Origin: Candidatus Nomurabacteria bacterium
Lineage (GTDB): Bacteria > Patescibacteriota > Patescibacteriia > HK-STAS-PATE-3
Length of the DNA: 64,000 bases
NCBI GenBank assembly: GCA_023898465.1
Contig: CP060223.1
Coordinates: 288,001-352,000 of the forward strand
Reading direction: 5' to 3'
Shown here: positions 1 to 64,000 of the stretch, piece by piece
Numbering within the stretch: position 1 is the stretch's first letter
How the letters are laid out: the number at the start of each line of letters is the position of its first letter
Translations under genes and position numbers: made by a program
The notes under the pieces: generated by a model
Seen by the model: only the letters and a program-made list of their open reading frames with translations
Told to the model about the DNA's origin: nothing
Database searches by the model: none

Positions 1-2
1 GC

Positions 3-893
3 GCTCGTGACTTCCTGGTGCCGTCGCGATTACAAGCTGGTAAATTTTTTGCCCTACCGCAGTCTCCTCAACAGTATAAGCAGCTTTTGATGGTAGCCGG
101 CTTTGAGCGCTATTTCCAAATCGCTCCATGCTTCCGCGATGAAGATGCTCGAGTCGATCGAGCGCCGGGCGACTTTTATCAAATTGATATGGAGTTGTCG
201 TTTGTGACCCAGGATGAAATCCTTCGCTTGACTGAGGAAATGTTCACCAAGCTAATCGCTGAAGTATTTCCAGAAAAGAAAATCCTGCAATCGCCCTGGC
301 CGCGGCTCACACACGCTGAGGTGATGGAGAAATACGGCACGGACAAACCTGATTTGCGTAAGAATAAAGACGACGATAATGAGCTGGCTTTTGCCTGGGT
401 GCTTGATTTCCCGCTTTTTGTCACGCAGTCTGAGGAAGATTTCTTTCACGGTTCTGGGAAATCTCGTTACGCGCCTTCGCACCACATGTTCACCGCGCCC
501 AAGGAAGAGGATATTCCTATGCTCGACAGCGATCCTGGCAAAGTGCGCTCATACCAGCATGATTTAGTGCTGAATGGCTTTGAAGTCGGTGGGGGAAGTA
601 TGCGTATTCATCAACCAGAGATTCAGGAAAAAGTGTTTGACATCATTGGTTTTACCAAGGAGCAAAAAAAAGAATTCCGTCACTTACTCACTGCGTTTAA
701 ATACGGCGTGCCTCCGCACGGTGGTATTGCTCCAGGCTTTGATCGCTTACTTTTCCGTTTATTGGGCGAGACAAGCATTCGGGAAATTATTCCTTTCCCG
801 CTCACGTCAGATGGCCGTGATCCAATGATGGGATCGCCTTCAAAAGTCGCTCCAAATCAACTTCGCGATTTACATATTCGTGTAGAGAAGTAA
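3..893 (+). CDS. aspS: aspartyl-tRNA synthetase, C-terminal part (5' end outside window)
   Basis: Open in frame from the window edge. Class II aaRS signatures are present: FFALPQSPQQYKQLLM, motif 2 FRDEDARVDRAPGDFYQIDMELSF and motif 3 region GGIAPGFDRL. Bacterial-type flanks YGTDKPDLR and FAWVLDFPLF are also present. Confidence 0.92.
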   Translation, partial: ARDFLVPSRLQAGKFFALPQSPQQYKQLLMVAGFERYFQIAPCFRDEDARVDRAPGDFYQIDMELSFVTQDEILRLTEEMFTKLIAEVFPEKKILQSPWPRLTHAEVMEKYGTDKPDLRKNKDDDNELAFAWVLDFPLFVTQSEEDFFHGSGKSRYAPSHHMFTAPKEEDIPMLDSDPGKVRSYQHDLVLNGFEVGGGSMRIHQPEIQEKVFDIIGFTKEQKKEFRHLLTAFKYGVPPHGGIAPGFDRLLFRLLGETSIREIIPFPLTSDGRDPMMGSPSKVAPNQLRDLHIRVEK

Positions 894-895
894 GT

Positions 896-1228
896 ATGGG
901 CCTCTCGCGCCTGCAGAAATATATCCTGAGGGAATTGGCGCAGACTCGACAAAAACAGGTGCCGAGCCAGCAGTTTCGTAAGTATTACACGAAGCAGTCA
1001 GCCAAGCCCAAGCAGAACGACATCGTTTCCATTGTCAGCACTTCCATTGAGCGTTTAATTGAGAGGGGGCTAGTCGTTGGCTACGGACGTCGCACCAAAG
1101 AGAAGTGGTTTATTGAAACGATTAGTCTGACTCCGAACGGTCGACATATCGCCAGAGCCTTACTCGGTCAACAACAGCGCTTGCCGCTCTTCCGCAGAAA
1201 AAAACATTCATCATCTTCCCATGCCTAA
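896..1228 (+). CDS. hypothetical small basic protein, possible winged-helix DNA binding
   Basis: 110-aa ORF 2 nt after aspS, overlapping the next gene by 8 nt. Helical and basic sequence; no family recognised. Confidence 0.55.
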   Translation: MGLSRLQKYILRELAQTRQKQVPSQQFRKYYTKQSAKPKQNDIVSIVSTSIERLIERGLVVGYGRRTKEKWFIETISLTPNGRHIARALLGQQQRLPLFRRKKHSSSSHA

Positions 1229-1814
1229 AAAAACTCCAAAGATTCCTCCCAAAGTAGATCGTTACCTTAGCCAAGCTGAATATCGCTTCGAGGCTTTTGT
1301 ACACCGAACGGTTTTTACGGCCTATGATTTAGCGCAGACCCTGAAATTTCCTTTAGAGAAAATCGCGAAAGTATTGCTGGTGCGGGCTGATAAGGACTTC
1401 GCGCTTATTGTGGTGGCAGCTAAGCGACGCCTGGACATGGCCAAAATCAAGAAGGCGCTCAAAGTAAAAAGCGTGAAAATTGCCAGCGAGAAAGATATGG
1501 TGAAGTACTTTAAGGTAAAAGCCGGTGCGATGACTGCCTTTGCCAAACTGCACGGCATTACCATGGCGCTGGATCGCGGATTAGCCAAAGAGTCGCAGGT
1601 GCTTTTCCCCAGTGGTGATTTTCAAATCGCCTTGCGGCTTTCTCCTAAGCAAGTGGTGAAGAATGAAGAGGCTATCCTGGCTGATTTGAGCGTTGCCACT
1701 AATCTGAAACTGCAGACACCCAAAAAGCCTCAGAAGAAATCCCGCCCAAAGAAAAAGGCGCGTCCCAGCAAAAAGAAAGTTTCATCGCCTAAACGGAAGA
1801 AGGGGAAGCGCTAG
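1221..1814 (+). CDS. YbaK/EbsC-type aminoacyl-tRNA deacylase domain protein with lysine-rich C-terminal tail
   Basis: Core region (AKVLLVRADKDFALIVVAAKRRLDMAKIKKAL ... MTAFAKLHG ... LFPSGDF) resembles the YbaK/ProRS-associated editing domain. Of the last 32 residues, 18 are K/R. Confidence 0.65.
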   Translation: MPKKTPKIPPKVDRYLSQAEYRFEAFVHRTVFTAYDLAQTLKFPLEKIAKVLLVRADKDFALIVVAAKRRLDMAKIKKALKVKSVKIASEKDMVKYFKVKAGAMTAFAKLHGITMALDRGLAKESQVLFPSGDFQIALRLSPKQVVKNEEAILADLSVATNLKLQTPKKPQKKSRPKKKARPSKKKVSSPKRKKGKR

Positions 1815-2533
1815 TGTATCAAATCAAGCTGCAGCAATTTGAAGGGCCGCTTGATCTGCTTTTGCGTTTGATTGAGCAGAATCAGCTGGATATTTCTCAA
1901 TTAGCCCTGGCGGAAGTCACCGAGCAGTTTATTGCAGAGATTGAAGCGGCTGAGTATATGAGTCCGGAGGAGCTGGCTGACTTCTTAGTCGTGGCTGCTA
2001 AACTGCTCTACATCAAGTCAAAAATACTCTTACCGCGTGATGAAGAGGATGAGGAAGAAGACCCGGGCATTTCCTTAGAGCAGCAGCTACGTCTTTACCG
2101 AGCCTACATTGATGCAGCCAAGCATATTGCCGAGCGCTGGCAAAAAGGCGATCGTATGTTTGTGCGCGAGCAGGCTAGTTTGCCTGAATCAATTTTCTTA
2201 CCACCACCGGGTGTGACACCAACCTTGCTCCAAGAGTTACTCTTGCACGTGATTGCCGGTATTGAGCCGATTGTGAATGTGAACGAAGGTGTGGTGCGCG
2301 CCACCGTAAACATCCGCGAAAAAATTACGCAAATTCGCGACATGCTGACTGCACAGCCCGACATTCGCTTCAATTCCTTGCTCGAAAAAATTACCACCAA
2401 GACTGAACTCGTTGTTACCTTCTTAGCCATGCTGGAGTTGGTCAAGCAGCGTTCAGTATTGCTGCACCAAGAAGATAATTTTTCCGACATTGTTATTTCC
2501 AGTTATAATGAAAGTCCTAACGAAAACGTATGA
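1814..2533 (+). CDS. scpA: segregation and condensation protein A
   Basis: GTG start. N-terminus QIKLQQFEGPLDLLLRLIEQNQLDISQLALAEVTEQF is the typical ScpA signature. Followed by scpB with a 4-nt overlap. Confidence 0.88.
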   Translation: MYQIKLQQFEGPLDLLLRLIEQNQLDISQLALAEVTEQFIAEIEAAEYMSPEELADFLVVAAKLLYIKSKILLPRDEEDEEEDPGISLEQQLRLYRAYIDAAKHIAERWQKGDRMFVREQASLPESIFLPPPGVTPTLLQELLLHVIAGIEPIVNVNEGVVRATVNIREKITQIRDMLTAQPDIRFNSLLEKITTKTELVVTFLAMLELVKQRSVLLHQEDNFSDIVISSYNESPNENV

Positions 2534-3237
2534 CACTTGAAGCCCAAATCGAAGCATTACTTTTTGCCAGCGCCCGATCTATCAGCCTGAAAAAAATCAG
2601 CGAGCTTACGCAGCAAGACACTGAGAAGGTGCAAAGCGCGGTAGAGCAGCTTATTGAAAAATATCGCAGCGAAGAGCGAGGGATTCGACTTATTCGTCAG
2701 GCGCAATCCGTCCAAATGGCCACCAGCGCTGAGGCCAGCGACATTGTCACCGCTCTGGTAAAGGATGATCAGCGGGCTGAGCTGACCAAACCGGCCCTGG
2801 AAACACTCACCATCATTGCTTACCGTGGACCGATTACCAAGGCAGAGCTCGACACTATCCGTGGTGTGAACTGCAGTTTGATTCTCCGCAACCTGATGAT
2901 TAAGGGCTTGGTGGAAACAGCGGAACGCGGACAAAAAATAATGACGAGCTATCAAGTGACCAATGATTTTCTGAGCTTCCTTGGATTGGAAAATATTGAT
3001 CAACTGCCTGACTATGCTACCTTGCATAGTGAAGAGCACATGAATAAGCTCCTGGAAAACGACGCAAAAGCCGCTACAGAAGCAGAAAAGACTGCTGAGG
3101 AAGGCGAGGACAAGCCTCAGGAGCAGTCTGAAGAGCCGACTCAAGCTATAGAGGACGAGACAAGCTCCAGTGAACATGCTTCATCAGATGGAAACGATGA
3201 GGCGAGCGAAGGGGAACATGATCAAAACACCAACTGA
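2530..3237 (+). CDS. scpB: segregation and condensation protein B with long acidic C-terminal tail
   Basis: IEALLFAS...ISLKKISELT and TLTIIAYRGPITKAELDTIRGVNCSLILRNLMIKGLVE match ScpB winged-helix repeats. The last ~60 aa are D/E/S rich. Confidence 0.88.
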   Translation: MTLEAQIEALLFASARSISLKKISELTQQDTEKVQSAVEQLIEKYRSEERGIRLIRQAQSVQMATSAEASDIVTALVKDDQRAELTKPALETLTIIAYRGPITKAELDTIRGVNCSLILRNLMIKGLVETAERGQKIMTSYQVTNDFLSFLGLENIDQLPDYATLHSEEHMNKLLENDAKAATEAEKTAEEGEDKPQEQSEEPTQAIEDETSSSEHASSDGNDEASEGEHDQNTN

Positions 3238-4051
3238 ATTTACCAAGCGCAATGAGCCCTTCTTTGTGTTGGGCAATTGGAAAATGCATTTACGCGCCAG
3301 TGAGAGTGCGCGCATAGCCAAGGGTTTGGTGAGCACGGCCAAGCGCGTGCAGGGCAAGGTGACGACGGTGGTCTTCCCTAGCTTTCCCGCATTAGAGAAG
3401 GTCCACACCCAGGTAAAAAAGAGCGCGGTGCAGCTGGGAGCGCAAAATATGTCTTGGGAACTAGATGCCAGTGATACTGGTGAGGTTTCGGCTGAGCAGA
3501 TTAAGGAATTTGGTGCGTCCTGGGTTATTATTGGCCATTCTGAACGGCGCTTAAAACTGGCTGAGTCAGATGAAATGATAGAGCGTAAATTGGCTGCAGC
3601 GCTTTTGCGCGGGTTGCAGCCGGTCTTATGCGTGGGCGAGTCTGCACTTGAGCGTAACCAAGGCAGGGGATTATTGCATATCATGCATCAAGTTGAATCA
3701 GCCATGCGTTACGTGCAGCCGCAAAAAGATCAGGTGATTACCATTGCCTATGAGCCAATCTGGGCTATTTCACCTGGTAAACCCTGCGAGCCGGCTGATG
3801 CTGATGAAATGACGCAAAATATCCGACAAGTTCTCATTGACCGCTACGGGGTAAAACCAGCCTACCAACATTTCCGGATTCTCTATGGCGGGAGCGTCGA
3901 TGCCAACAATATTGCCTCGTATTTACGCTTAGATGAAGTTTCCGGCGTACTTGTCGGCAGCGCCTCGCTGAAAATTCCTTCATTTCGTGCTATGCTAGTG
4001 AAAGCTGCTCAGCTTCGGCAGTCGTTAGTAAAGAAGCGCACTCATTCCTAA
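3218..4051 (+). CDS. tpiA: triosephosphate isomerase
   Basis: GNWKMH, IGHSERR, AYEPIWAI and YGGSV motifs. The start is uncertain: the ORF track opens at 3170, ATG 3218 is chosen here, and GTG 3266 is also possible. Confidence 0.9.
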   Translation: MIKTPTEFTKRNEPFFVLGNWKMHLRASESARIAKGLVSTAKRVQGKVTTVVFPSFPALEKVHTQVKKSAVQLGAQNMSWELDASDTGEVSAEQIKEFGASWVIIGHSERRLKLAESDEMIERKLAAALLRGLQPVLCVGESALERNQGRGLLHIMHQVESAMRYVQPQKDQVITIAYEPIWAISPGKPCEPADADEMTQNIRQVLIDRYGVKPAYQHFRILYGGSVDANNIASYLRLDEVSGVLVGSASLKIPSFRAMLVKAAQLRQSLVKKRTHS

Positions 4052-4064
4052 TACTCCCGTATCC

Positions 4065-5090
4065 ATGCCACGTAAGACTTCTGCAAAACGACGACTCGCC
4101 ATTAACGGATTTGGCCGAATTGGACGAGCTGCTTTTAAAATTGCTTTAGAAAGTAAAAAGTTTGATATTGTCGCGATTAACGACCTGACTGATACCGAAA
4201 GTCTGGCCATGCTCCTGAAGCATGATTCGGTGTATCGCAACTTCAATCACAAGGTTGGCTTTACCAAGGATTCCCTTATTGTGGATGGTAAAAAAATTCG
4301 CATTCTGGCTGAAAAAGATCCGGCTATGTTGCCTTGGAAGCGTCTGAAGATTGACGTGGTGCTCGAATGTACTGGCCGCTTTGTGAAGGATGGCGCTGCC
4401 CGGGCCCATATCAAAGCAGGTGCCAAAGCAGCTGTCGTTTCTGCGCCAACCAAGGGCGGAGACATCCCAACAGCCTTACTCGGTGTGCGTCAACCAAAGC
4501 CCGGCGAGCAGGTCGTTTCTAACGCTTCTTGCACTACGAATAACGTCGCACCGGTCACTCGAGTGATTATGGAGAATTTCGGCGTGTTGCGAGCAGCCAT
4601 GACCACGATTCACTCCTACACGGCTGAGCAAAACTTGGTTGACGGCCCACCGCCACCATTGCACCGCGATTTACGACGTATGCGAGCTGCTGCGGTTAAC
4701 CTCGTACCAACCACTTCTGGCGCGGCTATTGCCACGACCGAGGTGATTCCTGAGCTTAAGGGCTCCTTTGATGGTTTTGCTATTCGCGTGCCAACACCAG
4801 TGGTGTCCTTGTCTGACTTCACTTTCCTGGTAAAGAAAAAGACCACTATCGAAGAAGTAAACCGAGCCATGAAAAAGGCGGCTGAGGATCCTTCCTACAA
4901 AAATGTGCTGGCCGTAAATGAAGAACCACGCGTCTCTAGCGACTTTATTGGCGACCCACATTCTGCAATAGTTGACTTACCGCTCACGAATGTGATAGGT
5001 GGCGACCTTGTCAAAATCGTGGCTTGGTATGATAATGAATGGGGATATTCAACGCGGCTGGTAGAGATGGCACAGAAAGTGCATATCTAA
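4065..5090 (+). CDS. gap: type I glyceraldehyde-3-phosphate dehydrogenase
   Basis: INGFGRIGR Rossmann start, catalytic SNASCTTN and WYDNEWGYS C-terminus. Confidence 0.95.
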   Translation: MPRKTSAKRRLAINGFGRIGRAAFKIALESKKFDIVAINDLTDTESLAMLLKHDSVYRNFNHKVGFTKDSLIVDGKKIRILAEKDPAMLPWKRLKIDVVLECTGRFVKDGAARAHIKAGAKAAVVSAPTKGGDIPTALLGVRQPKPGEQVVSNASCTTNNVAPVTRVIMENFGVLRAAMTTIHSYTAEQNLVDGPPPPLHRDLRRMRAAAVNLVPTTSGAAIATTEVIPELKGSFDGFAIRVPTPVVSLSDFTFLVKKKTTIEEVNRAMKKAAEDPSYKNVLAVNEEPRVSSDFIGDPHSAIVDLPLTNVIGGDLVKIVAWYDNEWGYSTRLVEMAQKVHI

Positions 5091-5126
5091 AAGCACGCAA
5101 AAAACGAAAGGGGGTGTATTCCGTAC

Positions 5127-5312
5127 ATGTTACAGCTTAATTCATCAATGCTCGCCAGAGCCTTTCTCTGGTTCGGCCTCGTTTGTGGGTTGTTTGCCGT
5201 ATTAACCCAGCTGTCTGGTAAGACTTTCTTTGCCAGCTCGTTTTTCTATCTACAGGCCGGTATTTTAGGCGTCTTAGCCAGCATTGCCGTCCGAATGGAT
5301 AAGAATAAGTAG
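5127..5312 (+). CDS. small membrane protein (2 predicted TM helices)
   Basis: 61-aa hydrophobic ORF with an upstream AAAGGGGG Shine-Dalgarno-like run. Confidence 0.45.
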   Translation: MLQLNSSMLARAFLWFGLVCGLFAVLTQLSGKTFFASSFFYLQAGILGVLASIAVRMDKNK

Positions 5313-5381
5313 TTTGAGCAGGGCCATAATGAAGGGCTTGGCGAATTGCGTAGTTTTTGTTACCCTACGCTGGTATTTCGG

Positions 5382-5456
5382 GGCCCTATCGTCTAGTGGC
5401 TAGGACGCATGGTTCTCATCCATGTAACAGGGGTTCGATTCCCCTTAGGGCTACCA
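5382..5456 (+). tRNA. tRNA-Glu (anticodon CTC), CCA encoded
   Basis: Hand-folded cloverleaf. Acceptor GGCCCTA/TAGGGCT, D arm GTCT-AGTGGCTA-GGAC, anticodon stem CATGG/CCATG with loop TTCTCAT, T arm AGGGG-TTCGATT-CCCCT, discriminator A, then CCA. 75 nt. Confidence 0.93.
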
Positions 5457-5471
5457 GCCCGCTTAGCGGGC
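5457..5471 (+). terminator. stem-loop directly after tRNA-Glu (GCCCGC-TTA-GCGGGC)
   Basis: Perfect 6-bp GC stem starting at the base after CCA. The trailing U-tract is poor (TCTGCTG). Confidence 0.4.
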
Positions 5472-5539
5472 TCTGCTGATAAGGATAGAAGAAAGTAAAA
5501 GTGGAATGTTTAGCATGTTGTTTTATAAGTTAAGGAATC

Positions 5540-5840
5540 GAACGGGCGAGGACGTCTGCCAGCGGCAGGCGACCGCAAGCCCCGGCCTGAAGTCCCGATA
5601 GGGACGGAATGGTCGATTCCCCTTAGGGCTACCACGGGCCATTGCGCCGTGCGGACTGCGTCCGACCAGGTCGGACTCCGCCCTTACGGCGCATGTCCCT
5701 TTCCCCATTGCAAACAGTCCCTCTCGGCAGCCTCGAGGTCCTTGGTTTGCAACGGGGGCCCCGATAAGAGTGCGGGCCCAAGTGCTCGGCATTACAAAGC
5801 GTCCCAGAAAAAATGCCAGACACAAGTCTTCGGCATTTAA
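5540..5840. other. GC-rich, heavily base-paired non-coding segment (possible ncRNA or relic of foreign DNA)
   Basis: Nested helix 5644-5692: GCGCCGT/ACGGCGC enclosing GCGGA/TCCGC enclosing GTCCGAC/GTCGGAC. Long-range TTGCAAAC/GTTTGCAA pairs 5708-5715 with 5745-5752. Hairpin at 5811-5838. Only overlapping multi-frame ORFs lie here. Confidence 0.3.
5613..5634 (+). repeat. 22-nt exact direct repeat of the tRNA-Glu 3' end (copy of 5435-5456)
   Basis: TCGATTCCCCTTAGGGCTACCA occurs at 5435-5456 (T loop to CCA of the tRNA) and again at 5613-5634. Confidence 0.9.
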
Positions 5841-5927
5841 TGAGAAGAAGACGTAGGTCAACTTCAGAGTGAGTCACCACAAACATCGTCGCTGCGCTAG
5901 AGGCAGCATAATTCAGGAGGAAAAAAT

Positions 5928-6467
5928 ATGTCACGTAGCGTACTCATTTTCATCGTACTCCTCGTTATCCTCGCAGTAGGCGGTGGAATTGTTTGGTGGA
6001 TGGTCACCAACCCAAGCGAAAATAGCAACACAAATAATGCCGTTGTCGCGAATACCAACACTGAGGTGAATGCAAATGCTGCACCGAATATTGATGTACA
6101 GGCCGGTGCGGTGGATGTAGGACGAGAAGCCTTGCTGACCAGTGCGAACTTCCGCGCCAGCTCAGCTTCATTGCTCAGCGAATTTGACGGCCTAAGCGCC
6201 GCTGAAGATAAAAGCTACCTGGTTGTCTATTACATGTTGACGCCTTACGAAGGATCAAGCGAAAACGTGCCAAATCTGAACGATCAAAACGTTTCAGTCA
6301 GCAGCGGTGACACTTCCTATACACTGCAAGCAATTGGCACCACCCAGAGCGAAACTGATGGCGAAGAACTTGGCTATCTGCGTTTCGAAGTGCCTGTTGA
6401 CGCAAGCGGATTTGTCCTAACGATTTTAGACGGCGACATAGAGCAGACGATTGATCTGGGCTTTTAA
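5928..6467 (+). CDS. membrane-anchored hypothetical protein
   Basis: Strong SD (AGGAGG, 7 nt upstream). N-terminal TM helix IFIVLLVILAVGGGIVWWMV followed by an N/T-rich linker. Confidence 0.65.
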   Translation: MSRSVLIFIVLLVILAVGGGIVWWMVTNPSENSNTNNAVVANTNTEVNANAAPNIDVQAGAVDVGREALLTSANFRASSASLLSEFDGLSAAEDKSYLVVYYMLTPYEGSSENVPNLNDQNVSVSSGDTSYTLQAIGTTQSETDGEELGYLRFEVPVDASGFVLTILDGDIEQTIDLGF

Positions 6468-6520
6468 CCTATTGAGTGCCGGGTGAGTAACGGGGGATTG
6501 GCATTAGCGCAGGAGATGGC

Positions 6521-7633
6521 ATGAAGATTGGCATAGTTACGCAGAGCTTTTTCCCCATTCGCGGAGGTGTCGCAGAACACGTCTATCATACAGCGCATGC
6601 TTTAGAGCGGCGCGGACACGAGGTCGTTATTATTACGGCCAATTTTAGTCGTTTTGATGAGGATAGGGGATGTCGGGTCGAGCGCATCGGCCGCGATTTA
6701 ACCATTCCCTTTAATCAGGCTTTTGTAAACCTGACCATTAGCTGGAATATCCCGCAGGAGTTACGCCACCTAGAGCGCAAGTACGGCTTCGACGTGGTGC
6801 ATATTCACGGACCCTACGAACCATTTTTACCTGCCCTGGCGCTGAAGAATATCGAGTGCCCAAAGGTTGGCACTTTTCATGCCTTTAACGCGCATCCCTC
6901 GTTGGGCTATCGCGTGTTTGAAAATTACATCCGAACCTTTAAGGATCGTTTGTCAGCCCGCATCGCGGTTTCGCAAGCCGCTAAGGACTTTATCTCGCAT
7001 CATTTCCCGGATGATTATGAAATCATCCCAAACGGCGTGGATGTGCAGCGCTTTAGTCCGCAGGTCAAACCCTTCCCTTGGTATAACCCAGAGAAATTCA
7101 CCATCCTCTTTGTCGGTCGTATGGATCCGCGCAAAGGTTTGAAATATCTCTTACGCGCCTTCACCATGATCGCGTCCGAGTTCCCGCAGGCCGAGGTGGT
7201 GGTTGTCGGCAATGGTATATTGCGTCGCTATTACGAAACCTTTTTAGAGCCGAGCCTGAAAGATCGCGTGCGTTTCGAGGGCTTTGTCTCGGCTGCAGAT
7301 TTACCGCGCTACTATGCCTCCAGCGATGTGTATGTGTCGCCAGCCACCGGCAATGAGAGTTTCGGCATTGTCTTGCTCGAGGGTATGGCCAGCGGCAAGC
7401 CGGTGATTGCGTCGGATATTGACGGGTATCGGGATGTGATTCGCCATGGCCAGGATGGGATTTTGGTGCCAAAATCTGACCCAGCCGCCCTAGCCCAGGC
7501 TCTCCGCACCCTGGCCCGTGACCCGCAAGAAAGAGCAAAATACCAGCAGGCCGGCCGTCAGCGGGCTGAGGAATTCTCCTGGGAGTCTATTACTGACCGC
7601 TTGGAGGAGGTGTATAGGAGGGTGGTGTATTGA
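6521..7633 (+). CDS. glycosyltransferase family 4
   Basis: GT-B fold signatures: N-terminal KIGIVTQSFFPIRGGVAEHV and C-terminal ESFGIVLLEGMASGKPVIASD. Confidence 0.85.
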   Translation: MKIGIVTQSFFPIRGGVAEHVYHTAHALERRGHEVVIITANFSRFDEDRGCRVERIGRDLTIPFNQAFVNLTISWNIPQELRHLERKYGFDVVHIHGPYEPFLPALALKNIECPKVGTFHAFNAHPSLGYRVFENYIRTFKDRLSARIAVSQAAKDFISHHFPDDYEIIPNGVDVQRFSPQVKPFPWYNPEKFTILFVGRMDPRKGLKYLLRAFTMIASEFPQAEVVVVGNGILRRYYETFLEPSLKDRVRFEGFVSAADLPRYYASSDVYVSPATGNESFGIVLLEGMASGKPVIASDIDGYRDVIRHGQDGILVPKSDPAALAQALRTLARDPQERAKYQQAGRQRAEEFSWESITDRLEEVYRRVVY

Positions 7634-7666
7634 ACGTAGCAATGGAAGAATTATTAAAGTAAAAGA

Positions 7667-10600
7667 ATGGACTCTGCCCCATTAACACTACAAACGAAGA
7701 CACTGCAGAGGTCTTCCGATCTAAATAATTACAGACTCTATCGCGCAGCTCTTGAATGGGAGTTGATTGATCCTATTGTCATAGAAGACCGGGATGACAT
7801 GCATTCCGAAAGTAGTTGGCGTGATCGTCTTGAGCCGTATCATCATCAAGTAACTAACCTAATAACTTTTTGTCGTCGCCTACCTGTTACTTTACTGGCG
7901 GATGATGTCGGGTTAGGAAAAACAATTAGTGCTGGCCTAGTTTTAAGCGAGTTAATTTCGCGCGGGAGAATTTCAAAAATATTAATAGTTTGCCCAAAAA
8001 TACTTCGAGATCAGTGGAAAGAAGAATTGGAAATAAAGTTCCGAATTCCGTCCACAATTGTGACAGGAAGAGAATTAATTACGGCAAAGCCTCCTGAAGA
8101 ACCAGGAGCGGTAATTACCACATACAATACGGCCAGACTGTATTTAGATAGAATTGACCAGAATGGTTTTGAAATATTGATACTTGATGAGGCGCATAAA
8201 TTGCGGAATCTATATGGTGTTGACCCAACACCTCAAGTTGCAATTAAATTCCGTAAAGCTCTGGCTGACCGGATGTTTAAGTACGTATTAATGTTAACTG
8301 CAACGCCGATCCAGAACAGACTATGGGATCTCTACTCGTTGGTTGACTTATTAACCGTTGCACGCGGCCATGAAAATCCCTTTGGAACGCCAGGTATTTT
8401 TGCGAGAAAATTTATTGCAGATAGTCGCACACAAGCGCGTCAGCTTAATCCGGAGATGCGGGATGAGTTTCGCTCAATTATTTACGGTTATATGTCTCGG
8501 GTTCGTCGTGGAGATGCAAAACTCCACTTCCCAGAGCGGGTAGTACAGTTGCATAAAGTTGACCCAACACCAGAAGAATTGCAGTTGATCGGTGTGGTCG
8601 GAAAATCTATACAACAACTGAATGCGCTTACACAAATTGTAATCCTCCAAGCTTTGGTGAGTAGTCCAGAAGCGCTAATAAAGATGTTAGAAGGAATGGC
8701 TAAAAAAGGAACCGTACCGCGTGAGGTGTTGGCGAACGTTAAGGAATCAGCCAAAGAAATTCAAATCACTACAAAACTAAAAGGTTTGGGCGCGTTAGTT
8801 GAAAAACTTAGAAAGGAGCAACCCAATACTTGGCGGGTGGTAGTTTTTACAAGATGGCGAGAAACTCAAACAACTATCGAAACTTTTCTTGAAAAGCAAG
8901 GAGTAAAATGCGGCTTGATAAATGGCGATTCAAGTAAGCGAAATCAGGAAACAATCCAAAGATTTAAAAAAGACTTACCAGACATTAATGTAATTATTTC
9001 TACTGAAGCAGGTTCGGAGGGCGTTAACCTTCAGGCCGCTAATGTTTTGGTTAATTACGATCTCCCCTGGAATCCAATGATAGTGGAACAAAGAATAGGT
9101 CGTATTCAAAGACTTGCTTCTAATTATGCAAATGTTTCTATTTTTAATATTGTTTTGCAAAATACCTTTGAAGAATATATTGTAGGGCGCTTGATGGAAA
9201 AGTTGCAGATGGCTTCTCATGCAATTGGGGATATTGAAGCACTATTGGAAGCATCCGGCATTGATGAAGGTGAAGAAAATGGCTCAAGTGGTTTTGAAGA
9301 AAAAATTCGCCAGTTAGTAGTTGCATCTTTAGCTGGAAAAGATGTTGAGCAGGCAACTCGTAAAGCTGAACAGAGTATTTCAGAAGCTAAAACAGAATTA
9401 GACCATGAAGAAAAGAACATTAATGCTTTACTTGGGGGGATGAGTGATTCTCTAGATTCTGGTCCAAGATGTCCGAAGCTTCCTCAAACTACTAAGTCGA
9501 TGGATGTCCGTGATTTTACTACGGCTGCTCTTATGAGCTTAGGCGCGGAACTACATCCAAAAAAGGATGGTTTATTAGTTTCACAACTTGCTGGGAAAAA
9601 AGAATTAATCCGATTTGATAATAACACTCTGAGCAGTGAAGAGGAGAGTGTCTTATATGCACCGGGAACTTCAACTTTTGAACGCTTAGTCCATAAAGTT
9701 GCAAATGTAGGAAAACACATTGTTGAAGACCTTGATAAAAACCCCCAACAGCAAATTGAGAAAGTAAGTCGTCAATGGGTCGAAAGTTTTGGCGGAGACT
9801 TCGAAAATGTAACGGTAGAGGACGTTTCTCGATGTTTTGCAGGAGTAGCAATAATTCGTGCAAGATCAACAGTAGCTCACGATAGTTATGAGCGTCTCAT
9901 TGAGGTTTCGTGCGCTCCCACTGAGCATTTCAGTTTTGTGACAAGAACGGGATTGGAACCCATCGGAGACTATATTGAAAATCCGACATCTGTTGGTGCG
10001 CTTTCAGAAAAATTAATTGAAAAAGCCAGCCAAGACTCGAGTATTCTTGAGTTCTGTAGATTTTATTTAGAACGAAGATCTCAAGAAATTGCCTCCGCAG
10101 GAAATGACGAAAGAAAAAAGAAAAAGCTTGAGGATGAGTTTACGCCCCGTCTTGAATTTTCCCTAGTCGGTCTTGAGGGCAAGGTTCATCGGATAGTTAA
10201 AAATCAGGTCTCTTATAGAATTGAACGTGAGGGCCAATACAAAAGTACCCTCATGATAACCCCCTCTTCTGGGCAAGTTGATATGCCGGGGATGGGACAA
10301 TGCATGAAAACAGGTAAGACTGTACCGAGCGATTGCTTAGCAAAGTGCGAAATAAGCGGACTTATAGTATTGCGGCATTTTCTTGATCAATCAGAGATCA
10401 GTAATCGACTGGCGCTCCCTGAGCACATCGTTTTATGTACGTTAAGCAACAAGCGAGTGCTAGCGGACGAAGCTATAAAATCAGATGTTACGGGCAAACT
10501 AGTCGCAAAGAAGTTTTTAAAAACATCTTCTCTGAGTGGCAAATTCGCTGAACCACAGTTCATTAACACTTGTGAGTTTACAAAAACAGAAGTTCTGGAA

Positions 10601-11194
10601 AGCGAAATTGCGGTCAGCCAGATTTCAGGAAAAAGATATCGCATTGATGAGCAACTTAAATCCGCAGTTTCAGGAAAACTAGGCCATCGACAAGAATTTG
10701 TAGCAAGTAGTATTTCATCAGCCCCACTTCTTGAAGAAGAAGCCATTCGTTCGGTCACTGGAAAATTTTGTGCACCAATGGAAGCGAGGCCCTGCACTTG
10801 GAGTGGTCGAAAGTGTCACCCCGAAGACCTTAGGACTTGCGAGTTGACCGGAGTCCAAATTCATTCAGAGTACGTAACGCTCGAACCACCAATTCGTTTA
10901 GAAACCCTAAATAATCTTTTGAATGGCACGAGGAGCAAATCTGACAAATTGGAAGTATGGCCTTCACTTTCAAATAGCGTTACAGCTTTATTAAAAGCAA
11001 AACGTTGTAAAATTGAAACAGCAGAAGTTTCACCTAGTGACGATATTTTGGCCGCTTCTATAGAGCTTCGAACTTTTCTAGGCCTGCGCGTGAGTCACAT
11101 TGGCGTACTTTATTCAATAAAGGATGGATCCGTAGTCGGGCGTGTTGCTAGAGGCAAGCGTGGTGATAAGGGCTGGAATCAAACTAAGAACTAA
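7667..11194 (+). CDS. SNF2-family ATPase/helicase with long C-terminal extension containing 13 tandem 15-aa repeats
   Basis: Motif I DDVGLGKT (GLGKT = aa 82-86), motif II DEAH (aa 174-177), motif III TATP, and motif VI QRIGRIQR (aa 475-482). About 690 further residues have no family I recognise. Low GC. Confidence 0.9.
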   Translation: MDSAPLTLQTKTLQRSSDLNNYRLYRAALEWELIDPIVIEDRDDMHSESSWRDRLEPYHHQVTNLITFCRRLPVTLLADDVGLGKTISAGLVLSELISRGRISKILIVCPKILRDQWKEELEIKFRIPSTIVTGRELITAKPPEEPGAVITTYNTARLYLDRIDQNGFEILILDEAHKLRNLYGVDPTPQVAIKFRKALADRMFKYVLMLTATPIQNRLWDLYSLVDLLTVARGHENPFGTPGIFARKFIADSRTQARQLNPEMRDEFRSIIYGYMSRVRRGDAKLHFPERVVQLHKVDPTPEELQLIGVVGKSIQQLNALTQIVILQALVSSPEALIKMLEGMAKKGTVPREVLANVKESAKEIQITTKLKGLGALVEKLRKEQPNTWRVVVFTRWRETQTTIETFLEKQGVKCGLINGDSSKRNQETIQRFKKDLPDINVIISTEAGSEGVNLQAANVLVNYDLPWNPMIVEQRIGRIQRLASNYANVSIFNIVLQNTFEEYIVGRLMEKLQMASHAIGDIEALLEASGIDEGEENGSSGFEEKIRQLVVASLAGKDVEQATRKAEQSISEAKTELDHEEKNINALLGGMSDSLDSGPRCPKLPQTTKSMDVRDFTTAALMSLGAELHPKKDGLLVSQLAGKKELIRFDNNTLSSEEESVLYAPGTSTFERLVHKVANVGKHIVEDLDKNPQQQIEKVSRQWVESFGGDFENVTVEDVSRCFAGVAIIRARSTVAHDSYERLIEVSCAPTEHFSFVTRTGLEPIGDYIENPTSVGALSEKLIEKASQDSSILEFCRFYLERRSQEIASAGNDERKKKKLEDEFTPRLEFSLVGLEGKVHRIVKNQVSYRIEREGQYKSTLMITPSSGQVDMPGMGQCMKTGKTVPSDCLAKCEISGLIVLRHFLDQSEISNRLALPEHIVLCTLSNKRVLADEAIKSDVTGKLVAKKFLKTSSLSGKFAEPQFINTCEFTKTEVLESEIAVSQISGKRYRIDEQLKSAVSGKLGHRQEFVASSISSAPLLEEEAIRSVTGKFCAPMEARPCTWSGRKCHPEDLRTCELTGVQIHSEYVTLEPPIRLETLNNLLNGTRSKSDKLEVWPSLSNSVTALLKAKRCKIETAEVSPSDDILAASIELRTFLGLRVSHIGVLYSIKDGSVVGRVARGKRGDKGWNQTKN
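10301..10882 (+). repeat. intragenic tandem array: 13 units of 15 codons (one unit has 14) inside the SNF2 gene
   Basis: The units, in order: CMKTGKTVPSDCLAK, CEISGLIVLRHFLDQ, SEISNRLALPEHIVL, CTLSNKRVLADEAIK, SDVTGKLVAKKFLKT, SSLSGKFAEPQFINT, CEFTKTEVLESEIAV, SQISGKRYRIDEQLK, SAVSGKLGHRQEFVA, SSISSAPLLEEEAIR, SVTGKFCAPMEARP, CTWSGRKCHPEDLRT, CELTGVQIHSEYVTL. Confidence 0.85.
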
Positions 11195-11195
11195 T

Positions 11196-12686
11196 ATGAA
11201 CCCTCTACTTACAAAAACCGATTATCTTCTTTACCGGGAATGCCCAAAGAATGTTTGGTATAAAATCCAAAAACCTGAATTGTATGCTACATCGGAGCTA
11301 ACAGAGTTTGAAAAATCGATAATGGAAACAGGTAATGAGGTTGAAAAGATTGCAAGGCAACTTTTTCCAAACGGGGTGTTAGTAACTTATCGTGATGCGC
11401 GCGGTCAAGCTGAGACACAAAAGCTATTGGCGGAGAACAAGGATGTGATTTTTCAGCCAGTTTTTGTCAAAAATAACTTTTTGGCTGCTATTGATGTTCT
11501 ACAAAAAGAAAAGAATGGCAAGGGCTACAATGTTTACGAAATAAAATCGACTAGTGATGTAGATAAGAAAACACATTTTCACGACCTAGCATTTCAAGTA
11601 AACGTTCTCAGAATGACAGGCCTGGGAATTAATAAATCATTTGTCATTCATCTAAACTCTGAATATATTCGAAAGGGAGAAATTGAGCTGGATCAGTTAT
11701 TTAAAGTATCAGATGTGACGGATGAAGTAGAAAGTCTTTTACCGGATGTTGCGACTGAGGCGGAAGAAGCATTGAAGTATATTAGCCAAACTTCTGAACC
11801 AGAGGGGTACTGCTGCTGTATTTATAAAGGTCGATCAAGGCATTGTTCAACCTTTCAGCTAGCGAACCCCGAAGTACCCGAATATAGTGTCCACGATATT
11901 TCTAGGATAGGGGTAAGCAAGGCTAAATTAAAAGAGCTAATTGACGGAAGTATTTTTCACCTGGACAAGATTCCGCCACACATTAAATTAAGCGAAATTC
12001 AACAAGGTCAAGTTGAAACCTATAAATTGAATAAGGTATTAGTAGATAAGGAAAGAATTGCGGAAGAATTTAGTGGTCTCACATTCCCACTTTATTTTCT
12101 TGATTATGAAACATTTCCATCAGCAATACCAAGATATGATGGCTTTTCACCATATAAACAAATTCCGTTCCAGTATTCTGTTTACAAACTAGATTCAGTC
12201 GAGAGTGAGCCAACTCATTTTGATTTTTTGTACTCTGGTCCCGAAGACCCCAGCAAGCACTTTGCCGAGTCTTTAAGGGAACATATCGGGGATAAAGGCT
12301 CGATCATCGTTTGGCATAAAGACTTCGAGTGTGGCAGAAATAATGAAATAGGTAGTCGAATTCCTACTTCGAAGGCTTTTTTTGACTCTGTTAATCAGCG
12401 AGTATACGATCTCGAAGACATTTTCAAGAAACAATACCACGTTCATCGAGATTATAAGGGAAGCACATCTATTAAAAACGTATTGCCTGTTTTAGTGCCA
12501 GAATTAACGTATAAAGACCTTGAAATTCGTGATGGTGGCAGTGCAGCGGATAGTTGGGACAAAATAATTAGTGGTGTATATAACGAGACAGAGAAAGAAA
12601 AGGTAATAAAAGATTTAAAGATTTATTGTGGTCTTGATACATTTGCAATGTATGCTATTTGGAATTGCTTGAACAAGCTACTCTAA
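11196..12686 (+). CDS. DUF2779-type protein: Cas4-like PD-(D/E)xK nuclease fused to a DEDDy-like 3'-5' exonuclease domain
   Basis: ATG lies 1 nt after the SNF2 stop. N-terminus TKTDYLLYRECPKNVWYK, then D100...E115-I-K117 (AAIDVL...YEIKS). Cys set C16 plus C206-C207-C208...C217. C-terminal half has FLDYET (D303/E305), WHKDFE (D376) and Y477-CGL-D481. Confidence 0.7.
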   Translation: MNPLLTKTDYLLYRECPKNVWYKIQKPELYATSELTEFEKSIMETGNEVEKIARQLFPNGVLVTYRDARGQAETQKLLAENKDVIFQPVFVKNNFLAAIDVLQKEKNGKGYNVYEIKSTSDVDKKTHFHDLAFQVNVLRMTGLGINKSFVIHLNSEYIRKGEIELDQLFKVSDVTDEVESLLPDVATEAEEALKYISQTSEPEGYCCCIYKGRSRHCSTFQLANPEVPEYSVHDISRIGVSKAKLKELIDGSIFHLDKIPPHIKLSEIQQGQVETYKLNKVLVDKERIAEEFSGLTFPLYFLDYETFPSAIPRYDGFSPYKQIPFQYSVYKLDSVESEPTHFDFLYSGPEDPSKHFAESLREHIGDKGSIIVWHKDFECGRNNEIGSRIPTSKAFFDSVNQRVYDLEDIFKKQYHVHRDYKGSTSIKNVLPVLVPELTYKDLEIRDGGSAADSWDKIISGVYNETEKEKVIKDLKIYCGLDTFAMYAIWNCLNKLL

Positions 12687-12690
12687 ACCT

Positions 12691-13392
12691 ATGAGCTTTC
12701 TTAAGATTTTTAGTGATGATTCTAAAGACAAGCCAAAAGAAAATGATAGTCGGAAACCTGAATGTCCATACTGTCAGGGCGTTTTAGTTAAAATTCCTGC
12801 TAGAAAAACAAAATGTTTTCACTGTGGGAAATATATTTTTGTACGAACACAGACAAAGGACAGAAAGCTCGTTTTGGTTACTGAAGAAAATTCGGCCGCG
12901 ATAGACTCTGAATGGGAGTCAAAACAAGCCGCTACGATCACTTCATTGGTGGAGAAAGTAGATTTTACAAAGAAAAAAGAAGGTCTGCGCGAAGGGTTTG
13001 GGGACAAGGAACCCTCCGTTAGTGACATAAAGTGGGGCTTGTGGAACAAGAGGCTTCAGGAAGCAATGAAACGCAATGATTTTTCAGAACTTTCAGGAAT
13101 ATATTTTCAAATGGCTCTGCGCTTGCACGAAAGTGGAAAAGACAGCTTTAAACTTCAGGGCCAGGCTCAAAAAATGTTTTTGTTTAAAGAAAAGCAAAGC
13201 GGTGTTGTTTCTAGCGTAGAGGTTTTTTCTAGAGATGGCTGTGAAGAATGTAAGAAAATAAACGGAAAGAAATTTGTTATTTTTGAAGCACTAAAACTCA
13301 TGCCACTACCCGTTCAATCCTGCACAAACAAACTGAATAAGAATGCGCCCAATGGTTGGTGTCGATGCACTTTTCTTCCTTTTATAGATTAA
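12691..13392 (+). CDS. zinc-ribbon protein with C-terminal CxxC...C...CxC module
   Basis: Starts 4 nt after the previous stop. N-terminal CPYC-x17-CFHC ribbon, a helical middle, then the C-terminal CEECKKINGKKF...LPVQSC...NGWCRCTFLP. Confidence 0.7.
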   Translation: MSFLKIFSDDSKDKPKENDSRKPECPYCQGVLVKIPARKTKCFHCGKYIFVRTQTKDRKLVLVTEENSAAIDSEWESKQAATITSLVEKVDFTKKKEGLREGFGDKEPSVSDIKWGLWNKRLQEAMKRNDFSELSGIYFQMALRLHESGKDSFKLQGQAQKMFLFKEKQSGVVSSVEVFSRDGCEECKKINGKKFVIFEALKLMPLPVQSCTNKLNKNAPNGWCRCTFLPFID

Positions 13393-13546
13393 GACTTTGC
13401 CACCAATACTTTTGTTTCGGTCGCTGAGCATCCACCCTTTTTATCCCCCTCTGCCGATCTTCTAAAAAGAAACGGGAATTTAATCACGTAAAAAATAAAG
13501 AGGACCCATTATAACCCCTTGCCTCCGTCATTCGCGAACGACGGGG

Positions 13547-13575
13547 TTGACAGGGCTTTTTTGTTATACTATTCT
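13547..13575 (+). promoter_or_regulatory. sigma70-type promoter of the hrcA operon
   Basis: TTGACA (13547-13552), 17-nt spacer, TATTCT (13570-13575). Sits immediately upstream of the CIRCE element. Confidence 0.6.
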
Positions 13576-13579
13576 TGTT

Positions 13580-13606
13580 TTAGCACTCAAATATTGAGAG
13601 TGCTAA
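13580..13606 (+). promoter_or_regulatory. CIRCE operator (HrcA binding site)
   Basis: TTAGCACTC-AAATATTGA-GAGTGCTAA is a perfect match to the consensus TTAGCACTC-N9-GAGTGCTAA. It ends 9 nt before the hrcA ATG. Confidence 0.95.
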
Positions 13607-13615
13607 TTCAAGCCC

Positions 13616-14341
13616 ATGAAGCTCTCAGAACGACAACAACACATATTACAGGCCGTGATTCAAGAACACCTGGTGCAGGGGAAGCCGGTTGGTTCGCAGC
13701 AACTGGTGACGGCCGGTGGATTCGACGTGTCGAGCGCGACTATGCGCAATGAAATGGCTGAATTAGAGGAAAAGGGCTTTTTAACGCATCCCCACACCTC
13801 AGCCGGTCGGATTCCGACGGAGCAGGGTTGGCGCTACTACCTCGACCATATCATTGAAAAAAAAGAGCTAAGTAAAAAGGAAGAAAGCTATCTGCAGCAG
13901 CAAGTGAAAAGCAGCGAGCCAGCTGGTCCGCAAAAAGTGAAAACCTTAGCCAAAGCACTGGCTGAGCTGTCAGAAGAAGCCATCATGATCGGTTTCGCGC
14001 CAAATGATGTGTACTACACCGGCTTGCGTAACCTTTTCTCTAAACCGGAATTCCAGGATTTTGCCGTGGTGACGCAGTTGTCTGAAGTGATTGACCATTT
14101 GGACGAGGCCTTGTCTCGCTTATTTCTACGAAAAGAAAAGTCCCAGCAGGATGTAACAGTATTAGTGGGACAGGAGCATCCTTTTGGCGCTGACTGCAGT
14201 GTCATTATGACGCAGATTCCGGTGGCCAAGGGGAATGCGACCGGTATACTCGGTATCCTGGGCCCGATGCGGCAGCAATATGCAGACAACATTGCTCGAT
14301 TAGATTATTCTCGTCATTTACTTACTGAATTATTTTCCTAA
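13616..14341 (+). CDS. hrcA: heat-inducible transcription repressor HrcA (short form, 241 aa)
   Basis: LSERQQHILQAVIQEHL...GKPVGSQQL...VSSATMRNEMAELEEKGFLTHPHTSAGRIPT. CIRCE lies upstream and grpE downstream. Confidence 0.9.
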   Translation: MKLSERQQHILQAVIQEHLVQGKPVGSQQLVTAGGFDVSSATMRNEMAELEEKGFLTHPHTSAGRIPTEQGWRYYLDHIIEKKELSKKEESYLQQQVKSSEPAGPQKVKTLAKALAELSEEAIMIGFAPNDVYYTGLRNLFSKPEFQDFAVVTQLSEVIDHLDEALSRLFLRKEKSQQDVTVLVGQEHPFGADCSVIMTQIPVAKGNATGILGILGPMRQQYADNIARLDYSRHLLTELFS

Positions 14342-14344
14342 AGC

Positions 14345-14848
14345 ATGAGCACGAACGAAAACGAAGTCCAAGAAGACACTTCACCTGAAATGAGCACCCT
14401 GCAAAAGAAGGCGGAAGAGTACCTAGCCGGCTGGCAGCGCGCCAAGGCAGACTATCAAAACCTGAAGCGTCAGAATGAAAAAGAGCGCGAAGAGCTCATG
14501 AGTATGACCACTGGTGCGCTCATCCTCGACCTCCTGCCCGTGAAAACCAACTTTGACCTAGCCTGGCAACATCTGCCAGAGGATCTGAAAGACCACGCCT
14601 GGGTAAAGGGCATGGAACACGTGCAAAAGCAGTTTACCGAATTTTTACAAACCCTGGGTATTAGTTCCTATCAACCATCACATGAAGCCTTTGACCCCAG
14701 TAGCATGGAAGCGATCGAGCACACGGCTGACGCAGAAGTGCCCGAGGGTCAGGTGATCCGCACCACTGAGCCAGGCTATCGGATGCGCGACAAAGTCATC
14801 CGTCCGGCCAAAGTGGTGGTCAGCTCAGGTCCTAGTCAAGAATCGTAA
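14345..14848 (+). CDS. grpE: nucleotide exchange factor GrpE
   Basis: YLAGWQRAKADYQNLKRQNEKERE coiled-coil followed by the C-terminal beta domain GYRMRDKVIRPAKVVV. Confidence 0.92.
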   Translation: MSTNENEVQEDTSPEMSTLQKKAEEYLAGWQRAKADYQNLKRQNEKEREELMSMTTGALILDLLPVKTNFDLAWQHLPEDLKDHAWVKGMEHVQKQFTEFLQTLGISSYQPSHEAFDPSSMEAIEHTADAEVPEGQVIRTTEPGYRMRDKVIRPAKVVVSSGPSQES

Positions 14849-14883
14849 TCTTCTCTCAACATTAACCCTTAAGGAGAAACACT

Positions 14884-15294
14884 ATGGCAATTATCAAATG
14901 GAGTCCTTTTGCAGACATGCTTGGCGAAGATTTCTTCGAAGACATGCCGCTGGCTCGTAATTATCGCTTTGTCCCGGCCCTCGACATTTATGAGGATAAG
15001 GACAACATCGTAGTAGAAACCCCACTCTCGGGCATTGATCCAAACAAAGTAAATATTGAGATCGAGGACAACATCCTCAAAATCTCTGGATCAACCGAAA
15101 AGAAATCCGAAGTGGATGAAAAAAACTACTACCGCAAAGAAGTCCGCAGTGGACAATTCTTCCGCTCGGTTGCCCTGCCAAAAGCAGTGGATGCAGATAA
15201 GGCTGATGCGCAATATCACGACGGTATCCTGAAAATCACCGTGCCAAAGCGCGAAGAAGCCAAGCCAAAGACTATTTCCGTTCAAGTAAAGTAA
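14884..15294 (+). CDS. Hsp20/alpha-crystallin small heat-shock protein
   Basis: SD AAGGAG. PALDIYEDKDNIVVETPLSGIDPNKVNIEIEDNILKISG...YHDGILKITVPK. Confidence 0.92.
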   Translation: MAIIKWSPFADMLGEDFFEDMPLARNYRFVPALDIYEDKDNIVVETPLSGIDPNKVNIEIEDNILKISGSTEKKSEVDEKNYYRKEVRSGQFFRSVALPKAVDADKADAQYHDGILKITVPKREEAKPKTISVQVK

Positions 15295-15358
15295 ATTCGC
15301 CGTTTGAGCAGCCCCGCCTACGCTAAAAGCTTTGGCGGGGAACTGAGACGAGGAACCT

Positions 15359-15715
15359 ATGTCACAACAACGTATACCAGCCCCGCAATTTAATAACCCG
15401 CTCCTGCGGATGAATGGTCGCTGTCCGGTCTGCAATAGTTTGTACGACGTTCAGCAGCTGCGCATCCTGGCTGAAAAAGAGCAGTCTATCCTGGCGCACC
15501 TCGAGTGCAGCAACTGCTCAACCGCGGTGCTGTCTTATCTGCAGTTGAGCGGCATGGGCTTATCCAATCACGCATTGATTACGGATTTAACTCCGGATGA
15601 GGTGCACGATCGGATGGGAAGCTCGCCGCCTATTTCCAGCGATGACATCATTCTCTTCCACAGCTATCTGGAGAATGAGGTCAAGGCGACTGATCTCTAC
15701 AGTGAAGATAGCTAA
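15359..15715 (+). CDS. hypothetical zinc-ribbon protein embedded in the heat-shock block
   Basis: CPVC-x27-CSNC four-Cys arrangement; no family recognised. Confidence 0.55.
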   Translation: MSQQRIPAPQFNNPLLRMNGRCPVCNSLYDVQQLRILAEKEQSILAHLECSNCSTAVLSYLQLSGMGLSNHALITDLTPDEVHDRMGSSPPISSDDIILFHSYLENEVKATDLYSEDS

Positions 15716-15751
15716 CACTTATTTGTAAATCTCTTTAATCTCAACACACCT

Positions 15752-17686
15752 ATGGCAAAAATTCTCGGAATCGATCTCGGTACGACCAACTCAGCAATGG
15801 CTGTAGTGGAGGGTGGTGAACCGAAAATCATTGAAAACAACGAAGGCAATCGCACGACACCTTCTATGGTGGCGATGGCCAAAAACGGCGAGCGCTTAGC
15901 TGGACAGCTGGCCAAGCGACAAGCGGTTACCAATCCAGAAAACACAATTTTCTCGGTCAAGCGTTTAATTGGACGCCACTGGGATGATGCAGAAGTGCAG
16001 CGTGATGTAAAAACCATGCCCTACAAGATTACTCAGGGCGGTGAAGGCGTGAAAGTGAAGCTGGGTGATAAGGAATACACCCCGCAGGAAATTTCCGCCA
16101 TGATCCTGCAGAAGTTAAAGGCAGACGCTGAGGAGCGCTTGGGCGAAAAAATCACTGAAGCGGTCATTACGGTTCCAGCCTACTTTGATGACAGTCAGCG
16201 CCAAGCTACCAAAGACGCGGGTCGCATTGCCGGCTTTGACGTGAAGCGCATTATTAACGAGCCAACTGCTGCAGCCTTGGCCTATGGCTTTAACAAGAAA
16301 AAGGATGAGAAGATCGCCGTGTATGACCTTGGCGGCGGTACTTTTGACATCTCTATTCTCGAAGTGTCAGCTGACACGGTGGAAGTGAAATCCACCAATG
16401 GTGACACGCACTTGGGCGGTGATGACTTTGACCAAGTGATTATTCACTGGATCATTGATGAGTTTAAGAAACTGGAAGGCATTGATCTGTCTAAGGACAC
16501 CCAAGCGCTCCAACGCTTAAAGGATTCAGCAGAAAAAGCCAAGCATGAGCTTTCCACTGCTATGGAAACAGAAATCAGTCAGCCTTTCATCACCACTGAT
16601 GCCAGCGGTCCAAAGCACTTGAGCTTGAAATTGACCCGGGCCAAACTCGAAGGCCTGGTAGGCGAGCTGGTTGAAAAAACCCTGGTGCCGGTCAAGCAGG
16701 CGCTGAAGGATGCCGGCCTAGAAGCCAGCGATATCAATGAAGTCATTATGGTTGGTGGACAGACACGCATGCCTTTGGTGCAAAAAACCGTTGAGCAATT
16801 CTTTGGCAAGAAACCACACCTGGGCGTGAACCCTGACGAAGTGGTCGCCCTCGGTGCTGCAGTGCAGGCCGGCGTGCTCCAAGGTGATGTGAAAGACGTG
16901 CTGCTACTCGACGTCACACCTTTGACCCTTGGCTTAGAAACCCTGGGCGGTGTAGCGACTCCTTTAATCGAGCGTAACACGACTGTGCCGACCTCGAAGT
17001 CGCAAACCTTCTCCACCGCAGCTGATAATCAGACCTCAGTGGAAATCCATGTGCTGCAGGGTGAGCGACCAATGGCCAGCGATAACAAGACCTTAGGCAA
17101 ATTTATCCTCTCTGGTATTCCACCAGCTCCTCGAGGTGTGCCGCAGGTTGAAGTGACCTTTGATATTGACGCCAATGGTATCCTGAACGTGAAGGCAAAA
17201 GATAAGGCCTCGGGCAAAGAGCAGTCGATTACCATTACTGCTTCCACGCAGCTCTCCAAAGATGAAATTGAGCGCATGCGTACCGAAGCTGAGTCACATG
17301 CGGAAGAGGATAAGAAAAAGCGCGAGTCAATTGAGCTGAAGAACCAGGCTGAAACCCTTATCTACACGGCTGAGAAAGCGCTCAAAGACGCTGGCGATAA
17401 AGTTACTGATGATGTGAAAAAAGAAGTGCAAGAGAAGATTGATGCCCTGAAGAAGGCGCAAGAAAGTGATGACGCCGCGCAAATCCAGCCAGCCCTTGAT
17501 GTGCTCAATCAAAGCATGCAAAAAATCGGCCAAGCCATGTACGGCCAGCAGCAGCCAGGTCAGCCCGGCGCTGAACAAGCTGGTCAAGATGCTGGAGCAG
17601 CCGGTCAGGCCTCTGAAGAACCCAAAACTGATAACGCCAAAGATAGCGATACGGTAGAGGGGAACTACGAGGAAGTAAAAAAATAA
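15752..17686 (+). CDS. dnaK: molecular chaperone DnaK (Hsp70)
   Basis: [17 protein letters not shown], the EKA lid, and a G/Q/A-rich C-terminus ending EEVKK. Confidence 0.98.
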
Positions 17687-17696
17687 GCGCACTAAC

Positions 17697-17724
17697 CCCG
17701 CCGTGTCTGCAAAGGCACGGCGGG
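17697..17724 (+). other. GC stem-loop after dnaK (CCCGCCGTG / CACGGCGGG), no U-tract
   Basis: 9-bp perfect stem with a 10-nt loop, starting 10 nt after the dnaK stop. Possibly a partial terminator or mRNA stabiliser. Confidence 0.4.
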
Positions 17725-17755
17725 ATCGCAAATAATCTTCATAACTAGGAATACT

Positions 17756-18085
17756 ATGGCCAACAATTACAATATGCCCCCACAACAACAACGCCCGCAG
17801 ATTCAGATTAAGATTGCTGATGAGCAATTAAAAGGTGCTTACACCAACTCGGTGGCAGTTTTTCACTCCAAAGAGGAGTTTGTGCTTGATTTCATGAACG
17901 TGTATCCACCGCAAGGCATGGGCACGGTTGTCAGTCGCGTGATCACCAGCCCGGGACACATGAAGCGCCTCCTGGCAGCTCTGCAGGACAATATTGCCAA
18001 ATATGAGAAGCAACATGGTAAAATAGAAGAGGCAAAAACGCCTGACGCATCATTTGGCTTTAATACCGAAGAAAAGGATAAATAA
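17756..18085 (+). CDS. DUF3467 family protein
   Basis: GAYTNSVAVFHSKEEFVLDFMNVYPPQ...SRVITSPGHMKRLLAALQDNIAKYEKQHG matches my recollection of DUF3467. Confidence 0.7.
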   Translation: MANNYNMPPQQQRPQIQIKIADEQLKGAYTNSVAVFHSKEEFVLDFMNVYPPQGMGTVVSRVITSPGHMKRLLAALQDNIAKYEKQHGKIEEAKTPDASFGFNTEEKDK

Positions 18086-18337
18086 ATGGAAGAAGATAGT
18101 GAAAATAAATTAGTAAGCTGGAAAATAAAATTTATTTTTGGAGCCGTGATCGTGTCACTTTTTGCGGTTGAGGTAGGTGCTTTGTATGAACATGCGCCGA
18201 TGAATGATCATACAGGACCATGTAAGGTTATTGATTGCCATCAGGATCATACTGAAGAGTCTATATTTAACGGGGCAGTAAGTGGTATTTCTCCGTCAGG
18301 AACCATGGATTATACTGACCTTAACATTCCAAGCTAG
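18086..18337 (+). CDS. small membrane-anchored hypothetical protein
   Basis: ATG abuts the previous stop. One TM helix (IKFIFGAVIVSLFAVEVGAL). AT-rich. Confidence 0.5.
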   Translation: MEEDSENKLVSWKIKFIFGAVIVSLFAVEVGALYEHAPMNDHTGPCKVIDCHQDHTEESIFNGAVSGISPSGTMDYTDLNIPS

Positions 18338-18351
18338 TAGTTATAGTTATT

Positions 18352-19419
18352 ATGGCCTCGAAGCAAAACAAAAAAAAGAAAGAAGAGCCAGTCGCGCCTT
18401 TGCAATACCATCAGCGTAATCGTTTGATAGGGATATACGCCTTTGCGATTCTTGCTTGGGCAGGCTTTTGGTGGCTCATCCGGACGGCCTTTGCTGCAGA
18501 GATGCTACTTAGCGCAGAAACGCTTTGGCTCGTCAGTGGTGCTTTTGTGCTGTTTGGGCTTTCCCTTGGACTCTTTGGCTTGATGGCGGCAGTTGTTCGC
18601 ATACCGCGTTGGGGCGTTCTCTATGCCGCCGGAGCTGGGCTATTGCCGATCGCGTTTTTCCCTTTGAACCTTTTTACTTTGGCCGGAGCTTTACTGCTCA
18701 TGGCAGTGTGGTTTCGCTATTGGGCCATGGTAACGGAGGAGTCTGAGCATCGCATTCGCTTCAATCTAGTAAAAAGTGTTACCCACGGACTTGGTACGAT
18801 AATTTACCTGACCGTATTAAGTGTGGCCGTGTTTTATCTGGCCGTGACCAGTCAGTCGAATCAAACAAGCACGACATTTATTGATAACGTAACAAACTCC
18901 GCCTCTGATGCCGTCTTAGCAGTGCTGGATAATCAGCTGCCGGAATTTGATGCACAAATGACTTTGGATGCATTTATTACGCAGTATAGCGACCAGGATA
19001 TCACCGCCCTTTTACCTGAAAACTTTTTACCGGAAGACGTAAATAAATCCTTATTGGAAGAAAACACGCAGCAGAATATTGAAAACCTGGACGAAACCGC
19101 GCGGCAAGCAGCTATTGAAGAAGCGCGTACGCAGTTATTGCAAGCCTTGAATATTCACGCTGAGGGTAGTGACAGTATGGAAACGGTGGTGCGTCGCTTA
19201 GTGGAAGATAAACTGCAGCCGTTACTTGAGCGTTATGATACTGTTATCCCGCCAGTGCTCGCCTTAGCACTTTTCTCAGTCCTTTCCATCCTGGGCCTGG
19301 TGTATTTCTGGTGGATCGTGTTGTGGGCTTTCATTTGCTATGGTATCCTGCGAATTCTTCGCTGGGTGGAATTTGTTGAACATACGCAGACCGTCACCCG
19401 CGCGGAAATAAAGAACTGA
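18352..19419 (+). CDS. polytopic membrane protein, unknown function
   Basis: 355 aa. Several N-terminal TM helices and one C-terminal pair, with an acidic soluble middle. Confidence 0.65.
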
Positions 19420-19423
19420 AGCT

Positions 19424-20530
19424 ATGGCTAGAGATTATTACGAAATCCTCGGCGTCAGCCGCAACGCCTCGCAGGATGATATTAAAAAAGCATATCGCAA
19501 ATTAGCGCATCAACACCACCCAGATAAAAAGGGCGGGGATGAGGCAAAGTTTAAAGAGGTAAACGAGGCCTACCAGGTATTAGGCAACGCGGACAAACGG
19601 GCCAAGTACGATCAATTTGGCAGTGCTGTGTTCCAAGGTGGCGGAGCAGGCCCGGGCGGCGCCCAGTGGTCTGATTTCGCGCGCGGTGGTGGTTTCGGCG
19701 GCGGACAAGCCTATGGCAATGTTGATTTTGGTGACCTGGGAGATATTTTTGGCGACATTTTTGGTTTTGGTGGGCAGCGAGGCGGCCGCGGGAGTCGTCA
19801 GCAGCGCGGGAATGACGTGGAAACTGAAGTCCATATCTCCTTGAAAGACGCTGCTTTTGGTGTAAGTAAGTCTTTAGAGCTGACACAAGATTTGCCTTGC
19901 AGCACCTGTAAAGGAAACGGCGCTAAGCCAGGCTCAAAAGTGGATACCTGCTCGACCTGCGGAGGCAGCGGGCAAGTCGCTCAAGTGCGTAACACCTTAT
20001 TCGGTGCTATGCAGACCGTGGGTGCCTGTCCAAATTGCCAGGGCGAGGGGACTATCGTGAAAGAAGCCTGTACCACCTGCCGAGGCAGTGGAGTTGAGCG
20101 ACGGAAGCGCACACTAAAAGTACAGATCCCGGCCGGAATCGCTGATGGGCAGAGTATACGTTTGAACGGCGAAGGACAGGCAGGCAAGCGGGGAGTCGCA
20201 CCTGGAGATTTATATGTCCGAGTACGCGTTGATATGGATGCGAGTTTCGAGCGACAAGGCGATGATCTCTACATGCGCGTTCCCGTGTCGGTTTCCCAAG
20301 CTGCCTTAGGCGATAGCATTCAGATTGCCACCATCGATGGAGAAGTGAAGCTTGATATCCCGTCCGGTACGCAGCCAAATAGCAAGATACGCCTGAAGGG
20401 TAAGGGTATGACTCATCTGCGCTCCCGCGGCCGCGGCGATCTTTACGTTGTGGTGAAAGTGGAGATTCCAAAGAAGCTGAGCAAGGAAGCGAAAAAGGCG
20501 CTGGAGGTGTTGCGCGGCGAGGGGGTTTAG
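19424..20530 (+). CDS. dnaJ: molecular chaperone DnaJ
   Basis: J domain DYYEILGV...HPDK, G/F region, and four CxxCxGxG zinc motifs. Confidence 0.97.
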
Positions 20531-20537
20531 TTTCATA

Positions 20538-20569
20538 GACAAGGCGTCCCGGCCTTGTCGTAGTTTTTT
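20538..20569 (+). terminator. rho-independent terminator of dnaJ
   Basis: GACAAGGC-gtcccg-GCCTTGTC followed by GTAGTTTTTT. Confidence 0.75.
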
Positions 20570-20757
20570 GTTATTCCATCCCGCCCTCACCGTGTTGTTA
20601 TAAGTAACTGCTCAAAGTACCACCTTTGAGCAGTAGTAGCGCTCCTCCCTGAACGTGGTAGTTCATGGAGTTGGGTAGTTCTTGCGTGAAGGTATGCGCT
20701 CTGCTACCATACGGGCGTTTTCACGTTCCTTAGGAGTGAATCAAGAGGAGGGAGCAC

Positions 20758-21081
20758 ATGTCCTGCACTTTTACCTTTCCCGTACCCAAGGGCGTCACGG
20801 AGTTTCGGATCACCACACCCAATTCTGAGAAACTGGCCGGCACCGGACCTCGCTGGGTGGAGGTCAAGGAAGGCTGGACCAGATCCTACAAGCCGATCGA
20901 GGGTGGGCCTGGTACCATCAGAGTGACCAAGGTTGGTCAGGTGCGAGGCGGACACCGTATGGTGACCGTCGAGCTGGTCGACATGACCGCCACCTACGAG
21001 GCGGTGCTGCACTGCAAGCCGGCACCGAGCCAGGCAGTGCAGGAGGCCAGACAGGAGGTCCCGGTCGCCCAAGCATCCTAG
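20758..21081 (+). CDS. orphan hypothetical protein in a high-GC cassette
   Basis: SD GAGGAGGGA at 20745-20753. 107 aa with strongly G/C-biased third codon positions. Has its own terminator. No family recognised. Confidence 0.6.
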   Translation: MSCTFTFPVPKGVTEFRITTPNSEKLAGTGPRWVEVKEGWTRSYKPIEGGPGTIRVTKVGQVRGGHRMVTVELVDMTATYEAVLHCKPAPSQAVQEARQEVPVAQAS

Positions 21082-21103
21082 CTTCTCGACGCGCATAGTC
21101 CAC

Positions 21104-21137
21104 AACGGCCTAGTATTGCACTGGGCCGTTTTCTTTT
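21104..21137 (+). terminator. rho-independent terminator
   Basis: AACGGCCTAG-tattgca-CTGGGCCGTT (10 bp including one G.U) followed by TTTCTTTT. Confidence 0.7.
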
Positions 21138-21146
21138 ACGCGTTCA

Positions 21147-21175
21147 TTGCAGCAGATTCGCGATTGTGGTATAAT
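21147..21175 (+). promoter_or_regulatory. sigma70-type promoter with extended -10
   Basis: TTGCAG, 17-nt spacer ending in TGG, then TATAAT (21170-21175). Lies 25 nt upstream of the 21200 ATG. Confidence 0.65.
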
Positions 21176-21199
21176 GCAAATAGATAAACACATACACAC

Positions 21200-21745
21200 A
21201 TGGGGGAAGCACAACAATTTGTCGCAAATATTGACTGGGCCACGCCTACTTGGGATTTATTCATCATCCTCTTCTTTGTGGTGGCTGGTTTGCTCTATGG
21301 TTTGAGTCTTGGTCGCGATCGCATTGTGGTTATCTTGGTGTCGATTTATATGGCTATGGCAGTGGCAACTACCGCGCCCTATATTGGCGAGTTAAATGCG
21401 CAAATCGGCATTCAGAATGTGTTTGTGTTCCAAATCTCCGCCTTCCTCGTTGCCTTTATTGCGCTTTTTCTGCTCTTGTCGCGCTCAGCCTTGCTCAAAA
21501 CAATTGCTGTTGGTGATGCGCAAGGCAGCTGGTGGCAGGTGCTGGTCTTCAGCATTCTCCATGTTGGCTTATTGGTGAGCATTACTTTGTCCTTTTTGCC
21601 GCCTGAAGCAGCTGAGGGTCTGTCACCACTCACACGTCAAATGTTTGCCTCCGAGGGCGCTCGCTTTGGCTGGATTATTGCGCCGATTATCTTAATGGTG
21701 CTCTTGCGCACGGATAACAAAAAGAAGTTTAAGTACGATATGTAG
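21200..21745 (+). CDS. polytopic membrane protein, unknown function
   Basis: 181 aa with 5 or more hydrophobic helices. Short leader without an SD. Confidence 0.65.
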   Translation: MGEAQQFVANIDWATPTWDLFIILFFVVAGLLYGLSLGRDRIVVILVSIYMAMAVATTAPYIGELNAQIGIQNVFVFQISAFLVAFIALFLLLSRSALLKTIAVGDAQGSWWQVLVFSILHVGLLVSITLSFLPPEAAEGLSPLTRQMFASEGARFGWIIAPIILMVLLRTDNKKKFKYDM

Positions 21746-21829
21746 GAGAAATTCGAAATACTAATTTCGAAAATCAAAACAAATACTAAATCCGAATAAT
21801 ACAGAAGGAGGAATTGAGTCCCTAGAAAT

Positions 21830-22828
21830 TTATTTTTCCACTGCTGTGACCTCCTGCGGGAGGATTTTTTCTATTTGCTCAACTGATTCCACTTGTACGA
21901 GTTTTTGACGCAAGGCAGAGGCGCCTTCGATTCCGCGGATGTACCAGGTGAGATGCTTGCGAATTTCAAACATGCCGCGGCGTCCTTTTCGTTCATAGAG
22001 TAGTTCAGCATGTCGGAGCATGAGCGCGCGGATTTCCGGCCAGCTGATTGGATCGTAGGATCCACTTTCTAAATACTGACGCGTTTGACGGAAAATCCAC
22101 GCCTGTCCCTGGCTGCCACGGGCAATACCCACTCCATCAGCACCAGTTTGCTCGAGCATGCGTTTTGTATCCTCAGGTGTTTTAATACCCCCGTTCGCGA
22201 GTACTAATCCTTTGAAACGCTGCTTCACTGCTTGAATCATTTCAGTGTCTACTTCGCCACTATGACCCATTTCATATGAACGTCCGTGGATCATGATAGT
22301 GCTGACCGGGAGATCTTCAATTGCCTCGACGAGATCTAGGGCAGTATAACGCTCTTGGCATCCCGGGTCTTCTTCCTTACTTCGCTTGCGTATACTCGAA
22401 CGCACTTTAATAGAGAGGGGGATGGATACGCTGCCTAAAACAGATTCAATAAGCGCACGACAATAGGCTGGTTTGCGAAGCAGTGCCGCGCCAGAGCCGT
22501 GGCCCACCACCTTACGAGCCGGGCAGCCAAAGTTAATATCAATGCCGGAAAATCCGCGCGCCTCCACCTCTTTAGCTGCTTTTGCAAAAGCCTCGATGTC
22601 GTGTCCAAAGATTTGACAGACCACCGGTTGCTCAGCCGGATCAAAATCCATTTTCGCCAAAGCGGTGCGACCGCGATGTGCGATTGCGTCAGAAGAAATA
22701 AATTCGGTATATGCAACGGCAGCTCCTTGTTCGCGACAAAGCTGACGAAATGCCGAATCAGTCACGCCCTCCATGGGTGCCAGGGCGATAATCGGCTGCT
22801 TGAGTTGTGTCCAAAAGTTAGTAGCCAT
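21830..22828 (-). CDS. dus: tRNA-dihydrouridine synthase
   Basis: IALAPMEGVTDSAFRQLCREQGA...TEFIS, plus GIDINFGCP with the catalytic Cys. Confidence 0.88.
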   Translation of the reverse strand: MATNFWTQLKQPIIALAPMEGVTDSAFRQLCREQGAAVAYTEFISSDAIAHRGRTALAKMDFDPAEQPVVCQIFGHDIEAFAKAAKEVEARGFSGIDINFGCPARKVVGHGSGAALLRKPAYCRALIESVLGSVSIPLSIKVRSSIRKRSKEEDPGCQERYTALDLVEAIEDLPVSTIMIHGRSYEMGHSGEVDTEMIQAVKQRFKGLVLANGGIKTPEDTKRMLEQTGADGVGIARGSQGQAWIFRQTRQYLESGSYDPISWPEIRALMLRHAELLYERKGRRGMFEIRKHLTWYIRGIEGASALRQKLVQVESVEQIEKILPQEVTAVEK

Positions 22829-22949
22829 ACGCAGATGCCCACTTTTCCTACCACGTTTTTGCTCTGCCGGTCAATACAAAGCGTGTGTGTCATTGACTTT
22901 TCGCTTGAGGCGAGTTAGCGTTTTGTTAGACCTTTACAGGGAGGGAAGT

Positions 22950-23216
22950 ATGGCTTCACTGCAGGTTTTTGTGCAAGAGGGCTCCAGGAAGCTCGTGCCT
23001 TTGGAAATCGTACTGGACGGAGGGCGTTTGACCTTCCGGGTGATTACCTCGCTCGGAGAAATGGGGGATACTGAGGCGCGCAGTGTGCTTGCCTCCTTGG
23101 TGGAGACCTGCCAAGGCGAGGGCTTGGCGTATACTCCAGAGTGCATTCGGGATGGAGATCGGCATGTGATCGACATGCTCTTTTTTACCCTGAATGCAAA
23201 GCCCACCACCTCGTGA
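22950..23216 (+). CDS. orphan hypothetical protein (88 aa), elevated GC
   Basis: SD GGGAGGGA 4 nt upstream of ATG 22950 (the ORF track opens earlier, at 22773). Has its own terminator. Confidence 0.5.
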   Translation: MASLQVFVQEGSRKLVPLEIVLDGGRLTFRVITSLGEMGDTEARSVLASLVETCQGEGLAYTPECIRDGDRHVIDMLFFTLNAKPTTS

Positions 23217-23234
23217 GTGGAGGAGATGATCAGA

Positions 23235-23267
23235 AACGTCTCGGTTATACCGGGGCGTTTTCCTTTA
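23235..23267 (+). terminator. rho-independent terminator of the 22950 ORF
   Basis: AACGTCTCGG-ttata-CCGGGGCGTT (10 bp, two G.U) followed by TTTCCTTT. Confidence 0.55.
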
Positions 23268-24362
23268 GACGTCGCGTACTCGGAATGACTTCCAGGCCAG
23301 TAAGAAGGACAGGAGAATCCAGCCACCCAGGATGCTGAACTCATAACCGAAGTCACTTATTGGGCTGCCATTTACTGCTACGCCACGTAAGACCTTGAGC
23401 AGTGAAGTGAGTGGCAAGAAGTCAACAATCCGTTCCACAGCTGGTGGTAACATGTCAGGCGAGAAAAAGACGCCAGACAAGAACATCATCGGCGTGGTGA
23501 AAGCATTAGACATTGCCTCAGCAGTATTCACTGTTTTTGCTTGTCCAGCCACAAAGAATCCGATGTTGAGGAAGACGATTGTGCCAATAAGTGTAACCAG
23601 AGTAAGCAGTAACAAGCTGCCGTGAATTTCGACACCAAAGACTAAGCGGGCCACGCTGAGAATTACCGTGATCTGCATTAAAGACAGCACGAGATAAGAT
23701 CCAACCTCAGCCACTAAGAAATTTCGTACCTTAATCGGCGTAGCTAATAAACGCTTGAGGATTTTTCGTTCACGATAGCGCGTAATGCCCACAGCAATAC
23801 CAATGATGGCCGAGAACATGATAGCCATGCCCAGGATGCCCGGGGTAAGGAAATCGAGGTATTTCACATCTTGACCCTGCACACCCTCGGTTGCCACGGT
23901 GAAAATAGGTTGGGCGCCCGCGATTTGCAGATTTACCTTATTTAAAAAGTCATTAAGCACGCTGACGATAATACCGCTCTGCTGATTTGTTTCATCCAGT
24001 ATAACGGTGAAGTTGAGCGGCTCAGTTACTTCATTTTGGGGGACTTGGCCATAGGCGTCTGGGATAACAATAATCCCATCGAGCTCACCATCTTTCATGC
24101 TTTGCACCGCCTCATCCTTATTCGTAATATCGGATTCAGTGAAAATTTCTAAGGAGAACATTTGCTCGCGCAGCATTTGAGAGGATTCAGTTTGTGCCTC
24201 ATCAATCACTGCAATATCAAAGGAGGCTGGAGCATCAAAATTAAATAAGCCAAAAATAACTAGGAAGAGCAGGGGAAAGACCAGCGACCAAAAGAGAGAC
24301 TGCCGGTCGCGAAACAGCATTTTGAGGTTGGAAAGGAAAAGCCTCCAGGTAGGGTTATTCAC
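23265..24362 (-). CDS. ABC-2 type transporter permease
   Basis: 365 aa. N-terminal TM, a large extracytoplasmic loop, then a cluster of 5 TM helices. Overlaps the upstream ATPase gene by 8 nt. Confidence 0.85.
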   Translation of the reverse strand: MNNPTWRLFLSNLKMLFRDRQSLFWSLVFPLLFLVIFGLFNFDAPASFDIAVIDEAQTESSQMLREQMFSLEIFTESDITNKDEAVQSMKDGELDGIIVIPDAYGQVPQNEVTEPLNFTVILDETNQQSGIIVSVLNDFLNKVNLQIAGAQPIFTVATEGVQGQDVKYLDFLTPGILGMAIMFSAIIGIAVGITRYRERKILKRLLATPIKVRNFLVAEVGSYLVLSLMQITVILSVARLVFGVEIHGSLLLLTLVTLIGTIVFLNIGFFVAGQAKTVNTAEAMSNAFTTPMMFLSGVFFSPDMLPPAVERIVDFLPLTSLLKVLRGVAVNGSPISDFGYEFSILGGWILLSFLLAWKSFRVRDV

Positions 24363-25296
24363 GGAGTTTGCTCCCGGTTAAGTGCAAGAAGACATCCTCC
24401 AAGGTTGCTCGAGTGACTTCAATATCTTCCAAGTGCATTTGATGCTGCTCAGCCCAACGGATGAGTGGAGGGAGTACGGCTGAGGCGTGAGTTATTTGTA
24501 ATCGGTATGAGTTTGGCTCACCGTTCATTTCAGCTTTGATGACACCTTCCATGTTAGTGAATTCACTCACTTCTACAGCCTGCGGTGTTTTAAAAGCAAG
24601 ATGGGCAGACGCGTCCAGCTGATCAATCAGTGCCTTAGGCGTATCCAAAGCTACAATCTTACCGTGATCTATGACGCCAATACGATCACAAAGCTCCTCA
24701 GCTTCTTCCATATAGTGGGTGGTGAGGACGACGGTCTTGCCTTGTTCCTTAATCTTGCGAATGAATTGCCACATATGCCGACGCGCCTGTGGGTCCAGAC
24801 CAGTGGTCGGCTCATCCAAGAATACAATCTCCGGATCATTCACTAGGCTAACGGCAATTGAGAAACGTTGCTGCTGACCGCCGGATAATTCCTTTACCAG
24901 TGCTTTTCGCTTTTCGTAGAGGTCAACAATCTTCAGTAGCTCCTCAGCATTTTTTTGCTTTGGGTAAAAAGTGCCAAACAGTTTCAAAATTTCTTCCAGT
25001 GACAGGTAATCGTAAAAAGATGATGACTGTAGTTGGATACCAATGCGTTGCTTTACTTTTTCTACCTCGTGATGAGAATCAAAGCCAAGCACCTTGGCTG
25101 AGCCTCGGGTGGGTACTTGCAGGCCTTCAATTATTTCCAGTGTGGTGGTTTTCCCGGCGCCATTAGGACCCAGGAAGCCAAAAATTTCACCTTGGGCCAC
25201 TTGGAAACTAATGCCGTCCACTGCAGTAAGTTTGCCTGAGCCTTTACCCGGGAGAGGAAATTCTTTGACTAGTTCTTGTACTTCGATGACAGACAT
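24355..25296 (-). CDS. ABC transporter ATP-binding protein
   Basis: Walker A GPNGAGKTT, signature LSGGQQQR, Walker B VFLDEPTTGLD. Start taken at MSVIEVQELVKEF; the ORF track opens 8 codons earlier. Confidence 0.9.
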   Translation of the reverse strand: MSVIEVQELVKEFPLPGKGSGKLTAVDGISFQVAQGEIFGFLGPNGAGKTTTLEIIEGLQVPTRGSAKVLGFDSHHEVEKVKQRIGIQLQSSSFYDYLSLEEILKLFGTFYPKQKNAEELLKIVDLYEKRKALVKELSGGQQQRFSIAVSLVNDPEIVFLDEPTTGLDPQARRHMWQFIRKIKEQGKTVVLTTHYMEEAEELCDRIGVIDHGKIVALDTPKALIDQLDASAHLAFKTPQAVEVSEFTNMEGVIKAEMNGEPNSYRLQITHASAVLPPLIRWAEQHQMHLEDIEVTRATLEDVFLHLTGSKLRE

Positions 25297-25379
25297 AAAG
25301 CAAAGGGGAGTGTAGTACATTCAAATGTGGGTGTAAAGGGAGCATTTGACATATTTTCATATTGTTTTATCCTTAGTCA

Positions 25380-25815
25380 GGATCTTTCGAAGAAATCAAT
25401 AGAGATGGCCTAACCCGCTCTTGGGGTTGAAGTCAACGTTGTTGCATTTCTCGGGTCCCTTTGGGACTCATGCAACCGATCGACAAACTGTTCTTCGGAA
25501 CAGGGGTCTGAGCCAAAACCAGTGTCGTGTACGTTGTACGACGTTGCGACTCTGGGGTTGTGGGGCATGCAGTAGAGTTCCGTACAGAAACTCATCGAGT
25601 AAGAAAATCGAGGGTTGAGAAGCCCCACGATCTCGACTAGCATGTACCCTGGACTTCGGTCCGCTGGGTGTTCGTCCCTTCGTGGTATATCGGCCTTCAT
25701 GGTCGAGCGCACATCCATGGCTAAACAATAGAAAGATCCTTTTGACCAGGACCTAGTCCTGTGCTCTCGAGGGGTGACACCACGTGTGCTCACCCCTCTC
25801 TTTCTTGCTTGTTTT
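25380..25815 (+). ncRNA. candidate ~430-nt structured RNA (function unknown)
   Basis: Candidate promoter TTGACA-16-TATCCT at 25346-25373. Helices at 25441-25476, 25488-25503 (UUCG loop), 25560-25566 paired with 25622-25628, and 25651-25662 (UUCG loop). Terminal 9-bp hairpin at 25769-25798 followed by a T-rich tract. Confidence 0.3.
25769..25815 (+). terminator. hairpin plus T-rich tract (GAGGGGTGA / TCACCCCTC)
   Basis: 9-bp perfect stem, 12-nt loop, then TCTTTCTTGCTTGTTTTC. Confidence 0.45.
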
Positions 25816-25871
25816 CTGCTTCTCGCCTAGACTGACCATAGCTCTTTTGTTTCGTCGATCGAGGAGGGACC

Positions 25872-26051
25872 ATGAGGTTGTTTCTTCTTTGTGTCACCAT
25901 CGTCGCCCTGCCAAGCATGTTTGGCTATGCGGTGCTATGGGCGAGTGCTCGAGGAGCAAAGGCCATCGAGGATGAGCTCCCTGACGACAGGGAAGGGCGG
26001 CGGGCAGCTCATTTGGCCAGATCGCTTGATCCACCTTTTCCTGACTACTAA
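25872..26051 (+). CDS. small orphan membrane/secreted protein (59 aa), below the ORF-track cutoff
   Basis: Translated by hand: MRLFLLCVTIVALPSMFGYAVLWASARGAKAIEDELPDDREGRRAAHLARSLDPPFPDY. SD GAGGAGGGA at 25861-25869. A terminator follows. Confidence 0.45.
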   Translation: MRLFLLCVTIVALPSMFGYAVLWASARGAKAIEDELPDDREGRRAAHLARSLDPPFPDY

Positions 26052-26068
26052 GTCAGGTGCATTCCATT

Positions 26069-26097
26069 GAGACGACTTTGCCCGGAGTCGTCTTTTC
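26069..26097 (+). terminator. rho-independent terminator
   Basis: GACGACT-ttgcccgg-AGTCGTC followed by TTTTC. Confidence 0.65.
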
Positions 26098-26147
26098 ATA
26101 GCGTCTTTTCGAGAAAATTGCTATAGTGGAAGCTGAATTACGGGGGT

Positions 26148-27980
26148 ATGACGCAAAAATTTTCTTCATTAGAAAAAATAGCTGCCCAGCTTCGTTATGA
26201 TGTGCTCACCATGACGTCGCGGGCCGGATCAGGTCATCCATCATCTTGCTTATCCGCAGTCGAGATAATGACTGCTTTGTTTTTTGGAGGAGTATTTCAC
26301 GCTGATCTGACGAAGCCGGAGTATGCGAATAACGACCGACTTATTTTTTCAAAAGGTCATGCTGCTCCATTGCTCTATGCGCTCTACGCAAGTGCAGGTC
26401 AAGTAACGGAAAAAGAGCTGCTGAGTTTGCGTGCGTTCCAAAGTCCGCTGGAGGGGCACCCTAGTCGCGCTTTTCCTTACACTGAGGTGCCGACCGGATC
26501 GCTAGGACAAGGTTTATCCAATGGCATAGGTATGGCTGAGTACGCACACCGTCATCGTTTGTCGTATCACACCTATGTGCTTCTTGGTGACAGTGAAATG
26601 AGTGAAGGTTCAAACTGGGAGGCAATGGAGTATGCGGCCTCGCATAAGTTGAGTGCACTCGTGGCGCTTATTGACCTGAATGATTTAGGTCAAAGCATGC
26701 GCACTCTGCCACTCGCTAAGGCGGAACAATTAGCTGCTCGGATAAAGTCATTTGGATGGCAAGTCTATGTTGTTGATGGGCATACTATCCCACAACTCTT
26801 GTCCGTGTTGAGTAAGGCAAAAAAGAGTCTCCAAAAACCCGTAGCGATTATTGCTCGGACGGTAAAAGGGAAAGGCGTCTCTTTTATCGAGGGGCGTCAA
26901 GGCTGGCATGGAAAAGCGCTGAGCAATGAAGAGCTGGAAAAAGCTTTAAAAGAAATTCCGTATCCAAAAAATAGAGTGCGAGGAAAGCTAGCCCAGCCGC
27001 AGAAAAAATCCCTGCCAGAATCAACAGCACGTCCAGTGCCGAATTGCCAGTACCGTAAGAGCACTTCAGTTTCCACTCGACGGGCGGCTGCCCATGCACT
27101 TGTCCGATTGGCGCCAAAGTATCCGGAGCTGCTTGTCCTAGACACTGAGGTAGGAAACTCAACGCATACGGAAGACTTTGCCGAAGTGTATCCTGAGCGT
27201 TTTTTGCAGTGTGGCATAGCTGAACAAAATGCCGTTGGCATGGTTAATGGCTTAGCGCGTCGCGGCGCTTTACCAGTCTACGCTACCTTTAGCGCCTTTC
27301 TCACACGAGCCTTTGATCAGCTGCGCATGAATCAATACAGCGACACGCGTCAGGTGTATATTGGTACGCATTCGGGTGTTTCTATTGGCGCGGATGGTCC
27401 ATCGCAAATGGGTCTGCAGGACATTGCCATGTTTCGTTCGCTGGAAAAAAGCGTGGTGCTTTATCCATCTGATGCCTTTGCAGCTGAGCGCTTAGTTGAG
27501 GAGGCTATGAAGCAGAGCGGTATGGTCTATATCCGCGCGACCCGGCCTCGAGTACCTATACTGTACAGCGCAGGGACAAAGTTTATTGTCGGCGGCAGTC
27601 AGACTTTGCGTCAAAGTACAAATGATAAACTCACCATTCTCGCCGCTGGCATCACTGTGTTTGAGGCATTAAAAGCTGCTGATGCATTAGCTGGCAGGGG
27701 CGTTAAGGTGCGAGTGATCGACCTCTATAGTGTGAAGCCGCTTGATGTGTCAACCTTACGCAAGGCGGCTAAGCAAACGAAAGCCTTCATCGTTGTAGAG
27801 GATCATAACCCTGAGGGCGGTATTGCCGAAGCAGTGCGTAGTGCTTTTATCCAATGCCCAGTACCCATCTATAGCCTAGCGGTGCAAAAACGACCCAAGA
27901 GCGGAACGCCAGAAGAACTTTTAAAATATTGCAATATTGATGCCAGTGCCATACTTCGTAAAGCGCAGACACTCATATGA
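26148..27980 (+). CDS. tkt: transketolase (single-chain, 610 aa)
   Basis: N-terminal TPP domain (GSGHPSSCLSAVEIMTALFF, GSLGQGLS, GDSEMSEGSNWEA), then Pyr and C-terminal domains. Confidence 0.9.
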   Translation: MTQKFSSLEKIAAQLRYDVLTMTSRAGSGHPSSCLSAVEIMTALFFGGVFHADLTKPEYANNDRLIFSKGHAAPLLYALYASAGQVTEKELLSLRAFQSPLEGHPSRAFPYTEVPTGSLGQGLSNGIGMAEYAHRHRLSYHTYVLLGDSEMSEGSNWEAMEYAASHKLSALVALIDLNDLGQSMRTLPLAKAEQLAARIKSFGWQVYVVDGHTIPQLLSVLSKAKKSLQKPVAIIARTVKGKGVSFIEGRQGWHGKALSNEELEKALKEIPYPKNRVRGKLAQPQKKSLPESTARPVPNCQYRKSTSVSTRRAAAHALVRLAPKYPELLVLDTEVGNSTHTEDFAEVYPERFLQCGIAEQNAVGMVNGLARRGALPVYATFSAFLTRAFDQLRMNQYSDTRQVYIGTHSGVSIGADGPSQMGLQDIAMFRSLEKSVVLYPSDAFAAERLVEEAMKQSGMVYIRATRPRVPILYSAGTKFIVGGSQTLRQSTNDKLTILAAGITVFEALKAADALAGRGVKVRVIDLYSVKPLDVSTLRKAAKQTKAFIVVEDHNPEGGIAEAVRSAFIQCPVPIYSLAVQKRPKSGTPEELLKYCNIDASAILRKAQTLI

Positions 27981-28807
27981 ATATAGTTTTTGACATTGGT
28001 GGTACAAACATTCGCATTGCGCGAGTAAAAGGCACTCGCCTTGATCGAATTGAGAAATTTTCCACTCCCTCAAAGCCACAAGCTGCATTTACCTTGATGG
28101 TAAAGCACATTGATGCGCTTCGAGGTGAGGAAAAAGTCACACGGATTATCGGTGGCGTACCCGGGTCAGTGGATAGTACACGTCAACAGTTAGTCCGGGC
28201 AGCTAATTTAACGCAATGGAAAAAATTCGCCCTGGGAAAAAAACTTGCCCAGCATTATTCCGCTCGTGTACAACTTTATAATGATGCTGATCTCGCAGGA
28301 TTAGGTGAAGCATATTATGGCGCGGGAAAAGGCAAAGAAGTGTTTGCTTACCTTACCCTGAGCACCGGCATCGGCGGCACGAGAATCGTGAAAGGGAAAA
28401 TTGACCAGGCAAGTGGAACATTTGAACCTGGACACCACGTGATAGATGCTGCAACTGTCCTTCGGAAGGGCCCACGGTCAGAAGGCTATTGGGAAAAATT
28501 CGTTTCTGGTTCAGCTCTGCAGCGCCGCTTCCATAACCCAGCTGAAAAAATACATGATGCCAAAGTGTGGCAGGAATTTCATGCATATATTGCCCTGGGT
28601 TTGGTCAACGTCAGTATTTTTTGGTCACCGGAGGCCATAGTCTTAGGTGGCGCGCTTATGCAGAATACGCACGTTTCCATATCCCGTTTGCAAAAACTTT
28701 TACAAAAGTATTATTACATTTCCAGTCCTACACCCAAGCTCATCCGAGGCAAGTTAGGGGATAGAGCGGGCTTGTATGGCGCAATGAGTTTACTTCGTCA
28801 TATTTAA
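27977..28807 (+). CDS. ROK-family sugar kinase (glucokinase-like)
   Basis: ATGA overlap with tkt. IVFDIGGTNIRIA start and TLSTGIGG motif. Confidence 0.75.
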   Translation: MNIVFDIGGTNIRIARVKGTRLDRIEKFSTPSKPQAAFTLMVKHIDALRGEEKVTRIIGGVPGSVDSTRQQLVRAANLTQWKKFALGKKLAQHYSARVQLYNDADLAGLGEAYYGAGKGKEVFAYLTLSTGIGGTRIVKGKIDQASGTFEPGHHVIDAATVLRKGPRSEGYWEKFVSGSALQRRFHNPAEKIHDAKVWQEFHAYIALGLVNVSIFWSPEAIVLGGALMQNTHVSISRLQKLLQKYYYISSPTPKLIRGKLGDRAGLYGAMSLLRHI

Positions 28808-28816
28808 GGAGCGTAT

Positions 28817-29251
28817 ATGCTTTATCTCGCATCCGACCACGGTGGATATCAACTCAAAGAGAAGTTAAAAAAACAATTAGGCAAGGCAAATATTTCTTTT
28901 GTCGACTTGGGTGCAAAAACAGTGAAGCCGGATGATGATTATCCCATCATTACCAAGCAGCTGGCCGAGGCGGTGGCAAAGTCCTCGAAGCATCAGGGCA
29001 TACTGGTCTGTCGATCTGGTACTGGGGTGTGCATTGCCGCGAATAAGATGAAAAAGATTCGAGCAGTGGCAGCGGGCGATGCGTGGACAGCCAGACGCGG
29101 CAAACGCGATGAAAATGCAAACGTGCTTTGTCTAGGATCTGAGCATCCTAATGCGGCCCAGAGCTGGAGCATTGTCCAGGCTTGGTTAAAGCAAGCATTT
29201 CGTAATAGCACTCGGGATAAGCGTCGCCTCATTCAGATAAGTACTTTGTAA
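28817..29251 (+). CDS. rpiB: ribose-5-phosphate isomerase B
   Basis: LYLASDHGGYQLKEKL, GILVCRSGTGVCIAANK. Confidence 0.88.
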   Translation: MLYLASDHGGYQLKEKLKKQLGKANISFVDLGAKTVKPDDDYPIITKQLAEAVAKSSKHQGILVCRSGTGVCIAANKMKKIRAVAAGDAWTARRGKRDENANVLCLGSEHPNAAQSWSIVQAWLKQAFRNSTRDKRRLIQISTL

Positions 29252-29890
29252 ATGGCGAAGGTCCTGCTTACTCCATCAATTCTCACTGCCTCGATCGCGG
29301 TTGCGCAAAAGCAAGTAAAACTTTTTCATAGCTTTTGCCCTCGACTGCACTTGGATTTAATGGACGGCGTCTTTGTTGCGCAGCGATCATTCAGTCCGAA
29401 GCAGCTCATGAAGCTGCGTTTGCCGCGGCAGACAAGTGCGCATTTAATGGTGCATGATCCCAGCGAATGGATGAGCCAAGGGGTGCAGGCGGGGATTCGT
29501 AGTTTTATCTTACATACCAGCTCTGACTTCACTCCAGTCTTGTTACGCGAGTTGTCTGCGCAATATACATTGCGTCTGGCTGTCCGGCCGGGCGTTTCCT
29601 TGAGCGAGGTGAAGAAGCTGGCCAAGTATGCAAAAGGTCTACATGTGATGACAGTTGAGCCGGGCCGTCAGGGTGGACCCTTTTTGCCTGCTCAGATAAG
29701 CGTGCTGAGGCGTTTGCGTAAGCTTTATCCGCGCATGTCGATCAGCGTAGATGGACACATGAATGCTGATACCATACCACTCGCCGTTGAGGCAGGGGCA
29801 AACGAGATCATTTTAGGTTCAGTATTGACTCGGTCTCGTGAGCCAAAGAAAGTGTTTCACGCTTTGCAAAAAATAGCCCAGGCAGTTTAG
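29252..29890 (+). CDS. rpe: ribulose-phosphate 3-epimerase
   Basis: PSILTAS...LHLDLMDGVFV, MTVEPG, VDG...GANEIILGS. ATG abuts the rpiB stop. Confidence 0.8.
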   Translation: MAKVLLTPSILTASIAVAQKQVKLFHSFCPRLHLDLMDGVFVAQRSFSPKQLMKLRLPRQTSAHLMVHDPSEWMSQGVQAGIRSFILHTSSDFTPVLLRELSAQYTLRLAVRPGVSLSEVKKLAKYAKGLHVMTVEPGRQGGPFLPAQISVLRRLRKLYPRMSISVDGHMNADTIPLAVEAGANEIILGSVLTRSREPKKVFHALQKIAQAV

Positions 29891-29932
29891 GAGATTGCGC
29901 CGCCGGCAGACTTCCAGTATAGTAGCCACTGT

Positions 29933-31807
29933 ATGAACGCCCAGTCTATTCGTAAGGAATTTCTAGAATATTTTGCGTCCAAAGGTCACGCGGTAGTGCC
30001 CTCATCTTCGCTCATACCAGATAATGATGCGTCAGTATTGCTGACCACGGCTGGAATGCAACAGTTTAAGCCATACTTCTTAGGGCAGCGTGATCCTAAA
30101 GAAGACTTTGGTGCGAATCGTCTTTGCTCGGTACAGAAGTGTTATCGCACGAGTGATATTGAGCCGGTCGGCGATGCCTCGCATCACACCTTTTTTGAAA
30201 TGCTGGGTAACTTCGCCATGCATGATTATTTTAAACCCGAAGCAATTGCTTTTGCCTGGGAGTTTCTGACCAAGAAAATGCACCTCCACAAGGATCGACT
30301 TTGGGCAACCTATTATGCCGGAGACGAGTTGGTGGGTGAGGATAGTGAGGCGGCAAAGCTATGGGAAGAGTATTTACCAAAAGAACGCATCCAGGGCTTT
30401 GGTCGCGATGCCAACTGGTGGGGTCCACCAGGTAATACCGGGTCTTGCGGTCCTTGCGCTGAGCTGCACTATGACATGACGGAAAAGGCCTGTGCCCTGG
30501 GAGAACAGTGTAAGCCAAACTGTGCCTGCGGTCGTTTCGTAGAGCTCTGGAATCTTGTGTTCACGGAGTACGAAAAAAATGAGAAAGGCGAATTCACTCC
30601 TTTGCCAACCAAGAATATTGATACCGGCATGGGTTTAGAGCGCCTGGCGACCGTTGTCCAAAAAAAGCAGAGCAACTACGAAACAGATTTATTTGCACCA
30701 ATTTTCGAGTTTCTAGAAAAAGACGAACACTTTGGTCAATTGGAATTTGCTTCAGAGAATTTGAAGCGCATGCGTATTGTGGCTGATCATATTCGAGGCG
30801 CGGTTTTCTTATTAGCTGATGGTGTGCGCTTTAGTAATAAGGATCGGGGATATGTGTTGCGTCGTGTGGTCCGTCGAGCAATTGATCAGTATGCATCGCT
30901 TGAACTTACTTTTGCCGGCATTGTTGAAACGATAGTGAGCATGTACGAAATGCCATATCCGTACTTGCGAGAGCATCAGTCAGAAATAGTGAGCTTGTTG
31001 GAAAAAGAGCTCGAAGGCTACCGTCGAGTATTAAAAGCTGATGTCACGGTGGTGTATAAGAAAGTGCAGAAGCAGCTTGGGTCGCAAGAGCTTGAAGAAA
31101 TGACAGAGCGGACACCGAGCGAACGGGACATAAGTGCTGAAGAAGCTTTTCGACTATTTACTAGCTACGGCTTTTCACCTGATCGATTAAAGAAAGAGGG
31201 CTATCGTTTTGATGAGGCAGCCTTCCAAGAGTTTCTCAAGCAGCATCAGGATGTTTCACGATCGCAGTCAGGGAAGGTGACTGGATTCCATGGAGGTTTA
31301 GCAGACACCAAGCCAAACACTGTGCGCGGGCATACTGCAACACACTTACTCCAAGCGGCTTTGCGTGAAGTGCTGGGGAATCATGTGGCACAAAAGGGAA
31401 GTAATATCACTACTGAACGCGTGCGTTTTGACTTCCTGCATCCTGATAAAATGACACCTGAGCAGATTCAGCAAGTTGAGCAGATTGTGAATGAAAAGAT
31501 CAAGGCGGATTTACCGGTCTATAAGAAGTGGTACACGGTAGCTGAAGCCAAAGAGATTGGCGCCTTAGGTTTATTTGAAGAGCGCTACGGCGATAAGGTG
31601 TCAGTATATTTAATGGGAAGTGAAGATCCGGCAAAAGTTTTTTCAAAAGAGTTTTGTGGAGGCCCTCACGTTGCGCACACCGGCTTAATCGGCAGCTTTA
31701 AAATAAGCAAGGAAGAATCTTCTAGTGCTGGGGTGCGCCGTATTAAAGCCTTGGTGGGGGAGAGTCTTGACCCTTCTTTGGCTGGAAAAGAAATCGAAAC
31801 GCTCTAA
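29933..31807 (+). CDS. alaS: alanyl-tRNA synthetase, short form (624 aa, no C-Ala domain)
   Basis: IRKEFLEYFASKGH, TTAGMQQFKPYF, WGPPGNTGSCGPCAELHYD. Editing domain has HTATHLL and CGGPHV. The protein ends just after GVRRIKALVGE. Confidence 0.92.
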   Translation: MNAQSIRKEFLEYFASKGHAVVPSSSLIPDNDASVLLTTAGMQQFKPYFLGQRDPKEDFGANRLCSVQKCYRTSDIEPVGDASHHTFFEMLGNFAMHDYFKPEAIAFAWEFLTKKMHLHKDRLWATYYAGDELVGEDSEAAKLWEEYLPKERIQGFGRDANWWGPPGNTGSCGPCAELHYDMTEKACALGEQCKPNCACGRFVELWNLVFTEYEKNEKGEFTPLPTKNIDTGMGLERLATVVQKKQSNYETDLFAPIFEFLEKDEHFGQLEFASENLKRMRIVADHIRGAVFLLADGVRFSNKDRGYVLRRVVRRAIDQYASLELTFAGIVETIVSMYEMPYPYLREHQSEIVSLLEKELEGYRRVLKADVTVVYKKVQKQLGSQELEEMTERTPSERDISAEEAFRLFTSYGFSPDRLKKEGYRFDEAAFQEFLKQHQDVSRSQSGKVTGFHGGLADTKPNTVRGHTATHLLQAALREVLGNHVAQKGSNITTERVRFDFLHPDKMTPEQIQQVEQIVNEKIKADLPVYKKWYTVAEAKEIGALGLFEERYGDKVSVYLMGSEDPAKVFSKEFCGGPHVAHTGLIGSFKISKEESSSAGVRRIKALVGESLDPSLAGKEIETL

Positions 31808-31827
31808 ATTTTTTCTTAAGAAAAAGT

Positions 31828-31849
31828 AAGCCCTCCCAAGGGCTTTTTT
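31828..31849 (+). terminator. rho-independent terminator of alaS
   Basis: AAGCCCT-ccca-AGGGCTT followed by TTTTT. Confidence 0.75.
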
Positions 31850-31852
31850 GTA

Positions 31853-31880
31853 TTGACGAAACCATTTTAAGTGATAAAAT
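31853..31880 (+). promoter_or_regulatory. sigma70-type promoter upstream of ssb leader
   Basis: TTGACG, 16-nt spacer, TAAAAT. Lies about 190 nt upstream of the ssb ATG. Confidence 0.6.
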
Positions 31881-31891
31881 ACTTGCGTAAT

Positions 31892-32005
31892 AAGCCGTCG
31901 CATATAAAGCGCGACGGCGCACAAAAAAGAAATATTCGCTCTCTTACAAAGTTCTCAAAACATTTATTACAAAATCCGCGCCGTCGCAATGTGAGCGCCG
32001 TCGCA
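31892..32005 (+). promoter_or_regulatory. repeated GCGCCGTCGCA boxes in the ssb leader
   Basis: AAGCCGTCGCA at 31892-31902. Inverted copy GCGACGGCGC at 31911-31920. Exact GCGCCGTCGCA at 31978-31988 and again at 31995-32005. Confidence 0.5.
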
Positions 32006-32070
32006 GGTGAATGTGGAAAAGTATTTTTTCTTTCAACGCATACGACAAAGGTGGCATGAAAGGAGTTCAC

Positions 32071-32481
32071 ATGGACGTGAACAAAGTAACTTTGATCGGG
32101 AATTTAGTCCGCGATCCCGAGGCGAGAAATTTACCGAGCGGACAGGCGATTAGCACTTTTTCACTCGCCACAAACTATAGCTGGCGAGACATTAAAACAA
32201 AGAGTCGCAAGGAGTCAACTGAATTTCATGACATTGTTGCCTGGGGAAAATTGGGCGAAATCATCCAGCAGTACGTGAAAAAGGGCAGCAAAGTATATAT
32301 CGAAGGTCGCCTCCACCGTCGTTCTTGGGAAGATAAGGCAAAACAAAAGCATTATCGAACCGAGGTAGTTGCAGAAAATTTGGTCATGCTAGGTCATCGT
32401 AGTGCAAAGACAAAAGAAGTTGAACCAACCGAGTTACCAAAAGATGAGGTCAGTGTAGAAGAAATCCCCGTTACCGCTTAA
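32071..32481 (+). CDS. ssb: single-stranded DNA-binding protein
   Basis: SD AAAGGAG. NKVTLIGNLVRDPE...FHDIVAWGKLGE...VYIEGRL OB fold. The C-terminal tail ends EEIPVTA rather than the usual DDDIPF. Confidence 0.9.
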   Translation: MDVNKVTLIGNLVRDPEARNLPSGQAISTFSLATNYSWRDIKTKSRKESTEFHDIVAWGKLGEIIQQYVKKGSKVYIEGRLHRRSWEDKAKQKHYRTEVVAENLVMLGHRSAKTKEVEPTELPKDEVSVEEIPVTA

Positions 32482-32769
32482 GCTCTTTACACTCGAGAAG
32501 TTTGAACAAGCGTTCAGGCTTCTCGTCCGCTCAGCATGTGCGATCACTTGATGGTTCCTTTAAATTTTGATCGCCACCAAAATTTGTCTGCTATCAAGCG
32601 GCTGCTATGTTGAGTGGACGAGAGGTTAATTCTCTTCTTATGCAAATCATTTACTCCATCATTTCTATACTTATTCTCTGTGTTTTGGGAATCATTTTCC
32701 GAGTGCTTACTTGGACAGAGGAAGAAAACTAATTGTCTTTGTTGTAAGACTTTAGGTGTCTGTAGAAAA

Positions 32770-32961
32770 ATGAACAAAGCTACACTAATAAAAGGATTAC
32801 TACGTTTTGGTGCGAGCAGCTTATTACTCTCAGGGTATTATTTTCATATTTTTTCTACCGATAGCATATTGGTTGACTTAGTCGTTCCTCTTGCTACTTT
32901 TATCTTTGCCGTCTTTTTGATTGATAAAGGTGTAGATAGAGCTTTCAGAAAACTCAACTAA
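32770..32961 (+). CDS. small membrane protein (63 aa)
   Basis: Internal ATG of ORF 32614-32961. Two TM helices. Confidence 0.4.
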   Translation: MNKATLIKGLLRFGASSLLLSGYYFHIFSTDSILVDLVVPLATFIFAVFLIDKGVDRAFRKLN

Positions 32962-33054
32962 AAATGGGGGAAAGAACGCCTAAGCGTTTCTTCCCCACAC
33001 TCCAATAGAGAGAATGCTGCAGCGCGGTTGCTACGTCAACGCCTGATTTTTAGC

Positions 33055-33083
33055 TTGGAAAAGTTAGAAAAAAATGGTATACT
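33055..33083 (+). promoter_or_regulatory. sigma70-type promoter of the pgk-eno-gpmI block
   Basis: TTGGAA, 17-nt spacer ending in TGG, then TATACT. Lies 12 nt before the pgk ATG. Confidence 0.55.
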
Positions 33084-33095
33084 AAGATCGAAGAA

Positions 33096-34280
33096 ATGAA
33101 ACTTCGATCTCATCGACAAGCAAAATATAAAGACAAGGTCGTGCTCTATCGCGCGACCTATGATATTACCCTAGCAAAACGAGGAAACGCCTGGGTGGTG
33201 CCGGATGATACCCGCATTCGGGAAACTTTGCCGTCTTTGCGTTGGATATTGAAGCAAAAACCCCGGGCAGTGGTAATTCTCACCTGGCTGGGTCGCCCAA
33301 AACGAAGCGGCGACCCGCAATATAAGCTTGATCCTGTAGCAAAGCGCTTAAGCTCACTGCTACATAAGCCAGTGAAGAAACTTGATCAGACCGTGGGTCC
33401 AAAGGTGCAAGAAGTCATTGAAGACGCAAAAGCGGGCAGTATACTTATGCTTGAAAATGTGCGCTTTGAAAAAGGTGAGGAAAATAATTCAACTGCCTTT
33501 GCAAAGGCGCTCGCCGCTAACGCCGATATAATGGTAAATGATGCTTTTGGTCAGTGTCATCGCAATGTGCCTTCCATTGTCGGCGTGCAAAAGTATTTAC
33601 CCTCATTTGCCGGACCTTTGCTTGAAAAAGAGGTAGAAATGCTTGACCTAGTGCGTAAAAAACCGAAGCGCCCACTGGTGGCGATTATGGGCGGTGTAAA
33701 AATTGGTACACGCATCGGGTTAATTAAATATTATCTTAAGCACGTTGATTACTTGTTGCTTGGTGGCGCCTTATCAAACACAATCCTGGCCGTGAAGGGT
33801 GTGCAGATTGGTAAATCTGTACAGGAGCCAGGCGTTCGTTCCGTGGTGCGTGGCCTCAATCTCATGAACAAAAAACTATATATTCCAATTGATGTGGTAA
33901 CCTCTACTGACGCAAAAGGAAAGGGATCTTTGCATCGACGACCAGTTGGCCGGGTAAGTAAGAATGAGTACATACTTGATATTGGTCCTGATACCGTAGC
34001 GCTTTTTTCTTCTATTATTCGAAAAGCTCGAATGATAGTATGGAATGGACCTCTTGGTTATACTGAAAATAAGCGCTTTGCGTACGGTACACGTTCGATA
34101 GCGCTAGAAATGGCAAAAGGTAAGGGCGAAACAATTGTAGGCGGAGGCGACACGCTTGCCATCTTGTCTCAGTCTCATCTTTTATCAAAATACGATCATG
34201 TCTGCACGGCTGGAGGGGCCATGCTGACTTACCTTGAATACGGGACACTCCCGGGTCTTAAACCACTTTTTACTCGTTAA
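33096..34280 (+). CDS. pgk: phosphoglycerate kinase
   Basis: VLYRATYDI, RIRETLPSL, NDAFGQCHR, GGGDT motifs. Confidence 0.92.
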   Translation: MKLRSHRQAKYKDKVVLYRATYDITLAKRGNAWVVPDDTRIRETLPSLRWILKQKPRAVVILTWLGRPKRSGDPQYKLDPVAKRLSSLLHKPVKKLDQTVGPKVQEVIEDAKAGSILMLENVRFEKGEENNSTAFAKALAANADIMVNDAFGQCHRNVPSIVGVQKYLPSFAGPLLEKEVEMLDLVRKKPKRPLVAIMGGVKIGTRIGLIKYYLKHVDYLLLGGALSNTILAVKGVQIGKSVQEPGVRSVVRGLNLMNKKLYIPIDVVTSTDAKGKGSLHRRPVGRVSKNEYILDIGPDTVALFSSIIRKARMIVWNGPLGYTENKRFAYGTRSIALEMAKGKGETIVGGGDTLAILSQSHLLSKYDHVCTAGGAMLTYLEYGTLPGLKPLFTR

Positions 34281-34293
34281 TATTTTCTCCTTC

Positions 34294-35568
34294 ATGCCTA
34301 CACCAAGCATCTCCAAAGTTACTGCACTAGAAATTCTTGATTCACGTGGCAATCCTACCGTGATGGCAAAGGTTGAATTAAGCAATGGTATGGAAGCGCG
34401 AGCGGGGGTGCCATCCGGAGCTTCTACCGGACGTTTTGAAGCATTGGAGTTGCGCGATAATGACATTAATCGATACCGCGGCCGGGGCACTCGTAAAGCA
34501 GTAGATAATATTAAGACGGTTATTCACCAAGCGCTAAAAGGTAAAAGTGTTGATGATAGCTCGCAGATTGATCGCATCATGATTGATTTGGACGGTACAG
34601 AATACAAATCCAAGTTGGGGGCAAATGCCATCCTGGCGGTTTCATTAGCCTGCGCGCGCTTAGCCGCAAAAGTCTCAGGTAAACCACTCTATCAGTACAT
34701 TCATGAGCATTATGGTTTTTCTGATCAGCCGCTCCGCTTACCCGAACCCATGATGAACATTATGAATGGAGGTAAACACAGCGACTCTGGCTTATCGATC
34801 CAAGAATTTATGGTTGTACCGCACGCGCCGTCCTTCCATGAACGAGTACGCATCGGCGCAGAAATTTTTATGGCTCTCGGAGATCTCCTTCATCAGCAGC
34901 GGCTCTCAAAGTTGGTCGGAGATGAGGGTGGCTATGCACCACGCTTAGATGCAAACACAAAAGCTTTTGAGATGATTCTCGAAGCAATTCATCAGACAAA
35001 TTACAAACCAATCGATGATGTGACTTTGGCTATCGATGCCGCAGCAACGGTCTTTTATGAAGCTGATCTGAATCAATATCGTCTTATGCCAGAGGATTCA
35101 ACTTACTCGGCTGATAAGTTAGTTGATCTCTATAAAGAATGGACAGAAAAATATTTCCTTCGCTCGGTTGAAGATGGATTGCGTGAAGATGACTGGAACG
35201 GTTGGAAGATGATGACAAAGAAGTTAGGAGGAAAAGCTATGGTGGTAGGTGACGATCTCTTTGTAACGAATCCATCGCGCTTACGAGAAGGTATAAAGAA
35301 AAATGCTGCCAACGCTATCATTATCAAGCCGAACCAGATAGGCACAATGACTGAGGCAATTGAGGCGACAAAACTGGCTCAGCAAAATCATTACGCGGTG
35401 ATTGTGGCGCATCGCTCTGGTGAAACTATTGATGATTTTATTGCTGACTTAGCTGTTGGCGTGAACGCAGATTATATTAAGACTGGCTCCTTGTCTCGTG
35501 GCGAGCGTATGGCAAAATACAATCGCTTGTTGGAAATCGAAATGGAATTGAGTGAGTGGAAGAAATAA
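34294..35568 (+). CDS. eno: enolase
   Basis: ISKVTALEILDSRGNPTV, SGASTG..EALELRD, IKPNQIGT, SHRSGET. Start moved to ATG 34294. Confidence 0.95.
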   Translation: MPTPSISKVTALEILDSRGNPTVMAKVELSNGMEARAGVPSGASTGRFEALELRDNDINRYRGRGTRKAVDNIKTVIHQALKGKSVDDSSQIDRIMIDLDGTEYKSKLGANAILAVSLACARLAAKVSGKPLYQYIHEHYGFSDQPLRLPEPMMNIMNGGKHSDSGLSIQEFMVVPHAPSFHERVRIGAEIFMALGDLLHQQRLSKLVGDEGGYAPRLDANTKAFEMILEAIHQTNYKPIDDVTLAIDAAATVFYEADLNQYRLMPEDSTYSADKLVDLYKEWTEKYFLRSVEDGLREDDWNGWKMMTKKLGGKAMVVGDDLFVTNPSRLREGIKKNAANAIIIKPNQIGTMTEAIEATKLAQQNHYAVIVAHRSGETIDDFIADLAVGVNADYIKTGSLSRGERMAKYNRLLEIEMELSEWKK

Positions 35569-35577
35569 ACAGCTACT

Positions 35578-37158
35578 ATGGCAACGAAAAAAGGGACTAG
35601 CACAAAAACTTCTCGAGAAGCACATCTTTGGCCCGCAGTATTGTTAGTCATTGATGGCTTTGGTCACGCGCCAGCCGGCCCAGGGAATGCTGTTACCCTG
35701 GCCAAGACGCCGAACCTAACAAAAATTATGAAAGAAAATCCCTGGACCCTACTTGACGCATCTGGTCCAGCAGTTGGTTTACCCCCGGGTCAGGCAGGAA
35801 ACTCCGAAGCTGGCCATATGAACATCGGGGCAGGTCGAGTTGTATTGCAAGATAGCGTGCATATCACGAAAGAAATTGAAGATGGCCGCTTCTTTAAAAA
35901 TGCCGCATTCCTAGATGCTATCCACCACTGTCAAAAACGCAACAGCCGTGTGCATTTGATGGGGTTACTTTCTAACGAACAGAGTGGGCATAGTAATCCG
36001 GGTCATTTGCAAGCACTCTTAAAGCTCATGCGGCAAAAAAAAGTGAAAGAAGTCTATTTACATCTTTTCACTGATGGTCGCGATACACCTCCCCGTAGCG
36101 GCCTCGGCATGCTTCATAAGTTAGAAAAAACTTTGCGACCAAATGAGCGGGTTGTCAGCATCGCCGGACGTCTATGGGCAATGGATCGTAAGAAAAATTG
36201 GCAGCGAACAGATGCCTCATATCATATGCTTATTGAGGGACAAGGTCATCAAGTAAAATCCGCCTCAGAAGCCATCAGTCAAGGCTATGCGCATGGTACG
36301 ACTGATGAATTTATCGAACCCTCTGTCATATTTGAGAAAGATAAGCCGGTCGGTCGAATCGAGGACGGTGATGCAGTCATTTACTTTAATTTACGTTCTG
36401 ATCGCGCCCGGCAGCTTACCAAGCCTTTTGTGCAGGATAACTTCAAAGAATTCCGTCGCCGCAAAGTCATGCACGACTTAGCCTTTGTGGCTATGACCGA
36501 CTTTGGCCCAGACTTGAATCATTTATTGACTGCGTATCCAAGCGTTGATATTCAGGGCACTTTGCCGATGGCCCTAAAAGGGAAGCGGCAAATGTATATT
36601 GCAGAGAATGAAAAATTCGCCCATGTAACGTATTTCTTAAACGGTGGCTATGCTAACCCGGTGGCAAATGAAGATCGCATTATGATTCCTTCACCTGCGG
36701 TTGCCCATTATGATGAGGTGCCTGGGATGTCCACCCCGGGGATTACCTTGCGTACACTTTCCGTTTTGCAAAAAAAGCAGTACGACTTTATTGGCATGAA
36801 CTTTGCCAATTGCGATATGGTAGGGCATACCGGAAATCTCAAAGCCGCCATCACTGCTGTCGAAACCGTTGATGAGGCGATTGGAACTTTATACAAAGAA
36901 ATCCAAAAGCAGGATGGGTTACTTTTTATAACTGCCGATCATGGCAATGTAGAAAGTATGCTCTTCCCAGAAACCGGTGAGGCCGATACTGAACATTCGC
37001 AAAACCCGGTTCCATTCATTATCGCTGGCAAAGTTCCGAAGCAGTTTAACATTTTGAAAAAAGATGGCGTGTTGGGTCAGGTAGCTCCGACCGTGCTTGA
37101 TACTTTGGGGATCCCCATACCGACAGAAATGAAACTCAGTTCACTATGGCAAAAGTAA
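35578..37158 (+). CDS. gpmI: 2,3-bisphosphoglycerate-independent phosphoglycerate mutase, copy 1
   Basis: VIDGFG, GNSEAGHMNIGAGR, TDGRDTPP, MVGHTG, TADHGN. Confidence 0.9.
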   Translation: MATKKGTSTKTSREAHLWPAVLLVIDGFGHAPAGPGNAVTLAKTPNLTKIMKENPWTLLDASGPAVGLPPGQAGNSEAGHMNIGAGRVVLQDSVHITKEIEDGRFFKNAAFLDAIHHCQKRNSRVHLMGLLSNEQSGHSNPGHLQALLKLMRQKKVKEVYLHLFTDGRDTPPRSGLGMLHKLEKTLRPNERVVSIAGRLWAMDRKKNWQRTDASYHMLIEGQGHQVKSASEAISQGYAHGTTDEFIEPSVIFEKDKPVGRIEDGDAVIYFNLRSDRARQLTKPFVQDNFKEFRRRKVMHDLAFVAMTDFGPDLNHLLTAYPSVDIQGTLPMALKGKRQMYIAENEKFAHVTYFLNGGYANPVANEDRIMIPSPAVAHYDEVPGMSTPGITLRTLSVLQKKQYDFIGMNFANCDMVGHTGNLKAAITAVETVDEAIGTLYKEIQKQDGLLFITADHGNVESMLFPETGEADTEHSQNPVPFIIAGKVPKQFNILKKDGVLGQVAPTVLDTLGIPIPTEMKLSSLWQK

Positions 37159-38744
37159 GCTCCTCAGTTTATCGACCCGTCGTGCTTGTTGTCTACGATG
37201 GTTTTGGTGTCGCACCAGCTTCTCGCGGCAATGCCATTAGCTTAGCCAAGACACCACACTTTGACGATATACTCCGGCATTACCCGGCAATTACCCTACA
37301 AGCTTCTGGCGAGGCGGTTGGTTCGCTCTGGGGGGAGTTGGGGAATTCAGAAGTCGGACACATGAATATGGGCGCCGGCCGCATCGTTTATCAGGATTTG
37401 CCGAGAATCACCAAGGCAGTTGCCGACGGCAGTATCATGAAAAATCCAGCCTTGCTTGATGCGGTAAAGCACGTGAAGGAGAAGGGGAGCAGTCTCCATA
37501 TTATGGGATTGATGAGCTCAGGAGGTGTGCATAGTTTTAATGAGCACGCCTATGCTTTACTCGAATTTGCCAAGCATGAAAAAATCGACAAAGTATTTAT
37601 TCATGCCTTCTTAGACGGTCGCGATACGCCGCATAATAGCGCAGAGCGTTTTATTACCAAACTTCAAGCGACAATACAGAGTTTAGGCGTAGGGAAGATT
37701 GCCTCACTCTCTGGACGCTACTGGGCCATGGATCGAGATAATCGTTGGGATAGGATTGAAAAAGCGTATCGCGTATTAGTTGACGGCAATGCAGAACAAA
37801 GCGCAACTGATCCGATGCAAGCAATTCACGACAGCTATGCAAAGAAAGTATACGATGAGGAATTTATACCTACAGTTATCACTGATGCGGCCGGCGCCCC
37901 GATTGGGAAGATAAACAATAACGACGCAGTCATTTTCTTTAATTTCCGACCAGATCGCGCTCGCCAGTTAACCAAGGCATTTGTGCTGCCAGGTTTTGAA
38001 AAGTTTTCTCGTGTCTACATGCCAGATCTCTTTTTTGTGACAATGACTGAGTACGAAAAGGATTTGCCGGTGAGTATTGCCTTCCCACCTGAGCATGTGG
38101 CAGAGCCTCTAGCAAAAGTCCTCTCTGACGCCGGCAAGACACAACTCCATATTGCCGAGACGGAAAAGTATGCCCATGTCACTTTCTTCTTTAACGGAGG
38201 CCGAGAAAAAGCCTATCCGCAAGAGGACCGCATACTTATTCCTTCACCGGCAGTGAATTCCTATGATCAGAAGCCGGACATGAGCGCTCGTGAAATAACC
38301 GATCGCGTGATTGAAGAAATTCAGAGCATGAAGTATGACTTGATTGTTATTAATTACGCAAACGCAGATATGGTGGGTCACACCGGCAAATTGCCAGCGA
38401 CGATTGAGGCAATTGAAATGTTGGATGAGATGACAGCCCGGCTCAAAGAAATTGTCGAGGAGGTAAACGGTGTGTTGCTACTAACTGCTGATCACGGCAA
38501 TGCTGAGGATATGATTAATTTACAAACCGGCTTTTTACAAAAAGAGCACACGACAAATCCTGTCCCATGTATTTTGGTAGGAAAGGCTTTTCGTTCAACG
38601 AAAGATAAAGACACCATGTCGCTCGATCTTTCTTTGCAGACGCCACGAGGATTACTTTCTGATGTTGCACCAACTATTCTCGAGCTGATGGGAGTTGCCA
38701 AACCAAAATCCATGACTGGAAAGAGTTTGCTCCATGTGTTTTAG
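37146..38744 (+). CDS. gpmI: 2,3-bisphosphoglycerate-independent phosphoglycerate mutase, copy 2
   Basis: VYDGFG, GNSEVGHMNMGAGR, LDGRDTPH, MVGHTG, TADHGN. Overlaps copy 1 by 13 nt. Confidence 0.9.
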   Translation: MAKVSSSVYRPVVLVVYDGFGVAPASRGNAISLAKTPHFDDILRHYPAITLQASGEAVGSLWGELGNSEVGHMNMGAGRIVYQDLPRITKAVADGSIMKNPALLDAVKHVKEKGSSLHIMGLMSSGGVHSFNEHAYALLEFAKHEKIDKVFIHAFLDGRDTPHNSAERFITKLQATIQSLGVGKIASLSGRYWAMDRDNRWDRIEKAYRVLVDGNAEQSATDPMQAIHDSYAKKVYDEEFIPTVITDAAGAPIGKINNNDAVIFFNFRPDRARQLTKAFVLPGFEKFSRVYMPDLFFVTMTEYEKDLPVSIAFPPEHVAEPLAKVLSDAGKTQLHIAETEKYAHVTFFFNGGREKAYPQEDRILIPSPAVNSYDQKPDMSAREITDRVIEEIQSMKYDLIVINYANADMVGHTGKLPATIEAIEMLDEMTARLKEIVEEVNGVLLLTADHGNAEDMINLQTGFLQKEHTTNPVPCILVGKAFRSTKDKDTMSLDLSLQTPRGLLSDVAPTILELMGVAKPKSMTGKSLLHVF

Positions 38745-38774
38745 TTACTCCTTGTTGTGATATACTAAATATCT

Positions 38775-39398
38775 ATGGAAGGTTTCACTGTCCCCGTAGA
38801 AGTTTCCGCGCGACATCTCCACGTAACTGAGGAGACTTTTCATATCTTATTTGGAGCTGAAGCGAATTTGAGTATTGAGAAAAATATTTCTCAGCCAAAT
38901 CAGTTTATAGCAAAAGAGCGGGTAAAAGTAATCGGACCAAAAGGTTCATTTTCATCTGTTGGTATTGTTGGTCCTTATCGTGCATATACCCAGCTTGAAC
39001 TGGCTAAGAGCGACGCGCGTCACATCGGCGTAGATGCTGCGTTAACCGTGTCTGGCACAGAGGTAGAAAATACCGTGCCAGTGACACTGGAGGGTCCCCT
39101 AGGCTCTGTAACGATTCATAAAGATGTCATTATTGCCGCGCGACATCTCCACTGCGATCCAGCAACGGCAGCTAAGTATGGCCTGAAACATCTGGATAAG
39201 GTAAAAGCGCGAATCACTGGCCCCCGTGGCTTAGCATTTGATCAGGTGGTAGTACGGGCGAGAGAAGGCAAAGACGCATTAGCGCTGCATCTCGATACTG
39301 ATGAAGGGAATGCGGCAGGGGTAGAGCCCGGGACGACTGCGGAACTCATACTAGAAGATATTTCCGACGTGCCGCAGCCTGAATTAACTCTCGACTAG
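38775..39398 (+). CDS. pduL: PduL-type phosphate acyltransferase (phosphotransacetylase analogue)
   Basis: VPVEVSARHLHVTEETFHILFG, SQPNQFIAKERV, AARHLHCDP, LHLDTDEGNAAG. Confidence 0.85.
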   Translation: MEGFTVPVEVSARHLHVTEETFHILFGAEANLSIEKNISQPNQFIAKERVKVIGPKGSFSSVGIVGPYRAYTQLELAKSDARHIGVDAALTVSGTEVENTVPVTLEGPLGSVTIHKDVIIAARHLHCDPATAAKYGLKHLDKVKARITGPRGLAFDQVVVRAREGKDALALHLDTDEGNAAGVEPGTTAELILEDISDVPQPELTLD

Positions 39399-39399
39399 T

Positions 39400-40545
39400 A
39401 TGTACACTCTTTCCGTGAATGTAGGCAGCTCAAGTATGAAGTTTGCCGTTTTTGCTCGTGATGAAAAGGTGCTACTGCGGGGTGTGCTCGATGGTATGAA
39501 GCGCGTTAATGTTGTTGTGCATTTGCAGTACGGTAACAAGAAGCGAACCTATGATGTGCGCGGGCCAATTCGTTTGGCTAAGGCGTTTCAATTACTTCGC
39601 AGCGCATTAACCGAGGCGGGGATTGATCAGGCAGAAGTATCAAGCGTGGGTCATCGAGTTGTACACGGGGGAAAGTTTGGTCATGCGGTGAAAATTACCC
39701 CGGCAGTATTACGCGAGTTAAAAAAGTACATTCCACTGGCGCCTCTGCATCAAGGTCAAGATATTGAGGCTATACGTACTGCCCAAAAAGTTTTTCCTGA
39801 GGCGCAGCATATAGCGGTTTTTGACACCTCATTCTTTACGCACTTACCTGAAAAAGCAAAATACTACGCGTTACCGCGAGCGATCATGAAGAAATACCAG
39901 CTGCGCCGGGCAGGTTTCCACGGCCCTTCGCACCAGCACGCTGCCCAGTACGCCGCCCAGAAACTCGGCCGGCCTTTGCGTAAACTTAATCTCATCAGCA
40001 TACACCTAGGTTCAGGCTGTAGCATGACGGCAATTCAGCACGGTAAGCCAGTTGATACCTCTATGGGTTTCACTCCATTGGAAGGCTTAGTCATGTCTAC
40101 TCGTTCTGGTGATATTGATCCTGGCCTGATGCTCTTTCTTTTACGACAGGGATGGAACGTTTCCATGATTGATCGATTACTTCATACGCAATCCGGCTGG
40201 TACGGCCTAAGCGGATTTGTAGATTTTCGTGATGTACTTAAAGCATCTGGTTATCCCGTACCAAATTGGAAATTGCCGCATAAAGTAAATACACAACAAA
40301 AGGCCGAGTGTCGGGCGACAGTCGATACTGTGCTGTATCGACTGACCAAGTATCTTGGTGCGTACTGGGCAGTGCTTGGTGAAGTTGATGCAGTTATTTG
40401 TACCGGCGCAATGGGAGCGAAGAATGTCTGGTTTCGGAAGGCTCTGAAATCCTCCTCGCCTTTGTTTCATCATGCGAAGTGGTTAGCGGTGGAATCAGAC
40501 GAAGAGTTATTAATTGCTCGAGCAGTCCATACTACAGTGAAATAA
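39400..40545 (+). CDS. ackA: acetate kinase
   Basis: LSVNVGSSSMKFAVF, VGHRVVHGG, FDTSFF, GFHGPSH, HLGSGCS. Confidence 0.9.
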   Translation: MYTLSVNVGSSSMKFAVFARDEKVLLRGVLDGMKRVNVVVHLQYGNKKRTYDVRGPIRLAKAFQLLRSALTEAGIDQAEVSSVGHRVVHGGKFGHAVKITPAVLRELKKYIPLAPLHQGQDIEAIRTAQKVFPEAQHIAVFDTSFFTHLPEKAKYYALPRAIMKKYQLRRAGFHGPSHQHAAQYAAQKLGRPLRKLNLISIHLGSGCSMTAIQHGKPVDTSMGFTPLEGLVMSTRSGDIDPGLMLFLLRQGWNVSMIDRLLHTQSGWYGLSGFVDFRDVLKASGYPVPNWKLPHKVNTQQKAECRATVDTVLYRLTKYLGAYWAVLGEVDAVICTGAMGAKNVWFRKALKSSSPLFHHAKWLAVESDEELLIARAVHTTVK

Positions 40546-40547
40546 CT

Positions 40548-41045
40548 ATGTGGTTTACGCCTAGTGAATGGATTGAGCTACTCATCTTGTTTTTTGCTAC
40601 CTTACTTATCCCGACCTTTAATTTCGTCTCACCTTTCCGTCCAATCCTTCTCATTATCGCTTTTGCCACTCATATCCACTTTCTTGTTGTTGGTGTGGTG
40701 GCTTCGGTGGGGGCAACGCTCGGCACTTTGCCACTTTACTACGTTGGACGAAAAACGCAGGAAATGGAAAAGGTGCAAACATGGCTGCAGCATCACTCAA
40801 AATGGAAGCGCTTACTTGAGAGAGTAGAACACAGCACATTTCTTGTCCTTTTGCTTTTACTTTGGACACCCTTACCTGATCAACTCGTTGGACTCTATGG
40901 CGGATTTGAGCGCTATACTATGAAAAAGTTTCTCCTAGCAAATTTTATTGGGCGAGCCGTATGGTACATCCCTCTCGCTTTTGCTGCGACAATATTTGAT
41001 GATCCATTAAGTGGCTTATGGCATTGGCTAACCGGGTGGCTATAA
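40548..41045 (+). CDS. small polytopic membrane protein, DedA/VTT-like
   Basis: Internal ATG 2 nt after the ackA stop. 165 aa, 4-5 TM helices, LGTLPLYYVGRK motif. Confidence 0.5.
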   Translation: MWFTPSEWIELLILFFATLLIPTFNFVSPFRPILLIIAFATHIHFLVVGVVASVGATLGTLPLYYVGRKTQEMEKVQTWLQHHSKWKRLLERVEHSTFLVLLLLLWTPLPDQLVGLYGGFERYTMKKFLLANFIGRAVWYIPLAFAATIFDDPLSGLWHWLTGWL

Positions 41046-41046
41046 G

Positions 41047-41075
41047 TTGCGTGAAAGTAGAAAAATTCGTATACT
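41047..41075 (+). promoter_or_regulatory. sigma70-type promoter of korAB
   Basis: TTGCGT, 17-nt spacer, TATACT. Lies 11 nt before ATG 41087. Confidence 0.55.
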
Positions 41076-41086
41076 AGTGGAACGTC

Positions 41087-42832
41087 ATGGAGGAAATAAC
41101 ACTGAAAATTGGGGGTATCGCCGGGGCGGGAATTAAATCTACCGGCGAGATATTTGCAAAAATCTGCTTGCGCTCAGGCTGGCATGTCTTTGATTACACT
41201 GAATATCCCTCACTTATTCGCGGAGGACATAACACCTATCACGTGCGAGCAGCCACGGAGCCAATCTGGAGCACGGTGCAGTATATACACATCCTTATCG
41301 CACTAAATGAGGAGGCCGTACGACTTCATTTGGAGCACGTGATTGAGGGTGGAGTAGTGGTGTACGATCCTTCGGTCGTGGATGCTGAAAAACTTGGTCG
41401 AGGTCGTAGTGATGTGCGCTTTTGTGCAGTACCTTTTGCTGAATTGGCCATTTCCTCAGGCGGTATTGAAAAGATGGGAAATATGGTTTCCATTGGTGCG
41501 GTGGTTGGACTCTTACACGGCTCGCTGAAAATTACCAAGTCAGTTATTGCCGATATTTTTGCCACTAAGGGTGAGCAAATTGTTTCACAGAATGAAGTAG
41601 CGGCTGAGGCTGGCTATGAATATGTGCAAGAGCATTTTTCTGAACCTTTTGCATGGACTTTGCATGAGTTGGATGCGCCTGAACAGATGCTCGTAGCAGG
41701 AAACGAAGCATTAGGCTTTGGCGCTTTAGCCGGCGGCGTGCAATTTTATGCGGGATATCCCATGACACCATCCTCATCCATCCTGCATTTCATGGCCAAA
41801 TACGGGCCAAAGCAGGGCGTGGTAGTGAAGCACGCTAGCGATGAAATTGGTGCAGTAAATATGTGCATTGGCGCTGGATTTGCGGGAGCGCGAGCCATGA
41901 CCGCCAGTTCGGGTGGGGGTTTTTCTCTCATGGTGGAATCACTTGGTCTAGCTGGGATTACCGAAACGCCAATTGTTATTACCGAAGTGCAGCGTGGTGG
42001 TCCAGCCACCGGCCTACCAACCTGGACCGAGCAAGCCGACCTTCGCTTTGTTGCTCATGCCTCACAGGGTGAATTTCCTCGCGTGCTTTTGGCACCTGCT
42101 TCGGTCGAGGAATGCTTTACCCATGCGGCACTGGCACTTAATCTAGCAGAAATCGCACAAACCCCAGTGCTTATCTTGTCTGATAAATTATTGGCAGAGA
42201 GTCAGAAGAGTACAGAGCCTTTCACCTCCAAACACGTTGCTATTGATCGAGGTAAGCTCATGACCACTCGGGAGGCAAATAGACAAAAAGACTACCACCG
42301 TTATGAAATCACAGAGGATGGTATTTCACCTCGAGCTGTACCAGGCCTGCCCAATACACTTTTCCTAGCTAATAGCGATGAGCATGACACCTATGGCTAT
42401 AGTGAAGAGAACGCAGAGAATCGCACCGCAATGGTTGATAAGCGAGCTCGTAAGCTTGAGCAGATTAAGGATTTACTGCCAAAGCCGATAATAATCGGAC
42501 CAAAGCAAGCTGACTACACTTTTATTACCTGGGGATCCACTATGGGCCCGGTGCTTGATGCAATGCGTATCCTCGAGGCTGAGGGACATAGCGTGCAGAT
42601 GTATCGCTTGCCAGTGATACTTCCGTTCCCAAGCGAAGAGGTAACACAATTTCTAGAAACTACCACGCAAACTATTTTAGTAGAGAATAACAGCGAAGGT
42701 CAGCTTGGTGGTTTGATTCGCGAAAAAACTGGTTACGAATTAGATGTGCACATGTTGAAATATGATGGCCGGCCCTTTTTCCCAGAGGAAATTGTACAAA
42801 ACTTTTTAGCAATGATTGAAGAAGCGCATTAA
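41087..42832 (+). CDS. korA: 2-oxoacid:ferredoxin oxidoreductase, fused gamma-alpha subunit
   Basis: N-terminal gamma-like domain (GGIAGAGIKSTGEIFA...SLIRGGHN) followed by the alpha domain (GNEALGFGALAGGVQFYAGYPMTPSS). Confidence 0.85.
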   Translation: MEEITLKIGGIAGAGIKSTGEIFAKICLRSGWHVFDYTEYPSLIRGGHNTYHVRAATEPIWSTVQYIHILIALNEEAVRLHLEHVIEGGVVVYDPSVVDAEKLGRGRSDVRFCAVPFAELAISSGGIEKMGNMVSIGAVVGLLHGSLKITKSVIADIFATKGEQIVSQNEVAAEAGYEYVQEHFSEPFAWTLHELDAPEQMLVAGNEALGFGALAGGVQFYAGYPMTPSSSILHFMAKYGPKQGVVVKHASDEIGAVNMCIGAGFAGARAMTASSGGGFSLMVESLGLAGITETPIVITEVQRGGPATGLPTWTEQADLRFVAHASQGEFPRVLLAPASVEECFTHAALALNLAEIAQTPVLILSDKLLAESQKSTEPFTSKHVAIDRGKLMTTREANRQKDYHRYEITEDGISPRAVPGLPNTLFLANSDEHDTYGYSEENAENRTAMVDKRARKLEQIKDLLPKPIIIGPKQADYTFITWGSTMGPVLDAMRILEAEGHSVQMYRLPVILPFPSEEVTQFLETTTQTILVENNSEGQLGGLIREKTGYELDVHMLKYDGRPFFPEEIVQNFLAMIEEAH

Positions 42833-42834
42833 GC

Positions 42835-43704
42835 ATGGCCAAAGCAATCGAAAAAAAAGATAAGTTTCACACTGATAAGTCGCCAACTTGGTGCCCGGGC
42901 TGCGGCGATTTCAGTATTTGGATGGCGCTGAAAGAAGCGTTGGAGAAGTTGCAGCTAGAACCAGAAAAAGTTGTGATTGTGTACGGCATTGGTTGTTCTG
43001 GCAATATGGCGAATTATGTCCGCACCTATGGCTTCCACGGCCTGCACGGAAGAGCCTTACCAGTAGGTGAGGCGGTGAAGATGATTAATCCAGGCATGAC
43101 CGTGATCGTAGTCGGTGGAGATGGTGATGGTTTGGGCGAGGGGATCGGCCATTTCTTGCACTCAGTGCGTGGCAATCATGATCTCACGTATATTATTCAT
43201 GATAACCAGGTGTATGGCCTAACCACTGGGCAGACCGCGCCAACCTCAGCTAAGGGTTTTGTTACAAAATCTACTCCCTTCGGCGTCTTGGAAGAGCCGG
43301 TGAACGCCGCAGCACTAGCTTTAGCAGCTGGCGGGCACTTTGTGGCGCGTGGTTTTGCTGGCGAGCAAATGCATTTGGTTGATACTTTGGTTCGAGCTAT
43401 TCAGCACCCTGGCTTCTCGCTTGTAGATGTACTCCAGCCTTGTGTCACTTTTAATGACTTAAATACCTACGCCTGGTTTTTTGAGCGTATTTACAAACTG
43501 GAAGAGAGTGAGTATGCTCCGAATGACCGAATGCAGGCGATGGTAAAAGCAATGGAAAGCGCCACGCTGCCGATTGGTGTGATGTATGAAGGTGAAAGTA
43601 CGCCATATCATTTGGGTGTTGAGGGTCTGGATATTAGTAAGCCTTTAGCTGAGCAAAAGTTGAAGCCGAGAAATATTTCTACGATTGTCGAGCACTACCT
43701 CTAA
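42835..43704 (+). CDS. korB: 2-oxoacid:ferredoxin oxidoreductase beta (TPP-binding) subunit
   Basis: TWCPGCGDFSI, GIGCSG, GGDGDGLGEG. Confidence 0.88.
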   Translation: MAKAIEKKDKFHTDKSPTWCPGCGDFSIWMALKEALEKLQLEPEKVVIVYGIGCSGNMANYVRTYGFHGLHGRALPVGEAVKMINPGMTVIVVGGDGDGLGEGIGHFLHSVRGNHDLTYIIHDNQVYGLTTGQTAPTSAKGFVTKSTPFGVLEEPVNAAALALAAGGHFVARGFAGEQMHLVDTLVRAIQHPGFSLVDVLQPCVTFNDLNTYAWFFERIYKLEESEYAPNDRMQAMVKAMESATLPIGVMYEGESTPYHLGVEGLDISKPLAEQKLKPRNISTIVEHYL

Positions 43705-43705
43705 G

Positions 43706-45496
43706 ATGAGCACCACAACTCAGGAACAGTTTCGGGAGGGGCCGAGCACGTCACGGGCGCGTTGGCTTTTTCGTAACCCAGTCGCCGAAAGCTTTGCCGC
43801 CAGCTTCCCTGAACATAGCGCGGTTATGCTGCAGCTATTGCAGGCACGGGGCTTAGAAAAGCAAACGCAAATTGATGAATTTTTGCAGCCTGATTATGGC
43901 AGCGACGTGCATGACCCTTTCCTTTTTCGTGATATGCACAAAGCGGTTGATCGCATTATTGATGGCGTGAAAAAAAATGAACGCATTGTTGTGTATGGCG
44001 ACTATGATGCTGATGGCGTGTGTGGCGCTTCTGTGCTCTGGTCTACTCTACATGCCCTCGGTGCCAACCCAGGAGTGTATTTACCTGATCGGCAGAGTGA
44101 GGGTTATGGTTTAAATGAAAAAGCCCTAGAGTCGCTTCACTCGCAGGGTTACACTCTCGTAATCACGGTTGATTGCGGTGTGACGAGCGTGGGGGAAGTA
44201 AAGAAGGCAAATGAGTTAGGCATCGACGTTATTATCACTGACCACCATAGCGAGCCGCCGGAGCTACCTGCCGCTTTTGCTATTCTCAACCCAAAACTCG
44301 CTGAAGAAACATATCCATTTCGTGAATTAGCCGGTACTGCTGTAGGTTTTAAACTAGCTCATGCGCTTTTACTTAAAAGTGAGTATGGGAAATCCTTTAA
44401 TCGTGAGCCCCTCGTGCAAGGTTGGGAAAAATGGCTACTTGATTTAGTGGCAATAGCCACTGTAGCAGACATGATGCCGATGTTAGGTGAGAATCGCACG
44501 TTAACCATGTATGGCTTGAAGGTGTTGCAAAAAACCCGCCGCCTGGGATTACGTTCACTTTTCTCTGTCATGCATAATGATCTCGCGAAAGCGGATACCG
44601 AGACTATCGGCTTCATGATAGCTCCACGCTTAAATGCAGCTGGTCGCCTTGATCATGCAAACACTGCTTTTCGTTTACTTGTTACTGAGGACGCCGCTGA
44701 AGCATTCGCACTGGCTGACGATTTAGAACGGACCAATACAGCTCGCCAGGCAGAGACAGAGCGAATCGTTGATGCAGCTATTGAGCAAATTGGATCTGAG
44801 CCCGAGCAACCGATTGTCGGTGCGTATCATCCAGACTGGCAAGTTGGCGTACTGGGATTAGCGGCCGGCCGCCTGGTGCATCGCTATGGACGTCCGGCTA
44901 TTGTTATGGCTAAGGTGCGTGGTCTGGTAACGGGATCAGGACGTTCTATACCTGCGCTAAATCTCATGGAAGCACTTGACCCGCTTCGTCCAAATTTTGA
45001 AAAGTTCGGTGGGCATCCGCAGGCATGTGGCTTCACATTGAAGGCAAATTACACACCAGAGGAATTTGTTATAGATTTTGCCGCGCGCGCCGGAGAGCTG
45101 CTGAAGGGGAGGGAGTTAGCACCGGAATTACTTATTGACGCGGAACTAGTTTTGCATGATGTGAATTGGGATTTACTTGAACAAATTGAGCAACTGGCAC
45201 CTTTTGGACAGAATGCGCGACGTCCAATTTTCGCAGTCCGCAATGTACAGGTCGTTGAAGCGCGCCAGGTAGGCAAGAAAAATCAACACCTCAGCCTTAC
45301 CATTCGTTCTGCGCAGGGGACTGAACATCGTAGCATCGGCTTTACCTGGGGAGAGGAGCACAGTAAACTACCAGTAGGCAAAAATATTGATTTAGCTTTT
45401 GAGCTCAGTGCAGACGAATGGAATGGTGAACGTCGCCTGCAGCTCAAAATACTTGATATTCATTACAGCGATGAAACAGATAATACTTCGATCTGA
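43706..45496 (+). CDS. recJ: single-stranded-DNA-specific exonuclease RecJ
   Basis: DHH family motifs: VVYGDYDADGVCG, ITVDCG, IITDHH, plus GGHPQACG (DHHA1). Confidence 0.9.
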   Translation: MSTTTQEQFREGPSTSRARWLFRNPVAESFAASFPEHSAVMLQLLQARGLEKQTQIDEFLQPDYGSDVHDPFLFRDMHKAVDRIIDGVKKNERIVVYGDYDADGVCGASVLWSTLHALGANPGVYLPDRQSEGYGLNEKALESLHSQGYTLVITVDCGVTSVGEVKKANELGIDVIITDHHSEPPELPAAFAILNPKLAEETYPFRELAGTAVGFKLAHALLLKSEYGKSFNREPLVQGWEKWLLDLVAIATVADMMPMLGENRTLTMYGLKVLQKTRRLGLRSLFSVMHNDLAKADTETIGFMIAPRLNAAGRLDHANTAFRLLVTEDAAEAFALADDLERTNTARQAETERIVDAAIEQIGSEPEQPIVGAYHPDWQVGVLGLAAGRLVHRYGRPAIVMAKVRGLVTGSGRSIPALNLMEALDPLRPNFEKFGGHPQACGFTLKANYTPEEFVIDFAARAGELLKGRELAPELLIDAELVLHDVNWDLLEQIEQLAPFGQNARRPIFAVRNVQVVEARQVGKKNQHLSLTIRSAQGTEHRSIGFTWGEEHSKLPVGKNIDLAFELSADEWNGERRLQLKILDIHYSDETDNTSI

Positions 45497-45881
45497 CGGC
45501 GGCGCGCGGGGCAACCCAGGTCCAGCCGGTATTGGCGTGGTCCTAGAGGCTGATGGGCAAATCGTAGCAGAAATCAGCGAGTATATTGGTGAAGCGACGA
45601 ACAATGTTGCTGAGTACTCAGCCTTGATTGCTGGTCTGAAAAAAGCTAAAGAATTAGCCGCTACAACCGTGCAGTGCTTTCTCGATAGTCAGTTGATTGT
45701 TGAGCAGATGAATTTACGCTACAAAGTAAAAAATCCAGACTTGGGTAAACTTTTCTTGCAAGCGCAAAACCTGGCACACACTTTTAGTAAAGTGACCTAT
45801 CAGCATGTACCGCGCGAATTAAATAAAGCCGCTGATGCGCTGGTGAATAAGGCGATTGATAGTGCGGTGGGCGCTAGCTAA
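45471..45881 (+). CDS. rnhA: ribonuclease HI-type protein
   Basis: ILRSDGGARGNPGPAGIGVVL, TNNVAEYSALI, DSQLIVEQ, NKAADALVN. Overlaps recJ by 26 nt. Confidence 0.8.
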   Translation: MKQIILRSDGGARGNPGPAGIGVVLEADGQIVAEISEYIGEATNNVAEYSALIAGLKKAKELAATTVQCFLDSQLIVEQMNLRYKVKNPDLGKLFLQAQNLAHTFSKVTYQHVPRELNKAADALVNKAIDSAVGAS

Positions 45882-45891
45882 CTTTATTCGC

Positions 45892-46281
45892 ATGCACAAG
45901 GACATTGAATTATATAACAGGGCTTTAACGGCAAAAGAAAAAGCCATTTGCACAACGCTTGCTCACAGCATTGACGAGAGTCTTAAGTTGGCAGAAAGTA
46001 AAATATGGCACGCCCATCCGGTTTGGTTCTTAGCCGGTAATCCCATTGTCGGGTATAGTAAAATGAAGGAAGGTGTTCGGATACTTTTTTGGAGCGGCCA
46101 ATCCTTTGATGAGGAAAAGTTACAACCCGAAGGAAGTTTTAAAGCAGCTGAAGCCAGATATACTAATGTGAAGCAAATGAATAAAACTGACCTTAAAAGG
46201 TGGCTAAAAAAGGCAAAAGAAATTCAGTGGGACTACAAAAATATAGTCAAGCGAAAAGGACGACTTGAGAGGTTGAAATAG
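45892..46281 (+). CDS. DUF1801 (YdhG-like) domain protein
   Basis: 129 aa. HPVWFLAGNPIVGYSKMKEGVRILFWSG resembles DUF1801. Recalled from memory; not searched. Confidence 0.55.
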   Translation: MHKDIELYNRALTAKEKAICTTLAHSIDESLKLAESKIWHAHPVWFLAGNPIVGYSKMKEGVRILFWSGQSFDEEKLQPEGSFKAAEARYTNVKQMNKTDLKRWLKKAKEIQWDYKNIVKRKGRLERLK

Positions 46282-46324
46282 CGTTGTGTTAACTAGACGG
46301 TTCTTGATGGTGAGTTTTTTTATT

Positions 46325-46513
46325 TAAACAAAGAAAAAGACCCCCCATCAGATGTGCTAATGGGGGGTAGGGACGGGTCTCGGCGGCACCTTAGGGCACC
46401 AGGGGTCCGCTCTGTTCTACGGTCAACTTTTTCACGTCTCAAGGGACGTGCCAAAGAGTGCTGAACAATCACAGACCGCGTTGGCCACTGTATGCACTCG
46501 CTCACCATCCCGT
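46325..46513 (-). ncRNA. candidate orphan ncRNA (~190 nt) with own promoter and terminator
   Basis: On the minus strand: TTGACG (46548-46543), 17-nt spacer, TAGCTT (46525-46520). GC-rich body with a CACGTC/GACGTG hairpin. Terminator ACCCCCCAT-11 nt-ATGGGGGGT followed by CTTTTTCTTTG (46368-46325). Confidence 0.35.
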
Positions 46514-46629
46514 GTGCAGAAGCTAACAAAAACTACCTTTTGCGTCAATAGAGAGTATGACAATTACCAACTTTCCTTGCAAAAAAGGTCATTTTCAGGC
46601 ACTATTAGCCCGTACTTAACCACACACCT

Positions 46630-49386
46630 ATGCGCATGCGACGATGGATTCTCACAATAGTAGCAGTAGTTTTTGTGCTCAGTGCTTTAATTGCAGCTTT
46701 AGCGAACACCATAACAGATTGGTGGTGGTTTCAATCGATTCAGCAGACTGATCTCTTCCTCACGCCATTGTATACACAACTACTCTTAGGTTTCGGAGTA
46801 GGCTTATTTGTGGCTCTACTTTTCTTTTTTAATACCTATTTAGTTGGTCGTTTCGCGCGTACGCCATCAAAGACTTTTCAATGGTCACAACGAAAAGGGG
46901 ATGCTGTAGAAATTAAGTCGGTAGCGGTGGCGCCATTTGCTCGCAAGATAAGCATGGTCTTTGCCTTGCTCCTTGGGTTAATTTTTGGATTTACTGCGGC
47001 TAGTCACTGGGAAACCGTGCAACTATTCCTTCATCGTGTGGCTGTTGGACAGACCGATCCATTATTTGGGCGTGATGTGAGTTATTACTTTTTCACGCTG
47101 CCTTTTGTAAAGATTGTGGTACAGACGGCTTTTGCGGCCATGTTACTACTCACCATAACGACCATTGTTTTGTATTTTGTGCATGGTGCCTTAGAAGTTG
47201 GTCGTCGCATTATGGGGCGGGATCGACTGGGTATGAAGACTTTAGTAAGCGCCGCACGTCAGCATCTGTCCATTATCAGCGCGATTCTTTTCGCCTTAGT
47301 CGCTGTTCAGCTTTATTTCATCGCAGTTCCGGATTTAGTGTATAGCGCTACTGGTCCAATCACTGGAGCGAGTTATACCGATGTCCACATCCGCTTGCCC
47401 ATCCTTTATATCGGCACGGGTATTGCGATTCTTCTAGCCGTCAGTCTACTTGCCCACAGTATTAAATCCTCTACACGTTGGGTGGCTGGATTTGCCGGAG
47501 CTTTTCTAGTTCTCTTCATTGTCGGTGGTTGGTTAGTGCCTGATTTGTTGCAGCGCTTCGTTGTTTTACCGAACGAATTAGATAAAGAGTCGGAGTATAT
47601 CACCCGTCATCTCGAGGCTACTCGGCAAGCCTATGGTTTAGATACCATTGAGAAACGTGATCTATCCGGTGACACCGCACTAACCCGGAGTGATATTGAT
47701 GCGAATCCTGGCACAATTAAAAATGTTCGCTTGTGGGATCGCGATCCACTTCTTGATACCTTTAGCCAGATTCAGGAAATTCGCACCTACTATGAGTTTA
47801 ATTCGATCGATAATGATCGCTATACCATCAATGGTGATTATCGTCAGGTGCTATTGTCACCCCGTGAATTGGAGGCTGGGAATCTCCCTCAGCGTAATTT
47901 TATTAACGAGCATCTAACCTTCACCCACGGATATGGACTTACCTTGGGTCCTGTGAACGAAGTCACACCAGAAGGTTTACCAGTGCTATTTGTGCAGGAT
48001 ATTCCACCAAGCTCTTCCACTAATGTTGAGGTGAAGCGTCCGGAAATTTACTTCGGTGAATTAGCAAATGATTACGTCGTAGTAGATAGCGGTGCGAAAG
48101 AGTTTGATTATCCATCCGGTGAGGAAAATGTCTTCAGTGATTACAGTGGAGATGGGGGAGTGCAGGTGAACTCTCTATTCCGTAAGTTGCTCTACGCTAT
48201 TCGCTTCCAATCAAGTAAATTCCTGTTCTCCTCAGATATCAAAGGCGACTCACGCGTCATGTACTACCGTGATATTCAGGATCGAGTGCAGCGTACCTTG
48301 CCGTTTTTACGCTTTGATGGTGACCCATATCTCGTGGTGCGTGATGATGGTTCCTTGACTTGGATCTACGACGCGTATACCACCTCGAATGCGTATCCAT
48401 ATGCCGAGCGAGTCTCTGATGCACTCCTACAGCATAATAGCGGTGGGCTCTATGGTCAGATTAACTACATTCGCAATGCGGTAAAAGTGAGCATTGATGG
48501 ATATACAGGCGCCATGACCTTCTATGTCGCGGACGCTAATGATGCAATTATTCAGGCATATCAGGGCGTTTTCCCGGCTAGCTTCACCTCAATGAATGAA
48601 ATGCCGGATGATTTGCGTTCACATATCCGCTTCCCAGAAGATATGTTCCAGTATTTGACCAACATCTACTCGATCTATCACATGGAGGATGCGCAAATCT
48701 TCTATAACCGCGAGGACCAGTGGTCGATTCCAACCCGGCCAAATGAAAGCTCTGATCCCTTCATGCGACATATGATTATGCGCTTGCCAGAAGAGGAAAA
48801 AGAGGAATACATCCTCATGCTTCCTTTCACGCCTAGGGGTAAAGATAATCTCTCAGCCTGGATGGTTGCCCGAAATGACGGCCAACACTACGGTCAATTG
48901 GTTGTGTATCGATTCCCGAAACAAAAGTTAGTGTATGGCCCAATCCAGATCATCAATCGTATTAACCAGGATCCGGATATTTCGCGACAAATTTCACTTT
49001 GGGATCAGCGCGGCTCAGAGGTTATTCGTGGTAACTTGTTGGTTATCCCGATTGAGTCATCCTTGCTTTATGTGCAGCCAATTTATCTCCGTGCCGAAGG
49101 AGGACGCATCCCAGAGTTGAAGCGCGTCATTGTAGCGCATGAAAACAAGATCGCCATGGAGGAAACGCTTGATCAAGCCTTGATTCGACTTTTCCCTCGT
49201 GATGGAGAGGCGCCAGCACCGAGCAATACCACCGATGAAGAGACTGATACCACGGACGCAAGTGTGGCGCAGCAGGCCAGCGATGCATACCAGCGAGCCT
49301 TAGATGCGCAGCGGAATGGCGACTGGACGACCTATGGCGAGGAGATACAGCGTCTCGGTGAGTTGCTTGGGCAGCTAAACCAATAG
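46630..49386 (+). CDS. UPF0182 family large membrane protein
   Basis: 918 aa. About 7 N-terminal TM helices plus a large soluble region. Hallmark LLYVQPIYLRAEGGRIPELKRVIVAHENKIAME. Confidence 0.8.
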   Translation: MRMRRWILTIVAVVFVLSALIAALANTITDWWWFQSIQQTDLFLTPLYTQLLLGFGVGLFVALLFFFNTYLVGRFARTPSKTFQWSQRKGDAVEIKSVAVAPFARKISMVFALLLGLIFGFTAASHWETVQLFLHRVAVGQTDPLFGRDVSYYFFTLPFVKIVVQTAFAAMLLLTITTIVLYFVHGALEVGRRIMGRDRLGMKTLVSAARQHLSIISAILFALVAVQLYFIAVPDLVYSATGPITGASYTDVHIRLPILYIGTGIAILLAVSLLAHSIKSSTRWVAGFAGAFLVLFIVGGWLVPDLLQRFVVLPNELDKESEYITRHLEATRQAYGLDTIEKRDLSGDTALTRSDIDANPGTIKNVRLWDRDPLLDTFSQIQEIRTYYEFNSIDNDRYTINGDYRQVLLSPRELEAGNLPQRNFINEHLTFTHGYGLTLGPVNEVTPEGLPVLFVQDIPPSSSTNVEVKRPEIYFGELANDYVVVDSGAKEFDYPSGEENVFSDYSGDGGVQVNSLFRKLLYAIRFQSSKFLFSSDIKGDSRVMYYRDIQDRVQRTLPFLRFDGDPYLVVRDDGSLTWIYDAYTTSNAYPYAERVSDALLQHNSGGLYGQINYIRNAVKVSIDGYTGAMTFYVADANDAIIQAYQGVFPASFTSMNEMPDDLRSHIRFPEDMFQYLTNIYSIYHMEDAQIFYNREDQWSIPTRPNESSDPFMRHMIMRLPEEEKEEYILMLPFTPRGKDNLSAWMVARNDGQHYGQLVVYRFPKQKLVYGPIQIINRINQDPDISRQISLWDQRGSEVIRGNLLVIPIESSLLYVQPIYLRAEGGRIPELKRVIVAHENKIAMEETLDQALIRLFPRDGEAPAPSNTTDEETDTTDASVAQQASDAYQRALDAQRNGDWTTYGEEIQRLGELLGQLNQ

Positions 49387-49387
49387 C

Positions 49388-49954
49388 ATGAAACGGGGGA
49401 TCAAGGTACTGCTTATTTCCGACGCTTGGATTAATCTTGCCTTAGGCATGATAGGTCCGATTTACGCTATTTTTGTGGAAGACATTGGCGGGGACCTCCT
49501 GGACGCGAGCTGGGCGTATTCCGTTTACATGATCACTGCTGGAGTTGTGATGTTTTTGCTTGGTAAGTGGGAGGATCGCGCCAAACACAAGGAAAAGTTT
49601 GTGGTTATTGGTTATGCGCTTATTAGCCTAGCGTGTTTCATGTATATTTTTGTGAATAGTCAGATTATGCTTTTGTTCACGCAGGCAGTACTTGGACTTT
49701 CTCTCGCCGTGCTCAGTCCGTCATTTGATGCCATTTATTCACATTTTGTGAAGCGTAAAGAAGAGGCCTCAAATTGGGGTATTTGGGAAGCGATGAGTTA
49801 TGTAGTGACCGCCATTGCCGCGATCATTGGAGGCTATGTCGCGGACGGTTTCGGTTTCCGCACCCTTTTCATTGTCATGTTTGTTATTTCCTTATTTGGT
49901 ACAAGTTATAGCATGCATTTGTATCGAGGTAAGAAGTATTTGAATCGGGGATGA
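49388..49954 (+). CDS. half-size (6-TM) MFS-like transporter protein
   Basis: 188 aa and 6 hydrophobic helices. The loop motif GKWEDRAKHK resembles the MFS TM2-3 loop. Confidence 0.5.
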   Translation: MKRGIKVLLISDAWINLALGMIGPIYAIFVEDIGGDLLDASWAYSVYMITAGVVMFLLGKWEDRAKHKEKFVVIGYALISLACFMYIFVNSQIMLLFTQAVLGLSLAVLSPSFDAIYSHFVKRKEEASNWGIWEAMSYVVTAIAAIIGGYVADGFGFRTLFIVMFVISLFGTSYSMHLYRGKKYLNRG

Positions 49955-49971
49955 TTCGAATGAATATGAGA

Positions 49972-50009
49972 AGAACAGGGACCACGCGAAGGCATAGTCC
50001 CTGTGTTCT
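49972..50009. terminator. stem-loop between convergent genes
   Basis: ACAGGGAC (49975-49982) pairs with GTCCCTGT (49997-50004), extended with a bulge. U-tracts are weak on both strands. Confidence 0.4.
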
Positions 50010-50010
50010 G

Positions 50011-50490
50011 CTATTCACCGCTTGATCCGGCGCCGATCGAGGCTCCAAACACCGTCACTCCGTCGCGTTGTCCGATCATCAAGTCAACCGGTGGGAGTTG
50101 GATGAACTTCATCACATAAGGGTTCAGATACTGCAGTACCCGGAAGTGGGCAGCGTATCCGAGTATCGGGTCAAATCCGTCCGAAGGTTGGAAGCCAAGC
50201 GTTGCTGATACACCGAGGAAAGGAAGCGGTTGCACATGGACATGGCCGCCCAACATCCAGAGGATTTCCTTGTCCTCGACCTGCAGGCAGACTTGGGGTC
50301 CGACCGAGAGGTGGCTGAGAGGAAAAAGTCGATGGTACTGACCGTCGAGACGCAGTTCGTCTTCTTCATCGACTCTGGTGTCGCCACCAACGATGATTGC
50401 TCCGAACTTGGGATGAGTATCGTCGTCAGCCAGGCTTGTCCCAGCCATCAAGCCTAGCAGTAACAGTGAAAAAAGAACGCACACTTTCAT
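50011..50490 (-). CDS. orphan secreted protein (signal peptide), elevated GC
   Basis: SD GGAGGG 6 nt upstream of ATG 50490. MKVCVLFSLLLLGLMAGTSLADDD is signal-like. No family recognised. Confidence 0.6.
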   Translation of the reverse strand: MKVCVLFSLLLLGLMAGTSLADDDTHPKFGAIIVGGDTRVDEEDELRLDGQYHRLFPLSHLSVGPQVCLQVEDKEILWMLGGHVHVQPLPFLGVSATLGFQPSDGFDPILGYAAHFRVLQYLNPYVMKFIQLPPVDLMIGQRDGVTVFGASIGAGSSGE

Positions 50491-50578
50491 GGCACACCCT
50501 CCGTATGCATAGTGGAAACTGACGCTTACTATGGTACTCCAGGAGGGACTATCTCGCAAAAAGTGGAGAAATAGCAAC

Positions 50579-50607
50579 TTGACAAACAGGCGCTTTTTCG
50601 GTATGTT
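50579..50607 (+). promoter_or_regulatory. sigma70-type promoter of rnpB
   Basis: TTGACA, 17-nt spacer, TATGTT. The -10 element ends 5 nt before the first P1 base. Confidence 0.7.
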
Positions 50608-50612
50608 CGCAT

Positions 50613-51031
50613 GTGCTGACGTGCGCCGGATGACTGCTCCGCCTTAGGTGGAGAGGAAAGTCCGAACACCCCCCAAGCCCCCCATTTTTGAGAGGTTTGT
50701 GGAAGTAGGTCGTTCCGAAAGGGAACCGAGCAATTGGTTGTAAGCTTTCGGCCGAATAACCAATGGTTTAGGGAAAGTGTCACAGAGACAATACTGCCGA
50801 TGATCTCGCTTAGCGGGATACAGGTAATAGGTGAAAAGTAAGGGCCTAAGAATCCTTTCTCTTCATAGGTGACTATGAGGAGTGAAAAACCCGACCTGGT
50901 GCAAGATCGCATAGGTCTAGTCATTCGACTGGACGGGTAGATCGCATGATCCCGACGGCGACGTCGGGGCTAGAGAGATAGTCATCCCTCATTATGAGGA
51001 CAGAATTCGGCTTATAGGTGTGCGTCAGCAC
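50613..51031 (+). ncRNA. rnpB: RNase P RNA (bacterial type A)
   Basis: P1 pairs GTGCTGACG (50613-50621) with CGTCAGCAC (51023-51031). Conserved GAGGAAAGTCCGAAC, ACAGAGACAATACTGCC and ACAGAATTCGGCTTATAGG blocks are present. Confidence 0.92.
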
Positions 51032-51043
51032 CTAAGAGAATTT

Positions 51044-52432
51044 ATGAAAAAGCTTGAATTGGTAATTAGCGCAATTCTTGTACCGATCGACTGGCTTATG
51101 ATCGTTGCTGCTGGTTTGGCTTCGTATTACCTACGTTTCACCAGTTTTGCTGAATTGCGACCGGTTATTTATGAAATGCCATTTGATGAGTACGTTAATA
51201 TCGTGCTCGGAGTGGCAGTGTTATGGCTGCTTATTTTTGCCATGAGCGGTCTCTATAGCTTAGGTGGTCGTGTCCGATGGGTTGATGAATTCGCAAAGGT
51301 CTTTTTTGCCTGTTCAACCGGAGTTATGCTCCTGATTATTTTGATTTTCTTCCAGCGTGAACTTTTTTCTTCACGTTTTATTATTGTATCCGGCTGGGTG
51401 CTTAGCATACTTTTTGTGGCCCTAGCCCGCATTGTGGTTCGCGTTGTACAACATTCCTTATATGTGAAAGGTGTGGGTGTGCATCGTTTAGCTCTGGTAG
51501 GTAATAGTGGATCTCAGCATGAATTACAGAATCACATTAGCAATCATCCTGGGTTAGGCATGCGTGTGGTGCATACCTATGGGCAAGCAGATGAAAGCGT
51601 TCTTCCTCAGCTGGAAACGCTTATGCAACAGCGTGCCATTGACGAGCTAGTGGTCACTGATGCACGGATGCCAAAAGAAGCTATGTTGAAGTTGATCGAA
51701 TTGGCAAATGATTATCATGTAAATTTTAAATATGCGGCAGATCGTTTTGAGACCATGGCGTCAAGTATTAGTACGCAAACGCTGGGTGGTATACCGATCA
51801 TTGAATTGTGCCGCACACCGCTCGATGGTTGGGGTAAGATATTGAAACGCAGCTTCGATATTTTTGGCGCGGTGATAGGTCTCATCATTCTTATTCCAGT
51901 CGGCGCAATAGTCGCCTTAGCTATCTCCATAGACAATCCAGGTCCGATCTTTGTTCGACTTGAGCGGATAGGTAAAGCAAATAAACGATTCCATCTTTAT
52001 AAGTTTCGTTCCATGGTGCCAAATGCGCATGCTATGAAGCCACAACTCATGCAAATGAATGAGCGAAATGATGGACCCCTCTTTAAAATGAAAAACGATC
52101 CACGCATTACGCGAGTTGGTCGCTTCCTCCGGGTTTCCAGTATTGATGAGCTACCGCAGCTATGGAACGTGTTAAAAGGTGAAATGAGTTTAGTGGGCCC
52201 TCGTCCACATGAGCCAGAAGAGGTGGCAAAGTATTCGCGCAACGATCGCAGCCTGCTGACTGTGAAGCCGGGGATTACCGGCCTGGCACAGATTTCCGGT
52301 CGTTCTACACTTAGCTTTGAGGAAGAGGTGCGCTTGGATCTCTATTACATTGAGCATTGGTCGCTTCGTCTAGATCTGCATATACTCGTAAAAACACCCG
52401 CAGTCGTGTTGTCGACTCGTTCCGCCGCATGA
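51044..52432 (+). CDS. polyprenyl-phosphate hexose-1-phosphate transferase (WbaP/bacterial sugar transferase family)
   Basis: N-terminal TM helices. C-terminal IGKANKRFHLYKFRSM, DELPQLWNVLKGEMSLVGPRP, PGITGLAQ. Start moved to 51044 to clear rnpB. Confidence 0.88.
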   Translation: MKKLELVISAILVPIDWLMIVAAGLASYYLRFTSFAELRPVIYEMPFDEYVNIVLGVAVLWLLIFAMSGLYSLGGRVRWVDEFAKVFFACSTGVMLLIILIFFQRELFSSRFIIVSGWVLSILFVALARIVVRVVQHSLYVKGVGVHRLALVGNSGSQHELQNHISNHPGLGMRVVHTYGQADESVLPQLETLMQQRAIDELVVTDARMPKEAMLKLIELANDYHVNFKYAADRFETMASSISTQTLGGIPIIELCRTPLDGWGKILKRSFDIFGAVIGLIILIPVGAIVALAISIDNPGPIFVRLERIGKANKRFHLYKFRSMVPNAHAMKPQLMQMNERNDGPLFKMKNDPRITRVGRFLRVSSIDELPQLWNVLKGEMSLVGPRPHEPEEVAKYSRNDRSLLTVKPGITGLAQISGRSTLSFEEEVRLDLYYIEHWSLRLDLHILVKTPAVVLSTRSAA

Positions 52433-53565
52433 AAAAACCACGCATCGCTTTAGTTCATGAGCACTTAGCCCAGGACGGGGGAGCAGAAAAAGTGCTGAAA
52501 GTGTTTCAGGAAATGTTTCCTGAGGCGCCTACCTATACCTTGGTATTTGATAAACGCAAAACGAATCGGGCCTTTTTAGGAAAGGATATTCGCACGTCTT
52601 TTATTCAAAAGTTGCCTTTCGGGGTACGTCATTATCAAATGTATTTGCCACTTATGCCATCGGCGGTTGAGCAATTCAACTTAGGTGACTACGATATTGT
52701 GCTCTCTTCCAGTTCTGCTTTATCAAAGGGCGTGCTCACGCTTCCAGAGACTCTTCACATTTGTTACTGCCATTCACCAACGCGCTATCTGTGGAGTGAT
52801 ACGCATCGTTACGTGCAGGAGCTACCCTACAATCGTCTGATCAAAAAGTTTGTTCCGATGCTGCTTAATCGCATTCGCATGTGGGACCGTTTAGCGGCTG
52901 AGCGAGTTGATACTTTTATTGCAAATTCATACGCTATCCGACGTCGCATTCAGAAATATTATCAGCGCGACAGTCAGGTTATTTATCCGCCGGTTGATGC
53001 ACAGTCATTTAGTATTAGCCCGACTATTGGCAATTACTATTTGATCGGTGGTCGCTTAGTTGCGTACAAGCGCTATGACCTGGCGGTGATGGCCTTTAAT
53101 CGCCTTGGTATTCCTTTGAAGATATTTGGCGATGGGCCGGAACTTAAAAACCTCAAAAGCATTGCTAAGTCTAATATTGAGTTTGTCGGCAAAGTTTCGC
53201 CGGATGAATTAAAAAAGCTGTATCGTGAGTGCGTGGCTTTTCTTCACCCACAAGAAGAAGACTTTGGCATCACTGCAATTGAGGCAATGGCGTCTGGTCG
53301 TCCTGTTATTGCGTATGCGGCTGGTGGTGCGCTGGAAACAGTAATACCCGGAAAAACAGGCGAGCTTTTTGATGATCAAAATTGGGAAACCTTAGCAGAC
53401 ACAATAGTCCGTTTCCATCCCGAACAGTATTCACCAGAAGAAATTCGTGCGCACGCTTTGCAGTTTGATACCGAAGTGTTTAAGAAGCGGGTGCACGACT
53501 TTGTCGATCAAAAATACGCTGAGCATTCAACTATTCGTAATTCATCACATCCCTATGGAGCTTGA
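52429..53565 (+). CDS. glycosyltransferase family 4
   Basis: ATGA overlap with the previous gene. IALVHEHLAQDGGAEKV and EDFGITAIEAMASGRPVIA. Confidence 0.85.
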   Translation: MKKPRIALVHEHLAQDGGAEKVLKVFQEMFPEAPTYTLVFDKRKTNRAFLGKDIRTSFIQKLPFGVRHYQMYLPLMPSAVEQFNLGDYDIVLSSSSALSKGVLTLPETLHICYCHSPTRYLWSDTHRYVQELPYNRLIKKFVPMLLNRIRMWDRLAAERVDTFIANSYAIRRRIQKYYQRDSQVIYPPVDAQSFSISPTIGNYYLIGGRLVAYKRYDLAVMAFNRLGIPLKIFGDGPELKNLKSIAKSNIEFVGKVSPDELKKLYRECVAFLHPQEEDFGITAIEAMASGRPVIAYAAGGALETVIPGKTGELFDDQNWETLADTIVRFHPEQYSPEEIRAHALQFDTEVFKKRVHDFVDQKYAEHSTIRNSSHPYGA

Positions 53566-54178
53566 CGGATACCTACGGGCCACATTGCGCCGCCGCACTT
53601 TGGTCATCTCACTTACCTTACTCGGCGGTATTATTGCCTTTGTCTTAAGTTATCTGACGCCGGTGCGCTATGATGTGGCAGTCGCCTCAACTATCCAGCG
53701 TGTGAATGGTCAGAACACTGAACAGTTTCAGTACGATGAGTATTATGCACTGCAGTCGGTTGACCTCGTGGCGCAAACTATCGTGAGCTGGTTTGCCACC
53801 CCATCTTTTGTGGTAGCGGTGTACGAGGAAGCTGGGTTTGATCCGGCAGTCCAATCAGTCAACGAATTAAGTCGTCGCTTTGAAGCACGGAAGTATTCCG
53901 GCCAAAACGTGGTAATAAACTTCACTCAAGAATCGCGAGACAGCGCTGAAAAACTTGCCCAGGGTATTATTGCTTTAGTTGGTGAGCGAGTACCGCAGCT
54001 TGTCCAAGATGCTAATGATACTGGTGCCTTTGCAATTGATTTTGATGCGCCGGTTATTTCCGAGCGAAAAGCAAATCAATTACTCGATACGATACTCGGA
54101 TTATTGGTAGGACTTTTTGTTGCCCTGTTTATTGCCGCTGCGCAAGAAGCCTTAAGCCGGGACACGCAAAGTGTCTGA
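53555..54178 (+). CDS. Wzz-like bitopic membrane protein (possible chain-length determinant)
   Basis: 207 aa. TM helices at both ends (VISLTLLGGIIAFVL and ILGLLVGLFVALFIAAA). Call rests on locus context. Confidence 0.45.
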   Translation: MELDGYLRATLRRRTLVISLTLLGGIIAFVLSYLTPVRYDVAVASTIQRVNGQNTEQFQYDEYYALQSVDLVAQTIVSWFATPSFVVAVYEEAGFDPAVQSVNELSRRFEARKYSGQNVVINFTQESRDSAEKLAQGIIALVGERVPQLVQDANDTGAFAIDFDAPVISERKANQLLDTILGLLVGLFVALFIAAAQEALSRDTQSV

Positions 54179-55307
54179 GAAACGAGTTGGCATTGATGCA
54201 CGTTTCTTTGGACCAGGGGGTAAGGGCTTAGGTCGCTACACCGAGCGTTTGATTAAACACTTGGAGGCACTCGACTTGCCATTTGAGCTGGTAGTTTTTT
54301 TGCGCGAAGAAAATTGGGAAGAGTATCAGCCAAGTAATCCCAAAGTGAAGAAAGTCTTAGCTCCGTATCGCTGGTATTCACTTGCCGAGCAGCTGTATTT
54401 TCCACGCTTGATACGCGCGCAAAAACTTGACCTCACCCACTACGCACACTTTAATGTGCCACTCTTTGCGCCAAAGCGTTTCATCGTCACTATTCACGAT
54501 CTCATCTTAACAAAGTTTCCCACCGAGCGGGCGAGCACACTAGGCCCCTTACGCTATTGGGTGAAACATGCCGGGTCGCAGTTGGTCTTGCAGCAGGCCG
54601 TGAAGCGCGCAGAGAAGGTGATTACAGTATCTCAGTACTCAGCCGAGCAAATCGCTCAAACGCTCCATGTGCCAAAAGAGAAAATTCAAGTAATTCTCGA
54701 GGGTTGTGAACCATTAGCAAACACAGATCCAGTGAGGCCACAGAGCTTAACCCAAGTAGAAGATGGCTATGTGCTCTACGTTGGTAACGCGTATCCGCAT
54801 AAGAATCTAGAATATCTGCTAGAAGTTTGGGAAAAGATGAGAGCCTCTGGACGTGATGAGACGCTCGTCTTAGTGGGTAAGATGGATTATTTTTATTCTC
54901 GGCTTCGTGAGCGCGCCAAGCAAAAGGGTTTACTCGAAGGAAAATCACCAGTTGTCTTTGCTGGAGGTTTGAGCGATGCCGAGCTGCAATGGGCTTATGC
55001 ACACAGCGGTCTCTATGTATTTCCATCTCTTATGGAAGGTTTTGGTCTGCCTCCGCTTGAAGCAATGCGCGCCGGCGTGCCTGTGGTGGCTGCTCGTGCT
55101 TCTTGCCTCCCTGAAATTTTGGGCCCGGCTGCTGAGTATTTTGATCCACATTCACAGGAAGACCTCCAGCGCGCTATGTTGGCTGTTTTAGATAACCCCG
55201 CACTTCGGGAAAAGTACATCTCCTTAGGCTATGAGCAGATAGGGCGCTATCGTTGGGAGGAAATGGCAAAGCAGACCGCCCAACTTTATCAAGAACTGCT
55301 ATACTAG
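54171..55307 (+). CDS. glycosyltransferase family 1/4
   Basis: GTG start. EGFGLPPLEAMRAGVPVVAA motif. Confidence 0.85.
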   Translation: MSEKRVGIDARFFGPGGKGLGRYTERLIKHLEALDLPFELVVFLREENWEEYQPSNPKVKKVLAPYRWYSLAEQLYFPRLIRAQKLDLTHYAHFNVPLFAPKRFIVTIHDLILTKFPTERASTLGPLRYWVKHAGSQLVLQQAVKRAEKVITVSQYSAEQIAQTLHVPKEKIQVILEGCEPLANTDPVRPQSLTQVEDGYVLYVGNAYPHKNLEYLLEVWEKMRASGRDETLVLVGKMDYFYSRLRERAKQKGLLEGKSPVVFAGGLSDAELQWAYAHSGLYVFPSLMEGFGLPPLEAMRAGVPVVAARASCLPEILGPAAEYFDPHSQEDLQRAMLAVLDNPALREKYISLGYEQIGRYRWEEMAKQTAQLYQELLY

Positions 55308-55326
55308 GGTGATAGAGGATTGACCC

Positions 55327-57531
55327 ATGCTACACTCATCCAAATCTAACTCGACCGAAGGCGTCCCACAACAAAATGTGCTTGATTTGCGCAAAATGTT
55401 GCAGCGGCCAAAACCAGCGCCAGAAGTAAAGAAAAAACCTGTTCAGAAAATAGTGAAAGAGCAGCTTTCTTCTCTTCGCCCGACTCATTTCTCAATTGAA
55501 AAACCAAAGGTGAGCATGCGCTTACCTCAGGTTTCTTTTGTATATTTCCGTCGCCTACCTGGACATTGGCGAAGTGTGCTGGTCTTTGCGGCGATTGCGT
55601 TACTTTTACTCAGTCCTATGCTCCTAAGCGGGCCTGTACGTCGTTTACATACAGCGAAAGGTGAAGTTTTAGCTGCCTCCACTCAAGCCTATGCGTTTTT
55701 ACAAACAGCCGGTGATGAGGCGAGTCAATTTGAGTTTAGCAAGGCTGAGGATGCTTTTAACCAGGCGCTCAGTCAATTTCAAGATGCGCAAAATTCTTTT
55801 GATGGTATTGGTGGCTCATTAAAGACGATTTTGCGGATTATGCCTTTTACCGGCTCCTCAGTCACTACTGGTGAAGCGTTGCTGACGGCTGGTCAGTCAA
55901 TCGCCCGAGCTGGTCAACGCTTTAGCCAGGCGGCGCAGGTGCTGACCGAGCAAACGAGTCAACTTGATCCAAATGTAGAGCAGGGCACAAATTTACAAGA
56001 AATTTTTCAAGTACTTCCCCCGGCTTTAGATGATATTAGCAGTGACATCGATGTTGCGCTGGCAGCAATTAAAAAGGTTGATCCAAAGCAGGTACCAGAA
56101 TCATATCGAGATGCGCTTGAGCAAGTGCGAAGTCAGCTGCCGAGTTTTTATGTAGCATTCCATCGAGTTCAATCAAGTGTTCATGTGCTATCTACACTCT
56201 TCTCTAGCGGCGAAGAAAAGCAATACGCTCTCGTCTTTCAAAATAGTAATGAGCTACGCCCGACCGGTGGCTTCATGGGGAGCTGGGCGCTTATCAGTGT
56301 ACGGGATGGCCGAGTAAAGGTGCTTGAAGTGCCAGGGCGGGGTTTCCTCGACTTAAATTTTGGAAGCGATGCACCGTATGTGCCACCTGAGCCTCTCCAG
56401 CTCGTTAATCCGACTTGGCAAATTCAAGACGCGAATTGGTGGCCAGATTTTCCTAGCTCGGCCGAGAAAATTAATTGGTTCTACGAGCGGGCAAGAGGAT
56501 ACCAGCTTGATGGCATTATTGCCATGACACCAGCAGTCGTAGAGGATTTACTTAGCTTAACCGGCTCAATTGAGTTACCTGACTATGATTTGCAGGTTGA
56601 TGCCGAGAGCTTCCGCACCGGTTTACAAGAGGCAGTTGAAGTGACCTATGATAAGGAGTTGAACCAGCCGAAGCAAGTTGTTGGAGCATTATTGCCCAAG
56701 CTGCTTGAATCAGTTTTTGCGCTGCCAACCAAGGATTTACTACAGGTCGCATCAGTCTTAACCGATTCATTGGCTCATCGAGATATTTTACTTTATAGCA
56801 AAGATGTTGACTTACAGAACGAAATTCGCGACTTAGGTTGGGCTGGGGAGGTGTTATCGGCGCCGCATGATTATCTTCAAGTGGTCGAAGCGAACATCGG
56901 GGGTGGCAAGACCGATGGCATGATGCAGCAAGATATTTCCCATGAAGTAAGTATCCAATCTGATGGAAGTCTAGAAGTGCACCTAACCTTGCACCGGCGT
57001 AATCTCGGCGATCCAAATGACGAGTGGACTGGTGTGAAAAATGTCTCGTACTTGCGTTTCTATGTGCCAGAGGGAAGTCGTTTCTTAAGCGCTGAGGGAT
57101 TTACTGCGATTGGTCCAGGGCGTCAGCAACGCGTACCCTCTGATGCACAAAGCGATCCGACGAGTGCTGGGCTCGAGCAAATTGATGCAGAGGATGCGCT
57201 TTCCCATACGCAGATAAGTCATGGCTTTGCTAAGACAATATTTGGTAATTGGCTTGAATTAGGCCCTGGTGAAGAAGTAACTGCAACAATAAGCTATCAA
57301 CTACCGTTTACTTGGGATGATGTGCGTAAGGATGGATATAGCCTCTATGTTCAACAACAAGCCGGGACGAGTCAGCGTACATTACTAAGTAGTTTTAGTT
57401 TTCCTGAATCATTTACTCCAAACTGGTCTAGTCCGACCGGTGGAGAGGTATATCGCCTCGGAAATTCGGTGCGCTTTTCTGCTCCTTTAGTAATGGATCA
57501 GAGTTATGCGCTTTCTTTTACTAAGCGCTAG
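55327..57531 (+). CDS. DUF4012 domain membrane-anchored protein
   Basis: 734 aa with one TM helix. NSNELRPTGGFMGSWALI matches the DUF4012 core as I recall it. Confidence 0.65.
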   Translation: MLHSSKSNSTEGVPQQNVLDLRKMLQRPKPAPEVKKKPVQKIVKEQLSSLRPTHFSIEKPKVSMRLPQVSFVYFRRLPGHWRSVLVFAAIALLLLSPMLLSGPVRRLHTAKGEVLAASTQAYAFLQTAGDEASQFEFSKAEDAFNQALSQFQDAQNSFDGIGGSLKTILRIMPFTGSSVTTGEALLTAGQSIARAGQRFSQAAQVLTEQTSQLDPNVEQGTNLQEIFQVLPPALDDISSDIDVALAAIKKVDPKQVPESYRDALEQVRSQLPSFYVAFHRVQSSVHVLSTLFSSGEEKQYALVFQNSNELRPTGGFMGSWALISVRDGRVKVLEVPGRGFLDLNFGSDAPYVPPEPLQLVNPTWQIQDANWWPDFPSSAEKINWFYERARGYQLDGIIAMTPAVVEDLLSLTGSIELPDYDLQVDAESFRTGLQEAVEVTYDKELNQPKQVVGALLPKLLESVFALPTKDLLQVASVLTDSLAHRDILLYSKDVDLQNEIRDLGWAGEVLSAPHDYLQVVEANIGGGKTDGMMQQDISHEVSIQSDGSLEVHLTLHRRNLGDPNDEWTGVKNVSYLRFYVPEGSRFLSAEGFTAIGPGRQQRVPSDAQSDPTSAGLEQIDAEDALSHTQISHGFAKTIFGNWLELGPGEEVTATISYQLPFTWDDVRKDGYSLYVQQQAGTSQRTLLSSFSFPESFTPNWSSPTGGEVYRLGNSVRFSAPLVMDQSYALSFTKR

Positions 57532-57545
57532 TAGAATAGCATTTT

Positions 57546-59177
57546 ATGAGTGGTCGCTGGCAACGAATTCAAACATCACTAACTGGCGGAGCCTTGCTGA
57601 TTGCAGCGGCTTCTTTAGTGAGTAAGGTATTAGGCTTTGTTCGTGACAGGCTTTTGGCTGCTCAATTTGGCGCAGGTGATACGCTTGATGCGTACTATGC
57701 AGCGTTTAAGCTTCCGGACTTAATATTTAATGTGCTGGTGCTCGGCGCCTTATCAGCAGCTTTCATCCCTGTTTTTATCGAGCGTTGGCAAAAATGTCAG
57801 ACCGAAGAAGAAAAACAGCAAGCGTGGCATATTGCAAATTCGGTTTTAAATATTTTGCTGATTATTCTGGCGGTCCTTAGCGTGCTCTTGATACTTTTCG
57901 CGCCGTGGTTAGTACCGTTTTTGGCTCCTGGATTTCCTGAAGAGAAGATGCGTCTAACTGTGCAGCTGACGCAGATCATGCTCGGTTCGATTCTTTTCTT
58001 CGGGGTGAGTAATGTGTTTAGCGGCCTATTAAACGCTTTTCGACGATTTGCTGCGTATGCTATGGCGCCGATTTTTTACAACGTCGGCATCATCGTCGGT
58101 ATCACCGCGTTTTATAGCTGGTGGGGCATCCCAGGTTTAGCCTGGGGGGTTGTGTTAGGTGCGGCATTGCACATGCTTGTACAAATTCCGGCCGTCTTTC
58201 ACACGGGTTATCGCTATTCCACCGCACTTGATATGCGCGATCCAGCAGTGAAAAAAATAATGCGCCTTATTTTGCCGCGAACTTTAGGCCTAGCAGTAAA
58301 CCAATTGAACAATGTTGTCATTACCATCATTGGGTCAACTCTGGCAGCGGGCTCGGTCGCCATTTTTAATTTTGCAAACAATTTACAAAGCTTTCCCATT
58401 GGCTTAGTCGGAGTTTCGCTTGCTGTGGCGGCCTTCCCATATTTTTCCGAAGCTTTTTCTCAGCAGGATAAAGAGAAGTTTGTGACGCATTTTTCTATAA
58501 CCCTACGTCGGATCGTCTTCTTTATCGTGCCGGCCGCTGTCCTCATCCTCTTACTACGTGCGCATATTGTTCGTGTTGTCTTGGGGGCAGGGGAGTTTGA
58601 TTGGGAGGCAACATATTTAACTGCGCAGACGCTGGGGTATTTCGCAGTCTCACTAGTAGCCCAAAGTTTATTACCAATGTTAGCTCGGTCTTTTTATGCT
58701 GATCAGGATACAAGCACTCCGGTAAAAATCGCTGTGGTCAGTCTCTTGGTCAACGTCGCTTTATCGATCTGGTTGGCGCCTCAGCACGGAATACTTGGTT
58801 TGGCTGCTGCATTTTCCGTAGCCAATGTGGTGAATATGCTGCTCTTATTGGCAGTGCTTCGGGTACGGCATGGAAATCTCGATGACGAGAGAATAATCCG
58901 ATCGACTATTAATATTTTACTCGCCTCAGCAGTGATGGCCTTGGTTACCTGGATAAGTTTGCGCGCATTTTTACCTGGAATTAACAATCGGACCTTTATC
59001 GGCATCTTCTTGCAAGGGGCAATAGCGGGCAGTATTGGTATTCTTGTATATTTGGGAATTGCCATCACTTTCCGTTTTGATGAGGTGCATCTTGTCACAA
59101 CACGTCTGCAGCGGATTTGGCAACAATTGAGAGCTGTGCTAAGAAACGGTGGTAAGTGGAAACAGGGAGCAGAATAA
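57546..59177 (+). CDS. murJ: lipid II flippase MurJ (MviN)
   Basis: SRVLGFVRDRLLAAQFGAG...DAYYAAFKLPD, with 12-14 TM helices. Confidence 0.9.
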   Translation: MSGRWQRIQTSLTGGALLIAAASLVSKVLGFVRDRLLAAQFGAGDTLDAYYAAFKLPDLIFNVLVLGALSAAFIPVFIERWQKCQTEEEKQQAWHIANSVLNILLIILAVLSVLLILFAPWLVPFLAPGFPEEKMRLTVQLTQIMLGSILFFGVSNVFSGLLNAFRRFAAYAMAPIFYNVGIIVGITAFYSWWGIPGLAWGVVLGAALHMLVQIPAVFHTGYRYSTALDMRDPAVKKIMRLILPRTLGLAVNQLNNVVITIIGSTLAAGSVAIFNFANNLQSFPIGLVGVSLAVAAFPYFSEAFSQQDKEKFVTHFSITLRRIVFFIVPAAVLILLLRAHIVRVVLGAGEFDWEATYLTAQTLGYFAVSLVAQSLLPMLARSFYADQDTSTPVKIAVVSLLVNVALSIWLAPQHGILGLAAAFSVANVVNMLLLLAVLRVRHGNLDDERIIRSTINILLASAVMALVTWISLRAFLPGINNRTFIGIFLQGAIAGSIGILVYLGIAITFRFDEVHLVTTRLQRIWQQLRAVLRNGGKWKQGAE

Positions 59178-59185
59178 GCCCGTCT

Positions 59186-59233
59186 ATGCATCAACACATC
59201 CGTAATTTCAGCATCATTGCCCATATTGATCAT
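59186..59233 (+). pseudogene. relic 5' end of a lepA gene (16 codons MHQHIRNFSIIAHIDH), then divergent sequence to a stop at 59287
   Basis: Encodes the same IRNFSIIAHIDH as real lepA codons 8-19 (59314-59349). 8 of the 12 codons differ, all at synonymous third positions. Confidence 0.7.
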
Positions 59234-59292
59234 CCCGCTACCACTCTGTTTTTTTATCTACTAAGTAGGCGGGACGGGACTCGGTAATCTCT

Positions 59293-61074
59293 ATGAATTC
59301 CGCTGATAAGCAAATTCGAAATTTTAGTATTATCGCTCATATCGATCATGGGAAGTCGACTTTAGCCGATCGATTCTTGGAGTTGACAGGTACAGTAGAT
59401 GCTCGGCATATGCGAGCTCAGTATCTCGACCGGATGGATTTAGAGCGTGAACGGGGTATTACGATCAAGCTCAAGCCAATTCAGATGCAGTATAAGGGCT
59501 ATACCCTGAACTTGATTGATACACCAGGTCATGTGGATTTTACCTATGAGGTATCACGTTCCTTAGCAGCTGTTGAGGGGGTAATTCTCATTGTCGATGC
59601 GACGCAAGGTGTCGAGGCGCAGACAGTCGCCAATCTTTACTTAGCTTTGCAACAGGATCTACAGATCATTCCGGTTATGAACAAAATTGATCTGCCGAAT
59701 GCTGATGTGCCGCGGGTGAGGCAGGAATTAGCCCAACTCATCGGTGTGGACCCCGAGTCAATTTTAGCTGTTTCTGCCAAGACGGGGGAAGGTGTCGAAG
59801 CAGTACTTGAGCGAATTATTGCTGAAGTGCCAGCACCCAAAGGTACGCTTGATGCACCAACCCAGGCGCTTATTTTTGACTCCTACTTTGATGACTATCG
59901 AGGAGTGATTAGCTCGGTGCGAGTGGTCAACGGCGCAATTCGCAGCAATGAGGATATCCGTTTTCTTGCTACCAAAACGCAAACCAAAGCGCTCGAGGTT
60001 GGTCACTTTGGCATGGAGTTTCAACCAAAGCCTGAAATAAAAGCCGGCGAGATTGGATATATCGTGACCGGACTGCGTGACATTGAAAAGGCAAAAGTGG
60101 GTGATACGATAAGCACCACGAAAAGCGTTGCCACAGCACTGCCGGGATATCAGGCAATGAAGCCAATGGTTTTTGCCGCACTCTATTGCCAATCGGGCGA
60201 TGAGTTTGAGCGATTGCGCGAAGGAATTGAAAAGTTAAAATTGAACGACGCTGCCTTAGACTACATTCCTGAGCATTCGCCAGCACTAGGTTTTGGTTTT
60301 CGCTGTGGTTTCTTAGGCATGCTGCATATGGAAGTGGTAGAGCAGCGTCTGAAGCGAGAATTTGGTATCAGTGTTATTGTGAGCGCCCCATCAGTGGCCT
60401 ATCGAATCACTACAACAAACAAAGAAACAAAGGATTATGCAAATCCGATGGATTGGCCGGAAGCGAATCACATAGTGAAAGTTGAGGAGCCGTGGATGAG
60501 TGTAACCGTCGTCAGTCCAAACGACTGGATAGGCCCGGTCATGCAGGCAGTGACTGATCGGCGCGGGGTGTACAAGACTACCGAGTATCTCGAAGGAGGT
60601 CGCTTAGTGTTGCATTATGAAGTGCCTTTATCCTCGTTGATCAGCGATTTTCATGATACACTGAAGAGCGTATCGCAGGGTTATGCTTCTTTAAATTACG
60701 ATTATTTAGGCTTCCGAGAGGCAGACGTGACTCGATTGGATATCCACGTTGCCGAAGAGATGGTTGATGCGCTCACCATGATTGTGAATAGCGATGAGGC
60801 GTATCGAGAAGGTCGACGCGTGGTTGATACCCTCAAGGACATCCTTCCTCGTCAACAGTTTGAACTCAAAATCCAAGCCTTGATTGGCGGTAAGGTGATT
60901 GCCTCCAGCCGAATCGCTCCATTGCGCAAAGATGTCACGGCAAAACTCTATGGAGGCGATGTCACTCGTAAGCGTAAACTCTTGGAAAAGCAGAAAAAGG
61001 GAAAGAAGCGCATGAAAACCATGGGGCGCGTTTCTATCCCGGCTGATGCTTATATTAAACTGTTGCGGCGTTAA
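59293..61074 (+). CDS. lepA: translation elongation factor 4 (LepA)
   Basis: IRNFSIIAHIDHGKSTLADR, DTPGHVDF, NKIDL. LepA-specific C-terminal domain ending GRVSIPADAYIKLLRR. Confidence 0.97.
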   Translation: MNSADKQIRNFSIIAHIDHGKSTLADRFLELTGTVDARHMRAQYLDRMDLERERGITIKLKPIQMQYKGYTLNLIDTPGHVDFTYEVSRSLAAVEGVILIVDATQGVEAQTVANLYLALQQDLQIIPVMNKIDLPNADVPRVRQELAQLIGVDPESILAVSAKTGEGVEAVLERIIAEVPAPKGTLDAPTQALIFDSYFDDYRGVISSVRVVNGAIRSNEDIRFLATKTQTKALEVGHFGMEFQPKPEIKAGEIGYIVTGLRDIEKAKVGDTISTTKSVATALPGYQAMKPMVFAALYCQSGDEFERLREGIEKLKLNDAALDYIPEHSPALGFGFRCGFLGMLHMEVVEQRLKREFGISVIVSAPSVAYRITTTNKETKDYANPMDWPEANHIVKVEEPWMSVTVVSPNDWIGPVMQAVTDRRGVYKTTEYLEGGRLVLHYEVPLSSLISDFHDTLKSVSQGYASLNYDYLGFREADVTRLDIHVAEEMVDALTMIVNSDEAYREGRRVVDTLKDILPRQQFELKIQALIGGKVIASSRIAPLRKDVTAKLYGGDVTRKRKLLEKQKKGKKRMKTMGRVSIPADAYIKLLRR

Positions 61075-61182
61075 TTCCCTTATCTAGCTGAAAAACGGTG
61101 ATATCGTAAAGAGTATCATTGCTGCCAGCATGATGATGGAAACAACCAGCCAAATCTTGTGTGCGGTTTTCTTACGTGCCAT

Positions 61183-61731
61183 ATGCTCGATTCGTATATT
61201 AGCAAAAATTTAAAAGATGGAGAAACGGTCTTGCGGATAGTGAAGCAATTTCCCTTTATGGTGGCATTTCGACTTTCTCTGCTGGGCATTGTGCTGCTGC
61301 TCGATTTCTTCTTTTTAACCTTTTTTATACAAAGAGGCACCTGGGGCTTTCTTCTCTTTTGCTTGGTGCTTTTAGCGGTGATTTTTTTCTCATGGCGTCA
61401 ATGGTACATGTGGTCAATGAATGTTCTGCTCATTACCAACCAGAGGATTGTTGATATTGATCAAAGAGGCTTTTTTGATCGTACGGTTTCTGAGACCACC
61501 TATCGACGTATTCAAGATGTGAGTTATTCAAGCTCAGGTATCTTTGCCACACTTTTTCACTATGGCAGGATTGTTATTCAAACTGCAGGCACGCAGACGA
61601 GGATTGAATTGGCCTATATTAAGAATCCAGAGCACGTGCAAGATCTGATTACGCATCTTCAGGATGAGAGCGCGCTGACTGATCGAGCAAAAAGTCAGCC
61701 AGAGGAGGGGAACCATGCCCAGGAAATCTAA
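61183..61731 (+). CDS. membrane protein with bacterial PH (YdbS/DUF304-like) domain
   Basis: LKDGETVLRIVKQ, two TM helices, then ITNQRIVDIDQRGFFDRTVSETTYRRIQDV. Start at ATG 61183, or GTG 61159. Confidence 0.55.
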   Translation: MLDSYISKNLKDGETVLRIVKQFPFMVAFRLSLLGIVLLLDFFFLTFFIQRGTWGFLLFCLVLLAVIFFSWRQWYMWSMNVLLITNQRIVDIDQRGFFDRTVSETTYRRIQDVSYSSSGIFATLFHYGRIVIQTAGTQTRIELAYIKNPEHVQDLITHLQDESALTDRAKSQPEEGNHAQEI

Positions 61732-62137
61732 AAAGCGCCAAACGCAACAAAATCCCTTAGCCAAAACTCGCTTTGTGCTAGCTCTTGCTTTACTCGTTCT
61801 CGCCGTAATCAGTACCTCAATTGTAAAAGAGCTTATCCGGCGTCACGATGTACATAGTGAGTTATCTGGTTTATCAGAGGAAATTGCAGCCCTAGAGTCA
61901 CGCAATACTGAGCTGGGCTCGCTTCTGACATATTTGCAAAGCTCGACCTACCATGAACAAGAAGCTCGTCTTAAACTTGGCCTCCAGGGTCAGGGCGAGC
62001 GAGTACTTATTGTGCCAGGCTCCGAAAAAACTTTGCCTGACAACGTAAATGTAGAGAATGCAAAAGGTACAGATCCCCAAAAAGTGCAGGGTAATCCAAA
62101 CAAATGGTGGAAGTGGCTTTTCTTGGCAAAAGATTGA
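61715..62137 (+). CDS. FtsB/DivIC-like septum formation initiator family protein
   Basis: Basic N-terminus, one TM helix, a coiled coil (SGLSEEIAALESRNTELGSLL), then YHEQEARLKLGL. Confidence 0.55.
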   Translation: MPRKSKKRQTQQNPLAKTRFVLALALLVLAVISTSIVKELIRRHDVHSELSGLSEEIAALESRNTELGSLLTYLQSSTYHEQEARLKLGLQGQGERVLIVPGSEKTLPDNVNVENAKGTDPQKVQGNPNKWWKWLFLAKD

Positions 62138-62190
62138 CGGAAAAGGCCTAATTCCGTACACTTCTAGAGTACTATCTTTATCTCAATCCC

Positions 62191-63243
62191 ATGCCTCAGA
62201 CACAACCAAGTCAAGAAAGTCCTGCCGCTGCTCCTACGCCGGCGCCAGTAATGCCAGATGCTCAAGCTAAAATGAAAAAGCCGCAACTCAACAATCTCTA
62301 TGTCAAAGTTATCGGAGGCGTCCTCGGACTCTTTGTCTTGTTATTGATTGTGGTTGGTCTTGGTTTGTACGTGTTTGACTGGAAGGTAAATGTAGTCACT
62401 AATGTGGCAAAAACACTTCGCTATCCTATTGTCTTTGCGAATAGTCAGCCAATTTCCTACACCGCAATGCTGGAGGATAAGGCGACATTAAGTCATTACT
62501 ACAAAGCGCAATCAGACCTAAGTCCTGATCTCTTCCCAGAACCAAGTGACGAGGAGTTAACTGCAATTGTGTTAAATAAGCTGCTTAGCGACGCAATGAC
62601 AAATCAAATTGCGCATGATCAGGGTGTGAAGGTGAGTAACGCTGATGTGGAGTCAGAATACCAAAGCGTTGTTAGTCAATCAGGTAATGTTGAGACTGTA
62701 GAGCAAAATATTCGCGATCTATATAATTGGGACGTTGCCACCTTTAAAGAAAAGGTAATTCGACCCTTCCTCGTTCGCTCAGCAATTCAAGAGAAACTGG
62801 CGAATAATAACGATGAAAATGCACAAAAGCGTGAGTTAGCTGATGCGGTTTTGGCCAGAGTAAAAAATGGCAATGAAGATTTTGGCGAAGTTGCCAAGCA
62901 GTTTAGCGAAGATGAATCAACTGCCAGCAATGGCGGTGAGCTAGGCTTCTTTGGTCAGGGAGAAATGGTGCAGCCATTTGAAGACGCAGTGAGTCAACTT
63001 GAGCCAGGTGAAGTCAGCGACATCGTTGAAACGAGCTTTGGCTATCACATCATTCAACTCGAGGAAAAAGCTACGGACGATGATGGTAATCCAACTTATC
63101 GAGCCCGCCATATCCTCATCCGCACAAAGAGCGTGGACGACCTCATTGATGAGCGTCTAAAAGATGCCTCAGTATGGTTGCTTGCCAAGGGCTTTGTATG
63201 GAGCAAGGATGATGTCCAGGTATTGCCAGAAAGCGCACTATAG
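62191..63243 (+). CDS. membrane-anchored parvulin-type peptidyl-prolyl isomerase (PrsA/SurA-like)
   Basis: One TM helix. SASNGGELGFFGQGEMVQPFEDAV...ETSFGYHIIQL. Confidence 0.82.
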   Translation: MPQTQPSQESPAAAPTPAPVMPDAQAKMKKPQLNNLYVKVIGGVLGLFVLLLIVVGLGLYVFDWKVNVVTNVAKTLRYPIVFANSQPISYTAMLEDKATLSHYYKAQSDLSPDLFPEPSDEELTAIVLNKLLSDAMTNQIAHDQGVKVSNADVESEYQSVVSQSGNVETVEQNIRDLYNWDVATFKEKVIRPFLVRSAIQEKLANNNDENAQKRELADAVLARVKNGNEDFGEVAKQFSEDESTASNGGELGFFGQGEMVQPFEDAVSQLEPGEVSDIVETSFGYHIIQLEEKATDDDGNPTYRARHILIRTKSVDDLIDERLKDASVWLLAKGFVWSKDDVQVLPESAL

Positions 63244-63283
63244 GGATGCTAAAAAGTAGCTTCGCACAGTACGATGCGGAGCG

Positions 63284-63359
63284 TGGAGCCGAAGGGGGGA
63301 GTCGAACCCCCGACCTCTGCTTTACGAAAGCATTGCTCTACCAACTGAGCTACTTCGGC
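63284..63359 (-). tRNA. tRNA-Thr (anticodon CGT), CCA encoded
   Basis: The reverse complement folds as follows. Acceptor GCCGAAG/CTTCGGC, D arm GCTC-AGTTGGTA-GAGC, anticodon loop TTCGTAA, T arm GGGGG-TTCGACT-CCCCC, then discriminator T and CCA. 76 nt. Confidence 0.92.
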
Positions 63360-63425
63360 GAGTTATTATTGTCCGATTTTCAGAGCAAGGGAAGAATAGC
63401 GAAGACAGGGGAGTAACGTCAAGAA

Positions 63426-64000
63426 ATGGCCTATCCGATTCATCCAAAAGCAGGCGATTACTTTTTACAGGGAGGTCGCTTTGGGGTATTGCTTACTCAT
63501 GGCTTTTCTGGCTCTGCCTATGACCTGCGCGAGTTGGCCGAAGAGCTGCATACTCAAGGCTGGACCGTCTTAGTGAAGAGGTTAGCTGGCCACGGCACTG
63601 ATCCGCGTGATTTAGCGCAGAATGGGATAGCCGAGTGGCGAGCCTCGCTCGATGAAGCGCTTCATACACTACAAGAACATTGTGACAAAATCGCAGTTAT
63701 TGGCAATTCATTTGGCGGTAATCTTTTGACTGACCTGGCTCTGCGCCACCCAGGACAAGTATCCGGCATTGGGCTTTTATCAACGCCGATTTTTACCTAT
63801 GGTGAATGGTGGAAGCGTTTAGTGCTTCCTATGCTTATGCGTATTAAGTTTTCAGTGAAAAAGGCCTGGGTGCGCTACGAGGGTAAGGCTGATTATCTGG
63901 CTCGAGGTTCATACATTGAAATTCCGTTGCGTGCCTATAAGCAGTTTCTCGATTTTCTTAAGATCAGCCGCACTGAATTTTCACAGGTGCAGATCCCAGT
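63426..64000 (+). CDS. alpha/beta hydrolase (carboxylesterase-like), 3' end outside window
   Basis: Not in the ORF track because no stop lies in the window. Hand translation gives MAYPIHPKAGDYFLQGGRFGVLLTHGFSGSAYDLRELAEEL...IAVIGNSFGGNL (GxSxG nucleophile elbow). Confidence 0.75.
   Translation, partial: MAYPIHPKAGDYFLQGGRFGVLLTHGFSGSAYDLRELAEELHTQGWTVLVKRLAGHGTDPRDLAQNGIAEWRASLDEALHTLQEHCDKIAVIGNSFGGNLLTDLALRHPGQVSGIGLLSTPIFTYGEWWKRLVLPMLMRIKFSVKKAWVRYEGKADYLARGSYIEIPLRAYKQFLDFLKISRTEFSQVQIP

Follow-up and report, generated by a model that had tools for sequence, protein, structure and literature searches.

The sequence analysed here, referred to as the window, is a 64,000-nucleotide stretch of contig CP060223.1 of Candidatus Nomurabacteria bacterium (positions 288,001 to 352,000). 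It contains a tRNA-Glu gene with anticodon CTC, preceded by genes for GAPDH and a small membrane ORF and followed by genes for a TM protein and a GT4 glycosyltransferase. The last 22 nt of the tRNA gene, TCGATTCCCCTTAGGGCTACCA, running from T55 in the T-loop to the encoded CCA, occur exactly twice in the window, both times on the forward strand. The two copies and the features around them are listed in Table 1.

Table 1. Features of the tRNA-Glu locus, with coordinates of the window.
Feature	Coordinates	Strand	Basis
tRNA-Glu, anticodon CTC, CCA encoded; target gene	5382..5456	+	ARAGORN; Rfam tRNA, 62.5 bits
Repeat copy 1, T-loop T55 through CCA; attL-like core	5435..5456	+	Exact 22-mer
GC hairpin GCCCGC-TTA-GCGGGC	5457..5471	+	Sequence; fold; 80% GC
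AT-rich spacer, 29% GC, 62 nt	5472..5533	+	
5' arm GGAATCGAAC	5534..5543	+	Inverted repeat; folds
Inner GC-rich helices of the unit	5544..5612	+	MFE and centroid folds; 68% GC
Repeat copy 2; attR-like core	5613..5634	+	Exact 22-mer; fold
GC-rich block (64.5%) with two long hairpins, 5643-5693 and 5703-5757	5635..5800	.	

Structure of the locus and of its close relatives

A preceding interpretation made from the letters alone (the sequence-only reading) had reported a 22-nt duplication of the tRNA-Glu 3' end, and this duplication is exact. No third copy was present in the window at up to three mismatches; the expected number was 0.01, and none of 100 shuffles reached two matches. Furthermore, an independent Logan assembly (L081, SRR12358676) has a sequence identical to that of the window. 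The tRNA-Glu(CTC) gene is kept intact despite the repeat. Integrases that target tRNA genes restore the tRNA 3' end, and the displaced copy becomes a direct repeat at the far end of the element.

The spacer between the copies measures 156 nt (5457-5612). Its first feature, a GC hairpin, adjoins the tRNA 3' end and occupies the same place as the terminator hairpin of units at other loci; a T-run is absent from it and the terminator scan did not call it. This hairpin and the AT-rich stretch behind it had both been recognized in the sequence-only reading, from which the final 79 nt of the spacer (5534-5612; 68% GC, folded) were absent, as was the observation that the 5' arm GGAATCGAAC is the reverse complement of the tRNA T-loop GTTCGATTCC. 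In the predicted fold, helix P1 is formed between this arm and the initial 6-8 nt of repeat copy 2, and the remainder of copy 2 is left as an unpaired tail consisting of the acceptor 3' strand and ACCA. Two inner helices are found in both the MFE and the centroid folds, one with GGGC/GCCC around the hairpin CGUCUGCC-AGC-GGCAGGCG and the other being the hairpin GUCCC-GAUA-GGGAC. Repeat copy 2 is the 3' end of a unit of approximately 100 nt, 5534-5634.

The 156 nt between the exact cores hold no credible coding ORF and no integration or transfer genes. The sole ORF of at least 110 aa that overlaps the insert (5526-5861, minus strand) had no Pfam match, and the first ORF downstream of tRNA-Glu begins at 5928. 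No recombinase, transposase or GIY-YIG domain was detected by Pfam in window ORFs of at least 110 aa, in line with the earlier statement that the window lacks an integrase. The GC-rich block 3' of copy 2 (166 nt) had gone unmentioned, and it is absent from the two closest syntenic relatives, L082 and L088. It has no similarity to the unit, to tRNA or to any fetched locus. The block was also considered as RNase P RNA or as a group I intron, and both readings were rejected, ARAGORN and Rfam being empty at E values up to 10. A decayed third tRNA end sought in 5635-5927 scored within the shuffle range, and copies of 5457-5927 were found neither elsewhere in the window nor in any fetched locus. A boundary set by the two repeats leaves this hairpin-bearing DNA, which extends for 166 nt past copy 2, unaccounted for.

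L082 and L088 (GAPDH 73% identical) share with the window the order GAPDH, small membrane ORF, tRNA-Glu(CTC), TM protein and GT4 glycosyltransferase. Each has a single tRNA 3' end, with 63 or 95 nt to the next gene versus 472 nt in the window, where the extra DNA (approximately 380-410 nt) is made up of the 156-nt spacer, copy 2 and the GC-rich block. Because both relatives have one copy and a short spacer, the insertion is placed in the window; by this comparison of sequence and gene order, the window locus is one that holds an insertion relative to its closest syntenic relatives. The sequence-only reading had proposed a search for such empty sites, and two were thereby obtained; it had also pointed out that two copies in all relatives would speak for a functional RNA, and L082 and L088 carry one. 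Four further GAPDH relatives were fetched; the tRNA is missing here from two of them and stands bare in a third, and the fourth (L168) carries a variant with a GIY-YIG gene. The insertion in the window is probably fairly recent, because both copies of the 22-mer are still identical. An excised, single-copy allele would join ...GGGCTACCA directly to CGGGCCATTG, while a circular form would read ...GGAATGG-TCGATTCCCCTTAGGGCTACCA-GCCCGCTTAGC.

Folded units beside tRNA-Glu in other lineages

Within the CPR, a similar arrangement was found in L002 (Kerfeldbacteria, GAPDH 63%), where GAPDH, a small ORF and tRNA-Glu(CTC) stand in the window's order. The L002 22-mer, TCGAATCCCCATGGCGGTACCA, recurs 140 nt downstream with boundaries identical to those of the window's repeat. 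Upstream of its second copy lies an arm, GGATTCGA, that compensates for an A/T swap in the L002 T-loop, with GC hairpins between arm and copy 2. A 65-aa resolvase N-terminal fragment is encoded downstream, and upstream a GIY-YIG ORF abuts tRNA-Glu; the tRNA fragment sought upstream of the GIY-YIG gene was not significant. The window and L002 are the two members of the CPR subfamily. In L168, also of the Kerfeldbacteria, an intact tRNA-Glu is followed by a GIY-YIG ORF, 40% identical to that of L002, and then by a second tRNA-Glu-like copy. The anticodon arm (33 nt) and the segment from C56 to CCA (21 nt) of this second copy are exact, its T-loop is interrupted by a 32-nt hairpin and a long hairpin takes the place of the D arm; the copy folds into a cloverleaf whose D and T loops carry the inserted hairpins.

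Metagenomes were scanned with a pattern of the unit in which the variable T-loop base, its arm partner and seven tail bases were left free. The scan returned nine matches, seven of which are real loci (L092-L097 and L099); L091 and L098 were rejected as units and look like chance or plain tRNA. Subfamily A (L092-L095) is assigned to Clostridia by assembly GCA_017447585.1 and by the name that NCBI gives to the linked protein P0122, and subfamily B (L096, L097 and L099) comes from low-GC metagenome contigs. Units of approximately 100 nt follow a tRNA-Glu and its terminator at four of the seven loci, with anticodon CTC in L092, L093 and L097 and TTC in L099, and units are present with no intact tRNA gene in L094, L095 and L096. 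In every unit of the seven loci the arm is Watson-Crick complementary (once G.U) to the unit's own T-loop copy, whether this carries the C, T or A variant. At all three loci with a neighbouring tRNA-Glu(CTC), namely L092, L093 and L097, the free tail bases are those of the adjacent tRNA; the tails in L099 and L083/L084 derive from tRNA-Glu alleles other than the adjacent gene.

Most full units of both subfamilies are followed by a hairpin and T-run, often unlike the tRNA's own. Several loci carry tandem arrays, with 3.3 copies at a period of 136 nt at the end of L094, and every array ends in an outermost unit that has been truncated or mutated. A spurious ORF running across an array, translated and used to look for further arrays among known proteins, retrieved nothing but itself. 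The distribution of units is patchy across lineages, units are absent from the closest relatives, and no neighbouring gene is conserved except the tRNA.

All ten units examined are predicted to fold as a three-way junction comprising P1, a long hairpin with an internal loop, a second hairpin and an unpaired 3' tail, with P1 formed by the 5' arm and the first 6-10 nt of the tRNA-derived 22-mer. The window unit folds modestly better than shuffled sequences (z = -2.06; 7 of 200 shuffles as good), and its forward strand folds 7.5 kcal/mol better than the reverse. The forward strand was favoured in six of the ten units, by 5-11 kcal/mol in the window, L002 and all subfamily B units. In subfamily A (seven sequences) 10 of 29 pairs changed on both sides and 95.9% of cells were paired, while the corresponding values for subfamily B (three sequences) were 11 of 30 and 94.4%. 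Covariation scores were 0.31 for A and 0.49 for B, versus at most 0.09 and 0.11 in slid registers, and none of 500 shuffles reached either score, the structures tested coming from those same small alignments. This covariation covers the inner helices of A and B, the window's own CPR subfamily having two members. Subfamily B has two invariant G.U pairs and subfamily A has the conserved internal-loop bases AGUGAAU / GAG, at the position of which L002 has GAGUGA.

A covariance model of subfamily A gave no match to the window, L002 or subfamily B units under default filters. With filters off, the model matched the window at 5527-5634 with 18.5 bits, versus 7.9 for the tRNA's own 3' end; these matches to the window, L002 and B units were made solely through P1 and the tail, not the inner helices. 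It is by architecture and position that the window unit is linked to the Clostridial and low-GC units. No promoter-like site was found upstream of the units in L097, L092 and the window.

Genes are associated with the unit in L095 and L155-L161 (seven contigs, Clostridia bacterium). Here tRNA-Glu and its terminator are followed by the unit, the 22-mer and a different terminator, then by a truncated tyrosine recombinase, three small ORFs and an LRR protein, and finally by a poorly conserved unit-like stretch and a Na/Pi cotransporter gene. The recombinase (115 aa, PF00589) has its C-terminus toward the core and contains the RHT...Y motif. Taken alone, the distal decayed unit in L156 shows marginal similarity, with a score of 30 that equals the shuffle maximum. 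L092 occupies the same chromosomal site as L156, with the same transporter and promoter; there a 36-nt hairpin is all that separates the second 22-mer from the decayed distal unit, with neither integrase nor cargo. Since L156 bears genes at the point where L092 has 36 nt, one and the same period [22-mer, terminator ... folded unit, 22-mer] may be gene-bearing or empty. The two loci resemble an integrated element and its gene-less derivative, and the change could have run in either direction. A pair of this type was found for Clostridia and none for the CPR lineage. No intact recombinase was seen next to any unit, truncated integrases having turned up only in L095 and L155-L161, and the window, like every locus with an examined gene content, showed no IntI-like gene.

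Searches of sequence collections yielded no free form of the unit. Rfam 15 recognized nothing but tRNA in the window region, L092-L099, L002, L166 and L168. The insert and the Clostridial and low-GC units had no real match among INPHARED phages and PLSDB plasmids, so that the comparison with phage and plasmid databases proposed in the sequence-only reading came back negative. Four unit patterns found nothing in IMG/VR. The 55 IMG/VR matches to a 17-mer were all chance coding matches, and the sole match of the exact 22-mer there was the tRNA-Glu gene of a jumbo phage, not an attP. As no unit is present in IMG/VR, INPHARED or PLSDB, no free attP form is known.

Interpretation of the insert

On balance, we lean toward reading 5457-5612 as a miniature, integrase-less integrative element of CIME-like type, the folded end of which is probably a cis-acting site. 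Site-specific insertion into the segment of tRNA-Glu(CTC) from the T-loop to CCA would have left the two 22-mer cores, flanking an element built of a hairpin in terminator position, a short spacer and a folded module of approximately 80 nt. The arm of this module is an inverted copy of the T-loop and T-stem; since it has the bottom-strand sequence of the T arm over 10-14 nt, its pairing with the displaced tRNA end upon folding of the top strand would rebuild a duplex target core. Such a module may be kept in stripped-down elements as a cis-acting site, in its likeliest form a strand-specifically folded recombination site or another site acting as a single strand, and could be used in trans by a recombinase encoded elsewhere. 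A bolder proposal, which we put forward tentatively and regard as rather doubtful, is that the units constitute a new class of tRNA-Glu-targeting, strand-specifically folded element, with either a site like those of CTX-phi and attC or an ncRNA in which the att core serves as a guide-like 3' tail. If a folded recombination site is indeed involved, enzyme-less mini-elements of 130-180 bp could insert repeatedly beside tRNA-Glu, from Patescibacteria to Clostridia.

The sequence-only reading had taken the repeats for the attL and attR of an element that had been almost completely deleted, or for a hotspot still open to use. Its att component, with the tRNA as a reusable target, is borne out by the empty sites, by the repeats at tRNA-Glu(CTC) in unrelated lineages, by the Clostridial integrase period and by the outward decay of the arrays. 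The view of the insert as a deletion leftover fares less well, since copy 2 ends a longer conserved folded unit whose arm tracks the T-loop variant of the host. The inner helices covary in A and B, and a longer conserved structure that includes copy 2 is what that reading had itself named as evidence against a scar. The truth is between a scar and a functional structured element.

The position of the unit beside the tRNA could also be explained by a small RNA gene family, produced by read-through from the tRNA promoter and folding as a three-way junction with a single-stranded tail of tRNA-Glu acceptor strand and ACCA, an explanation we consider unlikely. Such a family would have spread by tandem duplication and might, for instance, act as a tRNA-end mimic or decoy, alter the way pre-tRNA-Glu folds by means of its anti-T-loop arm or serve as a guide-like RNA, with integrases landing beside the unit merely for its spare target copy. 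It would accommodate the strong compensatory covariation and the conserved internal-loop bases, neither of which is normal for double-stranded att arms, together with the invariant G.U pairs, the folding advantage of the forward strand and the hairpins and T-runs, often distinct from the tRNA's own, behind most full A and B units. The arm also keeps 'AAC', complementing the real tRNA T-loop beyond the need of P1, and the cloverleaf fold of the second L168 copy is of the same tenor. Covariation with conserved loop bases suits an RNA as well as it suits single-stranded DNA. Several observations speak against an RNA family, namely decay of the outer array copies, tails unlike the adjacent tRNA in L099 and L083, and the want of an Rfam match or of any conserved neighbour but the tRNA. 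The lack of a promoter-like site before the units, combined with their patchy distribution and absence from the closest relatives, is better suited to a role at the DNA level or by read-through than to an autonomous RNA gene.

A homing-type nuclease, in which a GIY-YIG cassette cuts tRNA-Glu loci in the CPR and is copied in by repair, the window copy having lost the nuclease gene, is improbable. The GIY-YIG ORF is the sole gene between the intact tRNA-Glu of L168 and the copy with the interrupted T-loop, and a 40%-identical GIY-YIG ORF abuts the tRNA-Glu of L002; yet these are two loci only, the window has none, Clostridial arrays have an integrase remnant instead, and the intact first tRNA copy would stay cleavable. 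Small GIY-YIG proteins of such size are common stand-alone genes and are not known as mobile. There is a similarly slim chance that the insert is a plain decaying scar or tRNA pseudogene, left by a single old integration or tandem duplication followed by neutral drift, with an accidental GC-rich fold. The modest z score of the window fold, the lack of an enzyme gene and the size of the CPR subfamily are compatible with that; against it, the build of arm, helices and tail has recurred independently, each lineage showing its own sequence and compensating changes in the arm, covariation in A and B exceeds 500 of 500 shuffles, and identity at 22 of 22 positions argues against long neutral decay. 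It is scarcely credible that a two-piece (permuted) tmRNA, or some other tRNA-like RNA, has its acceptor end in copy 2, despite the CCA end amid a GC-rich structured block and the resemblance of GGAATCGAACGGG to the tmRNA 5' motif, GGAUUCGACGGG. Acceptor position 70 is G, so the G3.U70 alanine identity is missing, no T stem is possible 5' of copy 2, a 5' acceptor strand is missing downstream, and a tag-like frame is absent. A tmRNA, standard or two-piece, was rejected by ARAGORN and by Rfam at E values up to 10.

Comparison with known systems

Duplicated tRNA ends are a textbook sign of integrated elements, and after gene loss they are usually written off as scars. Under the favoured reading of a miniature integrative element, a gene-less remnant would keep a specific folded module with compensatory evolution, in a build shared by tRNA-Glu loci of CPR, Clostridia and other uncultured lineages. 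If the module is cis-acting, it would imply very small non-autonomous elements living as parasites of tRNA-targeting recombinases, and it may indicate a folded-strand recombination mechanism at tRNA genes; such recombination is known solely for integron cassettes and Xer-dependent phages. If the module is an RNA, it would represent an unannotated family with a tRNA 3' end. Either way, the locus would mark an active hotspot for insertions in genomes of the CPR, a group regarded as poor in mobile elements, and would provide a searchable sequence signature.

Tyrosine integrases that target tRNA genes duplicate the tRNA 3' end as attL and attR, and a T-loop sublocation class has been catalogued for phage and island integrases. 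The units described here resemble these systems in the extent of the repeat from the T-loop to the tRNA 3' end, the intact tRNA, the empty sites in relatives and, at Clostridial loci, an integrase remnant oriented toward the core. They differ in that the repeats of the window lie 156 nt apart with no enzyme, in that the distal core adjoins a folded, covarying module with an inverted T-loop arm rather than arm-type protein sites, and in that no free attP is present in phage and plasmid collections. The forked hairpin of CTX-phi attP(+) and the integron attC are folded single-strand recombination sites. As in these, inverted core copies 70-80 nt apart would pair within one strand and rebuild the target duplex, structure is conserved over sequence, and tandem arrays form at the target. 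Unlike these, the units have no dif-like XerCD sites, RYYYAAC/GTTRRRY boxes or IntI; their arm reads GTCGAAC or ATCGAAC, their target is the T arm of a tRNA, and their use as a single strand is putative.

[quoted passage not shown] The units are likewise att-flanked, devoid of integration and transfer genes and in tandem with decayed elements at the 3' end of a target gene, but they measure 130-180 bp and recur across phyla, whereas CIMEs are kilobase-scale deletion derivatives (PMC5704250). The retention of one specific folded module suggests selection for a cis-acting site over random deletion. The window element is accordingly labelled CIME-like, its mobilization being putative. The available part of an account of Dehalococcoides describes tandem genomic islands at the ssrA (tmRNA) gene (PMC3146451), which are similar in their site-specific insertion at a small stable-RNA gene of an uncultured-type lineage; the islands in that part are large and gene-bearing, with no folded mini-module reported. 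Duplications of tRNA ends, CIMEs and accretion are already known. Rfam 15 and the literature searched yielded no conserved, covarying and strand-specific module that has an inverted T-loop arm and recurs beside tRNA-Glu in distant phyla as 130-180-bp units and arrays.

GC-rich block beside the second repeat copy

The GC-rich block that follows copy 2 of the tRNA-Glu 3'-end repeat in the window, with its two long hairpins, is missing in L082 and L088, the closest syntenic relatives. Comparison of this block with the unit (the ~100-nt folded module that ends in repeat copy 2), the tRNA and all fetched loci revealed no similarity. A second decayed element may lie here, of which the block would be the left end.

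Coordinates of the features discussed, by locus
Feature	Locus	Position	Description
GC-rich block	Window	5635-5800	166 nt, 64.5% GC; directly 3' of repeat copy 2
Long hairpin of block	Window	5643-5693	
Long hairpin of block	Window	5703-5757	
GIY-YIG locus	L168 (Kerfeldbacteria GCA_016207345.1)	2807-3312	Intact tRNA-Glu(CTC), GIY-YIG ORF, second tRNA-Glu-like copy
GC-rich non-coding stretch	L002 (Kerfeldbacteria)	5313-5727	~400 nt, from small membrane ORF to GIY-YIG ORF
Two GC hairpins, then ACCGGTGGGGCTACCA	L083/L084	5994-6060	44 nt past tRNA-Glu(CTC)
tRNA-Glu(CTC)	L090	4611-4684	On 332 kb IMG/VR contig, jumbo-phage-size
SNF2 helicase	Window	Within 7667-13389	1175 aa; best PADLOC matches BrxH/DrmD
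DUF2779 protein	Window	Within 7667-13389	514 aa; weak Cas4-like match
Third ORF	Window	Within 7667-13389	233 aa

tRNA-Glu copies and ends at other loci

In the second tRNA-Glu-like copy of L168 the anticodon arm and the 3' end are both exact. Its D arm is replaced by a hairpin and a 32-nt hairpin is inserted in its T-loop; a cloverleaf-like fold is predicted for this copy. In L002 the GIY-YIG ORF, 40% identical to that of L168, adjoins tRNA-Glu. The non-coding stretch of L002 had no match in Rfam and yielded no significant tRNA fragments.

At L083/L084, where the tRNA-Glu(CTC) has an acceptor stem of the GCCGCC type, ACCGGTGGGGCTACCA is the 3'-terminal sequence of another tRNA-Glu allele, one of the GGCCC type. 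The T-loop variant TTCTATT is present in L084.

The viral tRNA-Glu(CTC) of L090 shares its last 22 nt with that of the window. This match was rejected as an attP, the att form of a free element, since the whole tRNA gene is present.

Gene content of the window

Cofactor-independent phosphoglycerate mutase is encoded twice in the window (35578-38741), by adjacent, slightly overlapping genes that both carry iPGM_N and Metalloenzyme domains.

Three ORFs lie between GT4, the glycosyltransferase gene downstream of the tRNA, and hrcA. In the relative L088, hrcA-grpE directly follows GT4. The interval looks like a ~6-kb defence-like insertion near the tRNA-Glu hotspot.

What the first reader, a model, noticed from the sequence alone, without database searches (positions are those of the whole stretch)
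7667..13392. Compact low-GC three-gene island (SNF2 ATPase + dual-nuclease DUF2779-type protein + Zn-ribbon protein): candidate undescribed defence or DNA-surveillance system
SEEN: three co-directional genes are packed with 1-nt and 4-nt gaps (stop 11194 / ATG 11196; stop 12686 / ATG 12691). They sit between a glycosyltransferase gene and the promoter/CIRCE of the hrcA operon. Hand counts of sampled 60-nt lines give 33-47% GC inside the island (7921, 9001, 12061) against 55-57% in the flanks (7321, 14401). None of the three starts has a clear Shine-Dalgarno. Gene 1 has a complete SNF2 motor (GLGKT, DEAH, TATP, QRIGRIQR) plus about 690 unassigned residues. Gene 2 combines a PD-(D/E)xK triad (D100, E115, K117) with a Cas4-style Cys set and a DEDDy-like exonuclease half. 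Gene 3 has Cys4 ribbons at both ends. ESTABLISHED: a translocase plus a nuclease encoded in a compositionally foreign operon is the recurrent logic of anti-phage systems such as DISARM, Hachiman, Gabija, Hna and Zorya. INFERENCE: I cannot match this trio to any named system I know. In particular, I know of no described system that uses DUF2779. No integrase or flanking direct repeats were seen, so the mode of acquisition is unknown.
Basis: partly seen in the sequence, partly recalled or inferred. Interest (0 to 1): 0.85.

Follow-up and report, generated by a model that had tools for sequence, protein, structure and literature searches.

The report
Mobile SNF2 helicase with swappable nuclease
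A foreign, low-GC insert in a tiny candidate-phylum bacterium carries a rare, widely transferred SNF2 motor protein joined to an exchangeable two-headed nuclease; it looks like an unnamed helicase–nuclease defence module, but the three genes are not a fixed trio.

Summary
Three tightly packed co-directional genes (SNF2 ATPase, DUF2779 nuclease, Zn-ribbon protein) form the lowest-GC 5.7 kb of the window (0.40 vs 0.48; GC3 0.33 vs 0.53–0.60). They lie between a GT4 glycosyltransferase gene and hrcA.

- **SNF2 protein:** it defines a rare family found in 117 of about 185,600 species genomes across more than 10 phyla. Its 690-residue C-terminal region has no match in Pfam or PDB.
- **Context:** the family sits in variable neighbourhoods with recombinases, prophage-like modules and known defence genes.
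- **Nuclease partner:** about 30% of loci have an abutting or fused Cas4-like + DEDD nuclease, of either of two families (PF11074 or PF13482). About 65% have no such nuclease.
- **Gene 3:** it rarely accompanies the pair.

PADLOC 2.0.0 gave no full-length match, NCBIfam scores were far below cut-offs, and the searched literature named nothing. Best reading: a modular helicase–nuclease anti-invader cassette. Function is untested.

The parts
7667..11194 (+). SNF2-family ATPase, 1175 aa (GenBank USN53812.1). It is the core gene of a rare, horizontally spread family.
   Evidence: ORF. Pfam SNF2-rel_dom 92.5 bits and Helicase_C 75.8 bits. More than 100 full-length homologues at 55-74% identity. 117 hits in 185,579 species genomes. 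Accession.
7889..9115 (+). SNF2 motor (residues 75-483), with Walker A K85 and DEAH 174-177. The closest models are BrxHII, DrmD, HmaA, DpdE and RapA, all below family cut-offs.
9344..11191 (+). Family-specific C-terminal region (residues 560-1175). It has a coiled helix, two cystatin/NTF2-like alpha+beta modules, a beta-hairpin repeat array and a terminal beta domain. No nuclease fold was recognised.
10274..10864 (+). Array of about 13 beta-hairpin repeats of 15 residues ([CS]xx[ST]G[KR]...). Most homologues have about 4 more repeats and long Nitrospira forms about 8 more.
11196..12686 (+). DUF2779 dual nuclease, 496 aa. The N-terminal half is a Cas4-like PD-(D/E)xK domain (D100, E115, K117) with 4 Cys (C16, C206, C208, C217). 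The C-terminal half is a DEDDy 3'-5' exonuclease-like domain (D303, E305, D405, Y477, D481).
   Evidence: PF11074, E 8e-36. Weak PADLOC Cas4 hit. Invariant residues. Family architecture described in PMC3985635 and PMC13621843.
12691..13392 (+). 233-aa Zn-ribbon / TPR-like helical / C-terminal Cys-rich (MuF-like) protein (USN53814.1). It belongs to a large uncharacterised family and is an occasional third gene.
   Evidence: (2453 clusters at E<=1e-3).

Best explanation
The island is a horizontally acquired, modular helicase-nuclease cassette, most likely directed against invading DNA (phage or plasmid).

**Shown**
- Gene 1 is an intact SNF2 dsDNA-translocase-type ATPase of the RapA/BrxHII/DrmD-like branch. 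It carries a family-specific, confidently folded C-terminal region with no recognisable nuclease.
- Gene 2 is an intact two-headed nuclease (Cas4-like Fe-S PD-(D/E)xK plus DEDDy exonuclease) that abuts gene 1 with a 1-nt gap.
- In relatives the same slot holds either a PF11074 or a PF13482 nuclease of the same two-domain design. It can lie upstream or downstream, or be fused to the N-terminus of the motor.

**Inferred**
- The SNF2 motor loads on and tracks along duplex DNA. Its C-terminal hairpin array and cystatin-like modules act as the sensor or docking surface.
- On meeting a foreign or abnormal DNA structure, the motor delivers or licenses the nuclease. The nuclease then degrades DNA from both polarities (5'-3' by the Cas4-like head, 3'-5' by the DEDDy head).
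- Gene 3, a Zn-ribbon plus helical-repeat protein, is an optional adaptor or regulator. It travels with the nuclease rather than with the motor and occupies the position that a WYL protein holds in the SF1-helicase versions.
For: **Foreign origin.** GC is 0.40 vs 0.48 and GC3 0.33 vs 0.53-0.60. The SNF2 gene is more than 3 GC points below its flanks in 27 of 63 other hosts and above them in 3, for example 0.52 vs 0.65 in Bradyrhizobium.

**Rarity and spread.** There are 117 hits in 185,579 species genomes. They span Patescibacteria, Nitrospirota, Acidobacteriota, Alpha/Beta/Gammaproteobacteria, Planctomycetota, Verrucomicrobiota, Ignavibacteriota and Elusimicrobia. Motor identity across phyla is 58-83% (about 62-74% outside the closest Patescibacteria).

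**Motor-nuclease linkage.**
- An adjacent dual nuclease occurs in about 24-27 of 80 loci, with 0-20 nt gaps or overlaps in most. Both nuclease families and both sides of the motor are represented.
- Fusion proteins exist: P0243 (1749 aa) and L060 (1758 aa).
- Close SNF2 relatives (82-83% motor identity) carry different nucleases in the same slot: L008/L010 DUF2779, L009/L011 PF13482-type.
- SNF2 linkage arises in at least 3 separate DUF2779 clades.

**Context.**
- The fusion lies beside type I RM plus a Gabija-like OLD/UvrD pair.
- Solo forms lie beside SIR2-HerA.
- Within 10 kb: OLD-family ATPases in 4 loci, serine recombinases in 11 of 80, tyrosine integrases in 4, and TerL/TerS-like/ParB-methylase modules in 4 Patescibacteria loci.

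**Conservation.** All catalytic motifs are intact and invariant.

Against: - No experiment exists, and no quantitative defence-island enrichment could be computed.
- About 65% of SNF2 homologues have no such nuclease within 10 kb, so the pair is facultative.
- Only about 15 of 80 close DUF2779 relatives have this SNF2.
- About 17 of 80 DUF2779 loci show conserved housekeeping synteny near rpoD, dnaG and rpoC. A DUF2779 gene is quasi-essential in JCVI-syn3.0 (PMC13621843). Both points fit a repair or replication role for the nuclease family.
- Gene 3 is rarely present.
- The immediate neighbours of the SNF2 fall into 129 different Pfam families, and only a minority are known defence genes.
- No own promoter or terminator was detected.
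Confidence: 0.5

Rival explanations
1. The cassette is a DNA repair or recombination end-processing module, analogous to MrfAB or AddAB/RecBCD. The SNF2 motor remodels stalled or damaged DNA, and DUF2779 resects ends for the host or for the element that carries it.
For: - DUF2779 orthologues sit in conserved housekeeping synteny (hisS-RNase_H_2-Trx-DUF2779-rpoD-dnaG-rpoC, and DUF2779-ADH-SIMPL-dnaG) in about 17 of 80 loci.
- The DEDD half is most similar to the mitomycin-repair exonuclease MrfB, and a family member is quasi-essential in a minimal cell (PMC13621843).
- Cas4-like nuclease plus helicase pairs also occur in non-defence contexts (PMC5704561).
- RmuC and SbcD-like genes neighbour some loci.
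Against: - The SNF2 family is rare and patchy, compositionally foreign in many hosts, and has non-conserved neighbourhoods rich in recombinases.
- The window's DUF2779 belongs to the mobile, helicase-linked clade, not the housekeeping clade.
- The cassette is exchanged between unrelated contexts at 86% nucleotide identity.
Confidence: 0.22
2. The cassette serves a function of an integrated mobile element: replication or recombination, exclusion of competing elements, or counter-defence. It would not be host immunity. The window copy would be a stranded remnant of such an element.
For: - In four Patescibacteria loci (L011, L020, L039, L048) the SNF2+nuclease pair lies within about 0.3-6.5 kb of a TerL/TerS-like/ParB-methylase module, with serine recombinases in the same loci.
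- Serine recombinases occur in 11 of 80 loci.
- Gene-3 relatives sit next to serine recombinase, HTH excisionase-like or Prim-Pol genes.
- The motor matches phage 'DNA helicase' phrog_62 at E 2e-72.
Against: - No relative of the SNF2 C-terminal region was found in 2.9 M IMG/VR contigs, 50,697 phage records or 72,556 plasmids.
- Genes 2 and 3 match no PHROG, and gene 2 matches no phage record.
- Most loci (for example Bradyrhizobium and Nitrospira) show no element genes nearby.
- The window island has no recombinase, repeats or packaging genes.
- Prophage- or satellite-borne cargo is itself typical of defence genes.
Confidence: 0.13
3. The three genes are not one system. The SNF2 would be a self-sufficient single-gene unit, the DUF2779+gene 3 cassette an independent unit that landed next to it, and the tight spacing a product of genome compaction in a 1.08-Mb genome.
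For: - The SNF2 is solo in about 65% of loci.
- Gene 1 GC (0.416) differs slightly from genes 2 and 3 (0.376 and 0.387).
Against: - Adjacency of this SNF2 to a Cas4-DEDD nuclease is seen in about 24-27 of 80 loci. Well under one locus would be expected if such nucleases (about 1 per genome) were placed at random. This expectation is my own rough estimate, not a computed background.
- The adjacency involves two nuclease families, both orders and fusions.
- The nearest SNF2 relatives all have a nuclease in the same slot.
Confidence: 0.1

Closest known systems
Hma / BREX-related 'BR' systems and BrxHII (SNF2 helicase with REase; HmaA nickase defends against T4; PMC11232893, PMC12839542)
   Same: - SNF2 motor of the same RapA/DrmD-like branch. 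The best PADLOC hits are BrxHI|BrxHII (2e-57), DrmD and HmaA (7e-46).
- Alpha+beta modules follow the motor.
- A motor coupled to a PD-(D/E)xK nuclease.
- A location in defence hotspots.
   Different: - The hits cover only parts of the motor.
- There is no N-terminal TUDOR domain and no methyltransferase or PglZ partner.
- The nuclease is a separate, or N-terminally fused, Cas4-like+DEDD protein rather than a C-terminal REase.
- The C-terminal hairpin array is unique to this family.
DISARM DrmD, Zorya ZorD, Dpd DpdE (SNF2 components of multi-gene defence systems)
   Same: An SNF2 ATPase used as the translocase of an anti-phage system. ZorD is fused to a nuclease.
   Different: - NCBIfam scores are far below cut-offs: DrmD 215/610, ZorD 73/1500, DpdE 171/500.
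- None of the partner genes (DrmABC, ZorAB, Dpd cluster) is present.
Hachiman (HamA nuclease + HamB helicase), Druantia III (DruH exonuclease + DruE helicase-nuclease; 10.64898/2026.05.13.724313), Hna, DdmD
   Same: The logic is the same: an SF2 helicase or translocase paired with or fused to a nuclease. An exonuclease processes DNA ends or junctions and licenses degradation.
   Different: - The helicase families (DExH/YprA) and nuclease families (DUF1837 and others) are unrelated to these.
- No sequence-level membership was found.
- The resemblance is functional only and is partly recalled from the literature.
Cas4-like nuclease + helicase associations (UvrD-Cas4 fusions, YprA+Cas4-like; Hudaiberdiev et al. 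2017, PMC5704561) and pAgo-ACE1 (PMC12094033)
   Same: - A Cas4-family nuclease serves as an ancillary effector of a motor or immune protein in defence contexts.
- Dcm and WYL neighbours are also seen here (L092, L098-L104).
   Different: - Those nucleases are pfam12705 single-domain proteins.
- This one is PF11074 with an added DEDDy exonuclease.
- An SNF2 partner was not described there.
MrfAB (B. subtilis mitomycin C repair helicase + DEDDh exonuclease)
   Same: A helicase plus a DEDD-type exonuclease encoded together. MrfB (8UN9) is the best match reported for the DUF2779 C-terminal half (PMC13621843).
   Different: - MrfA is a YprA-type DExH helicase with DUF1998, not an SNF2.
- MrfB lacks the Cas4-like head.
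- MrfAB is a chromosomal repair operon, not a mobile island.

Membership tests
SNF2-family ATPase (Pfam PF00176 + PF00271) | SNF2-related N-lobe and Helicase_C above gathering scores; motifs I (GxGKT), II (DEAH), III (TATP), VI (QRxGRxxR) | tested here: met
   92.5 bits (cut-off 24.9) and 75.8 bits (cut-off 23.5). Motifs at residues 82-86, 174-177, 211-214 and 475-482.
DISARM DrmD | Score at or above the NCBIfam equivalog cut-off; drmA/drmB/drmC and methylase in the operon | tested here: not met
   NF038317 scores 215.5 against 610 and NF038318 scores 184.3 against 950. The neighbours are a GT4 gene and hrcA.
BREX BrxHII / Hma (BR systems) helicase | N-terminal TUDOR, SNF2 core, inactive REase and alpha+beta domain; co-encoded PglX-type methyltransferase and/or PglZ (PMC12839542) | tested here: not met
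   PADLOC hits are partial (residues 353-643 only). The motor starts at about residue 55, leaving no room for a TUDOR domain. There is no methyltransferase or PglZ in the island.
Zorya ZorD | NCBIfam NF041790 cut-off of 1500; zorA/zorB neighbours | tested here: not met
   72.9 bits. No ZorAB genes.
RapA (RNA polymerase-associated SNF2) | NF003426 cut-off of 576; tandem N-terminal Tudor domains; vertically inherited single-copy gene | tested here: not met
DUF2779 (PF11074) Cas4-like + DEDD nucleases | PF11074 above cut-off; N-terminal PD-(D/E)xK triad; C-terminal DEDD(h/y) acidic residues (PMC3985635, PMC13621843) | tested here: met
   123.5 bits (cut-off 23.3). D100/E115/K117 and D303/E305/D405/Y477/D481 are invariant, as are four Cys.
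CRISPR-associated Cas4 (adaptation module) | Adjacent cas1/cas2 or another cas operon and a CRISPR array | tested here: not met
   Only a weak PADLOC Cas4 hit, E 4.6e-7. No tandem or CRISPR repeats anywhere in the window. No cas genes among the ORFs.
Hachiman | HamA (DUF1837 nuclease) plus HamB (DExH helicase) | tested here: not met
   PADLOC gives no HamA hit for gene 2 or gene 3. Gene 1's 25 listed best hits are SNF2-type models and include no HamB. 32 further hits were not shown.
MrfAB repair pair | MrfA: DExH helicase with DUF1998. MrfB: DEDDh exonuclease. | tested here: not met
   No DUF1998 or YprA-type domain in gene 1. The DEDD half is only remotely similar to MrfB, according to PMC13621843. 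The profile search against PDB sequences found nothing.
Phage Mu F-like (PF04233) for gene 3 | PF04233 above the gathering score | tested here: not met
   No hit for the window protein. Only 4 of 60 family members reach E<=0.01, best 4e-4. The resemblance is limited to the C-terminal Cys motif.
Hna / DdmD single-polypeptide helicase-nucleases | Family-specific HMM or structure match | not testable with these tools
   Neither name appears among the 25 PADLOC 2.0.0 hits listed for gene 1. Whether that library holds models for them was not checked. The comparison rests on abstracts.

The most novel reading that the evidence does not exclude
Probability: 0.35. Interest if true: 0.75.

Novelty: new variant of a known kind. 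Interest (0 to 1): 0.55.

Why it matters
**If the defence reading is right**
- It adds a helicase-nuclease immune module with a motor architecture and an effector family that are both currently uncharacterised.
- It gives an experimental handle on DUF2779. That family has thousands of members, no known function and no solved structure.

**If the repair reading is right**
- It would point to a mobile end-processing machine in CPR bacteria, which have very reduced repair repertoires.

**Either way**
- The finding is a candidate, not a demonstrated system.
- Helicase-nuclease modules are already a crowded class, so the surprise is moderate.

Tried and rejected
- **Exact look-up of gene 2.** Both start codons gave nothing on record, although genes 1 and 3 are deposited. 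The deposited start probably differs.
- **Viral scans.** IMG/VR scans with the gene 3 and SNF2 C-terminal alignments found no relatives. The broad gene 3 alignment was too diverse to scan with.
- **Phage and plasmid records.** The SNF2 C-terminus matched neither. Gene 2 matched no phage record.
- **PDB sequence searches.** Profiles of gene 2 and of the SNF2 C-terminus found nothing.
- **AFDB Foldseek.** The library was unavailable.
- **Island boundaries and signals.** No att-like direct repeats, flanking inverted repeats, tRNA at the border, own promoter or terminator, or Rfam element.
- **Rejected memberships.** DISARM, BREX/Hma, Zorya, Dpd and RapA, on model scores and missing partners.
- **Shine-Dalgarno.** Rejected as an island feature.
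- **Literature.** Searches for DUF2779, PF13482, COG2251, SNF2+Cas4 and Cas4-family nucleases found no description of this pairing. IetH, an SNF2 helicase of IetHAS (PMC13069673), could not be compared because no sequence was available.

Full report
**1. The observation**

The gaps are 1 nt and 4 nt.

The region is compositionally foreign.
- GC is 0.402 against 0.480 for the rest of the window. The SD of 1-kb windows outside is 0.023 and their lowest value is 0.433.
- It is the lowest 5.7-kb stretch of the 64 kb.
- GC3 is 0.33-0.35 against 0.53-0.60 in the flanking glycosyltransferase, hrcA and dnaK genes.

The flanks are a GT4 glycosyltransferase and hrcA-grpE-hsp20-dnaK. A promoter-like site and a CIRCE inverted repeat lie at 13547-13612.

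No integrase, flanking repeat, bordering tRNA, CRISPR array or Rfam element is present.

The lack of a Shine-Dalgarno is not special. Only 2 of 37 long ORFs in the window have one.

The window comes from a 1.08-Mb Candidatus Nomurabacteria (Patescibacteria/CPR) genome. Genes 1 and 3 are USN53812.1 and USN53814.1.

**2. The three proteins**

*Gene 1*
- It has a complete SNF2 motor (Pfam SNF2-rel_dom and Helicase_C, residues 75-483). The motifs are GLGKT 82-86, DEAH 174-177, TATP 211-214 and QRIGRIQR 475-482.
- Its best matches in PADLOC and NCBIfam are BrxHI|BrxHII, DrmD, HmaA, ZorD, DpdE and RapA. All are partial and far below the curated cut-offs: DrmD 215 vs 610, ZorD 73 vs 1500, RapA 125 vs 576.
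- The remaining 690 or so residues have no Pfam or PDB sequence match, yet they are highly conserved in the family.
- AlphaFold2 with 85 sequences gives a confident model (pLDDT 89.9). It shows a long helix, two alpha+beta modules each with a long beta-hairpin, about 13 short beta-hairpin repeats of 15 residues ([CS]xx[ST]G[KR]), and a terminal beta domain.
- The repeat number varies between homologues. C-terminal lengths are 613-616, 648, about 676 and 797 residues.

*Gene 2*
- It is a typical DUF2779 protein (PF11074, 123.5 bits).
- The PD-(D/E)xK triad D100/E115/K117, four cysteines (C16, C206, C208, C217) and the DEDDy set D303/E305/D405/Y477/D481 are invariant in 43 homologues.
- This two-nuclease architecture is the published family architecture (PMC3985635; PMC13621843).
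- No relative has a solved structure.

*Gene 3*
- It has an N-terminal Cys4 ribbon, a helical TPR-like middle and a C-terminal Cys-rich motif.
- It has no Pfam family. Its family is nonetheless large: 2453 clusters at 50% identity with E<=1e-3.
- 4 of 60 members weakly touch Phage_Mu_F.

**3. Is the trio a unit? No. The motor-nuclease pair is a recurrent but optional coupling.**

*Starting from the SNF2.* I scanned one genome per species (185,579) with the family-specific C-terminal alignment. This gave 117 hits, and 80 loci were examined. The hosts span Patescibacteria, Nitrospirota, Acidobacteriota, Alpha-, Beta- and Gammaproteobacteria (Bradyrhizobium, Rhodopseudomonas, Bosea), Planctomycetota, Verrucomicrobiota, Ignavibacteriota, Elusimicrobia and others. 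Motor identity across phyla is 58-83%, about 62-74% outside the closest Patescibacteria.

*Nuclease partners of the SNF2.*
- About 24-27 of the 80 loci have a Cas4-like + RNase-H-like exonuclease gene directly next to the SNF2.
- It is either DUF2779-type (about 15 loci) or the sister PF13482/PDDEXK_1 type (about 9-11 loci).
- It lies downstream or upstream, usually with 0-20 nt gaps or overlaps and occasionally on the opposite strand.
- In two records the nuclease is fused to the N-terminus of the motor: P0243 (1749 aa) and L060 (1758 aa).
- The closest SNF2 relatives (82-83% motor identity) carry different nucleases in the same slot: L008 and L010 DUF2779, L009 and L011 PF13482-type.
- If such nucleases (roughly one per genome) were placed at random, I would expect well under one adjacent case in 80 loci. 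This is my own rough estimate, not a computed background.
- The remaining 65% or so of loci have the SNF2 with no such nuclease within 10 kb.
- Gene-3 relatives appear in only three loci (L030, L039, L069), all of them nuclease-containing.

*Starting from gene 2.* Of 80 metagenome loci holding its subfamily (43-69% identity), about 15 have this SNF2 and 1 has a gene-3 relative. The rest fall into several types.
- An SF1 helicase of about 1600 aa (AAA_11/AAA_12 ± DUF4011, with a C-terminal MTES_1575 endonuclease) plus a small WYL protein plus DUF2779.
- A ResIII helicase or HsdR upstream.
- Small PDDEXK_1 or ExoX-like neighbours.
- Two conserved housekeeping arrangements, about 17 loci in all: hisS-RNase_H_2-thioredoxin-DUF2779-rpoD-dnaG-rpoC, and DUF2779-ADH-SIMPL-...-dnaG.

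A further gene-3 relative sits between an SF1 helicase and a DUF2779 gene next to a Prim-Pol. Others sit next to serine recombinase, HTH or Mrr genes without any nuclease.

On plasmids, DUF2779 genes follow IetA-like, MzaB-like or other ATPases among PLD, dGTPase, SbcCD, WYL and DUF2357 genes.

**4. Context of the SNF2 family**

Beyond the nucleases, no neighbour is conserved. The 139 nearest neighbours fall into 129 Pfam families.

Recurrent items within 10 kb:

| Neighbour | Loci |
|---|---|
| Large serine recombinases | 11 of 80 |
| Tyrosine integrases | 4 |
| OLD-family ATPases | 4 |
| SIR2+HerA | 1 of the 80 genome loci (L077), plus the L005-L007 look-up loci |
| HerA-like gene alone | L047 |
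| PIN toxins | 3 |
| PDC-S13 Bro-N protein | 1 |
| TerL / small HTH / ParB-methylase module, beside or near the SNF2-nuclease pair, with serine recombinases in the same loci | 4 (Patescibacteria) |

The fused form lies beside type I RM and a Gabija-like OLD/UvrD pair. A solo Nitrospiraceae form lies beside SIR2-HerA.

The SNF2 gene is at least 3 GC points below its flanks in 27 of 63 loci and above them in 3. Some copies are split into two ORFs.

No relative of the SNF2 C-terminus occurs in IMG/VR, INPHARED or PLSDB.

**5. Mechanism**

*Shown.* There is an intact SNF2 motor without its own nuclease. An intact two-headed nuclease is encoded in translational-coupling distance. The coupling recurs and includes fusions. 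The origin is horizontal and the contexts are mobile or defence-rich.

*Inferred.*
- The motor tracks along duplex DNA.
- Its variable hairpin array and cystatin-like modules sense or dock.
- DUF2779 is delivered or licensed to degrade DNA with both polarities.
- Gene 3 is an optional adaptor or regulator that belongs to the nuclease cassette. It occupies the place a WYL protein has in the SF1 versions.

I put 0.5 on an anti-invader role. The rivals are:
- a repair or end-resection module (0.22). It is supported by the housekeeping DUF2779 clade, the MrfB similarity and the quasi-essential Mycoplasma homologue.
- a function of the carrying element (0.13).
- mere juxtaposition of independent units (0.10).

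**6. Comparison and novelty**

By logic the cassette resembles HmaA/BR-system SNF2-REase fusions (PMC11232893, PMC12839542) and ZorD. It also resembles Hachiman, Druantia III DruH/DruE (10.64898/2026.05.13.724313) and Hna (PMC13381803). A further parallel is the Cas4-like nuclease + UvrD/YprA helicase associations predicted to be defensive in 2017 (PMC5704561).

It fails the membership tests for DISARM, BREX/Hma, Zorya, Dpd, RapA, CRISPR-Cas4, Hachiman and MrfAB.

Seven papers mention DUF2779, none in a defence system. Searches for PF13482, COG2251 and SNF2+Cas4 found no description of the pairing.

I could not run DefenseFinder or newer PADLOC releases, and I could not compare with IetH.

**Verdict.** This is a real, apparently undescribed variant of the helicase-nuclease theme. 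Interest is moderate (0.55).

Noticed in passing
window 10274-10864 (gene 1 residues 870-1066): About 13 tandem 15-residue beta-hairpin repeats ([CS]xx[ST]G[KR]...). The repeat number differs between homologues: the window and its closest relatives have about 4 fewer than most, and long Nitrospira forms have about 8 more. The Cys positions are largely replaced by Ser, so zinc binding is doubtful.
   Followed up: partly
L011, L020, L039, L048 (Patescibacteria genome loci): The loci share a recurring gene set: large serine recombinase(s), a TerL / small HTH (TerS-like) / ParB_N-N6_N4 methylase block, and the SNF2+nuclease pair. In L020 the pair lies directly beside and divergent from the block. 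In the others it is 1.6-6.5 kb away. This looks like a small prophage- or satellite-like element of CPR bacteria.
   Followed up: partly
L112, L131, L133, L135, L136, L138, L141, L142, L145, L154; L110, L115, L118, L129, L139: DUF2779 orthologues (52-58% identical to gene 2) sit in conserved housekeeping synteny: hisS - small RNase_H_2 exonuclease - thioredoxin - DUF2779 - rpoD - dnaG - rpoC, or DUF2779 - ADH - SIMPL - dnaG. This suggests a core role for part of the family.
   Followed up: partly
L098, L100, L104 (full triad); L099, L105, L106, L166 (helicase + DUF2779 only): A second recurrent arrangement pairs an SF1 helicase of about 1600 aa (AAA_11/AAA_12 ± DUF4011, with a C-terminal MTES_1575/DUF559-like endonuclease) with DUF2779. 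In three loci a small WYL protein lies between them. In L090 the helicase is followed instead by a gene-3 relative and then DUF2779.
   Followed up: partly
window 11196-12686: The exact product of gene 2 (from either start codon) is not on record in the protein collection, although genes 1 and 3 of the same genome are (USN53812.1, USN53814.1). The deposited annotation probably uses another start or flags the gene differently.
   Followed up: no
whole window: Only 2 of 37 ORFs of at least 200 aa have a Shine-Dalgarno-like motif upstream. This genome seems largely to lack SD-led initiation.
   Followed up: partly
window 13547-13612: A promoter-like site (TTGACA-17-TATTCT) is followed by a CIRCE element (TTAGCACTC-N9-GAGTGCTAA) in front of hrcA. 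An hsp20 gene (14884-15294) lies between grpE and dnaK.
   Followed up: partly
window 6521-7633: The upstream GT4 glycosyltransferase (host-like GC 0.53) also passes the cut-off of PF20706 'GT4 in conflict systems' (33.8 vs 26 bits). Generic GT1/GT4 models score far higher.
   Followed up: no
window 5382-5456: A tRNA-Glu(CTC) gene lies 2.2 kb upstream of the island, separated from it by a 179-aa ORF with no Pfam match and by the GT4 gene. It is not at the island border.
   Followed up: no
window 18001-18500 and 32001-33000: Two further short GC dips (0.406 and 0.414).
   Followed up: no
L015, L037, L066, L068: In these genomes the SNF2 gene is split into two ORFs. This could be a frameshift, a pseudogene or an assembly error, and would be consistent with decay of an accessory gene.
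   Followed up: no
L096 (Rhodoferax plasmid NZ_CP019242.1) and L094, L095: Plasmid DUF2779 genes directly follow ATPases that hit PADLOC IetA/TRIP13 or MzaB models. They lie among PLD, WYL, macro, DUF2357, dGTPase and SbcCD-like genes.
   Followed up: partly

What the first reader, a model, noticed from the sequence alone, without database searches (positions are those of the whole stretch)
11196..12686. One polypeptide with two different nuclease folds: Cas4-like Fe-S PD-(D/E)xK plus a DEDDy-type exonuclease
SEEN: the N-terminal half has AAID(100)VL...YE(115)IK(117)S. It also has one N-terminal Cys (C16 in ECPKN) and a distal cluster C206-C207-C208-x8-C217. ESTABLISHED: this is the layout of the 4Fe-4S cluster nucleases Cas4 and AddB. 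SEEN: the C-terminal half has FLD(303)YE(305)T, WHKD(376)FE and Y(477)CGLD(481). ESTABLISHED: these residues sit in the order and spacing of the ExoI, ExoII and ExoIII (Y-x3-D) motifs of DEDDy 3'-5' exonucleases. The opening TKTDYLLYRECPKNVWYK resembles the start of DUF2779 proteins as I remember them. INFERENCE: the protein could process DNA ends from both polarities. Coupled to the SNF2 motor, it would be the effector of the island.
Basis: partly seen in the sequence, partly recalled or inferred. Interest (0 to 1): 0.6.

Follow-up and report, generated by a model that had tools for sequence, protein, structure and literature searches.

The report
Two-nuclease protein paired with SNF2 motor
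The gene encodes a protein of the widespread but untested DUF2779 family, which joins a Cas4-like nuclease to a proofreading-type exonuclease; that design is already published, but here it sits in an imported gene block as the regular partner of an SNF2 DNA motor.

Summary

Three corrections apply. The ExoII acid is E378, not D376. C207 is not conserved. Pfam DUF2779 covers residues 300-425, not the N-terminus.

The two-nuclease architecture is already published, in silico only (Majorek 2014; mSphere 2026, MMSYN1_0389). This protein is therefore a new member of a known, uncharacterised family.

The parts
11196..12686 (+). Gene for the 496-aa DUF2779-family dual nuclease. The stop codon is at 12684-12686. 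The ATG lies 1 nt after the SNF2 stop codon.
   Evidence: Orthologues of 496 aa align from residue 1.
11196..11870 (+). N-terminal Cas4/RecB-like PD-(D/E)xK nuclease domain, about residues 1-225. Catalytic D100 is at 11493-11495 and E115-x-K117 at 11538-11546. Q134 is also conserved.
11241..11846 (+). Putative [4Fe-4S] ligands: C16 (11241-11243) and C206/C208/C217 (11811-11846). The layout is one N-terminal Cys plus a distal C-x-C-x8-C.
   Evidence: 74/116 homologues have C16 plus at least 3 distal Cys. The sister TM0106-type proteins have the canonical C...C-x2-C-x5-C. Cluster binding itself was not tested.
11871..12080 (+). Linker or helical region, about residues 226-295. It is poorly modelled (pLDDT 45-55) and its role is unknown.
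12081..12683 (+). C-terminal DnaQ-like DEDDy 3'-5' exonuclease domain, about residues 296-496. ExoI is D303-x-E305 (12102-12110). ExoII is E378 (12327-12329). ExoIII is Y477-x3-D481 (12624-12638). D405 and K427 are additional invariant residues.
7667..11194 (+). SNF2-family ATPase of 1,175 aa. Its helicase motifs are intact (GLGKT, DEAH, QRIGRIQR). It carries a conserved Cys-rich C-terminal region of about 650 aa with no known domain. It is the operon partner of the nuclease.
   Evidence: Orthologues have a dual nuclease adjacent or fused in 48 of 54 evaluable loci.
12691..13392 (+). 233-aa ORF, the third gene of the island. It has an N-terminal Zn ribbon (CPYC...CxHC), a TPR-like helical core and a C-terminal Cys motif (CEEC...C...CRC). 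It belongs to a very rare family that recurs next to DUF2779 genes.
7667..13392 (.). Low-GC island (GC 0.34-0.46, against 0.48-0.55 in the flanks). It consists of exactly these three genes, inserted between a glycosyltransferase gene and the hrcA-grpE-dnaK operon.
   Evidence: The flanking genes are housekeeping. No flanking repeats were found.

Best explanation
The ORF encodes a member of the DUF2779 family, a bipartite nuclease.

Anatomy. Residues ~1-225 form a Cas4/RecB-type PD-(D/E)xK nuclease (D100, E115, K117) with four cysteines placed as in the [4Fe-4S] nucleases. Residues ~296-496 form a DnaQ-like DEDDy 3'-5' exonuclease (D303, E305, E378, Y477, D481).

Proposed mechanism (inferred). 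The nuclease is a portable effector cassette. An ATP-driven DNA motor, here SNF2, finds or tracks along target DNA and delivers the nuclease. Its two active sites of opposite inherent polarity then degrade both strands from a break or end: 5'-3' or endonucleolytic for the Cas4-like site, and 3'-5' for the DEDDy site.

Likely biological role. Restriction-like defence against incoming DNA is somewhat more likely than accessory DNA repair.

Shown here: folds, conserved catalytic residues, synteny and fusion, compositional island.
Inferred only: Fe-S binding, nuclease polarities, physical coupling to SNF2, and the defence role.
For: Folds and residues.

Full-length homology to the TM0106 (TIGR03491) PDDEXK+RNase_H_2 nucleases, with the same catalytic constellation including the ExoII Glu: hhalign probability 99.45%, E 5e-22.

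Island: GC drops from about 0.50 to about 0.40 exactly over 7667-13392.

Operon: a 1-nt gap between the SNF2 stop codon and the nuclease ATG.

Reciprocal synteny: of 80 metagenomic SNF2 orthologues, 24 have a DUF2779 gene and 24 a TM0106-type gene adjacent. Four of the latter are fused to the SNF2 N-terminus. 26 loci have too short a flank to judge. Only 6 evaluable loci lack a dual nuclease. SNF2 and nuclease identities co-vary across loci: 74/68, 63/41, 57/51 and 53/49 %.

Mobile or defence neighbourhoods of the module elsewhere: integrase, RmuC, a SIR2-like protein, GmrSD, a caspase-like protein and a ParB-methylase. On plasmids the neighbours include GHKL, STAND and AAA+ ATPases, PLD nucleases, DEAD helicases, a WYL protein, SbcCD and dGTPase.
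Against: No biochemistry exists for any DUF2779 protein.

Most DUF2779 genes in Patescibacteria have no NTPase neighbour. They lie among housekeeping genes such as DsbA-like, rpoD, dnaG and dnaQ-like genes. Only 6 of 80 nuclease-anchored loci carry this SNF2.

The family is quasi-essential in JCVI-syn3.0 and was hit in a Mycoplasma bovis growth screen. Both point to a housekeeping role for at least some members.

The proteins are unusually well conserved for defence genes (57-70% identity across candidate phyla).

No known defence-system model matches the nuclease beyond Cas4, and the SNF2 scores below every curated cutoff.

SNF2 enzymes translocate on duplex DNA without unwinding it (established knowledge). 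How they would feed exonucleases that need single-stranded ends is therefore unclear.

The Cys spacing (C-x-C-x8-C) differs from canonical Cas4, and the AF2 model is weak there (pLDDT 60-70).
Confidence: 0.6

Rival explanations
1. The protein is a housekeeping or accessory DNA repair and recombination enzyme. In this reading the dual nuclease, with a motor partner when one is present, resects double-strand breaks or removes lesions. It would be a functional analogue of AddAB/RecBCD or of the MrfA-MrfB helicase-exonuclease pair, in small genomes that lack those systems. The island would simply be a transferred repair module.
For: The family member MMSYN1_0389 is quasi-essential in the minimal cell. 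A transposon hit in M. bovis Mbov_0804 appears in the same table as DnaB, HolA and RecD. A large Patescibacteria clade has no NTPase partner and lies in conserved housekeeping synteny near dnaG, rpoD, dnaQ-like and DinG-like genes. Sequence conservation is high. RmuC and DUF2130, which are recombination-associated families, lie next to the module in several loci. The closest solved exonuclease fold includes the repair enzyme MrfB.
Confidence: 0.3
2. The protein acts on RNA or on short oligonucleotides, for example in processing or turnover like RNase D, RNase T or Orn. In this reading the SNF2 adjacency is incidental or regulatory.
Against: The strongest structural matches are DNA exonucleases: family-B polymerase exo domains, MrfB, Pol III epsilon and TREX1. 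The N-terminal domain matches DNA nucleases: Cas4, MGME1, Dna2 and RecE. All recurrent partners are DNA translocases, helicases or restriction subunits.
Confidence: 0.05
3. It is a bona fide CRISPR-associated Cas4 that trims prespacers during adaptation.
For: The fold and catalytic motif match Cas4.
Confidence: 0.02

Closest known systems
DUF2779 / PF11074 family, e.g. [quoted passage not shown] 2014, PMC3985635)
   Same: The window protein has the same two-domain architecture and full-length collinear homology to this family. It has the same D..ExK motif and the same DEDD set with Tyr in place of His. It is a member by Pfam score.
   Different: The window protein keeps four Cys, whereas MMSYN1_0389 has only two. 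It is shorter (496 aa; in the Mycoplasma protein the exonuclease domain starts near residue 460). It scores below the cutoff of the NCBIfam UU173 subfamily (75 against 225 bits). Here it lies in an imported island with an SNF2 partner, a context the papers do not mention.
TM0106 family RecB-like putative nuclease (TIGR03491 / COG2251; PDDEXK_1 + RNase_H_2 PF13482)
   Same: It is homologous over the whole length (hhalign 99.45%, E 5e-22). Both have an N-terminal Cys, D..(D/E)xK, a distal Cys cluster, DxE, an ExoII Glu and Y-x3-D. It occupies the same position next to, or fused with, the same SNF2 orthologues.
   Different: It is a separate sequence family: the window protein does not hit TIGR03491. 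TM0106-type proteins have the canonical C-x2-C-x5-C spacing and are often fused to an SF1 helicase. They are also uncharacterised.
Cas4 (SSO0001 4ic1; Pcal_0546 4r5q; Cas4-Cas1 7mi4)
   Different: There is no CRISPR or cas context. The Cys spacing differs. It is fused to a second nuclease. It does not reach the Cas4 sequence models.
MrfA-MrfB of Bacillus subtilis (helicase + DEDDh exonuclease, mitomycin C repair; MrfB structure 8un9)
   Different: MrfB is DEDDh and has no PD-(D/E)xK domain. MrfA is a DExH/Lhr-type helicase, not an SNF2 protein. MrfAB is chromosomal and repair-dedicated.
AddAB / RecBCD / AdnAB helicase-nucleases
   Same: This is a functional analogy: motor(s) plus nuclease activities for both strand polarities. 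AddB carries a Fe-S RecB-type nuclease, as the N-terminal half here may.
   Different: Those enzymes use two RecB-type domains, or one, rather than a RecB-type domain plus a DEDD domain. Their motors are SF1 helicases that unwind DNA, not SNF2 translocases. There is no sequence-level membership.
SNF2-plus-nuclease defence components (ZorD of Zorya; DrmD of DISARM; BrxHI; DpdE)
   Same: The SNF2 core resembles these proteins (E 1e-20 to 1e-63). The idea of a translocase coupled to a nuclease effector is shared.
   Different: All scores are far below the curated cutoffs (for example DrmD 215 against 610 bits). The other genes of those systems are absent. The nuclease type here, Cas4-like plus DEDDy, is not part of any of them.

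Membership tests
DUF2779 (Pfam PF11074) family | Match to the Pfam model above the gathering score | tested here: met
   The protein scores 123.5 bits against a cutoff of 23.3, E 7.9e-36, over residues 300-425, covering the model end to end.
DUF2779 (Pfam PF11074) family | Full-length collinear homology, including the N-terminal Cas4-like half, to other family members | tested here: met
   2,358 hits were found, with 99-100% coverage among the 120 listed. More than 100 representatives at 31-53% identity align across residues 4-495.
UU173 family (NCBIfam NF045869, Mollicutes-type DUF2779 proteins) | Score above the curated cutoff | tested here: not met
   The protein scores 75.4 bits against a cutoff of 225, and only the C-terminal part aligns.
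Cas4 (CRISPR-associated) | Match to the Cas4 sequence models (PF01930, TIGR00372) | tested here: not met
   Neither model is listed for this protein at E<=1. A PADLOC Cas4 model gives E 4.6e-7. 17 of 100 relatives hit PF01930.
Cas4 (CRISPR-associated) | RecB-like PD-(D/E)xK fold with the D...ExK catalytic residues | tested here: met
   [not shown]
Cas4 (CRISPR-associated) | Four Cys ligands of a [4Fe-4S] cluster (one N-terminal, then C-x2-C-x5-C) | tested here: inconclusive
   Four Cys are present (C16, C206, C208, C217), but the spacing is C-x-C-x8-C. 74/116 relatives keep at least 4 Cys. Cluster binding cannot be tested with these tools.
Cas4 (CRISPR-associated) | Encoded with cas1/cas2 or next to a CRISPR array | tested here: not met
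   The window contains no tandem repeats. The neighbours are an SNF2 gene, an unknown ORF and housekeeping genes.
DEDDy (DnaQ-like) 3'-5' exonucleases | RNase H-like exonuclease fold | tested here: met
   [not shown]
DEDDy (DnaQ-like) 3'-5' exonucleases | ExoI D-x-E, an ExoII acidic residue, and ExoIII Y-x3-D | tested here: met
   D303, E305, Y477 and D481 are invariant. The ExoII acid is an invariant Glu (E378) rather than Asp, and D376 is not conserved. The same Glu is found in the TM0106 sister family.
DEDDy (DnaQ-like) 3'-5' exonucleases | Metal-dependent 3'-5' exonuclease activity | not testable with these tools
   This needs a purified protein assay.
TM0106 family RecB-like nuclease (TIGR03491) | Match to TIGR03491 above the cutoff | tested here: not met
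   The model is not listed for the window protein. The sister family is homologous by profile-profile comparison (99.45%).
Known SNF2-containing defence systems (DISARM, Zorya, BREX, Dpd) | The SNF2 protein reaches the equivalog cutoff and the system's other genes are present | tested here: not met
   DrmD scores 215 against 610 bits, DpdE 171 against 500, and ZorD 73 against 1500. No other components are among the neighbours.

The most novel reading that the evidence does not exclude
Probability: 0.4. Interest if true: 0.65.

Novelty: new member of a known kind. Interest (0 to 1): 0.4.

Why it matters
DUF2779 proteins are very numerous: 7,613 clusters at 50% identity. One is quasi-essential in the minimal cell JCVI-syn3.0. 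None has been characterised biochemically.

This work shows that, in one lineage, the protein is the regular and sometimes fused partner of a specific SNF2 ATPase. It also shows that near-identical copies are wired to restriction-type partners. That gives a concrete, testable hypothesis for the family: a bipolar nuclease effector driven by a DNA motor. It also identifies a compact three-gene block suitable for heterologous tests. For the scan itself, the headline feature, two nuclease folds in one chain, is real but already in the literature.

Tried and rejected
- Sequence searches of the protein and of a 116-sequence profile against PDB sequences gave nothing significant. One sub-threshold hit was suggestive: the ExoII-like motif VIVYNQSFE of a Pol I-like polymerase (9qhs_A), E 0.84.
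- A tblastn search against 50,697 phage genomes found no match, so there is no evidence that the gene is phage-borne.
- The exact-sequence look-up failed because public gene calls use a GTG start at 11160 (508 aa).
- A search for att-like direct repeats or inverted repeats flanking the island found only short chance-level matches.
- The promoter and terminator scan found no more sites than in shuffled sequence.
- No CRISPR or tandem repeats are present in the window, and there is no second copy of the nuclease or the SNF2 gene. The CRISPR-adaptation reading is therefore rejected.
- The 233-aa ORF has no Pfam or NCBIfam hit. Its AF2 model (pLDDT 72) matches only generic TPR-like helical repeats, so no function is assigned.
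- The idea that the SNF2 belongs to DISARM, Zorya, BREX or Dpd is rejected on curated cutoffs and missing partner genes.
- The idea that the 233-aa ORF is an obligatory third subunit is rejected. It is absent from the 80 SNF2 loci and occurs in only a few DUF2779 contexts.
- Literature searches for any paper linking SNF2 with Cas4-like/DEDD nucleases, or mentioning PF11074, PF13482 or TIGR03491 in a defence context, found none.

Full report
**1. The observation**

The ORF at 11196-12686 (+) is real and translates to 496 aa. The ATG lies 1 nt after the stop codon of the upstream 1,175-aa gene. Public assemblies of the same locus call a 508-aa product from a GTG at 11160. Orthologues of 496 aa align from residue 1, so ATG 11196 is the better start.

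**2. Family**

- Pfam places residues 300-425 in PF11074 (DUF2779), E 7.9e-36.
- NCBIfam gives only a sub-threshold partial match to the UU173 family.
- A PADLOC Cas4 model matches residues 12-182, E 4.6e-7.
- The family is very large. There are 2,358 hits among the 8,000 scored candidates at 90% clustering. An exhaustive HMMER scan finds 7,613 representatives at 50% clustering, 2,053 of them at E<=1e-30, and nearly all top hits align over residues 4-495.
The Pfam model covers the exonuclease half, but the N-terminal opening is indeed the family consensus.

**3. Conservation**

In 116 representatives at 31-53% identity:
- D303, E305, E378, K427, Y477 and D481 are invariant.
- D100 (115/116), E115 (113/116), K117 (114/116), Q134, Y157, C208 and D405 are at least 90% conserved.
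- D376 is not conserved; the column is mostly Ser or Thr.
- E378 lies at the start of the helix that follows strand 4 in the model, which is where the ExoII acid sits in DnaQ-like exonucleases. The DEDDy set is therefore D303-E305-E378-Y477-D481, with Glu at ExoII.
- Cysteines: C16 93/116, C206 50/116, C207 not conserved, C208 106/116, C217 102/116.
- 74/116 sequences have C16 plus at least three distal Cys. The commonest spacing is C-x-C-x8-C.

**4. Folds**

An AF2 model built from 30 homologues has mean pLDDT 80. The two cores score above 85 and the 210-290 linker scores 45-60.

Foldseek against the PDB ranks Cas4 (4r5q, 7mi4) and MGME1 first, and Pol III epsilon lower.

At the sequence level, 30 of 100 relatives also hit Pfam RNase_H_2 and 17 of 100 hit Cas_Cas4.

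**5. Already known**

Majorek et al. 2014 placed DUF2779 in the 3'-5' exonuclease clade of the RNase H-like superfamily (family F.17). They noted its co-occurrence with DUF83, a PD-(D/E)xK domain. A 2026 mSphere paper describes MMSYN1_0389 of JCVI-syn3.0, a DUF2779 protein, as a Cas4-like nuclease fused to a DEDD nuclease with Tyr in place of His. It reports the gene as quasi-essential, and all of this is in silico. A transposon insertion in the M. bovis homologue appeared in a growth screen. I found no biochemical study.

**6. Local context**

- Upstream flank: housekeeping genes (a class II aminoacyl-tRNA synthetase, ScpA/B, TIM, GAPDH, tRNA-Glu and a GT4 glycosyltransferase).
- Downstream flank: hrcA-grpE-hsp20-dnaK-dnaJ.
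- GC falls from 0.48-0.55 to 0.34-0.46 exactly over 7667-13392. That stretch holds three genes: the SNF2 gene, the nuclease and a 233-aa ORF.
- No flanking repeats, integrase or CRISPR array were found.
- The 233-aa ORF is 100% identical to an NCBI hypothetical protein of a Candidatus Nomurabacteria MAG on a 1.08-Mb contig. This identifies the source genome.

**7. Coupling to SNF2**

Anchoring on the nuclease: only 6 of the 80 best genome loci carry this SNF2. It lies upstream in Uhrbacteria and Giovannonibacteria and downstream in Terriglobales. About 11 loci carry a 1,600-aa SF1 helicase with an MTES_1575 endonuclease domain. Most of the rest are in variable, housekeeping-like surroundings.

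Anchoring on the SNF2 gives a very different picture. Of 80 metagenomic orthologues (53-74% identity over the full length):
- 24 have a DUF2779 gene adjacent on the same strand.
- 24 have a ~500-aa PDDEXK_1 + RNase_H_2 protein of the TM0106/TIGR03491 family. Four of these are fused to the SNF2 N-terminus, and some are fused to an SF1 helicase.
- 26 have a flank that is too short to judge.
- Only 6 evaluable loci have neither.

The two nuclease families are homologous end to end (hhalign 99.45%, E 5e-22). They share the catalytic set, including the ExoII Glu. SNF2 and nuclease identities co-vary across loci. This is strong genomic evidence that this SNF2 type works with a dual nuclease.

**8. 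Partner swapping and neighbourhoods**

- Elsewhere the SNF2-nuclease pair lies next to an integrase, RmuC, a 1,192-aa SIR2-like protein, GmrSD, a caspase-like protein and a ParB-methylase.
- On 29 plasmids, DUF2779 genes neighbour GHKL, STAND and AAA+ ATPases, PLD nucleases, DEAD helicases, a WYL protein, SbcCD and dGTPase.
- No phage genome carries the gene.

**9. Interpretation**

Shown: a bipartite protein with two intact, conserved nuclease active sites of different folds; a probable four-Cys metal cluster site; membership of DUF2779; location in an imported block; and a conserved, sometimes fused, partnership with one SNF2 lineage.

Inferred: the Cas4-like site cuts 5'-3' or endonucleolytically and the DEDDy site cuts 3'-5'. 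Together they could remove both strands at an end while an ATP-driven motor supplies targeting or processivity.

Whether the role is defence or repair is open. The island, the restriction-type partners and the defence-island neighbours favour defence for this lineage. The quasi-essentiality in Mycoplasma, the solo housekeeping clade and the high conservation favour a maintenance role for the family at large. I put defence at about 0.45-0.5 and repair at about 0.3 for this locus.

**10. Verdict**

The finding is accurate and its interpretation is largely right, but the headline is not new. I classify the protein as a new member of a known, uncharacterised kind. The added value is the SNF2-dual-nuclease module and the evidence that the nuclease is a portable cassette. 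I found neither described in the searchable literature.

Noticed in passing
[not shown]
   Followed up: partly
[not shown]
   Followed up: partly
L153 2260-7575, L156 780-6095, L160 3390-8666 (also L158): These are natural single-chain fusions of a TM0106-type PD-(D/E)xK + RNase_H_2 dual nuclease (N-terminal ~540 aa) to the same SNF2 orthologue, giving proteins of about 1,770 aa.
   Followed up: partly
window 9400-11194 (SNF2 residues ~580-1175): The SNF2 protein has a C-terminal extension of about 600-650 aa with no Pfam domain. It is conserved at 52-74% identity from Patescibacteria to Terriglobales. It contains repeated short Cys / S-G-K motifs (e.g. CEISG..., VTGK, LSGK, ISGK, VSGK), and the Terriglobales proteins carry extra repeat units in this region. 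It may be the docking or DNA-binding part.
   Followed up: no
window 13580-13606: A perfect CIRCE-type inverted repeat, TTAGCACTC-N9-GAGTGCTAA, lies just upstream of hrcA (13616), preceded by a TTGACA-like promoter match at 13547. This is the expected HrcA operator of the hrcA-grpE-dnaK operon.
   Followed up: no
L001-L080 (e.g. L069 3191-7987, L071, L079, L020, L016); L167 2280-6833: A ~1,600-aa SF1 (AAA_11/AAA_12) helicase with a C-terminal MTES_1575 endonuclease domain is the immediate neighbour of DUF2779 genes in about 11 of 80 Patescibacteria loci. It matches the PADLOC candidate PDC-S37 and the Hhe and MkoC models.
   Followed up: partly
window 5382-5456: A tRNA-Glu (CTC) gene lies 2.2 kb upstream of the island. 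It is separated from the island by a 179-aa ORF and the GT4 gene, both of normal GC content, so it is probably not the integration site.
   Followed up: no
window 11196 vs 11160/11142: Public gene calls for the nuclease start at a GTG 36 nt upstream, giving 508 aa and overlapping the SNF2 gene. This is why the exact-sequence look-up of the 496-aa product failed. Homologue alignments favour ATG 11196.
   Followed up: yes

Follow-up and report, generated by a model that had tools for sequence, protein, structure and literature searches.

A candidate structured non-coding RNA gene between the ABC transporter and tkt operons of a Candidatus Nomurabacteria genome

The ABC transporter–tkt intergenic region and its signals

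The window, i.e., the whole 64-kb stretch of Candidatus Nomurabacteria DNA analyzed here, carries on its plus strand a candidate RNA of approximately 420–435 bases, placed between two operons with the ABC transporter on one side and tkt on the other. The GC content reaches 53–59% over positions 25425–26100 in comparison with 42–48% in the flanks, and the source gene caller called no gene within the RNA region. The start of the neighboring ABC ATPase gene (24355–25320) is ambiguous: the mechanical ORF begins at 25320 (321 aa) and the source call at 25296 (313 aa). No record matches the 321-aa form exactly, and the search with the 313-aa product gave no 100% self-match among the matches listed, the best of them being 75% identical. 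Elsewhere in the window, stretches of 1014 nt (52432–53447) and 541 nt (40545–41087) are devoid of ORFs of at least 90 aa and were not unusually structured in the MFE scan.

A sigma-70-type promoter, TTGACA-16-TATCCT, occupies positions 25346–25373 of the plus strand, with the transcript start predicted at approximately 25380. This motif, already listed in the initial annotation of the locus, was also returned by our consensus scan. Only seven promoter-like sites with at least 10 of 12 matches were found in 128 kb (both strands), and a perfect TTGACA hexamer occurs in three of them: in front of the candidate RNA, in the promoter of the RNase P RNA, and upstream of a gene. As a predicted element, the promoter of the candidate RNA is equal in quality to the RNase P RNA promoter of the same genome. 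The RNase P RNA locus (50579–51030) has its own TTGACA-17-TATGTT promoter; the class A RNA itself (50618–51030) scored 164.8 bits and contains a 68-nt insertion where the model has 11 positions. Two minus-strand mechanical ORFs (50011–50577 and 50529–50924) overlap the RNase P promoter or the RNA gene.

At the opposite end of the candidate RNA lies the terminator-like hairpin T1, GAGGGGUGA(CAC)...(GUG)C UCACCCCUC, followed by a U-rich tract, UCUUUCUUGCUUGUUUU (25769–25815, plus strand; −20.3 kcal/mol). The arms GAGGGGUGA (25769–25777) and UCACCCCUC (25790–25798) form 9 bp, and the U-tract behind them is interrupted by C and G. The hairpin with its T-rich tract had been described before and is indeed present; the consensus scan overlooked it for one reason only, its nominal loop length of 12 nt. 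When the nascent transcript up to 25789 (25380–25789) was folded, the 5′ arm of T1 paired weakly and locally while the P1-closed body described below persisted, and no alternative pairing rivaled the T1 hairpin. Since no antiterminator was predicted, termination would be the default outcome. The earlier proposal of either an independent ncRNA or a terminator/antiterminator leader thus retains its structured RNA, whereas its antiterminator version finds no competitor to T1.

A second terminator-like hairpin, T2 (GAGACGACUUU-GCCC-GGAGUCGUCUU, then UUCAU; 26069–26099 of the plus strand, hairpin 26069–26094), is located 3′ of a 59-aa ORF and is weaker than T1 (−13.6 versus −20.3 kcal/mol). An extended −10 motif (TGCTATAGT) precedes tkt, which, judging from these motifs, appears to have a terminator–promoter boundary of its own. 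Both elements intervene between the candidate RNA and tkt, which argues against a tkt leader. A riboswitch for the TPP-cofactor enzyme was rejected on the same grounds and because the element is absent at the five tkt homologue loci examined.

The 59-aa ORF between the two hairpins (locus tag H6760_01515; 25861–26051 including the ribosome-binding site, plus strand) starts with ATG at 25872 behind a strong Shine–Dalgarno sequence, GAGGAGG (25861–25867). It encodes a hydrophobic N-terminus and a charged tail. The only match to this protein among 5.8 billion proteins was the protein itself, and neither a Pfam match nor a known toxin family was found for it. The ORF region folds unremarkably (z = −1.65). 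The best promoter that could be read manually between T1 and the ORF, TTGCTT-17-TAGACT, matches the consensus at 7 of 12 positions and is absent from the consensus-scan list.

Two segments of the candidate RNA are complementary to the initiation region of this ORF: 25477–25487 with 25851–25861 (10/11) and 25697–25704 with 25868–25875 (8/8, over the AUG). The duplex with the initiation region was the strongest of the 20 tested and better than that of 96% of shuffled bodies (p ~0.04, a marginal value), and the complementarity includes a CGAUCG palindrome. Complementarity in type I toxin–antitoxin systems typically extends over at least 18 nt. Set against the features of such systems, the locus offers the hydrophobic N-terminus of the ORF and the 10/11 and 8/8 complementarity at p ~0.04, with no match to a toxin family.

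Predicted architecture and strength of the fold

RNAfold gave −168.9 kcal/mol for the plus strand of 25380–25815, which corresponds to z = −4.77 relative to dinucleotide shuffles; the minus strand of the same segment reached z = −2.92. The body alone (25380–25745, plus strand) scored z = −4.50; the RNase P RNA of the window (50618–51030), used as a positive control, reached z = −4.69. In the GC-adjusted MFE scan of the whole 64-kb window (360-nt windows, both strands), the candidate RNA ranked fifth out of 1416, with the RNase P RNA and a tRNA-Glu-associated region also among the top ranks. Other long spacers of the window (>300 nt) displayed no comparable fold. The G-U pairs, which cannot form on the opposite strand, make up 15 of the 145 MFE pairs, a share that fits the plus-strand preference. 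C(UUCG)G loops are hyperstable, and CUUCGG on a stem of at least 5 bp was found four times in 128 kb (both strands), with two of the four occurrences in the candidate RNA. The earlier suggestion of a plus-strand structured RNA is in line with the promoter, the terminator, the fold z-score and the strand asymmetry.

A spacer in a relative and two other structured spots of the window deserve a comment. In the related locus L029, the spacer upstream of the ABC operon has z = −4.73 on the strand that points away from the ABC gene and is not homologous to the candidate RNA; a z-score of this size is thus not peculiar to functional large RNAs. This region of L029 (2608–3000, minus strand), upstream of proC, has a TTGACA-17-TACGAT promoter, a hairpin of ~125 nt and a clean terminator, ACCCGCCAACGGCGGGU followed by U7, and the L029 ABC ATPase is 66% identical to that of the window. 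Some 155 nt past the tRNA-Glu(CUC) gene (5382–5456), 24 nt of the 3′ end of this gene are repeated (GGTCGATTCCCCTTAGGGCTACCA, ~5612–5637, one T missing), which looks like an integration scar. The surrounding stretch, within 5382–5900, has a GC content of 58% and a strong fold on the plus (z = −3.1) as well as the minus strand (z = −4.3); no Rfam family matches it, and a mechanical minus-strand ORF of 112 aa (5523–5861) overlaps it. The most negative GC-adjusted folding energy of the whole window (plus strand, −3.75 sd) belongs to the spacer 32482–32613 behind an ssb-like gene (32011–32481), which contains a long hairpin (CTCGAGAAG...CTTCTCG... and GATCACTTGATGG...).

The folding ensemble of the candidate RNA is well defined, with approximately 25 helices at p > 0.84 in the partition function; the helix architecture given below is a prediction from one sequence. 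The closing helix P1 pairs GGAUCUUUC (25380–25388) with GAAAGAUCC (25731–25739) over 9 bp with p > 0.99. Its strands are part of a perfect 10-nt inverted repeat, and it connects the predicted 5′ terminus with a position ~350 nt downstream, closing six branches. This helix was absent from the initial annotation.

The first branch, Domain A (25391–25451), is a long interrupted hairpin in the MFE structure, built of the strands AGAAAU, CAAUAG, UGGC and UAACCC on the 5′ side and GGGUUG, GUCA, UUGUUG and AUUUCU on the 3′ side (helix p 0.94–0.99). It is followed by Hairpin B, GGGUCCC-UUU-GGGACUC (25453–25469, p = 0.99). Domain C (25472–25561, p = 0.95–1.00) is closed by GCAACC/GGUUGU and holds a C(UUCG)G hairpin (25488–25503) together with a long hairpin (25519–25555). 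Domain D (25562–25649, p = 0.84–0.97) is closed by GGGGCAUGC/GCAUGUACCC and comprises a hairpin at 25575–25593 and another at 25596–25635 with a GAGA loop of the GNRA type. The second C(UUCG)G loop caps Hairpin E, GGAC-UUCG-GUCC (25651–25662, p = 0.99), and Domain F, GGGUGU.CGU ... UCGGCC-UUCAU-GGUCGA ... GCG.ACAUCC (25666–25716, p = 0.93–0.97), completes the body. Between the body and T1 stands Hairpin G, CAGGAC-CUA-GUCCUG (25747–25761, p = 0.99). All these elements are on the plus strand. The addition of 90 nt of downstream sequence altered the global fold and left the local hairpins unchanged.

Of the five helices proposed before, GUCCC-UUU-GGGAC (25455–25467) is present as part of Hairpin B at p = 0.99, and both UUCG-capped hairpins, CUGUUC-UUCG-GAACAG (25488–25503) and GGAC-UUCG-GUCC (25651–25662), appear in the ensemble at high probability. 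The two remaining proposals were correct in position and complementarity but not in the predicted fold: GUUGCAU/AUGCAAC (25441–25447 with 25470–25476) and the long-range GUGGGGC/GCCCCAC (25560–25566 with 25622–25628) each have an ensemble probability of ~0, since more stable pairings take up their strands.

Coding potential, known RNA classes and relatives

Three overlapping ORFs had been listed over the same DNA, in addition to the 59-aa ORF at 25872; all of them exist, the overlapping three being 127 and 86 aa long on the minus strand and 65 aa on the plus strand, and the view that the overlapping ones are unlikely to be genes gains weight from the protein searches. The 127-aa minus-strand ORF has no real homologue: its three matches among 1.84 billion representatives were all translated tandem repeats. 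Stop-free stretches in all six frames gave no Pfam match above noise. The candidate RNA displays the attributes of a stand-alone ncRNA gene: a promoter and an intrinsic terminator of its own, both predicted on the strand of the RNA, a position outside coding sequence and no coding potential.

The Rfam/Infernal scan that had been recommended was run and gave no family match. No hit at the candidate RNA was obtained for the whole window at gathering score, and none on the RNA itself when 1001-nt and 451-nt segments were searched against 4227 families at E ≤ 10; two Rfam matches on the minus strand of T1 were judged to be due to chance. The earlier exclusion of tmRNA was upheld by ARAGORN, which detected neither tRNA nor tmRNA at the candidate RNA, and by Rfam. 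The sequence contains no GUUCRANYC T-loop or CCA end, and a tag frame ending in an ...(A)LAA-type motif is absent from all three plus-strand frames. The tmRNA candidate was therefore rejected for want of a tRNA-like domain, a tag frame and an Rfam tmRNA-family match.

Two other assignments were dismissed. A riboswitch or attenuator found no Rfam aptamer, no antiterminator and no conserved tie to a downstream gene family. For a MITE or insertion-sequence remnant, the 10-bp inverted repeat is present, but neither a duplication at its flanks nor another copy within the 64 kb was found.

Group I introns of Patescibacteria that are undetected by RF00028 and ARAGORN have been reported (Nakagawa et al. 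2026, PMC13011429). At the candidate RNA, the group I core P3–P9 (RF00028) gave no match at E ≤ 10 in the 1001-nt and 451-nt searches. The flanks contain no tRNA halves, tmRNA, rRNA or coding exon of a split host gene; they consist of the promoter and the U-rich tract. Manual threading onto a group I intron was rejected, as ~90 nt fall where J8/7 should be ~6 and the P4–P6 domain is too small. The genome of the window had no match in the searched part of the supplements to PMC13011429.

In the public data searched, copies of the locus were limited to four other contigs carrying the 59-aa ORF, all identical across the RNA; the sole variant among them is one SNP at 25342, outside the RNA. DNA contigs of the organism derive from the runs SRR12358675, SRR12358676 and SRR14234116 and from the assembly ERZ27309206. 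The nhmmer search of the fetched CPR loci (~0.2 Mb of CPR DNA) revealed no diverged homologue of the RNA, and blastn found nothing in phage genomes. When the 127-aa frame served as a six-seed probe, the JGI metagenomes and IMG/VR yielded chance seed matches only, none of them confirmed. Two matches to a DNA pattern of junction plus hairpin in the JGI metagenomes were both dismissed as chance. A MAG labelled Candidatus Nomurabacteria (Patescibacteria) encodes a transketolase with 100% identity to the tkt product of the window. The nearest tkt homologues are 57–59% identical, and in the five tkt loci examined, all with short upstream spacers, no upstream element was present.

Relatives of the ABC ATPase (66–75% identical) were more informative as to the surroundings of the locus. 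The ABC operon faces infA-rpsM-rpsK-rpsD-rpoA-rplQ in L021, L024, L026 and L031, proC in L029 and other genes in L025 and L033, with a large NHL protein also among the neighbors. The infA cluster is absent from the 64-kb window. In L021 and L026, TTGACA-17-TACAAT/TAGAAT motifs are placed 47–62 nt from the ABC start codon, the corresponding distance being 49 nt for TTGACA-16-TATCCT in the window; a TTGACA promoter at a similar distance occurs in L021, L024 and L026 (69–75% ABC identity). Judging by these motifs, the position of the promoter is conserved and the genes driven are not. As the equivalent promoter would drive infA and ribosomal-protein genes in most relatives, the RNA sits at a synteny breakpoint.

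Some of these loci contain features of separate interest. In L021 (8038–8835), as well as in L022 and L024, a heliorhodopsin gene (PF18761) follows the end of the ABC operon at a distance of ~3.1 kb, and the heliorhodopsin-bearing relatives are the closest ones, with an ABC ATPase 75% identical to that of the window. In L033, a 54-aa ORF (2613–2777) encoding one hydrophobic helix and an acidic tail is divergent beside the ABC operon; it resembles the 59-aa ORF of the window in position and shape, without sequence similarity.

Interpretation and comparison with known systems

Altogether, these data are read by us, at a probability of roughly 0.45, as pointing to a lineage-restricted, stand-alone gene for a structured ncRNA of ~420–435 nt on the plus strand, predicted to end at 25798–25815 with some read-through. 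Transcription would start near 25380 from the strong sigma-70-type promoter. The first nine bases would pair with 25731–25739 and close a compact six-branch body, with C(UUCG)G loops at the tips of two branches and a GNRA loop at that of a third. Hairpin G and then T1 (25769–25815), predicted to be a strong intrinsic terminator, would form the 3′ end; as the U-tract of T1 is interrupted, some polymerase probably continues into the orphan 59-aa membrane-protein ORF. That the RNA is produced, ends at T1 and has a function is what we infer from this arrangement. As to its role, our guess is that the RNA is stable, acts as a regulator or binds protein, and is linked to the small ORF next to it; two RNA segments are complementary to the ribosome-binding region of that ORF. 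We consider it improbable that the RNA is the first example, and the only one sampled to date, of a novel class of large ncRNAs with a complex fold in a poorly sampled Patescibacteria lineage, the ~350-nt body serving as a ribozyme or a ribonucleoprotein scaffold and not as a simple regulator.

The locus may also be read as a single transcript from 25380 to 26095, in which the structured RNA is a long 5′ leader, with T1 attenuating and/or the body masking the ribosome-binding site of the ORF, a design known from small membrane toxins with long folded mRNAs. The lack of a good promoter between T1 and the ORF speaks for such a leader, as do the two segments complementary to the initiation region, with their duplex the best of 20, and the N-terminal hydrophobic helix and charged tail of the ORF product, typical of small membrane peptides. 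We nevertheless consider it rather unlikely, because T1 forms by default with no antiterminator predicted and the complementarity is marginal (p ~0.04) with the CGAUCG palindrome included. A leader of 490 nt would moreover be extreme in a genome whose spacers are mostly <100 nt, the ORF region is not unusually structured (z = −1.65), and the ORF is an orphan outside the known toxin families.

A less favored option, unlikely in our judgment, is a by-product of rearrangement or insertion, i.e., foreign or scrambled GC-richer DNA (25405–26100) placed behind the ancestral infA-operon promoter, perhaps transcribed but without a selected function and with an incidental stability of the fold. In its favor are the synteny breakpoint, at which the relatives carry infA and ribosomal-protein genes, proC or others, the raised GC content (53–59% over 25425–26100 against 42–48% in the flanks), the orphan status of both the RNA and the ORF, and the similar z-score (−4.73) of the non-homologous L029 spacer. 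However, a closing helix at the promoter-proximal 5′ end, tetraloops, a defined ensemble and a strong terminator are unlike a random insert. A streamlined 1-Mb genome rarely retains ~500 nt of junk, and the other spacers >300 nt lack such a fold. We regard it as very unlikely that a known class, mainly the group I introns or else an aberrant tmRNA, is represented here in a form too divergent for the models. The escape of Patescibacteria introns from RF00028 and ARAGORN (PMC13011429) leaves room for it, and a P7-like helix, GACUAG/CUAGUC (25635–25640 with 25753–25758), can be sketched manually, as can a P3-like one; yet the 4227 Rfam families at E ≤ 10 and ARAGORN were negative, the flanks hold no split tRNA, tmRNA, rRNA or coding exon, the threading fails at J8/7 and P4–P6, and a tmRNA would lack its T-arm, CCA end and tag frame. 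The least probable alternative, in our view extremely so, is a minus-strand protein gene corresponding to the 127-aa ORF (25410–25793): the frame is open over 127 codons, but it begins with GTG without a Shine–Dalgarno sequence, its R/S/T/P-rich product is not protein-like, its matches are tandem repeats only with no Pfam hit above noise, and the source gene caller did not call it.

Returning to the stand-alone ncRNA gene, we regard the locus as a credible candidate for an orphan structured RNA, ordinary in kind (a bacterial ncRNA gene) and, as far as the folding model goes, of a size and stability unusual in a 1-Mb genome. The genomes of Patescibacteria are tiny and leave little DNA to spare, and to our knowledge almost nothing is known of their ncRNAs past rRNA, tRNA, RNase P and introns. 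An RNA of ~430 nt folded as tightly as RNase P RNA in a 1.08-Mb genome would, if real, be a candidate for a new RNA function. The locus would also provide a useful test case for RNA genes arising at rearrangement breakpoints behind an existing strong promoter.

Several known systems share parts of this design. Attenuating riboswitches and leaders likewise present a P1-closed segment and then an intrinsic terminator upstream of an ORF; the candidate RNA is 2–3 times longer, has no antiterminator or known aptamer, and precedes an orphan ORF and not a transporter or enzyme gene. The mRNAs of hok-like type I toxins resemble the locus in their small hydrophobic ORF, long-range 5′–3′ pairing and complementarity to the initiation region. 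In contrast to them, P1 encloses a non-coding body that the terminator separates from the ORF, there is no evident antisense RNA gene and no toxin similarity, and the complementarity is short. Large ncRNAs of the OLE, raiA and ROOL type were found as long GC-rich intergenic regions in Breaker-laboratory style searches. The candidate RNA, too, is a long, GC-richer and strongly folding spacer flanked by a promoter and a terminator, but those classes rest on many covarying homologues, of which it has none, and it matches none of their Rfam models. With the divergent group I introns of Patescibacteria (PMC13011429) it has in common the phylum, a similar size and the failure of standard tools to detect it; unlike them, it has no host gene or exons and no recognizable P3–P9 core and lies between a promoter and a terminator. 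From the class A RNase P RNA (RF00010) the candidate differs in being without conserved core sequences, an Rfam score or conservation detected outside one species. Nevertheless, the two RNAs resemble each other in having their own TTGACA-type promoter, a length of ~400 nt, an enriched GC content and the same z-score, as well as a terminal helix closing a multi-branch body with tetraloop-capped hairpins.
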